From: Octopus bimaculoides | Lineage: Eukaryota | DNA: 38,078 bases | Direction: 5' to 3' | NCBI RefSeq assembly: GCF_001194135.2 | Contig: NC_068989.1 | Location: 67,695,100 to 67,733,177, forward strand | Part shown: positions 1 to 38,078 of the stretch, one piece after another | Position numbering within the stretch: position 1 is the first letter of the stretch | How the letters are laid out: each line of letters begins with the position of its first letter | Made by a program: the position numbers and the translations under genes | Notes under the pieces: generated by a model | The model's input: the letters and a program-made list of their open reading frames with translations, nothing else | Databases searched by the model: none | Told to the model about the DNA's origin: nothing

Positions 1-246
1 CCTGAGGAATCTGCACAAAGTAGATGTAGGAGTTTTTAAATCAAAGTTGGACCTCTTCCTATCGAGAGTCCCAGATGAACCTACCTCGCGGCAGGAGGTG
101 CAAATGAGGGTTGCTAAATCAAACTCCATTCTTCACCAAGTGCCACATATTGTAAGAGGCTCCCTGTAATAACAGTGTAGCAACACAGTGGTGCATCAGC
201 ATGGCCGCAGCTCTAAGCTGAAACTTAAGAAAAAAAAAAAAAAAAA
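1..246 (+). mobile_element. 3' end of a CR1/L2-group LINE (ORF2 C-terminus, 3' UTR, poly-A)
   Basis: Frame 2-169 reads LRNLHKVDVGVFKSKLDLFLSRVPDEPTSRQEVQMRVAKSNSILHQVPHIVRGSL*, with the FKxxLDxFLxxxPDEP motif typical of CR1-type ORF2 ends. It is followed by the stem-loop CAGC-TCTAA-GCTG (208-220) and an A-run (~230-246). Confidence 0.75.
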
Positions 247-249
247 TTA

Positions 250-416
250 TACGATGTGCTTCTTTTAGTTTCCATCTACCAAATCTACTCACAAGGCTTT
301 GGTTGGCCTGAGGCTATAGTAGAAGACACTTGCTCGAGGTGCTACGCAGTTGGACTGAACCTGGAACCATGTGGTTGTGAAGCAAGCTTCTTACCACACA
401 ACCACACCTGTGCTTA
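250..416 (-). mobile_element. tRNA-derived SINE, family A (my label), 5' portion
   Basis: Degenerate reverse complement of the head at 10582-10740 (GTGGTAAG...CTTCTACTATAGCCTC...GGATTTGGTAGA). Confidence 0.8.
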
Positions 417-431
417 AGACAGCATTAACGT

Positions 432-503
432 CTCCCTGGCAAGGAATCAAAGCCTGGTCTCTCATGTGACAGGCAGGGATATTTATCACTATACTACCGA
501 TAA
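432..503 (-). pseudogene. tRNA-Asp(GTC) pseudogene
   Basis: Minus strand reads TCGGTAGTATAGTGATAAATATCCCTGCCTGTCACATGAGAGACCAGGCTTTGATTCCTTGCCAGGGAG, colinear with the conserved eukaryotic tRNA-Asp (CTGTCAC anticodon loop). Acceptor and T stems are damaged, largely by CG>TG/CA changes. Confidence 0.75.
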
Positions 504-574
504 ATAAAAATAAATATAAACAAATGGAAAAAGGCTTATATATTTAGCTTGTTCTAGACACACCTCACTCCATT

Positions 575-795
575 CATTATCATCATCACTTGATATCTGC
601 TTTGACTTGGTTTCTATGGTTAGATGCCCTTCCTAAAGCTAACCACTCCACAGAGTGTACCAGGTGTCTTTTATGTGTCACTCACACAGGTGCCTTTTAC
701 ATGTCACCAGTACAGATGCCTCTTACATGTCACTGGCATTGGTGCCTTATATTTGTCACTGGTACAGGGGCTTTTTATATGTCACTGGCACTGGC
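575..795 (-). mobile_element. SINE family B (my label) fragment containing a 26-bp x5 degenerate minisatellite (660-789)
   Basis: GATGCCCTTCCTAA and CCACTCCACAGAGTG match family B on the reverse strand. Units resembling ACAGGTGCCTTTTACATGTCACTGGC start at 660, 686, 712, 738 and 764. Confidence 0.7.
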
Positions 796-859
796 CACAA
801 GTTGGGCTTACTTTTATACATACTTATGTATGTATGAATAAGTGTATATACATATATAT

Positions 860-995
860 GATCAGCATTTAGCATCTGTTGTCCATGCTGGCATGGGTTG
901 GATGGTTTAACTAGGCCAGGCAAGCTGGAAAGCTGCATCAAACTCCAGTCTGATTTGGCATGGTTTCTATGGCTGGATGCCCTTCCTAACATGAT
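860..995 (-). mobile_element. SINE family B, 3' part
   Basis: Reverse complement of TTAGGAAGGGCATCCAGC...CCAACCCATGCCAGCATGG, shared with 5321-5487 and 12258-12412. Confidence 0.75.
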
Positions 996-1130
996 GGGTG
1001 TTCATTAAAGATTCCTCTGATCCATTTCTGGTTATGGCAGGAAATGGAACTTGTACAGGTACAATCATACGTCTCCACATGTTACATTGTAAATTGCAGC
1101 TTTCCACTAGTATTCCTTTGTCTTTTATGG

Positions 1131-2090
1131 CTGGTGTTATAATTGAGGCAGTTGAATGTAGATCAGTGATTAGGTTCTTAAACTTGAAAGGTCATACACC
1201 AAAAGAAACTTTCGATGAGATGAAAGAAGTTTATGGTGGCGATGCACCATCATATGATATAGTCAAGCACTGGCAACGCCAGTTCAAATGTGGTTGGACA
1301 TTGGCGGAAATTGCTCCTATTCCTGGATGACTACATTCCACCATTATTGATGACGACACCATCGTAAAGTGGAAGCTGCTATTTTGGAGAATCACCGCAT
1401 AACTATTTGGTGACTAGCCCAAGAAGTGAAGATAAGTGTAGGATCTGTGGAAAAAAAATCATTCATGACCATTTGCACATGCAGAAGTTGTTTGCAGGAT
1501 GGATTCCCTGGAAGCTCACACCTTTTCAGAAGCAGGAAAGAGTCAATTGACCCCAGGCTCTCTTGGCAATGTGCCAAGAAAACAAGGAGGACTTTTTCAG
1601 TAAACTTATCACACAGGATTAAAAAAAGGGTCCATCACTATGATCCTGAGACTAAAGTCCTGTCAAAACAATGGAAACATGACAACTCACCACCTCCAAA
1701 GAAGGCTCATGTCCAACCCTCAGCAAGCAAGGTGATGCTCAGAGTCTTTTGGGACCAGTGCATAGTGATGATGGATTTTCTGGCAAAGGGCACCACAATT
1801 AATGGGGCATATTATGCTTCTCTGCAGCAAAAATTGTGGGACACCATCAAAGTAGAGAGGTGTGACATGCTGACCAAACGAATCTGCCTCAACCAAGACA
1901 ACACCCCAGTTCACAATGTGCATGTTGCCCAGATGAAAGCACATTCCTGCAGCTATGAAATCCTACCTATTCACCATTACTCTCTCGACTTCGCACCATC
2001 CGACTTCCACCTCTTCTCAACTATGAAATCTTTTTTGAATGGGAAGCACTTTTTGGATGATGATGAACTTGTGTCAGTGACACGTGAAAA
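1131..2090 (+). mobile_element. Decayed mariner (D,D34D) transposase
   Basis: N-terminal HTH region (RSVIRFLNLKGHTPKETFDEMKEVYGGDAPSYDIVKHW), WVPHEL-like WIPWKL (~1500), HHYDPETK, KVMLRVFWD, QDN and YSLDFAPSDFHLF (YSPDLAPSD motif). Frameshifts and stops present; TIRs not recognised. Confidence 0.9.
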
Positions 2091-2093
2091 AAC

Positions 2094-2377
2094 ATTTGAG
2101 CGAGGTCGTTGCCAGTGCCACTGGTGGCACATAAAAAACACCATTTGAGCGTGGCCGTTACCAGTACTGCCTGACTGGCCCTCGTACCGGTGGCATGTAA
2201 AAGCAGTTACTACACTGTCAGAGTGGTTGGCATGAGGAAGGGCATCCGGCTGTAGAAACTCTGCCAGATCAGATTGGAACCTGGTGCAGCCATCTGGCTT
2301 GCCAGTCCTCAGTCAAATCGTCCAACCCAATCTAGCATGGAAAGCGGACATTAAATGATGATGATAATGATGACGAT
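2094..2377 (+). mobile_element. SINE family B, long copy with (GAT)n tail
   Basis: GGCAC(A/G)TAAAA repeats, GAGTGGTTGGC...GGAAGGGCATCC...TCAAATCGTCCAACCC...GGAAAGCGGACATTAAA and a GAT tail. It abuts the 3' end of the mariner. Confidence 0.85.
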
Positions 2378-2382
2378 ACATG

Positions 2383-2417
<35 letters not shown>

Positions 2418-2527
2418 ACTCATATATGTATCAGTCCACTCTGTAAGATGGTTGGTGTTAGGAAGGACATCCAGCTGTAAAAGTCATGCCAAACCAGACA
2501 GTGAAGCCTTGTGCTGTCTTCTGACTG

Positions 2528-2557
<30 letters not shown>

Positions 2558-2564
<7 letters not shown>

Positions 2565-3724
2565 AAACTAACACCTCGATCGCCATTATATACAAAGAAG
2601 CCATCTTCTCTCGCTGTTATAAATATAATCAAGTTCGGGTGTAGTAGAGAACAGCCTACTGTATTCCTCACATGACTAATTATTATTTGAAGCAGCAACT
2701 GCTTCATACCGTTCCCGCCAGAACGCAAACTGACCAATCACAGCCCTTAATAAGGTCACGTGATAGTGTTTTTCTAATACCTCTCTGGAGCCCCTATTTT
2801 GCCNNNNNNNNNNCACGTGATAGTGTTTTTCTAATACCTCTCTGGAGCCCCTATTTTGCCTTAAATATACTAAATTATACCCGGCAAATTCGTCTCGGTT
2901 CAGATCTCTTAGAGACCTGTTCTGTGTACTACACAGAGCAGCAGTTCCAGCGACCATAATCACAGCTTCGTACAACTACGACTACTACCAGCATCGCCGC
3001 CGCCAGTCAACACGACACTACGACTACCACCATCATTGCCGCCAGCGTCAACACCACTTCAACTACGAACTACAAGATTCGCCACCGACGTCGCCAACAT
3101 CGTCAACATGATTTCTATACATACACCAGCTAACCAAACAACCGCGGCACATCTCTCTTCGATTCTGTTAGTGCGATTTACCTTCGCCACAATAGACAAC
3201 AGACAAGAACTCCAGCCTGTGAGGAACATCTGTATACAGGAACCCGGCTTGGCATGGAAGCCCTAACATCATGACGAGTGATCGCGCTGCCACACACGCC
3301 TCAACTTCTTACATACAGACTGTTACTATTGTGTACTCTAAGAACTGGTAAATTCTTGTATGTGTTACTGACTCTTTTTCTATCTGCTGTATCTCACGCA
3401 TACACATACATGTATCACTTACACACACTCTTTTCTTTACACGACGGCCTGTCTTTTATTATGTTTTCATTATGTCGCATTCACACTCACACAGACATAC
3501 ATTTTAATGCTACAATAAATATTACTGTTATTCATCTTTATCGGTTGTGTTCTATTGTCTTCCTTACTGGCCATTTATGAAATCTCTATGTTATTGAAGT
3601 ATAACATATATGTATATCATTTGATATATTTTTGTGTTCGACCGTGTGACGCGTTTAAATAAAGGAGTCCTGTTTTTCCATTCGTCACCATTTCTCCTTT
3701 TCGGTTCGCACGGTCATTCTTACA
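2558..3724 (+). mobile_element. Probable solo LTR inserted in a (TA)n tract
   Basis: Starts TGTAGT and ends CTTACA (TG..CA, TGTA/TACA inverted ends), with TATATA on both sides. Contains CCAAT (~2734), CACGTG, a TATA-like TTAAATATA (~2861) and AATAAA (~3658). More CpG-rich than the flanks. Confidence 0.6.
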
Positions 3725-3844
3725 TATATATGGGAGAATTTACGAAAAAAACAACAACAGACGAGGACAGGTGGTGTAAACAACACCAGGATGTATTAGT
3801 TTACCGCGTATATGTGTATATATATCTACACTTATATATGTATA

Positions 3845-3886
3845 TCATCATCATCATCGTTTAACGTCCGCTTTCTATGCTAGCAT
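3845..3886 (-). mobile_element. SINE family B 3' tail
   Basis: (CAT)n-CGTTTAACGTCCGCTTTCTATGCTAGCAT is the reverse complement of the family B terminus. Confidence 0.7.
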
Positions 3887-4250
3887 ATTCATAGATGCAT
3901 ATGTATACATTCATACGTATAGATACCCCATCCAATTCCTTACACCCACCACCCACCCCTACCCACATACCCNNNNNNNNNNNNNNNNNNNNNNNNNNNN
4001 NNNNNNNNNNNNNNNNNNNNNNNNNNNNNNNNNNNNNNNNNNNNNNNNNNNNNNNNNNNNNNNNNNNNNNNNAAACAAGGAGAAAAAAAATTATAAATGT
4101 AGTGGTCAGCGATCTATCATGGTGATACTTATTTCAGTCATTTGACTAGAGCACTGCCATATTAAGTCTACTAACATTATACAAAAGTAAAAGGTTGACT
4201 TTTATATAATAAATAAGCATTGGTATTTCTTGATTCAAATTAACTTTTAC

Positions 4251-4369
4251 CTGAGGCAGGGATCTTGGGGAGAAATCTGGTGTAGAGACAGCTGGCTGAC
4301 TGGAATCTTTTAACATTGCATCACGGAGGGATCTTGGAGAGTTTGCATCTTCTGAATCAAGGGATGGTA
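4251..4369 (-). CDS. HAX1: HAX1-like gene, coding exon 3 (119 nt)
   Basis: Acceptor TTGTTCCTCTTATTCCAG| and donor CAG|GTAAAA. Phase 1 entry matches exon 2. Encodes (I)PSLDSEDANSPRSLRDAMLKDSSQPAVSTPDFSPRSLPQ; SLRDAMLK resembles the HAX1 motif recalled as TLRDSMLK. Confidence 0.75.
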
Positions 4370-4460
4370 CTGGAATAAGAGGAACAATTGCTTCAATAAC
4401 AGGCTGACAATGTTTTTTCTTACTCAATGGTAACAGTCTTGTTTATTATTTTTTTTATAG

Positions 4461-4680
4461 TGTAGACAAAGGACAAGGAATACTCTCTGTGACATGTTCT
4501 GAGTGCCTCAGAGATTGGGACAAAGAAGGGAGTAAGTTATCCTTGGCTGAAGTCAAGGCAAAATTCCATGTAACAGTGTGGTCTGTGTTAGATATACCAG
4601 AGGATCAGGTTGTGGTGTTAAACTGGACAACAGATCAAGTCTACCACCCAAAACGTAGTAAACATGAAGCATTCATTTAA
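4461..4680 (+). CDS. Candidate terminal coding exon of an unidentified gene, antisense within HAX1-like intron 2
   Basis: Acceptor TTATTATTTTTTTTATAG| then an open frame VDKGQGILSVTCSECLRDWDKEGSKLSLAEVKAKFHVTVWSVLDIPEDQVVVLNWTTDQVYHPKRSKHEAFI*. More GC-rich than the flanking intron. No family recognised and no upstream exon identified. Confidence 0.35.
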
Positions 4681-5320
4681 TGGAATTGTTTTTAAAAAAA
4701 TGGAATCTGGAAGTTTTTAAACATGTCAGGTGACTGAAATTCAAATTAAGTTGAAGTGAATCAATAATGAAATTAATCAAAAATTATTTCGTAATACACA
4801 CATATTTATATAATACTAGCTTAAAAGCTGCACTCTGTGTGGACTTTTAAGCTAACTCCTGTGGAGGGCTATTGGACCTGTAGCCCCAAACTAAAAAGCT
4901 AAATAGTATGACTACAATGACTATATGCCCGGTGGTGTTTGATCAGAGGTTAAAGACAGATGAGAATTAATTATGTAATGTAATCATTCTATTGTTCCAG
5001 TCCCAAGTTGAATTCCAACTGTTGGCCAATTTGTTCCAAAGTTCTTATCTCGAAGTAAAATTAATGAAGCGAATGTCATTTACCTCCCCTTGATCGCTGA
5101 TGTCATCTGACAAATGCCAACCAAAATGGCATGAATCAGCCAAGCTTTGCCTGCTAGAAATAGCAACCCAAATGCGTTTAAATCAAATCCCAATGCTGGA
5201 TATTCAAGAATCAAATCCTGGAATCATTCTGATTCGAAAAAGGTATAATATCTCTATGTAGAGCAAATGTAGGCTGAGACACAGGGGTCCCAGATGGACA
5301 GACAGAATTTCACTTTTATT

Positions 5321-5487
5321 ACACTCGGAGTGGTTGGTGTTAGGAAGGGCATCCAGCTGTAGAAACTCTGCCAAATCAGATTGGAGCCTGGTGTAGCCAT
5401 CTGGTTCACCAGTCCTCAGTCAAATCGTCCAACCCATGCTAGCATGGAAAGCGGACGTTAAACGATGATGATTATGATGATGATGAT
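5321..5487 (+). mobile_element. SINE family B 3' half, well conserved
   Basis: Near-identical to 12258-12412; ends GGAAAGCGGACGTTAAAC(GAT)n. Confidence 0.85.
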
Positions 5488-5488
5488 A

Positions 5489-6650
5489 CACTGGTCAACA
5501 AAGATTTTGCTACTGGGGTAAAAGCAAGTGTTTTAGACTAAATCGAGGATGCTGATTCCAAATCCACACTCAGAATTATTCTAGCACGTCAGGATCTTGA
5601 ATTATGCACATGCACAAGATTATAATTATACTTTTAGCTAGATATAGGCCATATTATAAAATTTGCTAAAATGAAAGCGTTCTTAATTCAAAATTAAAGA
5701 AACAACAGCAATAAAACAAACGATGAGAAAGTTCATTATTTAGTTTAGCAATGGATGGTGCTAACGTATTGTGTGCAATGCTAAATACATTAGTTTGTTC
5801 TTGGTAACTCTCAGTGGTGTTTGCACTGCTGTCACATGTGGTATGTGTATCTCTCACTCTGTGTGATTACTGTTTTAACTGTGTTCATTGTGTTAGATCA
5901 TGAATAGGAGAGACAACTTTTGTTGTCTGTGGAAAATTTGCTCCGTGTGACCAGCGGAAGAACACCGCCACCAAATTAAAAATTGCTTATAGATATTATT
6001 TTGGGTGTAAAGTTGGGGACCAAGACAAGAGGTGGGCACCTCATATATAGTGCACCGTGTGTTACACAGAGGCTGAATGGAAAACGGAAGGGAATGCCTT
6101 TTGCTGTACTAATAGTAAGGCATGAGCCAATCAATCATGTCTCTGATTGTTACTTTTGCATGACTAATACTTGAGGTTTCTAAGAGAAGACCAAAGCAAA
6201 AATTGTGTATGCAGATTGTAAGTTGGCTCTAAAACTGGTCCCACATGCCTTCGAGAACCCTGTCCCAGTTCCCCTCTCACATGCTTCACTTGAAGATCTT
6301 GACACATCACACAATGAATCCCCTTACTCTCCTATTGACAAAGAGTACGTAGGTGATTCTAAAGAAAAATGCGTCAGGCTAGTTCAATCAAGAAGATTTG
6401 AACGATTTAGTAAGAGACCTAGCATTGTCAAAGGAGAGGGCAGAAGTTTTGGGATCCAAACTACAACAATGGAATCTCCTACAGCAAGGTGCGAAAATTT
6501 CCATTTTCTGTTCCCACCACAAAGGCTTATCTGTCTTTTTCAAGCAAGAAAATAATGCTTGTTTCTGTACTGATGTTAATACACTCACGCAAAAACTAGG
6601 ACATGTGCATGTGGCTAATGAACGTTTATAGACTTGAGTAAGTTGACCGG
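5489..6650 (+). mobile_element. 5' half of a Chapaev3-like (CMC group) DNA transposon, decayed
   Basis: Starts CACTGGTCAACAAA. Frameshifted protein fragments: NFC.VCGKF...YFGCKVGDQDKRWAPH, MPFAV..RHEPINHVSDCYFC, PVPVP, LNDLVRDLALSKERAEVLGSKL, RLFID. These match the recalled Chapaev3-type N-terminal half; truncated at ~6650. Confidence 0.7.
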
Positions 6651-6722
6651 TTTAAATGCTCTCGCTGAATTTAATTGACCAAGAGTGCTTTTTAAGTGTT
6701 TATATGTAAAAGTATTACATAC

Positions 6723-6886
6723 TTTGTGTGTATTCTATGGAACCTAAATTTCTCATCACATCATTCATGTGTTGTTGCATCTCTTCCATCTGATTTTGTA
6801 CTTGTGAATCAAAGTGGTGAAATAAAGAGTCAAAGCCATTCCTTTGAGAGCCATCGTTTGAGTTGGAAAATGGATCATCTTGCCTC
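6723..6886 (-). CDS. HAX1: HAX1-like gene, coding exon 2 (164 nt)
   Basis: Acceptor TTATTCCTTATTCCTTTCACAG| and donor CAAA|GTATGT. Phase 2 in, phase 1 out. Encodes RQDDPFSNSNDGSQRNGFDSLFHHFDSQVQNQMEEMQQHMNDVMRNLGSIEYTQ, resembling the HAX1 GFDDL..DFN segment as recalled. Confidence 0.8.
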
Positions 6887-7689
6887 CTGTGAAAGGAATA
6901 AGGAATAACATACAATGAAAGCAATCTTTAAAAATTTCAAGCTGTTAGCACAATATCACACCAACATACACATACACAAACAATACATGTACACATACAC
7001 TCACCCACATATATGCATTCACTCAATCCCACATACAGAAACACACTAATCATACACACACAAACAAACAAACTTATTCCTAGATGACAGAAGAGGTGGG
7101 AGGTTGTAGACTATCATCTGGTTGTGAGAATAGGTCTTTGAAAGTTTTATGGTTGCCCCTTCCCCACCAACCTTCTCCCTTAATGTTAGAACAAATGTAT
7201 CTATCTACCTATCTATATATATATATGTATGCACACACACATACATAGTAAAAAATTGTGATAGAGCCAAATTGCCACTGACAACCGCAATATGGCAAAG
7301 AAGTTATAGGTATGGCCTTATCAACATGACCTCTAGCAGACACGCTTATATTTACTTTGTGTGCATGAAATACTATAAACAGATGTGGAGATAACAAGTT
7401 TTCTAGGAAATTCTTATGAGAGCAGCTTAGTCACCTAACATGATTCACACTTTTTCCCATACATTCTTGCAAACCTCCTCTCCAATACTCCTCTTGCCTG
7501 AGGAGCAACTACCTGTCTCTTTGGAGATACCACCAATTTATCCTCACTCTCTTCCCTAAATGTGAGTAGCCATGTAACTCCTATTCAACAAGAACCTGCT
7601 CTACTCTAAGCTCTTCCCTAACTTAACCTCTAGCTAACATAAGGACCAGTATGCCAACTGCTAGGGCTTATATACTTGCAAACTACATG

Positions 7690-8300
7690 GTGTTGGTGGC
7701 ATGAAAATAAAAAAAAAAAACACTCAGTACACACTGTAAAGTACAAATAGGGAGCACAAAGCAGTGATAAGTGAAATTGCAATGTTATCAATCCGAAAAT
7801 GCTTGATGCATGTTTGAACTGAGGAACAAGCTACTCACTGTGTATACACCTAGATCAGCTAGCAGCACCATCTATCTAGACTGTGAGATGCTAGCATTTG
7901 GGAGTAGTTATTTCCTCATCAGTTAGTGTCTGTGACTGATGAGGAAATAACTACTCCCAAATGCTAGCATCTCACAGTCTAGGTAAATGGTGCTGCAAGC
8001 TGATCTAGGTGTATACACACCATTTGTCAACAAGCGAGATATATTCTCCATGACAAAATACAGTGAGTAGCTTGTTCCCCAGTTCAAATGTGCATCAAAC
8101 ATATTCGGACTCATGATAACATAGCAATTACACTGTAAAGTGTTTGGGGTTAGGAAGAGCATCCAGCAGTAGAAATGAAGCCAAAGCAGACACTGGATCA
8201 TGTGCAGTCCTTGGGCTCAATGCACTCTTATTGAATCGTCCAGTTCATGCCAGCATGGAACATGGACATTCAATGACGAGGAGGATAATGATGGTGGAGG
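7690..8300 (+). mobile_element. SINE family B copy split by a 387-bp insertion
   Basis: Left part ...CACTCAGTACACACTGTAAAGT (to 7742); right part ACACTGTAAAGTGTTTGGGGTTAGGAAGAGCATCCAGC... (8130-8300) ending in a GAT-like tail. Confidence 0.7.
7743..8129. repeat. Foldback (long inverted repeat) insertion flanked by the 12-bp duplication ACACTGTAAAGT
   Basis: Inner arms 7839-7923 and 7935-8019 (85 bp, 3 mismatches, 11-nt loop). Outer arms 7775-7840 and 8061-8129 are more diverged. A 41-nt bulge lies at 8020-8060. The duplication is at 7731-7742 and 8130-8141. Confidence 0.9.
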
Positions 8301-8639
8301 AGTGTTGAAGTAGTAAAATCCTGCTCCCACATTGTGAGAATGGATTCTGTGAATGTCATTAATAGAACAACCTAGTCAATAGTGTTGACAAGAAGGAAAT
8401 AGAGCATGAGGACAGCTGTGAAGATGACAGAGGGCATTTTGGAAATGAAAGAGGTGATAGGTAGAACACTAAAGTAGGATAGACTGAACTACAACACATA
8501 AGGAACAAGTAGATATCTTGCAATGAGAACAAACTCAGATGAGATATTGTGACCAAATTTTCCATGTTTTTTGATGGGGGTGGGTGGCTGTGTAACAAAA
8601 GAAATTGCATGCTTCTTCTCTAATAAGCAAGAAGTCAAT

Positions 8640-8880
8640 ATTTGTATAAGGTCCATGAGGGAGAGATGAGTAAAGGACATAACTGTGAAGTTTATTGTGG
8701 AAAATGGGGTCAACTAGGGTGTGATTCCTCAGGAAAGGACATTGTTGTGTTCTATGTTGTGGAAAATGGAACAGGCCAAGATGCGATTCTTGAGGGAAGG
8801 ATATTATTGTGAAGCATATTGTGGAAAATGGAACCAGCCAGGGTGTGATTTGTGAGGAAAGGACTACATATTGAGGGGGC
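8640..8880. repeat. Degenerate 62-bp minisatellite (about 3.5-4 units)
   Basis: TTGTGGAAAATGG recurs at 8695, 8757 and 8819, each followed by similar (G/A)TG(T/C)GATT and G(A/G)AAGGA motifs. Confidence 0.8.
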
Positions 8881-9329
8881 AAAATAGTCAGTCAGGTTTC
8901 AGTTCCTCCCAACAGTGGTCAAATTAGTCATTGAGGCTGGAATGACATGTTGATAATCACTGATGTGGTGGCTACGTTTTGCTGAATCATATTCTGATAG
9001 TGCGAAAGGCATCCCTAGCTTTGCAGCATAATCATGGCTTAAATTCCCTTCTTAATGCATAAAACTTGTAATACAACTGCATCAATGCAATGAAAATCAA
9101 CACCGAGTTGCAAAGAGGCAACTTTGAGCATAAACAAGGAAAGTCAAGACACAAACTTTACCTGCTAGAAATAGCAGCCAACTCTGCTTTAAAAAGGACA
9201 CATTTGATAAGAAGGGATAGATGTATTGGATTAAAATACGGAATAGTCACGTCTGGAGTACCTTTAGCCATAAGTCTGTTTGATCAGAGATGACCTAGGG
9301 TCAAAACAACAAGAATAGTATTATTCGTT

Positions 9330-9445
9330 TTTACTCTAGGCACAAGGCCCGAAATTTTTGTGGGTGGGGACCAGTCGATAAGATCTATCCCAGTACGCGA
9401 CTGGTACTTAATTTATCAATCCCGAAAGGATAAAAGGCAAAGTCT
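9330..9445 (-). mobile_element. SINE family E (my label) fragment
   Basis: GGCACAAGGCCCGAAATT...CTGGTACTTAATTTAT...GGCAAAGTC, shared with 15051-15285 and 32531-32749. Confidence 0.75.
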
Positions 9446-10581
9446 GGGAACTTTATGGAAATACATTATTCAGTTTCGCTTTTCATGTTTATTAATTTTT
9501 TTCATTTTTTGTTTGTTTTATTGAGGGTTAAACAATTATTTTTAGTTTGGGGAGATAACCCAATCTTTAAAAGGGGATGAGATAACCAAAAAATACCCAT
9601 TATCCGATGTACACATTCATTTTGAAAGATACCAAGATATAAATTGAGAGACTGGCTGTGGTTTCTAGCAGGTCGAAAGACTACTTAGAGAGATCGTCGT
9701 TGGTCGGACGAGTTACAAGAATACTTCCATTCTCAAACAAGCACGATAACATTATTTTCAGGAAGTTATAACTATAATAATAATATTGTTTCGTATTGCT
9801 AAATGAATTAGCTAATCTTCCAGAGAAGTTGCGTAATTAAAATGAAAACAAACGAAAAGTGGAATATACAAAAACTTGACTGTTTTGAATTACCGAAACG
9901 AAGATGGAAATACTTCAAAATAAATAAATCATGAATGACGTTATAACTGATTATTTTTGTTTTGGTTATTTTTTCTTCTGCACCGAAAACTTCCAAATAA
10001 ATAATCGTATTTTTGTTTATTTTTCGACATGCATTACTTTTCTTTAAAAAAAAAAAATATCGTTTTCAACAATGCTAATTTAATAAACGTTCATACACGA
10101 TGTGTTTAGAAGAAACGCGTTACTTTTGATTATAATAAAAAAAGTTTCACTTTTAACAATGTTAGTTTAATAAATATTTTTACACGACGGTGTTGAGAAC
10201 TGAAAACAGTAATCTCTAATAATATTCTTTTAAGTGTTTAGTTATTCGTTTCGTTGTTTTAAGAAAGCCAAGTTCCTTTCCTTACATTCGCCATCATTGT
10301 TGGATCGTGTCTTAATAATTACCGTTGTAACTAAACATTACCAAATGCATTCAAACACTGAACAAGAAATATAGAGACAAATTCCCTTTTATCATTTGAT
10401 AATTAGTCGGCAAATATTGGGCAAAATATTTCTATAGCTTAATCAGAAAAATAAAATAAATAAATAAAAGGTAGGGGGACAGCTCAAATGACTTTCTAGC
10501 AATCATGGTCGCTGCCCTTCATGTAATGTGAGTTGAGAGCCGGGAGGGAAGAGGAACTCGCGGCCAAAAAAAGAATTAAAT

Positions 10582-10838
10582 AGGCGCAGGAGTGGCTGTG
10601 TGGTAAGTAGCTTGCTTACCAACCACATGGTCCCGGGTTCAGTCCAACTGCGTGGCATCTTGGGCAAGTGTCTTCTACTACAGCCTCGGGCCGACCAATG
10701 CCTTGTGAGTGGATTTGGTAGACGGAAACTGAAAGAAGCCTGTCGTATATATGTATATATATATGTATGTGTGTATGTGTTTGTATGTCTGTGTTTGTCC
10801 CCCCAACATCGCTTGACAACCGATGCTGGTTTGTTTAT
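10582..10838 (+). mobile_element. SINE family A, well conserved, runs into a gap
   Basis: tRNA-like head AGGCGCAGGAGTGGCTGTGTGGTAAG...GGGTTCAGTCC (A/B box-like), an internal TA/TG microsatellite and the TTGACAACCGATGCTGG core. Confidence 0.9.
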
Positions 10839-12257
10839 NNNNNNNNNNNNNNNNNNNNNNNNNNNNNNNNNNNNNNNNNNNNNNNNNNNNNNNNNNNNNN
10901 NNNNNNNNNNNNNNNNNNNNNNNNNNNNNNNNNNNNNNNNNNNNNNNNNNNNNNNNNNNNNNNNNNNNNNNNNNNNNNNNNNNNNNNNNNNNNNNNNNNN
11001 NNNNNNNNNNNNNNNNNNNNNNNNNNNNNNNNNNNNNNNNNNNNNNNNNNNNNNNNNNNNNNNNNNNNNNNNNNNNNNNNNNNNNNNNNNNNNNNNNNNN
11101 NNNNNNNNNNNNNNNNNNNNNNNNNNNNNNNNNNNNNNNNNNNNNNNNNNNNNNNNNNNNNNNNNNNNNNNNNNNNNNNNNNNNNNNNNNNNNNNNNNNN
11201 NNNNNNNNNNNNNNNNNNNNNNNNNNNNNNNNNNNNNNNNNNNNNNNNNNNNNNNNNNNNNNNNNNNNNNNNNNNNNNNNNNNNNNNNNNNNNNNNNNNN
11301 NNNNNNNNNNNNNNNNNNNNNNNNNNNNNNNNNNNNNNNNNNNNNNNNNNNNNNNNNNNNNNNNNNNNNNNNNNNNNNNNNNNNNNNNNNNNNNNNNNNN
11401 NNNNNNNNNNNNNNNNNNNNNNNNNNNNNNNNNNNNNNNNNNNNNNNNNNNNNNNNNNNNNNNNNNNNNNNNNNNNNNNNNNNNNNNNNNNNNNNNNNNN
11501 NNNNNNNNNNNNNNNNNNNNNNNNNNNNNNNNNNNNNNNNNNNNNNNNNNNNNNNNNNNNNNNNNNNNNNNNNNNNNNNNNNNNNNNNNNNNNNNNNNNN
11601 NNNNNNNNNNNNNNNNNNNNNNNNNNNNNNNNNNNNNNNNNNNNNNNNNNNNNNNNNNNNNNNNNNNNNNNNNNNNNNNNNNNNNNNNNNNNNNNNGCAG
11701 ATGAGGGTTCTTTCCCTCTTTACACACCCTAAAAAAATTCTAATCATGACAAATGTATCCCATACTACTGATCTTTATGCGCATATTCCAAAATTCCAGT
11801 CTTATGGAACCTGTTAAAAGGATTTTGCTCCTGAAAAATGGAGGTCATGGAGCTCTAAAATGTAGAAGTTAAGGCTCCTATTGGGGGTGGGTGTCTTAAT
11901 GTCAACCAGAGAAGTTGAATTGTTGAGAATCTTTTTAATTTGGGTCTTATATGTATTGTTCGAATTTCTTTGAAATAGGAAATATATGTATGTTCACTGG
12001 GTTTGTAAAAGAGAGCAAAGCTACAGGAAACCAAAAGACGAATGATCACAATAAGCAGTCAGCTACCCTACCCTAGTTGTTACTCCTCCCCAATGTAGGA
12101 TTCCTCACCACACAGGTGACAGGCACAGCCGTAAGATGCATTACAGATCTATAGCAATTATATACATGCATATACATATACATTTGTGCAGATGTATACA
12201 CACACACACACATATATATATATATACACACACATAATATATGTATATTATATATAT

Positions 12258-12412
12258 GAGTGGTTGGCGTTAGGAAGGGCATCCAGCTGTAGAAACTCTG
12301 CCAAATTTAGATTGGAGCCTGGTGTTGCCATCCGGTTTCACCAGTCCTCAGTCAAATCGTCCAACCCATGCTAGCATGGAAAGCGGACGTTAAACGATGA
12401 TCATGATGATGA
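12258..12412 (+). mobile_element. SINE family B 3' half, well conserved
   Basis: GAGTGGTTGGCGTTAGGAAGGGCATCCAGC...GCGGACGTTAAAC(GAT)n. Confidence 0.85.
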
Positions 12413-12599
12413 TGATATGTATGTATGCCTGTATATATGAGAGATAATAGTTTCACTTTAATAGTTTCAGTATTAAAGTGAAACTATTAAAGTGAGAATA
12501 TCTGACATTACAATAGAGAGATGTTATTGTTTCACTTTTGACACGTAATACTGAAATAGTGGAGGAGATGAGATATTGCTCTTGGCTCGCAGTAGGCAA

Positions 12600-12735
12600 G
12601 AAGTTAAAACTTTTTTTGGCCTATGACACTACATGGACCCTAATGTGTAAAATTTGAATGAAATTGGTTGTGTAGTACTCCAGTTTTAGGGATTCACACA
12701 GACAGACATACATTCTCATCTTTATATATATAGAT
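12600..12735 (-). mobile_element. Possible 5' end of a non-autonomous Helitron
   Basis: Minus strand begins TCTATATATATAAAGATGAGAATGTATGTCTGTCTGT...AAAACTGG...CCAATTTCATTCAAATTT, the layout recalled for small animal Helitron 5' ends. No 3' hairpin/CTRR end found. Confidence 0.45.
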
Positions 12736-12829
12736 TATTTTGGGCAGATAGTATTGAAAGGGATTACTTGAATAAAAGACATGTTCTTTATTATCATGTA
12801 GCAGTAGAAGTACTAGTAGTCCTTTCTAC

Positions 12830-12985
12830 ATAGGCTGAAGGTTTGAAATTTTGTGAGGAGGAGCCTAGTCAATTACAATGATTCCCTAGTGTTTAATTGG
12901 TACCTATTTTACTGAGTCTGAATGATGAAAGGTAAAGTCAACCTCGGCAGAATTTAAACTCAGAACGTAAAGCCAGAAGACTAAG
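12830..12985 (-). mobile_element. SINE family E, degenerate
   Basis: TGGTACCTATTTT...GATGAAAGGTAAAGTCAACCTCGGCAGAATTTAAACTCAGAACGTAA. Confidence 0.75.
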
Positions 12986-13399
12986 GTATCTTTGGCACGT
13001 TTGTCTAATTACTACTTCCAAGGTTCTGTTAGCTATTAAACAAATATGTAGCCTAGATTTTATCTACTCCATTCCCTAAATTTGGATTTTAATTCGCATC
13101 ATAGCAACCCCAGTTGCTAACCGTGAACTATAAAATAACCTTTTTCAGCCTATTGGATAAATTTACAACTTTCTATGTCAATAAATCACTATTGTTCCCG
13201 AAAGTTGTTTTTTATAACTTCTACAAGCTGCTCAAAGCTTACTAACTTCCTACACCTTGAAGAAATTTCTTTCCTTAGTTTCTTATACACACACACACAA
13301 TTTTTAAATGGTTAGTTAACTGATATATATTTCTACTCAACATCCAACTAATTTAACTTGTGCTTCTCATAATGAGAAACAATTCCTAACCCTGGGAGG

Positions 13400-14270
13400 G
13401 AGCATGTTTGGACTGAAAAGTGAATGAACAAATTGCTATATTTAAATCGCCTCCTTTCTGATAGTGCAAAATTTCTAAGGGACTGGATCGATGCCCTGCC
13501 TGTGGCCACCATTGATGGTCTATTCAGTCTAGATGAACTCCGCATTTCCATCACGCTCAGAGTGGGAGCTGACGTCTGTAGGGGACTGAGATGTCGCTGT
13601 GGTAGGCCCCTCGACTCCACAGGTCTTCAGGGTCTATCTTGCCGCCTAAATGCTGGTCGTTTTACTTGTCACACTGAGCTAAACTTAATCATTAAGTGGA
13701 CTCTAGCTTAGATTAATATAACCTCAGTTCTGGAACCGGTGGAATTATCCAGAAGTGATGGGAAAAGATCAGATGGTCTTACTCTCTGTCCTGGGTAAGA
13801 GGTAGGTGCCTCATCTGGGATGTCACAGTCTGTGACTCTTTTGCTCCCTCCCACATCCTGGATGCTGTGGTAAATGGGTCACTGCTTCCATTGCCAAACG
13901 AAACAAAACTCTGAAGTATTGGGATCTGGCAGTGAACTATCTCTTCTAGCCTGTGGCATTTGAGACATTTGGAGGGACTGGGCCACTAATAGTCATCATT
14001 GGCAGCTCACCTCATCGAGGTGTCGGGTGATGCCTGGGAATGTGCTTGGTTTTTCCAACACCTTAACCTTGCCATCGCCCATGAAAATACCTCAAGTGTG
14101 CTGGCTTGCTTCAGTAGGTTCCATTGAACTTGGTAGCATGTGACTAACTGAAACACTTGCAGCGGCACTGATATTTTTTTTCTTTCTCCCTTTGTGTTTT
14201 GTTTGTTTGTTTTGTAAAGTACATTCCTGTTCATAATTTGAATAAAAAGTATAATTAGTAAAAAAAAAGA
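13400..14270 (+). mobile_element. 5'-truncated CRE-type non-LTR retrotransposon (REL endonuclease C-terminus, 3' UTR, A-tail)
   Basis: Decayed frames: DWIDALP...LRISITLRVG, zinc knuckle CRCGRPLDSTGLQGLSC...H.ELN, RSDG.T, IWDVTVCD, K..KY, PVAFETFG, QHLNLAIAHEN. AATAAA and an A-rich tail at ~14241-14268. Confidence 0.8.
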
Positions 14271-14289
14271 TACTTTTAAGCTTATCTCA

Positions 14290-14346
14290 TAGAGAGAGAG
14301 AGAGAGAGAGGGAGAGAGGGAGAGAGAGGGAGAGGGAGAGAGAGAG
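14290..14346. repeat. (AG)n/(AGGG)n microsatellite
   Basis: Read directly from the sequence. Confidence 0.95.
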
Positions 14347-14605
14347 TGGCGGGGAGGAGTGCAACGTGTGTGAGAGTCTGAATGATGAAAGGTAAAGTCA
14401 ACCTCGNNNNNNNNNNNNNNNNNNNNNNNNNNNNNNNNNNNNNNNNNNNNNNNNNNNNNNNNNNNNNNNNNNNNNNNNNNNNNNNNNNNNNNNNNNNNNN
14501 NNNNNNNNNNNNNNNNNNNNGGGGGGAGGGGAGAGAATTAGCCGTTTCATTAAATTAAATTAAAGGAAGTTGAAAATGGAGGAGAGAGGACACACTGATG
14601 TCAGT

Positions 14606-14834
14606 TTAGCCCTTTAACATTTAGACCGGTCATATCCGAACTAAATATCCTACCTGTTCTTCGACCAAACAAGTCAGATCCAGCCTCTCACACCCACCCT
14701 ACAATGTCACTCTAAAAATATAACGAATAGCTTCATTGAAATTTCGAAGCTACTAGAAAATGCAGGATTAAATCAAACAATGTGAATAAATAAGGATTAT
14801 ATTTGACAAAGTAATCTGAAGGATAAATGGTTAA
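14606..14834. mobile_element. Degenerate piggyBac-type MITE
   Basis: Ends TTAGCCCTTT and TAAATGGTTAA approximate TTAA-CCCTTT...AAAGGG-TTAA; ~230 bp, non-coding. Confidence 0.5.
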
Positions 14835-14864
14835 GATCTTCTTAACGATATGAACTATAAATCT

Positions 14865-15285
14865 TTTTTAGTGTAGGCACAAGGCCCGACATTTTTTGGG
14901 GGGAGGGGCAATCGATTAGATTGACTCAGTACGCAACTGGTACTTAATTTATCGACCCTAAAAGGTAAAGTCAACGACGGCGGAATTTGAACTCAGAACG
15001 TAAGGACAGACGACATACCACTAAGCATTTCACCCTGCGTGCTAACGTTTCTTATTTCTTTATTGCCCACATGGGGCTAAACATAGAGGGGACAAACAAG
15101 GACAGACAAAGGGATTAAGTCGATTACATCGACCCCAGTGCGTAACTGGTACTTAATTTATCGATCTCAAAAGGATGAAAGGCAAAGTCGACCTCGGCGG
15201 AATTTGAACTCAGAACGTAACGGCAGACGCAATACCACTAAGTATTTCGCCCGGCGTGCTAACGTTTCTGCCAGCTCGCTGCCTT
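14865..15285 (-). mobile_element. Two tandem family E SINEs (partial 14865-15050; complete and well conserved 15051-15285)
   Basis: Head AAGGCAGCGAGCTGGCAGAAACGTTAGCACGCCGGGCG...GAGTTCAAATTCC and core GTCGACTTTGCCTTTCATCC...GATAAATTAAGTACCAG. Confidence 0.9.
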
Positions 15286-15744
15286 AACACGAACTGTTTC
15301 AAAGAAAACCAGAGATAGTGAAAGTGCCATTGTTCGGCTAACTGAGCGACCTCGCTAACGACTTATACGTAATTTTAGTCATAGTAAAAGTAGAGTATCA
15401 GGTATGGTCACAGTAGTGGAGTTGACAGGTAAACAAAGATATGATGACATACTACTAATTAAAATTAGTTAAGATGGTGATTTCACACAACTTCAGAGTG
15501 TGTGAATGTGATTATTTGGTGAGAGGTGAACTAAAGAACTAAATATTGGCTGAAGAATTCCAGATCACGTTTGGGGGGGGGGGGGGGGTAAATTTCCGGT
15601 GAGGAAAAGAAAAGAGAAGAACAAGCTAGAAGTTTCGTGATATTATCAAATGATCGTCATATTTCGAGAATCGATGTAGTACATTCTACCCCTACCTTTT
15701 CCTGTTATTTTATTTTTTTGTTTGTTTCTGTCACTGATCTGCGA

Positions 15745-15990
15745 CAATGGTGGGGGAACCACCTTGAGGAATTTAGTCCAACGAAGTACCCCTGGTACTA
15801 ATTCTAAGTTTGGCACTTACTTCCTCGGTCTCTTTTTGCTGAACCATTAGTTTACAAGGGCGTAAATGAACATCGGTTGTCAAACGGCGAGAGATAAAGA
15901 CACAAATACATATATAAACATACACACACATACACGGCAGGTTTTCGTACAGTTTTCGTCTATCAAATTCATTCACAACACTCGCAAGGT
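15745..15990 (-). mobile_element. Diverged family A-related SINE
   Basis: Reverse strand shows TTGACAACCGATG, AAAAGAGACCGA and an internal TG/TA microsatellite. Confidence 0.65.
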
Positions 15991-16901
15991 ATTGGTCGGC
16001 CCAAAGCTATATTTGGATTTTAAATACATTCCAAAGAGGTAACCCGCAAACTGAACGTCTAGTTTTGATAGTTTAGCATATATGAACAAGAGATGAATTA
16101 AAGGAACTAACAAACATATTTGGGAACCACAAATCTGTAAATTATTTCACATCTATCCGACTAGAAGCGTTACACAACAGTAAATAAACGTTTCGCACCA
16201 CCACTACATACAGAATGATATTAACTTTGAAAGTTATTACGTCAGCTGTAAATATACATTTCGCTTCTTCAAGAACAACAAAAAGAAATCGAGGCTTTAG
16301 ATATAGTAGCTAATCTTTCCTCTAAAACCGTAACATAGTGTCTTGAAAAAGGATCCAATGGATTTGTTATGCAATCCGACTTACACTGAAAACAAACTGG
16401 AACGGTCATATTTGGAATGACTTTGATCGAAGATTTAGGTGACCAGGGCAACAACTGGGTCTAAATAACAACATAAATTGTAAACTAGCTAACAAGGGAA
16501 ACTCTAAATGGTTGCTCGACCTGTTAGACTAAGCGGCCGAGTTCGATTCCTGCATGGGAACATAGTACGTTCAACTGTTAAATAATTTTGGATAAAAGTG
16601 AAACAAGAACAAAAAAAAAAAAACAACTTAAAATGAAGTTGAAATAAGACTTGACCGTCATGACTATACAGACGTGATGATAACGAATAGAATCTTATTG
16701 ATCATAAGCTCCTCTCCACTAGGTGTGACCTAAGGCTAAAATAGCAGCCAATGTCCCTTAAGTGACATAACAAACGCCTGTGATCCATACAATCTGACCT
16801 GGGGTTAAACATCAATAATACAAACAACATAATAAAACACTTTTGTGATACAAATAAAAAGTTGGTGTAGTTTTTTTTAAAGTTTAAAATTATTATTTTA
16901 C

Positions 16902-16945
16902 CGATTATTGTCATCGAAAAAAGAATCGAAGAAAAACCGGAACAT
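16902..16945 (-). CDS. HAX1: HAX1-like gene, first coding exon (44 nt from ATG)
   Basis: GGAAAC-ATG TTC CGG TTT TTC TTC GAT TCT TTT TTC GAT GAC AAT AAT CG|GTAAAA gives MFRFFFDSFFDDNN. Phase 2 (CG + G = Arg) matches exon 2, and the Phe-rich start resembles the HAX1 N-terminus (recalled as LFRGFFGF). Confidence 0.65.
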
Positions 16946-18213
16946 GTTTCCCTCTTGAGGTTTTACTTTCCAGAATGTTTTTACTTATAACAAAATTCGT
17001 TCCTCAATTGTAACAGAAACGTGTCGAAGCTGCAGCTGCCATCTGGAGTGTTGTAGTAAGACAATTGGAGTTACGTCCCTTCATCCAGGAAAACCCAACA
17101 TACGTCGTATTAATTGAGTTGTAAAGAAAATGTTCGTCTCGCCGTGATAATCTTTTTTTTTTTAGGTTTGCCAAGAACTACGTTATTCAATGCTACGTGA
17201 CGCTATTCAAGTTTTACTTTTTATCTAACAATTTTACTTTTTTGTTACATTTTCACTTTAATACTTTCGCATTACGTCTTACCTACAATTTCTACCAATT
17301 GGAAGGAAACAAACAATAAAGAGGTCAAAGCAACTAAAAATGCTGTAAAAGTTATTTACAATAAGAAATTTATTTACGGCATAAATATCGAAAGACTGCT
17401 ATTTCTAAACGGTCAACAGTAGGGGGCTCACCTGTTTGCTGATGGTGGTGGGGAACACAGTTCGTTTCCCAATGTTTAAAAAAAAAATTTTTTTTCAGTG
17501 GCACCATCGAAATATTTTAGCCAACTATTTCGATGTACCCCAACTAACATAACATTTTGCGTTTCGAAGATGTAGATCAGCAACAGACAAACTTTTTGGG
17601 AGGGGATCCAGTTGCAAATGTTTTAAAGTTTTGCAGGTCACGAAAACAACAAAAAAGGAGACCGTAATTATACAAGGATATAGAAACATGTTGTTGTTGT
17701 TGTTGTTGATGATGTTGTTGTTTTTATTATTAAAGCACATGTCTCGGATCTTTCTGATTTCATTAAGANNNNNNNNNNNNNNNNNNNNNNNNNNNNNNNN
17801 NNNNNNNNNNNNNNNNNNNNNNNNNNNNNNNNNNNNNNNNNNNNNNNNNNNNNNNNNNNNNNNNNNNNNNNNNNNNNNNNNNNNNNNNNNNNNNNNNNNN
17901 NNNNNNNNNNNNNNNNNNNNNNNNNNNNNNNNNNNNNNNNNNNNNNNNNNNNNNNNNNNNNNNNNNNNNNNNNNNNNNNNNNNNNNNNNNNNNNNNNNNN
18001 NNNNNNNNNNNNNNNNNNNNNNNNNNNNNNNNNNNNNNNNNNNNNNNNNNNNNNNNNNNNNNNNNNNNNNNNNNNNNNNNNNNNNNNNNNNNNNNNNNNN
18101 NNNNNNNNNNNNNNNNNNNNNNNNNNNNNNNNNNNNNNNNNNNNNNNNNNNNNNNNNNNNNNNNNNNNNNNNNNNNNNNNNNNNNNNNNNNNNNNNNNNN
18201 NNNNNNNNNNNNN

Positions 18214-19234
18214 CTGCAGGCGTATCCTCAGGGCAGGCCCGTTCACTCGCACCATTTTCCCCACTTTCATCCACCTTCCAGAAACTGGCTAGAAGGCAAC
18301 ACTTCCCTCTCTACCCCTATTTTCCTTTTCAAGTGAAACTTGAAGAAGTTGATCAGGGATTGGCCAAAGAGAAAAATGTTCGTCTTCAGCCCCTTCAATC
18401 TCGTCCACTATACAACTTCTTTCGCCATGACCACCAGGCATATAAACACAGCATTTTCTTCTTGGTTAAAGGAAGGCGGTGGGGCGATCTTCACGATGGA
18501 TTCAGTTGATAACCGGGTCCGTCCTACATGCGACAGCAGGTGTTCAACATGAACCCACAGGTCAGCAATGCTCGGGCACTGGACGAGTGCATGCAGGACC
18601 GCCCCCTTGTCCAGCGCGCATCTCGAACATGCTCGGCTGACAGGACTTCCGTTCCTGTAAAGTTTATCTCGAAAAGGCAAAGCTTCCCGGTAGCGCTGCC
18701 AGGCCAGAGATTTTGGAAATTATCCATCGGTCCCGGGCCGAAAATTCTCCGAAAAGAGCAGTTAGCTGATTTTCGACACCCAAGGTCTCCCCAAGAACGT
18801 CGTTGCATTTGCCCTCCACTAATCCTCTATAAAAATGCTAAAGTGGACGTTCGACCTATCGCAGTGCCCGTTTGGCTGTGGGCTCTGAGCGCTTGAAGGC
18901 ATTCCACTTTCTGAAAGCCCTCTCGCGGTCTCTGTTTTACACAGGACTGCAGCTCCGTTAAAGAAGCTAGTTGCGAAAATACGTGTCTGGCGAACAACAC
19001 TTGTTCACCGTCGAGGAAGCACTGGAGATGTCGTAGGCTCAGTGCATATCTGCGCATCATCAGCCACGGCATGTCCAGGCCACCACGCAGCGGGTGTTGA
19101 CAGCAGATAGACCGCCTGACCGTCGGGACGCGTCCCTTCCACAAGAAACAGAAGAATATAACGATCCAACGTAATACGGTCAAGCGGTAGTAAATGACGG
19201 ACGCGATGTACGCGTTAGCCACCTTTACTCGACC
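18214..19234 (-). mobile_element. L1/Tx1-type LINE, decayed 3' part of ORF2
   Basis: GRVKVANAYIASVIYYRL...FLWKG..P.VRR..CCQHPLRGGLDMP, then LAW...LP.RDKL and a C-terminal zinc motif CSRC...HALVQCP. The end is lost in a gap. Confidence 0.85.
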
Positions 19235-19268
19235 TATAATAATAATGATGACGATGATGATGATGATA

Positions 19269-20850
19269 CAGGAAACAAAGTTGGAGTATGATCTGGGAAG
19301 AGGTAAGGGAAAACTGAACCATTTGCTATTTATAGACGACCTGAAGCTATTCACAAAAACTGAGACAGAACTGGGCAGCCAAGTCGAGTCGGTGCGGATT
19401 TTCTCCAATGATATTAAGATGGAGTTTGGACTCTCAAAATGTGCCACGATGGTGATGAGACGAGGAAAGCTTGTCAGGGCAGAAGGCATATGATTGCCAA
19501 GTGATGAGATGATGAAGGCAATTCAACCTCAATCCAGCTATAAATAACTGGGAATGCTTGAGGCAGATGGAATCAAACACAATGACATGAACAAAAAGAC
19601 GGAAAGAGAATACCTGCTGTAAGTAAGAAAAATACTGGTTTCAAAGCTGAATGCCAGAAACATAATTTCGGCAATAGACTCATGCACAGTCGCAGTAGTT
19701 CAGTATGGCGATGGAATCCTGAAGTGGACAAAAGAGCAGCTAAAGGAAATGGACAGGAAGTCAAAAAAGCTCCTAACGATGCATGGAACTCATCATCCAC
19801 GTGCAAACACTGACCAATACATGAAGAGAGAAAATGGAGGCAGATGACTGATAAGTGTGGAAGACTGCGTACGTATCGAACTCGAGAGCTTCATGAGGTA
19901 CCTAGCCCAAAGTATGGAAATCTTGCTAGTGGCAGTGAGGAACGAGGGAGTATTGGAAGCAGAGAAAAAAGGAAAAGCAAAAAAAGTACAAAAAGGACAC
20001 GAAGAAGAATTATGCAAGAAGGGACTACACAATCAATTCCATATAGCCACAACAGAAGTTGCTGGAAAAATAGGTGGGATTGGCTGATGGAAGGAACACT
20101 AAAAAAGAAACTGAGAGCACTAAACTGGCATCGTAAGAGCGAGCTTTGGCCACGAATTGGAGGGTCAGATGTGGTACAGTGTCTCCCCTGTACCGCATCT
20201 GTAAAAGAGTAGAGGAAACCATTGCCCGAATCACGAACGAATGCCCTAGACTTGCCTAAAAACATTGCAAGTTGTGGTGACACGATCAGGTAGCGGAAGT
20301 GCTACGTTGGAGACTGTGCGAAAAGTGGGGGGCTAGAGAAAGGCAAGACATGGTATGAGCACAAACCGCAGAGAGTGGCGGAGTCGGAGACTAGCAAAAT
20401 CCTCTCGGATTTCCCAATGCAAACAAATCAGGCACTAGAGCATAACAGACCGGACCTAGTGGTGGTGGACAAGGTGCATCACATATGCAGTTGATGTTGA
20501 ATACCCCTTTGACCCACGAATAGTCAAAAAGGGAGGCGAAAAGATAGATAAATATAGCCCTCTTAAGTACGAAAATGAAGAAGGTGAAGATAGTGCCAAT
20601 TATTGTTGGGTGCCTGAGAACAGTATCAGAAGGCATCAAGAGAAATGAATATAAAGGAAGCTGGAATTGAGTGCCCGGTAGAACTGTTACAAAAGGTTTA
20701 CCTCCTTGGTACGGCCAGAATAATCAGGAAAGTATTAGACAGCTGAAAAGAATGGATAGCATGGTACCGTTGGCTGCTGGTTGCAAGCCCACTACACATG
20801 CAAGACTCCAGGAGCTCCAACAAAACCTGTGCTAAAGAGAAATAATAATG
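19269..20850 (+). mobile_element. 5'-truncated R4/Dong-type LINE (RT C-terminus and REL endonuclease), decayed
   Basis: NHLLFIDDLKLF, MEFGLSKCA, HDQVA..LRWRLC, HKPQRV, NRPDLVVVDK, KIDKY, PIIVG.L, LLGTARIIRKVL. Short 3' UTR ending in AATAATAAT; an (AAT)/(GAT) microsatellite lies at the 5' junction. Confidence 0.85.
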
Positions 20851-20979
20851 AAATAAAATAAACAGAATTACCTCGGGAGATCGCGGAAGTAAATATAACC
20901 AGCTTTAACCATAATTTAATGACCACTTACCTGGTCATTAAGTCCTCATATCTTTCACGATAATCTGTTTTCTTTTTTT

Positions 20980-21165
20980 TTTTTACTTTTACTTGATTCA
21001 GCCATTAGGCTGCAGCCATACTGGGGCACCGCCTTGAGGAATTTTTTGCGGAACTTATCGACCCCAGTACTTATTTTCATTTGAAGCTTGGCAGTTATTC
21101 TATCGGTTTGTTTCGGAAGACGTAAACTCACCAACACCGGTTGTCAAGCAGTGGTGGGGGAGATG
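20980..21165 (-). mobile_element. Family A SINE, 3' part
   Basis: Reverse strand ends GGCGGTGCCCCAGTATGGCTGCAGCCTAATGGCTGAATCAAGTAAAAG. Confidence 0.8.
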
Positions 21166-21191
21166 TACATGCATACTATCTCTCTCTCTCC

Positions 21192-21237
<46 letters not shown>

Positions 21238-21257
21238 TATAAAAGTTCTGATTGTTT

Positions 21258-21311
<54 letters not shown>
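21258..21311. repeat. (TCTA)n microsatellite
   Basis: Read directly from the sequence. Confidence 0.95.
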
Positions 21312-21312
<1 letters not shown>

Positions 21313-21325
21313 CTTTTATATTTTG

Positions 21326-21685
21326 CTTCTTTCAGTCATTGAACTGCGGTCGTGCTGGGGGCACTGTTTTGAAGGGTTCAATGGAGCAAATCGCATCTAG
21401 TATTTACTATTTGAACCTTGTACTTTTTCTATGCGCTTCCTTTGCTGAATAGGAGCTACAGAGGCGTAAACAAACCAACTCAGGTTGTCAAGCGGTGGTG
21501 GAGACAAACGCAATGAGAAAGACGTACACATACATATATAATCGACGGGCTTCACTCATTTTCCGTCCACCAAATCCACTCACAAGGCTTTAGTCGGCCC
21601 GAGGATATAGCAGAAGACACTTGTCCAAGGTTTCACACAGAGGGCCTGAACACCGGAACCATGTGTTTGGGAAGCAAACTTCATA
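21326..21685 (-). mobile_element. Family A SINE, degenerate near-full copy
   Basis: Tail TTCAGTCATTGAACTGCGG, core GGTTGTCAAGCG and head CCAAATCCACTCACAAGGCTTT...GGAACCATGTG. Confidence 0.8.
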
Positions 21686-21977
21686 ACAATGCTTCAAATT
21701 TATTGAATGTTCTACAAAAAAGTAAAGCTCAAAATTAAGTTCATATTACTATTTTTTAAAAATATCCCATAATCCTTCAAATATCCACATGCAACCTTAG
21801 AAAATTATATTACTATACTTCAGTGGAAATATCGAATCGTGCAATCTCTGAAAGAAATTACAATGTTATCACAACAGATACTATGATACGCCTTTTTAGC
21901 AAGGAGTTTGCTCCCTTTATCTGTTATCGCTTCAAAATTATGTATGTGATATGTACTCTTTTATTTAACTTGCTTCA

Positions 21978-22147
21978 GAGATTTGACTGCGGCTATGCAG
22001 GAGCACTGCCCTTAGTCGAACAAATCGACCCCCAAAGCTTATTCTTTGTAAGCCTAGTACTTATTCTATCGGTCTCTTTTGACGAACCGCTAAGTTACGG
22101 GGATATCAGTTGTCAAGCGATGTTAGCGGGGACACAAACACAGACGC

Positions 22148-22192
<45 letters not shown>

Positions 22193-22370
22193 AACACACG
22201 CACATGCATACGACGGGCTTCTTCCAGTTTCTGTCTACCAAATCCACTCACAAGGCTTTGATCGGTCTGAGCTATAGTATCTGACACAAGGTGCCACGCA
22301 ATGGGACTGAACCTGTAACCATGTGGTTGGGAAAGCAAGCTTCTTACCACACGGCCACGCCTGCGCCTAT
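21978..22370 (-). mobile_element. Family A SINE, near full length
   Basis: Colinear with 24656-25060; internal (CA)n; head ends CCTGCGCCT. Confidence 0.85.
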
Positions 22371-22662
22371 ATGCATGTATGCATATATATATATATATAT
22401 ANNNNNNNNNNNNNNNNNNNNNNNNNNNNNNNNNNNNNNNNNNNNNNNNNNNNNNNNNNNNNNNNNNNNNNNNNNNNNNNNNNNNNNNNNNNNNNNNNNN
22501 NNNNNNNNNNNNNNNNNNNNNNNNNNNNNNNNNNNNNNNNNNNNNNNNNNNNNNNNNNNNNNNNNNNNNNNNNNNNNNNNNNNNNNNNNNNNNNNNNNNN
22601 NNNNNNNNNNNNNNNNNNNNNNNNNNNNNNNNNNNNNNNNNNNNNNNNNNNNNNNNNNNNNN

Positions 22663-22695
<33 letters not shown>

Positions 22696-22986
22696 AAGTA
22701 TGGGGGTTTAGTTCACAGGTGATCTGAACGATTAGGTACGCTAGGTAAGTGCTGTAACGGATTACTTGGGCTTCAAGGTTATAGTCGAGACAGTGGTTAT
22801 GGAGCTATTGCAGATTTCCGATGCAGCAGATATATAATTGTTAAACAGGACGGCAAACATTAAGGCAAGGCAAGCATCTCAAGTCGTACGCAATATTATT
22901 ATTGTAAAAATTCAAAATCTTACAGCTGTTTCTGGGATATCTCCGAGTATGGGATATGCAGTCATCAGAGACAAATATGGAAAAAA

Positions 22987-23274
22987 ATAGGGAAAATGAG
23001 AATGGTATATATTAATGAGATGACGACATAGAAGAAGGGAGTAAAAGAATAAGGAGGTGGAAAGAAAGAAGAAAAAAGAAGCATAAAAGTTCATAGTTCA
23101 GCTTTCCGAAGTTATAAAAACCAGAGCATGAGTCCTTAGGCGCAATCTTGCGTAGATCCATGAGCGTAAGTCCTTAGGTGCAATCCTGCGTAGATCCAAG
23201 CGGGTTAAAATCCTGATATAATAGACATATTATGTCGTCATCTCATTAATATATACCATTCTCATTTTCCCTAT
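22987..23274. repeat. Perfect 44-bp inverted repeat pair (22987-23030 and 23231-23274)
   Basis: ATAGGGAAAATGAGAATGGTATATATTAATGAGATGACGACATA and its exact reverse complement. The spacer contains a 30-bp tandem duplication (23131-23160 / 23169-23198). Confidence 0.9.
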
Positions 23275-24240
23275 GCTAGTGCCCTCTGAAGCTTTGAATC
23301 ACTAGGTCTTATACGATGATCCATAAGTCAGAAGCGAACCCCCCCCCANNNNNNNNNNNNNNNNNNNNNNNNNNNNNNNNNNNNNNNNNNNNNNNNNNNN
23401 NNNNNNNNNNNNNNNNNNNNNNNNNNNNNNNNNNNNNNNNNNNNNNNNNNNNNNNNNNNNNNNNNNNNNNNNNNNNNNNNNNNNNNNNNNNNNNNNNNNN
23501 NNNNNNNNNNNNNNNNNNNNNNNNNNNNNNNNNNNNNNNNNNNNNNNNNNNNNNNNNNNNNNNNNNNNNNNNNNNNNNNNNNNNNNNNNNNNNNNNNNNN
23601 NNNNNNNNNNNNNNNNNNNNNNNNNNNNNNNNNNNNNNNNNNNNNNNNNNNNNNNNNNNNNNNNNNNNNNNNNNNNNNNNNNNNNNNNNNNNNNNNNNNN
23701 NNNNNNNNNNNNNNNNNNNNNNNNNNNNNNNNNNNNNNNNNNNNNNNNNNNNNNNNNNNNNNNNNNNNNNNNNNNNNNNNNNNNNNNNNNNNNNNNNNNN
23801 NNNNNNNNNNNNNNNNNNNNNNNNNNNNNNNNNNNNNNNNNNNNNNNNNNNNNNNNNNNNNNNNNNNNNNNNNNNNNNNNNNNNNNNNNNNNNNNNNNNN
23901 NNNNNNNNNNNNNNNNNNNNNNNNNNNNNNNNNNNNNNNNNNNNNNNNNNNNNNNNNNNNNNNNNNNNNNNNNNNNNNNNNNNNNNNNNNNNNNNNNNNN
24001 NNNNNNNNNNNNNNNNNNNNNNNNNNNNNNNNNNNNNNNNNNNNNNNNNNNNNNNNNNNNNNAAAACGGGGTAACAAAGACTGTTAGAGTTATTTCCCTT
24101 TATTCAAAATTTTAAAACCTTGGTTTGAAATTATCTCCCTTCGATTAAGAACTTTCCCATAAATTCATGCGACGATTGACTGTTCAATTAGTGTTTAAAA
24201 TAACAATGATTAATTAATAAACTGGAATATATTTTGCATG

Positions 24241-24510
24241 GCTTTACGTTCTGAGTTCATTTTCTGCCGAGGTCGATTTTAGCATTCGTCCTTTCGGAGA
24301 TTGATGAATTAAGTACAAGTTGCGTACTTGTGTCGATCTACTCGACTGCCCCACTTCCCCCCAAATTTCGGTTCGGGCCTTGTGCCTAGAGTAGAAAAGA
24401 ATCGTTAGCACGCCGGACAAAATGCTTAGCGGCATTTCTTCCAGCTTTACATACCGAGTTCAAACTCAACTGAAGTGAATTTTGCCTTTCATCGTTTCGA
24501 ACTAATAAAA
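24241..24510 (+). mobile_element. Two tandem degenerate family E SINE pieces
   Basis: TTACGTTCTGAGTTC...GGGCCTTGTGCCTAGAGTAGAAAAGAAT followed by a second head CGTTAGCACGCCGG...TTTGCCTTTCATC. Confidence 0.75.
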
Positions 24511-24655
24511 TAGCTTACCTGTCGAGCATTGGGGATGATACAATAGATGAGACCTAAACTTCAGCCTTGTGTCTACAGTAGAACGAATATTAAAAGCCAC
24601 CACATATTTGAGCGAAGAATAAATACAGACAATTATTTTCAATAAGCAGTTCATA

Positions 24656-25060
24656 CTCTTTTACTCTTTTACTTGTTTCAGTCATTTGACTGCGACCATG
24701 CTGGAGCACTGCCTTTAGTCGAGCAAATCGACCCGGGACTTATTCTTTGTAAGCCCAGTACTTATTCTATCGGTCTCTTTTGCACAACCGCTAAGCGACG
24801 GGGACATAAACACACCAGCATTGGTTGTCAAGCAATGCTAGGGGGACAAACACAGACCCCCCCACACACAAACACACACACACACATATATATATACGAC
24901 GGGCTTCTTTCAGTTTCCGTCTACCAAATCCACTCACAAGGCTTTGGTCGGCCCGAGGCTATAGTAGAAGACACTTGCTCAAGATGCCACGCAGTGGGAC
25001 TGAACCCGGAACCATGTGGTTGTTAAGCAAGCTACTTACCACACAGCCACTCCTGCGCCT
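24656..25060 (-). mobile_element. Family A SINE, full length, well conserved
   Basis: Complete from the tRNA-like head to the 3' stem-loop CAGTC-AAAT-GACTG and (AAAAGAGT)n tail. Confidence 0.92.
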
Positions 25061-25140
25061 ATTTAATTCTTTTTTTGGCGACGCCTGTCTTTTTCTTAAA
25101 TAGCATGTCAATTTTGGAGAATTCTTGATTCTTGAGATTA

Positions 25141-26096
25141 CTAGGTGGTATCAAAAGGTTCTCAAACTTGTTATGTTTAATAAAAAAATAACTCATTTAA
25201 CATCATCGCCTTCGAAATAGTCACCTCGTGCAGTAATACACCGGTTCTACCATTTTTGGAATCTGGACTGGAAGTCGTTTTCCGTAAGAAAGTCGTAGAT
25301 CGTCTGCGATTCACTCTGGATCTCGACAGCGGTGTTAAAACGGTGACCATTAAGCTGCATTTTCATTTTGGGGAAGAGATAGAAGTCCGCAGGTGCTAAA
25401 TCTGGTGAATAGGGCGAGTGTAGAAGCGATACCATGTTGTTTTTGTCGAGAAACCCACGAGGGAAGATAGTTCGGTGAAGAATCCAATTCTTTGTGCTCC
25501 ACAAATCCGGTCACTTTCGCCAAATGTGCTCCATCAAATGCTTCAAAACATTGCAGTAGAACTCTCGATTGACTGTCTGACCCTGGGGGACGAATTCTAG
25601 ATGCATAATACCACATTCCCAGGGGCAACGCTTGTAGCAGATCTTCCAGATCGCTCCTCGCCTTCCAGATCGCTCCTCGCCTTCCAGATCGCTCCTCGCC
25701 TTCCAGATCGCTCCTCGCCTTCCAGATCGCTCCTCGCCTTCCAGATCGCTCCTCGCCTTCCAGAGACGTTCTGATTTTGTCACTTGAAACATTGCGTATG
25801 ATCCATTGCGTCGTCATCGTAAGCTTGCCGAAGTATGCTCAATGTAGCAGACTTATCAAGTTTAAAGAAAATTTCACGTTGGCTCTTTGTTCCTGTCCAT
25901 AACGAAAATCGCAGACTACAGCATACATGTGATCACAAAAACACAAATTTCACAACTTGCGAAGTAAACGCAGTGATGCCACTCGGCACACTGCCTCATG
26001 AAGGTCACTGCTAATTGTCACTGAGCACAGAACCGTGTGCTGCAATCTGTTGGCACGCTGCAGAACTAGTCAGGGGACTTTTTAAATACCACATCG
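25141..26096 (-). mobile_element. Internally deleted mariner with TIRs and TA target duplications
   Basis: TA-CTAGGTGGTATCAAAAGG and, on the reverse strand, TA-CGATGTGGTATTTAAAAAG as degenerate TIRs; TA at 25139-40 and 26097-98. Motifs HLEFVPQGQTVNREFY, PYSPDLAPADFYLFPKMK and N-terminal EGEERSGR; the central region is missing. Confidence 0.9.
25644..25764. repeat. Perfect 19-bp minisatellite, 6 copies plus 7 bp
   Basis: TTCCAGATCGCTCCTCGCC starts at 25644, 25663, 25682, 25701, 25720 and 25739. Confidence 0.97.
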
Positions 26097-26559
26097 TATC
26101 TTCCATTGATTCTTGAGAATATCTCCCTTTCTCATACGGAGCTGATGCTAATTGCCATTTGGTAATTATAACATATCGTCTGCAGGCAGATATAATTTTA
26201 TTAAATCGCGAATTTATGTTGTATGGTACTTGATATATCTGTATTTGTCCATGTTATTCAAATACATGTCACTAACCACTGTGCTATATCTCTTAGGTCA
26301 ATGTTGTTTAAATTATGCAAATTAACTAAGCCGTAGATGTGTTCTACTCTTTTTGAAGCAAATTATTTTCGTATTTGAATAGTTCAAACAAATTATATAT
26401 GAAAAGAATATGTCCCATCATATTCTAATGTCTGTTACCCATCATATTCCCATCAGAATATGTCCCATCATATTCTACTGTCTGTTACCACCGTTCTGCC
26501 CGTAGCTCAATTCCACGCTCATACCATTTGATTAGTTTAGAAGTAAAAAATATCCCTGC

Positions 26560-27500
26560 CCCTGCTTACAACCTGATCCAAATCACTGAACCACCGTTCG
26601 TGCAGGAAATGAGTCACGGTAACCTGATGATGCAAGATCTGGGTTGTAGGAAGGATGAGGCTGCACTTCTAGCCCTTCAAACTCCTCAAGTTTGTACTTG
26701 TTCACATTGATAATATGTGCAGGAGCATCGTCATGCTGTAAGAGTGTACGTCTGCCATTGTCTAATGATAGCTGGAGGGCTTTTAAAGCATCACATATCC
26801 GCAGCAGTTGTTGAGCATGAAAGTTAGCGTTCGTAGCATCACCACCTGGGAAAGGTTCAAAGCAAAACACCTCTTTGAAATTCCACCAAACACACAACAT
26901 GACTTTCTGTTCAAACTGCTTTTTGTTTGACAATAGGTTCTGAAGCCTGGCCGGAACGAAGCCACTGATTTCTCTTATTAAGATTACAAAAATAGATCAA
27001 TTTTCTATCCCTGCCATCGACGCCAAAAACTGGACTGTTGAAGATTTACTTGAGCCTGATCATTGGGTTGGTCTTGAAGAACTTCCTGACAACATTTGTT
27101 CACAAGTCTAAGCTTATAGAGGTGTCGATTGACGATGCTTTCTGAAGGACCAGGTTCTGCTGACAATGTACAAGTGTTTGTACTTAGCTCTTGTTCAGCC
27201 TTTTCAAGCAAGATTTCATCTTTCACAGTAGAATATATCCCCCACTTTGGTTTGTCTTTGAGGCTGGTGTCAACTTCTTTGAAGCATCTGAAATAGTTTT
27301 GTGACAGTTCCTTGGCCTTCTTTTTGCCGCTGCCCTTGCACTCAGTTTTTTTTCTCCACATGTAGCGTAAAATGCCTCTAATTGCCTTTTTTCACCACTT
27401 ATTATCGTAGTAGTAAAATAAAGAATAAACAATTCAGCAACGATTGGACTACAAAATATATCGAATTCATGTAATAGCATGGAGATACAAGTTGCCAAAA
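26560..27500 (-). mobile_element. Highly decayed mariner transposase
   Basis: SLKDKPK.G (LxDxPRSG-like), KVMLCVWW, LLQHDDAPAH and PHPSYNPDLASSGY (HPPYSPDLAPSDY-like). Confidence 0.85.
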
Positions 27501-27959
27501 ATTCATCAGCGAAAATTCGAAAAAAATTTTTGAATCAACCTAGTATATGCTCAAGTGCCTTGGCTGCTGGGGCACATACCAGGATGGCCAATTGTTGAGC
27601 TGGTGACACCTACTGGGGCACAAACACGGGTCCTCGACTGTCTTTGTATTTGCATATAACAAGTCTGCTTTTCATTTAATCTTTTCTTTCTGGAGATTAT
27701 CTCCCCTTTCTCATATGGCGCTTATCTTTGCCATTTGATAACTATGATACATCATCTGGAGGCGGAGACAAAAAAAGATAAAAATTTTATGTTGTACAGT
27801 ATTTGATATACCTGTAATTGTGTATGTTATATAATGATACTGTTTGACTAAATGAGTTAAATATACTGTAATTGCTTCTGTAATTAATGTACATCAATGG
27901 AGTGGACGTAAGTACATTGTGGTTATTTCGTTAATCACATGTATTGATTCTAAACAAGC

Positions 27960-28820
27960 TAGTTGGATGATAAGTGCATGTGCGTGTGTGTGTGCGTATG
28001 ACTGTATATGGGTGTGAATCGTGTGTCTGTGTGTGCGCATGAGAGTATATAGGTGTGCATAGGTACGTGTGTGTGAATGTGCTTGTGCGTGAATGCTTGT
28101 GTGTGTGTGTGTGTGTGTGTGTGCGTATGTGTGCATTTACGTGTGAATGCGTGCGTGTCTTCGTGTGTGCACATATGTGTGAGCCTGTGTCTTTACATGT
28201 GCGTGCTTGTGCATATGCGACAGTGTATGCCTGCGTGTGCCTACGTGTGCATGTTTGTTGCTTGTGCTTGTGTGGTTGTGTGTGCGTGTGTGGTTGTGTG
28301 TGCGCGTGCGTGTGTATTTGCGTGTGCTTGTGAGTGTGTGTGTGTGTGTGTGTGTCTGCGTGTGGTTGCATGCGCGCGAACGTCTTTGCGTGTGCGTGCT
28401 TGTGCATATGTGAGTATGTTTGCCAGCGTCGTGCCTACATGGGTATGTGTGTGNNNNNNNNNNNNNNNNNNNNNNNNNNNNNNNNNNNNNNNNNNNNNNN
28501 NNNNNNNNNNNNNNNNNNNNNNNNNNATGTGTTTGTGCATGTGATTGTGTGGGGTGTGGTGGTGTTGGTGGTAGTGATGGTAGTGGTGGTGGTGTATGTG
28601 TGTGTGTGCGTCACGTGTTCAGGTGTGCATGTGTGTGTGTGTGTGTGTGTGTGTGTCTGCCCACCTTTCTCTGTGCATGAGTGTGAGTGTGAGTGTGTGT
28701 GTGTTTGCACGCGAACCCGTGTAACCCATGTATGGGTGTGCGCGCGCGTGTATGTACACATGTTTGTGTGTGTATGCGTGCATATGTGTGCACGCGTGTA
28801 TATGTGTGTGTGTGCGCGTG
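27960..28820. repeat. Long compound TG/TGCG microsatellite spanning a gap
   Basis: Read directly; it generates the spurious His/Thr- and Cys/Val-rich ORFs in the track. Confidence 0.95.
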
Positions 28821-28822
28821 CG

Positions 28823-28942
28823 TTCCTCATTGAAAAGAGTACCACTAAACACAAAGCAAGAGAAATCCTGGCGTACAGCCTACTAACATACACCAACAGT
28901 AATTTAGTCCGCGGACTAAAAATTAGCGATCAAGGTAGATAA
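28823..28942 (+). mobile_element. Possible C-terminal remnant of a Penelope-like GIY-YIG endonuclease
   Basis: LIEKSTTKHKAREILAYSLLTYTNSNLVRGLKISDQGR* loosely resembles the KxRExLE...N...G end of Penelope ORFs; weak. Confidence 0.25.
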
Positions 28943-29179
28943 CTCCAAAAGTAGTAAGGAACAAATGAAAGATAAAAAAATGAGCGTTAAAATGTATACA
29001 AGGTTAAATGAATACAAATAGACTATTACTGCATGACATATAGAGATAATTCTAAGTGTAATGAGTATCTGATGATTAAGGTAGCATCTAATATCATTAC
29101 CTTTGTGGGAAACTCGCGGCTAGCGAGACTTTCTGAATGGTATGCCTAACGAAAAATTACCTTCAATGATCTTTTAGTA

Positions 29180-29450
29180 GTGCTGTCGGCCTGACCGGGC
29201 TATGCATTGTGTTCTTGAGCAAGACACTTTATTTCACGTTGCTTCAGTTCATTCATCTGTAGAAATAAGTTGCGACGTCACTGGTGGCAAGCTGTATCAG
29301 TCTTTGCCTTTCCCTTGGATAACACTGCTGGCATAGAAAGGGGAGACTCTGGTATGCGTGAGCGACTGCTGGTCTTCTATAAACAACCTTGCCCTGACTT
29401 GTACCTCGGAGGGTAGCTTTCTAGGTGCAATCCCGTGGTCATTAAGTGGT
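29180..29450 (+). mobile_element. SINE fragment, family G (my label)
   Basis: TGTGTTCTTGAGCAAGACACTT box, common just after tRNA-derived heads; non-coding body. Confidence 0.55.
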
Positions 29451-29805
29451 GTCTTTACTTTACCTGTCCGCCTGCTGACAAGCCATATCTCATGCAGCTC
29501 GCTTCTCGGAAAGGGTTGCTCACGCTTGGTTCAAATGCTGCTTTACTAATGAGAGATTTATTATAAACCAGTGGCTCCAAAGTTTTTTCTCCTTGGCCCA
29601 CATTCCTAGCTCTCCCAACCGCTCATCACCACAAACATAGACCACTTTCTGCAGCAAATTCAAAACAACTGTATTTCACAAGTAACACTTAACCTGATTA
29701 ACCCATTATTTTGAGTTTTTACTTTATATCTATTGCCCTCTTTCGACCAGCCCATTACCACCCAACTTTTCTTCAATGCCTCCACTAGATCTTTCCACCA
29801 CCGTC

Positions 29806-29950
29806 CCTGCGTGTGCCTACGTGTGCATGCTTGTTGTTTGTGCGTGTGTGCTTGTGTGTGTGCGCGTGCATGTGTATTTGCGTGTGCTTGTGAGTGTGTG
29901 TGTGTCTGCGTATGGTTGCATGCGCGCGAACGTGTTTGCGTGTGCGTGCG
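29806..29950 (+). repeat. Local copy of compound microsatellite segment 28230-28399
   Basis: Shares the distinctive strings CCTGCGTGTGCCTACGTGTGCATG, GTGTATTTGCGTGTGCTTGTGAGTG and GGTTGCATGCGCGCGAACGT. Confidence 0.9.
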
Positions 29951-29952
29951 TG

Positions 29953-30135
29953 TCCAGCTGGGTAACACATACGCCATTGAAACCGAGAAACCGGGCCCAT
30001 GAGACTGGCTAGGCTTTAAAAGGGCGCATTTATTTTTTTAACTTTATATATACACTTTATAAATGGAGGCGCAATGGCCCAGTGGTTAGGGCAGCGGACT
30101 CGCGGTCATAGGATCGCGGTTTCGATTCCCAGACC
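29953..30135 (+). mobile_element. Family F SINE pieces (3' part 29953-30025; new head 30065-30135 running into a gap)
   Basis: CCAGCTGGG.AACACATACGCCAT.GAAACCG matches 31955-31990. Head GGAGGCGCAATGGCCCAGTGGTTAGGGCAGCGGACTC...TTCGATTCC matches 31730-31800. Confidence 0.8.
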
Positions 30136-30887
30136 NNNNNNNNNNNNNNNNNNNNNNNNNNNNNNNNNNNNNNNNNNNNNNNNNNNNNNNNNNNNNNNNN
30201 NNNNNNNNNNNNNNNNNNNNNNNNNNNNNNNNNNNNNNNNNNNNNNNNNNNNNNNNNNNNNNNNNNNNNNNNNNNNNNNNNNNNNNNNNNNNNNNNNNNN
30301 NNNNNNNNNNNNNNNNNNNNNNNNNNNNNNNNNNNNNNNNNNNNNNNNNNNNNNNNNNNNNNNNNNNNNNNNNNNNNNNNNNNNNNNNNNNNNNNNNNNN
30401 NNNNNNNNNNNNNNNNNNNNNNNNNNNNNNNNNNNNNNNNNNNNNNNNNNNNNNNNNNNNNNNNNNNNNNNNNNNNNNNNNNNNNNNNNNNNNNNNNNNN
30501 NNNNNNNNNNNNNNNNNNNNNNNNNNNNNNNNNNNNNNNNNNNNNNNNNNNNNNNNNNNNNNNNNNNNNNNNNNNNNNNNNNNNNNNNNNNNNNNNNNNN
30601 NNNNNNNNNNNNNNNNNNNNNNNNNNNNNNNNNNNNNNNNNNNNNNNNNNNNNNNNNNNNNNNNNNNNNNNNNNNNNNNNNNNNNNNNNNNNNNNNNNNN
30701 NNNNNNNNNNNNNNNNNNNNNNNNNNNNNNNNNNNNNNNNNNNNNNNNNNNNNNNNNNNNNNNNNNNNNNNNNNNNNNNNNNNNNNNNNNNNNNNNNNNN
30801 NNNNNNNNNNNNNNNNNNNNNNNNNNNNNNNNNNNNNNNNNNNNNNNNNNNNNNNNNNNNNNNNNNNNCCACCAGAACCACCTCTAT

Positions 30888-30918
<31 letters not shown>

Positions 30919-31014
30919 ACCACCACAATCTCTTACCTTCTCCCTTCCCTCCCCTCTCCTTCCCCTCTCTGCTAAAATTATATTTTTAACTCCTCCTCTG
31001 TATCATCACTACCT

Positions 31015-31340
31015 TCAACTAACTTTTTAAACCATGTAATAAATACTAAGTTCTCCCTACCTCACGTCATGGACGCTTCTCTCTCCGTCTTTTTTCTCTC
31101 CGCCTTTTTCTCTCCGTCTTTTTCTCTCCGTCTTTTTCTCTCGCCTTCTTTTTCTTTCTCCCTCTTTTTGTCTCACTCTTCATGTTTATTCTCTTTTTCT
31201 CTCCTTTTTCTTTCTCCTCTCTTTCCCTTCAACTAATCTCGTGAAAGTGTTCCATTCCTTCCAACTCACTTCATGAACGCTTCTCTCTCCCGCTTTCCTT
31301 TCACCCTCTTTTTCTCTAATCACGTGAAAGCGTTATCGAA
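31015..31340. repeat. CT-rich imperfect tandem region (14-bp CTCTCCGTCTTTTT units; ~210-bp higher-order repeat)
   Basis: About 5 short units at 31081-31150; CTCAC.TCATG.ACGCTTCTCTCTCC occurs twice (~31042 and ~31266). Confidence 0.6.
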
Positions 31341-31729
31341 TCGACGGGCTAAGCTACAGAATGACAAGCAGAATCATTATAAAATTAAAAGTATAACAGC
31401 TATAGTAATTTAATCTTTGCAAAATCTCTCTAAACCTATATTATCTAAGATGTCTTTTGCTTTTATAAGTCGGGTGTCATTTGATTCAGATTGAGCAGTA
31501 GACTAATATTTCGAGCCAGTGAGAAGAGCTTCTCTATTAGTCTTCTTTAAGAAATAGCTGATATATATTTCAAGCTGAAATATATTTCTAGTCATTTGAA
31601 TATATATGTTGATACAATAGGCTAGTGATAAAATCTGAAGCACCAATGTCGAAAACAAATGCCACAGAAACAAAATAAAATTAATTTTCAGTTGAAGAAA
31701 GAATACAACAACGTATACATATGCACGTA

Positions 31730-32002
31730 GAGGCGCAATGGCCTAGTGGTTAGGGCAGCGGACTCGCGTTCGGAGGATCGCGGTTTCGATTCCTAGACCG
31801 GGCGTTGTGTGTTTTTATTGAGCGAAAACACCTAAAGCTCCATGAGGCTCCGGCAGTGGGTGGTGGTGACCCCTGTTGTACTCTTTCGCTCCAACTTTTT
31901 CTCACTCTTTCTTTCTGTTTCTTGAGTAAAAAGCTGCGATGAACTGGCGTCCCGTCCAGCTGGGGGGAACACATACGCCATAGAAACCGGAAAACAGGCC
32001 CT
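31730..32002 (+). mobile_element. Family F SINE with a V-domain-like core
   Basis: tRNA-like head with A/B boxes; GCTGCGATGAACTGGCGTCCCGTCCAG resembles the V-SINE core as recalled. Confidence 0.8.
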
Positions 32003-32096
32003 ATTCTCCACAAGAGGCTAAGAGGATTTCCATTCTATTCCATATATATATAAAGCTAAATTTGTAAGTTCTAAAATTGCAGAAGAATTCGCTACT

Positions 32097-32168
32097 GGGC
32101 AGTTTAGCTTAATGGTAAAGCACTCGACGCTTAATCACAGGGATGTGAGTTCGAGTCTCATGGCTGGA
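32097..32168 (+). pseudogene. tRNA-Lys(CTT)-like relic (pseudogene or orphan SINE head)
   Basis: D arm GCTT/AAGC and T arm GTGAG-TTCGAGT-CTCAT pair; the anticodon loop CGCTTAA has a broken stem; T5 run at ~32179. Confidence 0.5.
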
Positions 32169-32530
32169 CGGTAACGTATTTTTCTGCAATGTTTGGATAA
32201 TTTATCCTGTTCACGCTATTTTATTAGCATTATCACGCGTTTGAGAATACAAAAATTATTTCTGTATCTTTCAATACATCTCAACGCTTCTAAAACAAAC
32301 TTTGTTTACTTTCATCGTAAGTTATATATATGTGCATACATACGTATAACAATTTTTTTTTACAATGTATCATGAATTTGAATGCCTCTAGAATTAAATA
32401 AATGATGAGAATATATTGTGCTAAAAAAAGAAGCAGATGATTGTAATACCGTCCCGCCAGACTAACTCACTGGCTTCAAACTGTTCCTATTAGACTCAGT
32501 TTACGACCTGCTCCGAATAGGGATCCAACT

Positions 32531-32749
32531 AAGGCGCGAACTCGCAGAAAGGTTAGCACACCAGGCGAAATGCTTAGCAGTGTTTCGTCTGTCTTTACGT
32601 TCTGAGTTCAAATTCCGCCGAGGTCGAATTTGTCTTTCATCATTTAGGGATCGATAAATTAAGTACCAGTTGCGTACTGGAGACGATCTAATCGACTGCC
32701 CCCCCCCCCAGCAAAAATTTCGGGTCTTGCGCCCTGAGTAGAAAAGAAT
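32531..32749 (+). mobile_element. Family E SINE, full length
   Basis: Head AAGGCGCGAACTCGCAGAAAGGTTAGCAC, core GTCGAATTTGTCTTTCATC...GATAAATTAAGTACCAG and tail GAGTAGAAAAGAAT. Confidence 0.85.
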
Positions 32750-32998
32750 AAGGATCTAACTATAAATAATAGGCTAACTTATTTCGTTGCATACGAACAA
32801 AGTAATTTTGTAGTTTCCGAATATAAAGTTCTGTTTTTTTTTTCTGATATTCATAATGATTTCTCATCTGATTGCAGCCTGACCTGGAAAATATTTTTAT
32901 AAGTTTTAAATTCCACCTTGTTTATAACGTATATGAAGTCTATTTTGATTAAAAAAAAAAACTCCTTATTCCTATGTATTTACGAATAAGCTTTAGCA

Positions 32999-33314
32999 CA
33001 ATTGTTCTCAACCGGGGTCCATATGGCCCTTGAAAGACCGAGAATTTTGGGGGTCACGCAACAAAATAATAAATTGGGGATCCACAATAGAAAATTAAGG
33101 ACCTCTGAAAAATGTTTGCTTTAGATTTATGTATTGGTATGTATTGCAAGAAACAGTAAGGTTTCTTTCTCTAACGTTTTGCATAAAACAAAATAGGAAT
33201 TTTGAAAGAAGCTTCTATAAAACTAGTTTCTAAACATCAAATGGCTATGGGAGTCCACCAGAATAAAATTGTAATCAAAGGGGTCTATAGAGAAAAAATG
33301 GTTGAGAACTCCTG
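32999..33314. mobile_element. hAT/Charlie-type MITE
   Basis: TIRs CAATTGTTCTCAACC and, on the reverse strand, CAGGAGTTCTCAACC; subterminal GGGGTCC motifs. No intact 8-bp TSD. Confidence 0.7.
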
Positions 33315-33664
33315 CAACGGGTGTGATGTGATTTGACTAGACCCCTGGAAAACACAAGAACAGGTGTCTAGATGATTTTGTGTTTATGGCTGAAAATTAC
33401 GATGTTCCTATCCGTTAGCGAACGGTAAACATAAAACCATGTGGACGCCTGCTTTTGCATTTTCCAGGGATAGAGTCAAATGAAATCTTACCCTCTAAAG
33501 CGTATTCATAAGTTCAAAAGGTTAAATTGTAGCGGGAAGTTACCGTTCTAGAAGTTGAATGTTGGTGTACCATCGTTGTATTATTGTGGTGGTATGCTTT
33601 CCACCGCATACATTTTATTGAATTTTAAGGTTTTGGGATTTGCTACTGCAAAACAAAGCTACTG

Positions 33665-33855
33665 TAGAACAGGGTATACGATATTCTGGAAAGGAAATGG
33701 ACAACGTATGGGAGTGGGTGTAGGATTTATCATTAAAAATGAGATAGTGTCAAAGTTGAGTGACTTATCAGTGGGTACTAATGAGAGAATCATTTCCCTA
33801 AGCATGAAGTTATGAGAAGATCACTTTGCGACAGTTATAAGTACATATGCACTTT
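33665..33855 (+). mobile_element. RTE-type LINE AP-endonuclease fragment
   Basis: RTGYTIFWKG...GVGVGFIIKNEI...NERIISL...TVISTYA. Confidence 0.8.
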
Positions 33856-33978
33856 TCCCGTACTGCATTTTTGATGATATAGAGACGCTTTCCTCGAATA
33901 TTCGAATGTGTGCAGTTCCATAATCTGTTCTCTTCTCGTTTGTTAAATAGTGCTCAGCTCTTTGGGAGAGGTTTATAT

Positions 33979-34195
33979 ATTGGTTTCAAATTTTGGCACC
34001 AGGCCAGCAATTTCGGGGATGGGGATAAATCGGTTACAGTGACCTCAGGGCTCAACTGGTATTTATTTTATCGTTCCCGAAAGGATGAAAGGCAAAGTCG
34101 ACTCTAGCAGCATTTGAACTCAGAACGTAAAGTCAGAAAAAATGCCGCTAAGCATTTTTCCCGGTGCGGTAACGATTCCGTCAATTGGCCGCCTT
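33979..34195 (-). mobile_element. Family E SINE
   Basis: CCCGAAAGGATGAAAGGCAAAGTCGAC...TGAACTCAGAACGTAA...GCTAAGCATTT. Confidence 0.85.
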
Positions 34196-34669
34196 TGAGA
34201 GGATTATATATTAAAATGTTATAACATGTCAACGATAAAAGAGATGAGTACTCAACACACAATACAAAGTATGTTGCTTATTTTTGTATGTGGCTAAGCT
34301 TCTCATTGGCTAGTTATTAGATATTATTTTGTTATAGTAGTATTTTTTTTTAATTACCATTAGCCAATTCGTTGATTATTTTTTCTCTGTTGGCCGATCT
34401 CATTATTACACCAGGTTTATCTAGATTATCATTAGTTAGTTTACGGAGGGTGTTTGTGTGTATGATCTGAAAGATAACTTATCTGGAGCATTGTGGAATA
34501 ATATTAATGCAATTAATACAAATAAAACAATTAATATGATTAATATAATTGATGAATGAATGTATGTGTGTCTGAGTGTAATAACCAGGTAAAGTAACTC
34601 ATTGCACAAAGTAGAATTTATATTTCAAACCTCACATTTGATAAGCTACAACTTTGGCGATTAACATAA

Positions 34670-34794
34670 TATTCATTCATTCATTCATTCAGTCATCCAT
34701 CCATCCATCCATCCATCCATACATGCATGCATACCTACATACATGTGTATATTTGTTTGTGTGTGTGTGTGCGTGTGCATGCGTGAGTGTGTGT

Positions 34795-34825
<31 letters not shown>

Positions 34826-34850
34826 AGTGTGTGTGTGTGTGTGTGTGTGA
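34670..34850. repeat. Compound (ATTC)/(CCAT)/(TG) microsatellite
   Basis: Read directly from the sequence. Confidence 0.95.
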
Positions 34851-35084
34851 TAAATAAATTCGATTCAGAACTATCAATAAGAAAATTTATAGAGTAAAAT
34901 ATTTACAGTTTAGAAAATTACAAGACAGTTAGAGATAGTCTATACGGTACGTGACCGGAAACAAGTCTGAAGGCCAGCAAGAGATTAACAAATGTTTCCA
35001 CATATACAACATGGAATCGTTTGATTTAGTTGTGGAGACTGTTGCAAACTTTAACATTTTATTTGTCTAGTCAACCCAGATTTT

Positions 35085-35496
35085 TCGGCGATCTTTCGGT
35101 ACGATTATCTAAATATCGGCCTTTTCCGTAAAAAGTGTCTTCGGCGATCTTTACCAAAGATCTTCACTACGGTGTTAGGGTTAGGGTTTTAGTGTCAGGG
35201 TTAGGGTTTTACAGTTAGGGTTAGTGTTTAGGGTTAGGGTTACGGTTACGGTTAGGGACGGAATTCCTTAACGCAAACCCTAAAACCCAAACCCTAACCG
35301 TAAACCTAACCCTAACCCTAACTCTAAGCCCTTCCAAATAAATCGCGCTTTCTGTATGTCTTTCGCTGTTATGACATCGTTTCCTTGTTTCTCTCCAACA
35401 CTTCTTACGGAAAAAGCCGATCTTTGGTAAAGATCCCCGAAGACACTTTTTACGGAAAAGGCCGATATTTAGGTAATCGTACCGAAAAATCGTCGA
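35085..35496. mobile_element. Palindromic MITE-like element with ~78-bp terminal inverted repeats and opposed telomere-like tracts
   Basis: Arms 35085-35162 and 35419-35496 are near-perfect inverses. TTAGGG-like units at ~35176-35238, central GGAATTCC, CCCTAA-like units at ~35256-35305; T-runs on both flanks. Confidence 0.85.
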
Positions 35497-35499
35497 TTT

Positions 35500-36190
35500 T
35501 TCTTCAGCAGGTTTTATTATAAATAGAACGAGATTGTTCAACAGATCTGATAGTTTGTACACTCATTTGATTTTTAGTATAGAATGCAAACGTCACTAAT
35601 GAAATCACCCAAATAATATGAGGTGCTTCCAATATACTACCCATGTCCTCACATGAGTAGAGAAGGGATGAAAGCATACATGCCCTGTACACTGCAACCT
35701 TTGTGCTTTCGGTAGAATCTCTATTAGACCGAACTCGCTCTTCAAGACTCTGGAAACGTGAGATGCTTTTTGATGACAGTTGGTTATTTCATCATCTAAT
35801 GAACAAACAGGATTCAACACACTTCCAAAATATGTAAATTTGTCTACAGCATTCAGTTTTGTGTTTTGAACACAGGATTATAGAACGGGTTGGAAGCTGA
35901 TTGAAACATAACAGTTATATCTAACATTATAGTGAGCCAAAAAACCATATGGGGTTCATCAAGTTTAAGCATTAGGCGCTTCATGTCACTGATTGAATGG
36001 GTTACCACGTCACAGTCATCTGCATCCAGTACAATTCTTATTAGAAAGGCGAACGTCTGTTTCTTTTTTGCTGAAAACCTTTCCAAATTAAATAGTTTAC
36101 CGGTGCTTCTGAAATAAGTATGTACACCTACCTTGAAATCTTGGATTGCATTCCCAAGTACAATCGAAGAATATAGAGAAAACAAAGTCG
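35500..36190 (-). mobile_element. RTE (BovB-like) LINE reverse-transcriptase fragment, decayed
   Basis: GVHTYFRSTGKLFNL.R..AK, LDADDC (YADD-like), VDKFTYFGS, LDDEITN..QKAS and YRACMLSSLLYSCE. Confidence 0.85.
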
Positions 36191-36199
36191 GAATATTAT

Positions 36200-36560
36200 T
36201 GGGCGATGGTCAGGTCATACAAATATACAATATTCTGGAAAGGAAAAGAATGAGAACGTATGATAGCAACTGTAGGATTTGCCATTAAAAATGAGAGAGT
36301 GCCGAATAAAATTAAGATATGATTGTTATACGACACTTATAAGTACATATGCACCGACTCTAGATAGCAGGGAAGAAACAAAACTCAGATTTTATGAAGC
36401 TTTAAAAAATATTTGCGTTGCATAGCCAATTCTGATAAAAATTATTTTGCTTGGTGACTTTAACACTGATTGAAACACCTGGAGATGTCATGGAAGATAT
36501 GGGGTTGAGAAAATTAATGATAATGGTTTGCTACTGCGTCAGCTTATTGAAATAATCGTG
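36200..36560 (+). mobile_element. RTE LINE AP-endonuclease fragment, opposite in orientation to the adjacent RT fragment
   Basis: YTIFWKG, GFAIKNE, ISTYAPTL, RFYEAL, ILLGDFN and INDNGLLL. Confidence 0.8.
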
Positions 36561-37754
36561 ACCGGATAATAAATGTGATACTAATATCTTCATTCCTTCA
36601 TCTCTTTTAGATAATCCTGATGCGCTGAGCTCAATACTATAAAAGCTTAACATTATTTCTATATCGCTGTCTGTATTAAATCCATAACAGTTGGGTGTTT
36701 TGGGTCCATTTAGGTATTCCAGTTTCCGCACATTTTAAAGAACGATTTTATTTCACGATACTCCAGTTTTCATTAATTTTGCTAATAATTTTAAGAATAA
36801 GAGAATTTCATGAATAAAACATTATATTATGCTCAACTATAGTTTCCGATGAAATAAATCCCTTTCACATTCAACATATTAATATGTTGAATGGCATTTA
36901 CATACTTCATACAAGAAAAAAAAAAAAAAAGGAATTTAATATGCTGCTGAAGCTGAGACTAAATGCCTATCAGAACCAAAGGGCATTAGATATCAAACCA
37001 CTATATACGTATTGGAAAACGATTTTATTTCCGACATAAAAGATAACATTTCAAGAGAAATGGCATATTAAACAGAATATGCTTTCATTAAAAACAATTT
37101 ATAGCTATTTTTCAGCCTGGGCAACGTCAGGTGTTCTGCTCGTATATATATTAGAGTATATATATATTAGAGTGNNNNNNNNNNNNNNNNNNNNNNNNNN
37201 NNNNNNNNNNNNNNNNNNNNNNNNNNNNNNNNNNNNNNNNNNNNNNNNNNNNNNNNNNNNNNNNNNNNNNNNNNNNNNNNNNNNNNNNNNNNNNNNNNNN
37301 NNNNNNNNNNNNNNNNNNNNNNNNNNNNNNNNNNNNNNNNNNNNNNNNNNNNNNNNNNNNNNNNNNNNNNNNNNNNNNNNNNNNNNNNNNNNNNNNNNNN
37401 NNNNNNNNNNNNNNNNNNNNNNNNNNNNNNNNNNNNNNNNNNNNNNNNNNNNNNNNNNNNNNNNNNNNNNNNNNNNNNNNNNNNNNNNNNNNNNNNNNNN
37501 NNNNNNNNNNNNNNNNNNNNNNNNNNNNNNNNNNATATATATATATATATATATATAGATATACATATATATATACTACCCACACTAGACAAAGTTGCTA
37601 GCTACATATAAGTGTGTTCTTGGTAAACATCTACTTCCGGAGAAATCTAATATACACGATTCGATTTAATTGCTTAAAGGTCAGAGCTACAGTAAATATA
37701 TGAAGAAGCAAAGTTTCAATTTAACATTTAGTAATTTCCAATCTTGAAGTAGTA

Positions 37755-37759
37755 ATTAC

Positions 37760-37790
<31 letters not shown>

Positions 37791-38030
37791 TGTATGTATG
37801 TATGTGTGTGTGTGTATGTATGTGTGTGTGTATGTGTGTGTTGTGTGTGTGTGTATAACTGCATACATTTATATGCATATACACAACTACAGTCAAACAC
37901 TTGTATATATGTTTACACATATGCTCTCTCCCTCCCCCACTCACATAGACATATAAACATATATAAGCACACAAATATATATGTATATATATATGTAAAT
38001 ATATATAATATACATATGTATATACATGTA

Positions 38031-38078
<48 letters not shown>
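37755..38078. repeat. (ATGT)n/(TG)n/(TA)n microsatellites
   Basis: Read directly from the sequence. Confidence 0.95.

Follow-up and report, generated by a model that had tools for sequence, protein, structure and literature searches.

The analysed window is a 38,078-nucleotide stretch of the Octopus bimaculoides genome (NC_068989.1, positions 67,695,100 to 67,733,177 of the forward strand), and all positions below refer to it. The window contains a 387-bp insertion at 7743–8129 that interrupts an older SINE copy and consists almost entirely of an inverted repeat. A gene lies around the insertion on the minus strand. The 95-residue translation of two nearby minus-strand exons is 100% identical to the uncharacterised O. 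bimaculoides LOC106883743, and the search with the host protein returned matches to O. bimaculoides proteins only. The exons are arranged as follows.

16904–16945, minus strand: exon 1 of LOC106883743, coding start (MFRFFFDSFFDDNN), with the ATG at 16945
6720–6887, minus strand: exon 2 of LOC106883743
about 4368–4251, minus strand: exon 3 of LOC106883743

The hairpin formed by the insertion is located inside the intron of about 10 kb between exons 1 and 2, 844 nt upstream of the acceptor site of exon 2. The initial annotation had placed it in intron 1, about 850 nt upstream of exon 2; the distance agrees, and the statement is true only given a gene on the minus strand. The gene model occupies 116 kb for a protein of 128 residues. 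Its two database isoforms diverge at the end of exon 3 (4149–4250, minus strand), where P0002 continues past a GT donor into the intron (…LPQVKVNLNQ…) and P0001 is spliced to a later exon.

The insertion and its immediate surroundings are composed of the following parts, where TSD denotes the target-site duplication.

7689–7742 (start approximate), plus strand: 5' part of the host SINE, ending in the left TSD copy; alignment GGTGGCATG(T)AAAA...GTACAC(T)CTGTAAAGT
7731–7742: left TSD copy ACACTGTAAAGT, an exact direct repeat
7743–7769, minus strand: one-sided extension or tail at the left end, 27 nt; it has no partner at the right end in the arm alignment, and neither fold pairs it with the other arm
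7770–7923, minus strand: left arm, 154 nt, defined by inverted repeats and alignment; under the model proposed below, a 5'-truncated copy whose reading direction runs outward from the centre
7924–7934: centre or loop, 11 nt (TAGTGTCTGTG), defined by inverted repeats, fold and alignment; under the same model, the junction of the truncated copies
7935–8129, plus strand: right arm, 195 nt, ending in ...GCAATT
about 8020–8062, plus strand: segment present only in the right arm, 43 nt, with a TGT microrepeat at its borders, from the arm-to-arm alignment
8130–8141: right TSD copy, an exact direct repeat
8142–8300 (end approximate), plus strand: 3' part of the host SINE (GTTTGGGGTTAGGAAGAGCATCCAGC...), from the SINE alignment

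The two TSD copies are identical over 12 bp, and the repeat cannot be extended on either side. The sequences flanking the insertion belong to a single SINE copy, half of it on each side, as seen in the alignment with other SINE copies of the window. Uninterrupted copies at about 2431–2518, 2212–2372 and 672–596 align across the junction, and the motif ...CAC(T)CTGTAAAGTGGTTGG... is single in the other copies. Because these copies carry the motif once, 12 bp were duplicated upon entry of the 387 bp. The segment 7743–8129 is one genuine insertion into the SINE. An insertion of this kind with a 12-bp flanking duplication had been proposed in the initial annotation, and the proposal is borne out by the exact repeat and by the collinearity of the SINE across the junction.

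The palindrome might alternatively be a fold-back artefact, produced when the O. bimaculoides genome was assembled from short reads. PLE-type (Penelope-like) and other palindromic structures trouble short-read assemblies (PMC8557442), and the window contains ten N gaps. The unit is nevertheless surrounded by unique sequence, and the nearest gaps, at 3973–4072 and 10839–11696, are over 2.6 kb away. It is bracketed by an exact TSD and interrupts the SINE precisely, and its arms are imperfect, with 11 mismatches and two indels. Palindromes made by assemblers are normally perfect and located at contig ends, unlike this unit. An artefact is extremely improbable.

The inner arms, 7839–7923 and 7935–8019, are each 85 nt long, 96% complementary and separated by 11 nt. 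They contain exactly three mismatches, at 7861/7997, 7872/7986 and 7875/7983, so that the inner stem described earlier (85 bp, three mismatches, 11-nt loop) is reproduced exactly. The outer arms align in two pieces, 7787–7841 with 8060–8114 (55 nt, 87%) and 7770–7790 with 8114–8134 (21 nt, 90%). Treated as a single block, 7770–7838 against 8063–8134, they extend over about 69 nt with eight mismatches and a 3-nt indel. The remaining parts of the earlier description hold in kind, and their sizes are revised. The diverged outer stem, given as about 66 bp, measures about 69 nt; the asymmetric bulge comprises 43 nt rather than 41; and the unpaired left end comprises 27 nt (7743–7769) rather than 32. 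The 43-nt segment was either lost from the left arm or already distinguished the two templates.

At the right junction, the pairing of the left arm runs 4–5 nt beyond the right arm into the TSD (CACT, 8131–8134), constituting a junction microhomology. The two insert ends read ...GCAATT and ...CCCTATTTGT. SINE copies of the window end in (GAT)n-like tails; inspection of the sequence reveals no A-rich tail and no (GAT)n-type or microsatellite tail at either insert end. Tandem subrepeats are also absent from 7650–8250 in a TRF search. The starts of the two arms beside the centre (7935–7950 and 7908–7923) read CTGATGAGGAAA, which is similar to the hammerhead core CUGAUGA...GAAA but lacks helix II.

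The folding energy of the insertion as plus-strand RNA is −260.9 kcal/mol, compared with −99.5 ± 5.7 kcal/mol for shuffled sequences (z = −28.3). The minus strand, which is the sense strand of the pre-mRNA, folds at −266.2 kcal/mol (z = −30.3). The initial annotation had suggested folding the RNA, and on both strands the structure is stable far beyond the shuffles. A long duplex is hence predicted in the sense strand of the pre-mRNA, within an annotated intron.

Nominally, pairing is closer in the inner arms than in the outer ones. Mismatches affect 3 of 85 inner positions (3.5%) and 8 of 65 outer positions (12.3%), a contrast that is not significant in a Fisher test (p = 0.057). The better preservation of the inner stem had been taken as a sign of selection or conversion, a reading that this test does not sustain. 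Any one of three causes would be enough for the contrast: chance, two templates that differed slightly, or gene conversion confined by the 43-nt indel.

The insertion is best read as a Penelope-like head-to-head double integration, to which we assign a probability of roughly 0.45. Under this model, a staggered cut 12 bp wide would have been filled in to yield the TSD. The inserted DNA would be composed of two 5'-truncated cDNA copies of the same retroelement 3' end of about 200 nt, one primed at either side of the cut, and the two joined head-to-head at 7924–7934. Synthesis of the left copy would have begun at a template position 27 nt 3' of that used for the right copy, and the one-sided tail and the non-inverted ends would follow from this offset. 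The right copy would stop where the template (TCACT, left arm) and the target (ACACT) have CACT in common, a microhomology of 4 nt. On this reading, the hairpin would be a by-product of integration and not a retroposed hairpin RNA or a MITE.

This architecture has counterparts in published work on PLEs such as Penelope/Poseidon, Neptune and Naiad (PMC8557442, PMC3846280, PMC11167929). PLE insertions display strong 5' truncation and often abut an inverted 5'-truncated copy, and they carry a tail of 30–40 bp that is often found at one end only (PMC8557442). The inverted pLTRs of Adineta vaga are 181–218 bp long; one of them bears a 31-bp tail, and the TSDs measure 8–10 bp (PMC3846280). In purified form, a PLE protein cuts both strands of the target and extends them, and its reverse transcription starts at two adjacent internal template sites, the spacing of which equals the tail (PMC11167929). 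For de novo PLE insertions the median length is 128 bp, and the TSDs of both LINEs and PLEs vary in length (PMC9977147). In O. vulgaris, PLEs are one of six annotated TE orders, with 31 recently active families (PMC13282606).

The insertion shares several features with these elements. Two short inverted truncated units, 7770–7923 and 7935–8129, meet at an 11-nt centre inside one TSD, with lengths of about 154–195 nt compared with 181–218 bp for the A. vaga pLTRs. An extension is present at one end only. It comprises 27 nt, or 31 nt counting the 4-nt CACT, compared with 31 nt in A. vaga and 30–40 generally, the 27-nt figure being slightly under the published range. The lack of a poly(A) or microsatellite tail and the intronic location are additional likenesses, and the short TSD would be another if its length is not fixed. 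A possible ORF start also runs off the 3' end. One reading frame stays open as far as the outer end in each arm, and an ATG of the right arm lies 14 codons from the end, or 24 with the tail. In A. vaga, the pLTR covers the initial 12 codons of the ORF, a figure that rises to 22 when the tail is included, which is a weak parallel.

The insertion also differs from known PLEs. Its TSD is 12 bp, in a single copy, whereas the A. vaga examples have 8–10 bp. No ORF-bearing copy lies between the arms, and neither the window nor the protein searches linked the arms to an RT/GIY-YIG element. The differences between the arms, a 43-nt indel together with 3.5% inner and 12.3% outer mismatches, count against a PLE and require two non-identical templates, later decay or conversion.

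The window contains no PLE, GIY-YIG or Penelope-type domain. A 30-residue reading of the outer end of the left arm gave one spurious repetitive match among 1.84 billion representative proteins, and a 68-residue reading of the right arm had no words in common with anything in a collection of 5.8 billion proteins. The arms do not look coding. An Rfam search of both strands (E ≤ 10) found no hammerhead ribozyme; CUGAUGAGGAAA is present near the centre without helix II. Canonical PLE pLTRs possess a hammerhead motif, but Naiad-type and Chlamys PLEs are without one, and under the model the arms lack their 5' parts.

Priming from both target strands is also a property of L1 twin priming, in which both strands prime reverse transcription and give rise to an inverted 5' part and a TSD. 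Under the PLE model, the use of both strands as primers, the inverted part and the TSD would be common to L1 twin priming and the present insertion. In twin priming, however, the two copies derive from adjacent, different parts of the RNA, resulting in an inversion without a palindrome, with poly(A) at the 3' end.

The palindromic appearance of the unit also resembles that of DNA transposons. A non-autonomous cut-and-paste element, namely a long-TIR MITE or foldback, uncharacterised or MULE-like, with long TSDs and one asymmetric end, is possible but doubtful. Like palindromic MITEs, the unit consists almost wholly of an inverted repeat around a very small loop, and the window holds two further inverted-repeat elements. 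The inverted repeat, however, ends 27 nt before the left end of the unit, so that the TIRs miss the element end. Known cut-and-paste superfamilies generate TSDs of 2–11 bp, a range that does not include the 12 bp found here, and the length is typically fixed for a superfamily (for example TA, TTAA, 3, 8 or 9–10 bp). No other choice of boundaries yields TIRs and a TSD together. Boundaries at CAGTG...CACTG, an 8-bp TSD with ACAC inside and TAGGG hAT-like ends were tried, and none gives both. The initial annotation had already stated that the element ends are not inverted repeats and that the unit is not a standard MITE, which agrees with the 27 unpaired nucleotides at the left end and the 12-bp TSD. 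It had named as the alternative an ordinary MITE with a TA or TTAA TSD and true TIRs; at this locus the TSD is 12 bp and end-to-end TIRs are absent.

The TE annotation of O. vulgaris includes TIR transposons, Mutator and MITEs (PMC13282606). Foldback/MULE elements are known to have short asymmetric end motifs in some cases, and TIR pairs about 93% identical (PMC3169594). The unit is reminiscent of Foldback/MULE-Phantom elements such as Drosophila FB and Meloidogyne Tm1, in which long imperfect inverted repeats likewise dominate the unit and asymmetric outermost motifs are tolerated (PMC3169594). Three differences separate it from these elements. FB and Tm1 TIRs are built of 13–15-bp tandem subrepeats (PMC3169594), and the arms here have none. 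Foldback/MULE TSDs are of 8–10 bp, usually 9 (PMC3169594), which the 12 bp here exceed. The asymmetry of their ends amounts to 7 nt, compared with 27 nt here. The palindromic MITEs derived from Harbinger in frog are similar in that one repeat folds into long near-perfect dsRNA within transcripts and is predicted to be hyper-edited (PMC5625713). They possess true TIRs and 3-bp TSDs, in contrast to the non-inverted ends and the 12-bp TSD of the unit.

Also against a cut-and-paste element, the window has no second copy of the unit, nor a source for it, in 34 kb of non-N sequence; blastn with word sizes of 9 and 7 returned only the unit itself and its SINE flanks. An exact 22-mer of the inner stem occurs 0 times in contigs from metagenomes, viruses and prokaryote genomes. 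The core of the abundant octopus SINE is likewise found 0 times in metagenomes, which makes this search uninformative on the octopus genome. No paper joining octopus, foldback and transposon was found in the literature searched. A local snap-back duplication of flanking DNA was considered as well and rejected, since the arms match nothing nearby.

The TSD of variable-length type is also typical of target-primed reverse transcription (PMC9977147) and invites comparison with LINEs. In this scenario, a hairpin RNA would have been copied by a LINE machinery, or a cDNA would have snapped back and self-primed its second strand, with the free end joined at CACT. The snap-back version accounts for a palindrome in which one arm stops early, and the microhomology at the right junction fits either version. 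LINE reverse-transcriptase remnants and many SINEs are present in the window, but the unit has no similarity to the LINE or SINE sequences there. It also lacks an A-rich or (GAT)n-type tail on either strand and matches no Rfam family or small-RNA gene at threshold. A retroposed perfect hairpin of 170 bp would probably be a poor template for reverse transcription. Taken together, retroposition driven by a LINE is unlikely. The initial annotation had favoured LINE-mediated insertion. What stands of this view is that an endonuclease of the retroelement type, with its variable TSDs, fits better than a cut-and-paste transposase; the part that lacks support is the LINE itself, as no LINE-type tail is found. 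The related suggestion of a retroposed hairpin RNA is less economical than two head-to-head 5'-truncated copies, one of which has a 27-nt extension (PMC8557442, PMC3846280, PMC11167929).

A more far-reaching interpretation is that the unit is the founding copy of an undescribed cephalopod family of mobile elements. Such elements would insert as hairpins, formed beforehand or templated on themselves, and would have 12-bp TSDs and ends that are not inverted repeats. Copies in introns would make the family a major source, specific to the lineage, of the long dsRNA behind the exceptional ADAR activity of coleoids. We regard this as improbable.

If the two arms were identical at insertion, their divergence provides a rough date. 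The arms differ at 11 of 150 positions, corresponding to a Jukes–Cantor distance of about 0.077. A distance to consensus of 0.09 has been calibrated to about 25 My (PMC13282606). Very roughly, the insertion may be 11 My old, with a range of 5–19 My across two parts of the arms. The identity of the two 12-bp TSD copies is compatible with an age of about 11 My. O. vulgaris and O. sinensis split off 13–33 My ago (PMC13282606); together with the age estimate, this predicts an empty orthologous site in both species.

A hairpin of this stability raises the question of function. It could be a selected functional RNA element, either a young miRNA or hpRNA precursor or an ADAR recruiter that regulates the splicing or editing of LOC106883743. 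In favour of such a role, the very stable duplex is on the sense strand of the pre-mRNA, it is located 844 nt from the acceptor site of exon 2, and its inner arms are nominally better matched, although the contrast with the outer arms does not reach significance. The hairpin has no complementarity to exon 2. In the absence of such pairing, it cannot be the editing-complementary sequence for exon 2, and the earlier suggestion that it may guide editing is, for this exon, not upheld.

An Rfam search of both strands for curated miRNA families gave a best score of 44.8 bits against a gathering score of 80, with generic hairpin matches only; these matches are sub-threshold and strand-symmetric. Drosha substrates are far shorter than a duplex of 150–170 bp, which is far too long for this enzyme. 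The sequence is not found in those parts of the supplements of the octopus miRNA catalogue that were available (PMC9699675), and a survey of molluscs including O. bimaculoides found no dedicated endo-siRNA pathway (PMC12479628). The initial annotation had suggested that the hairpin may yield small RNAs, and these results lend the suggestion no support.

Editing is heavy at intronic hairpins in coleoids, a further point in favour of a function (PMC9699675, PMC5625713). In octopus it occurs mostly in introns and 3'UTRs, at hairpins (PMC9699675). Octopus also has an exceptionally high fraction of loci with long near-perfect dsRNA and very high hyper-editing (PMC5625713), and the abundance of such loci argues against a special role for any one of them. 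A selected function is very improbable. When intron 1 is transcribed, the hairpin would most likely be a passive, promiscuous ADAR substrate open to A-to-I editing, as are many octopus loci of this kind, and we infer the absence of a dedicated function.

The hairpin alone is of little weight, being another transposon-derived intronic hairpin in a genome rich in them, and it adds a further, unannotated case to a class of structure that is already known. As a worked example, it illustrates how a single retroelement integration may at once produce a duplex of about 170 bp suited to ADAR, with no need for two neighbouring inverted repeats. If PLE double insertions are frequent in octopus introns, they would help to explain the abundant long dsRNA loci and the hyper-editing (PMC5625713). 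The locus also shows that a MITE-like dot-plot can mislead TE annotation.

The window contains several other mobile-element sequences. A second, unrelated imperfect foldback of about 412 bp is located at 35085–35496, with arms at 35085–35162 and 35419–35496 (78 nt, 95%). Its interior is made up of telomere-like repeats arranged head-to-head, which resemble (TTAGGG)n in the left half and (CCCTAA)n in the right half, and its right arm contains about 75 extra nucleotides. A 288-bp element at 22987–23274 has perfect 44-nt TIRs (ATAGGGAAAATGAGAATGG...) and no obvious TSD, with an N gap at 23349; on these sequence features it looks like a young MITE. Remnants of mariner-type transposases (Pfam PF01359) are found at 1414–2145 on the plus strand (E = 7.6e-16) and at 26586–26996 on the minus strand (E = 8e-8). 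Remnants of LINE-type reverse transcriptases lie on opposite strands at 18411–18719 (minus) and 19194–19490 (plus), among long overlapping ORFs at 18.4–20.3 kb. For these LINE remnants, the zf-RVT match passes the Pfam curated cut-off and the RVT_1 match falls just under it.
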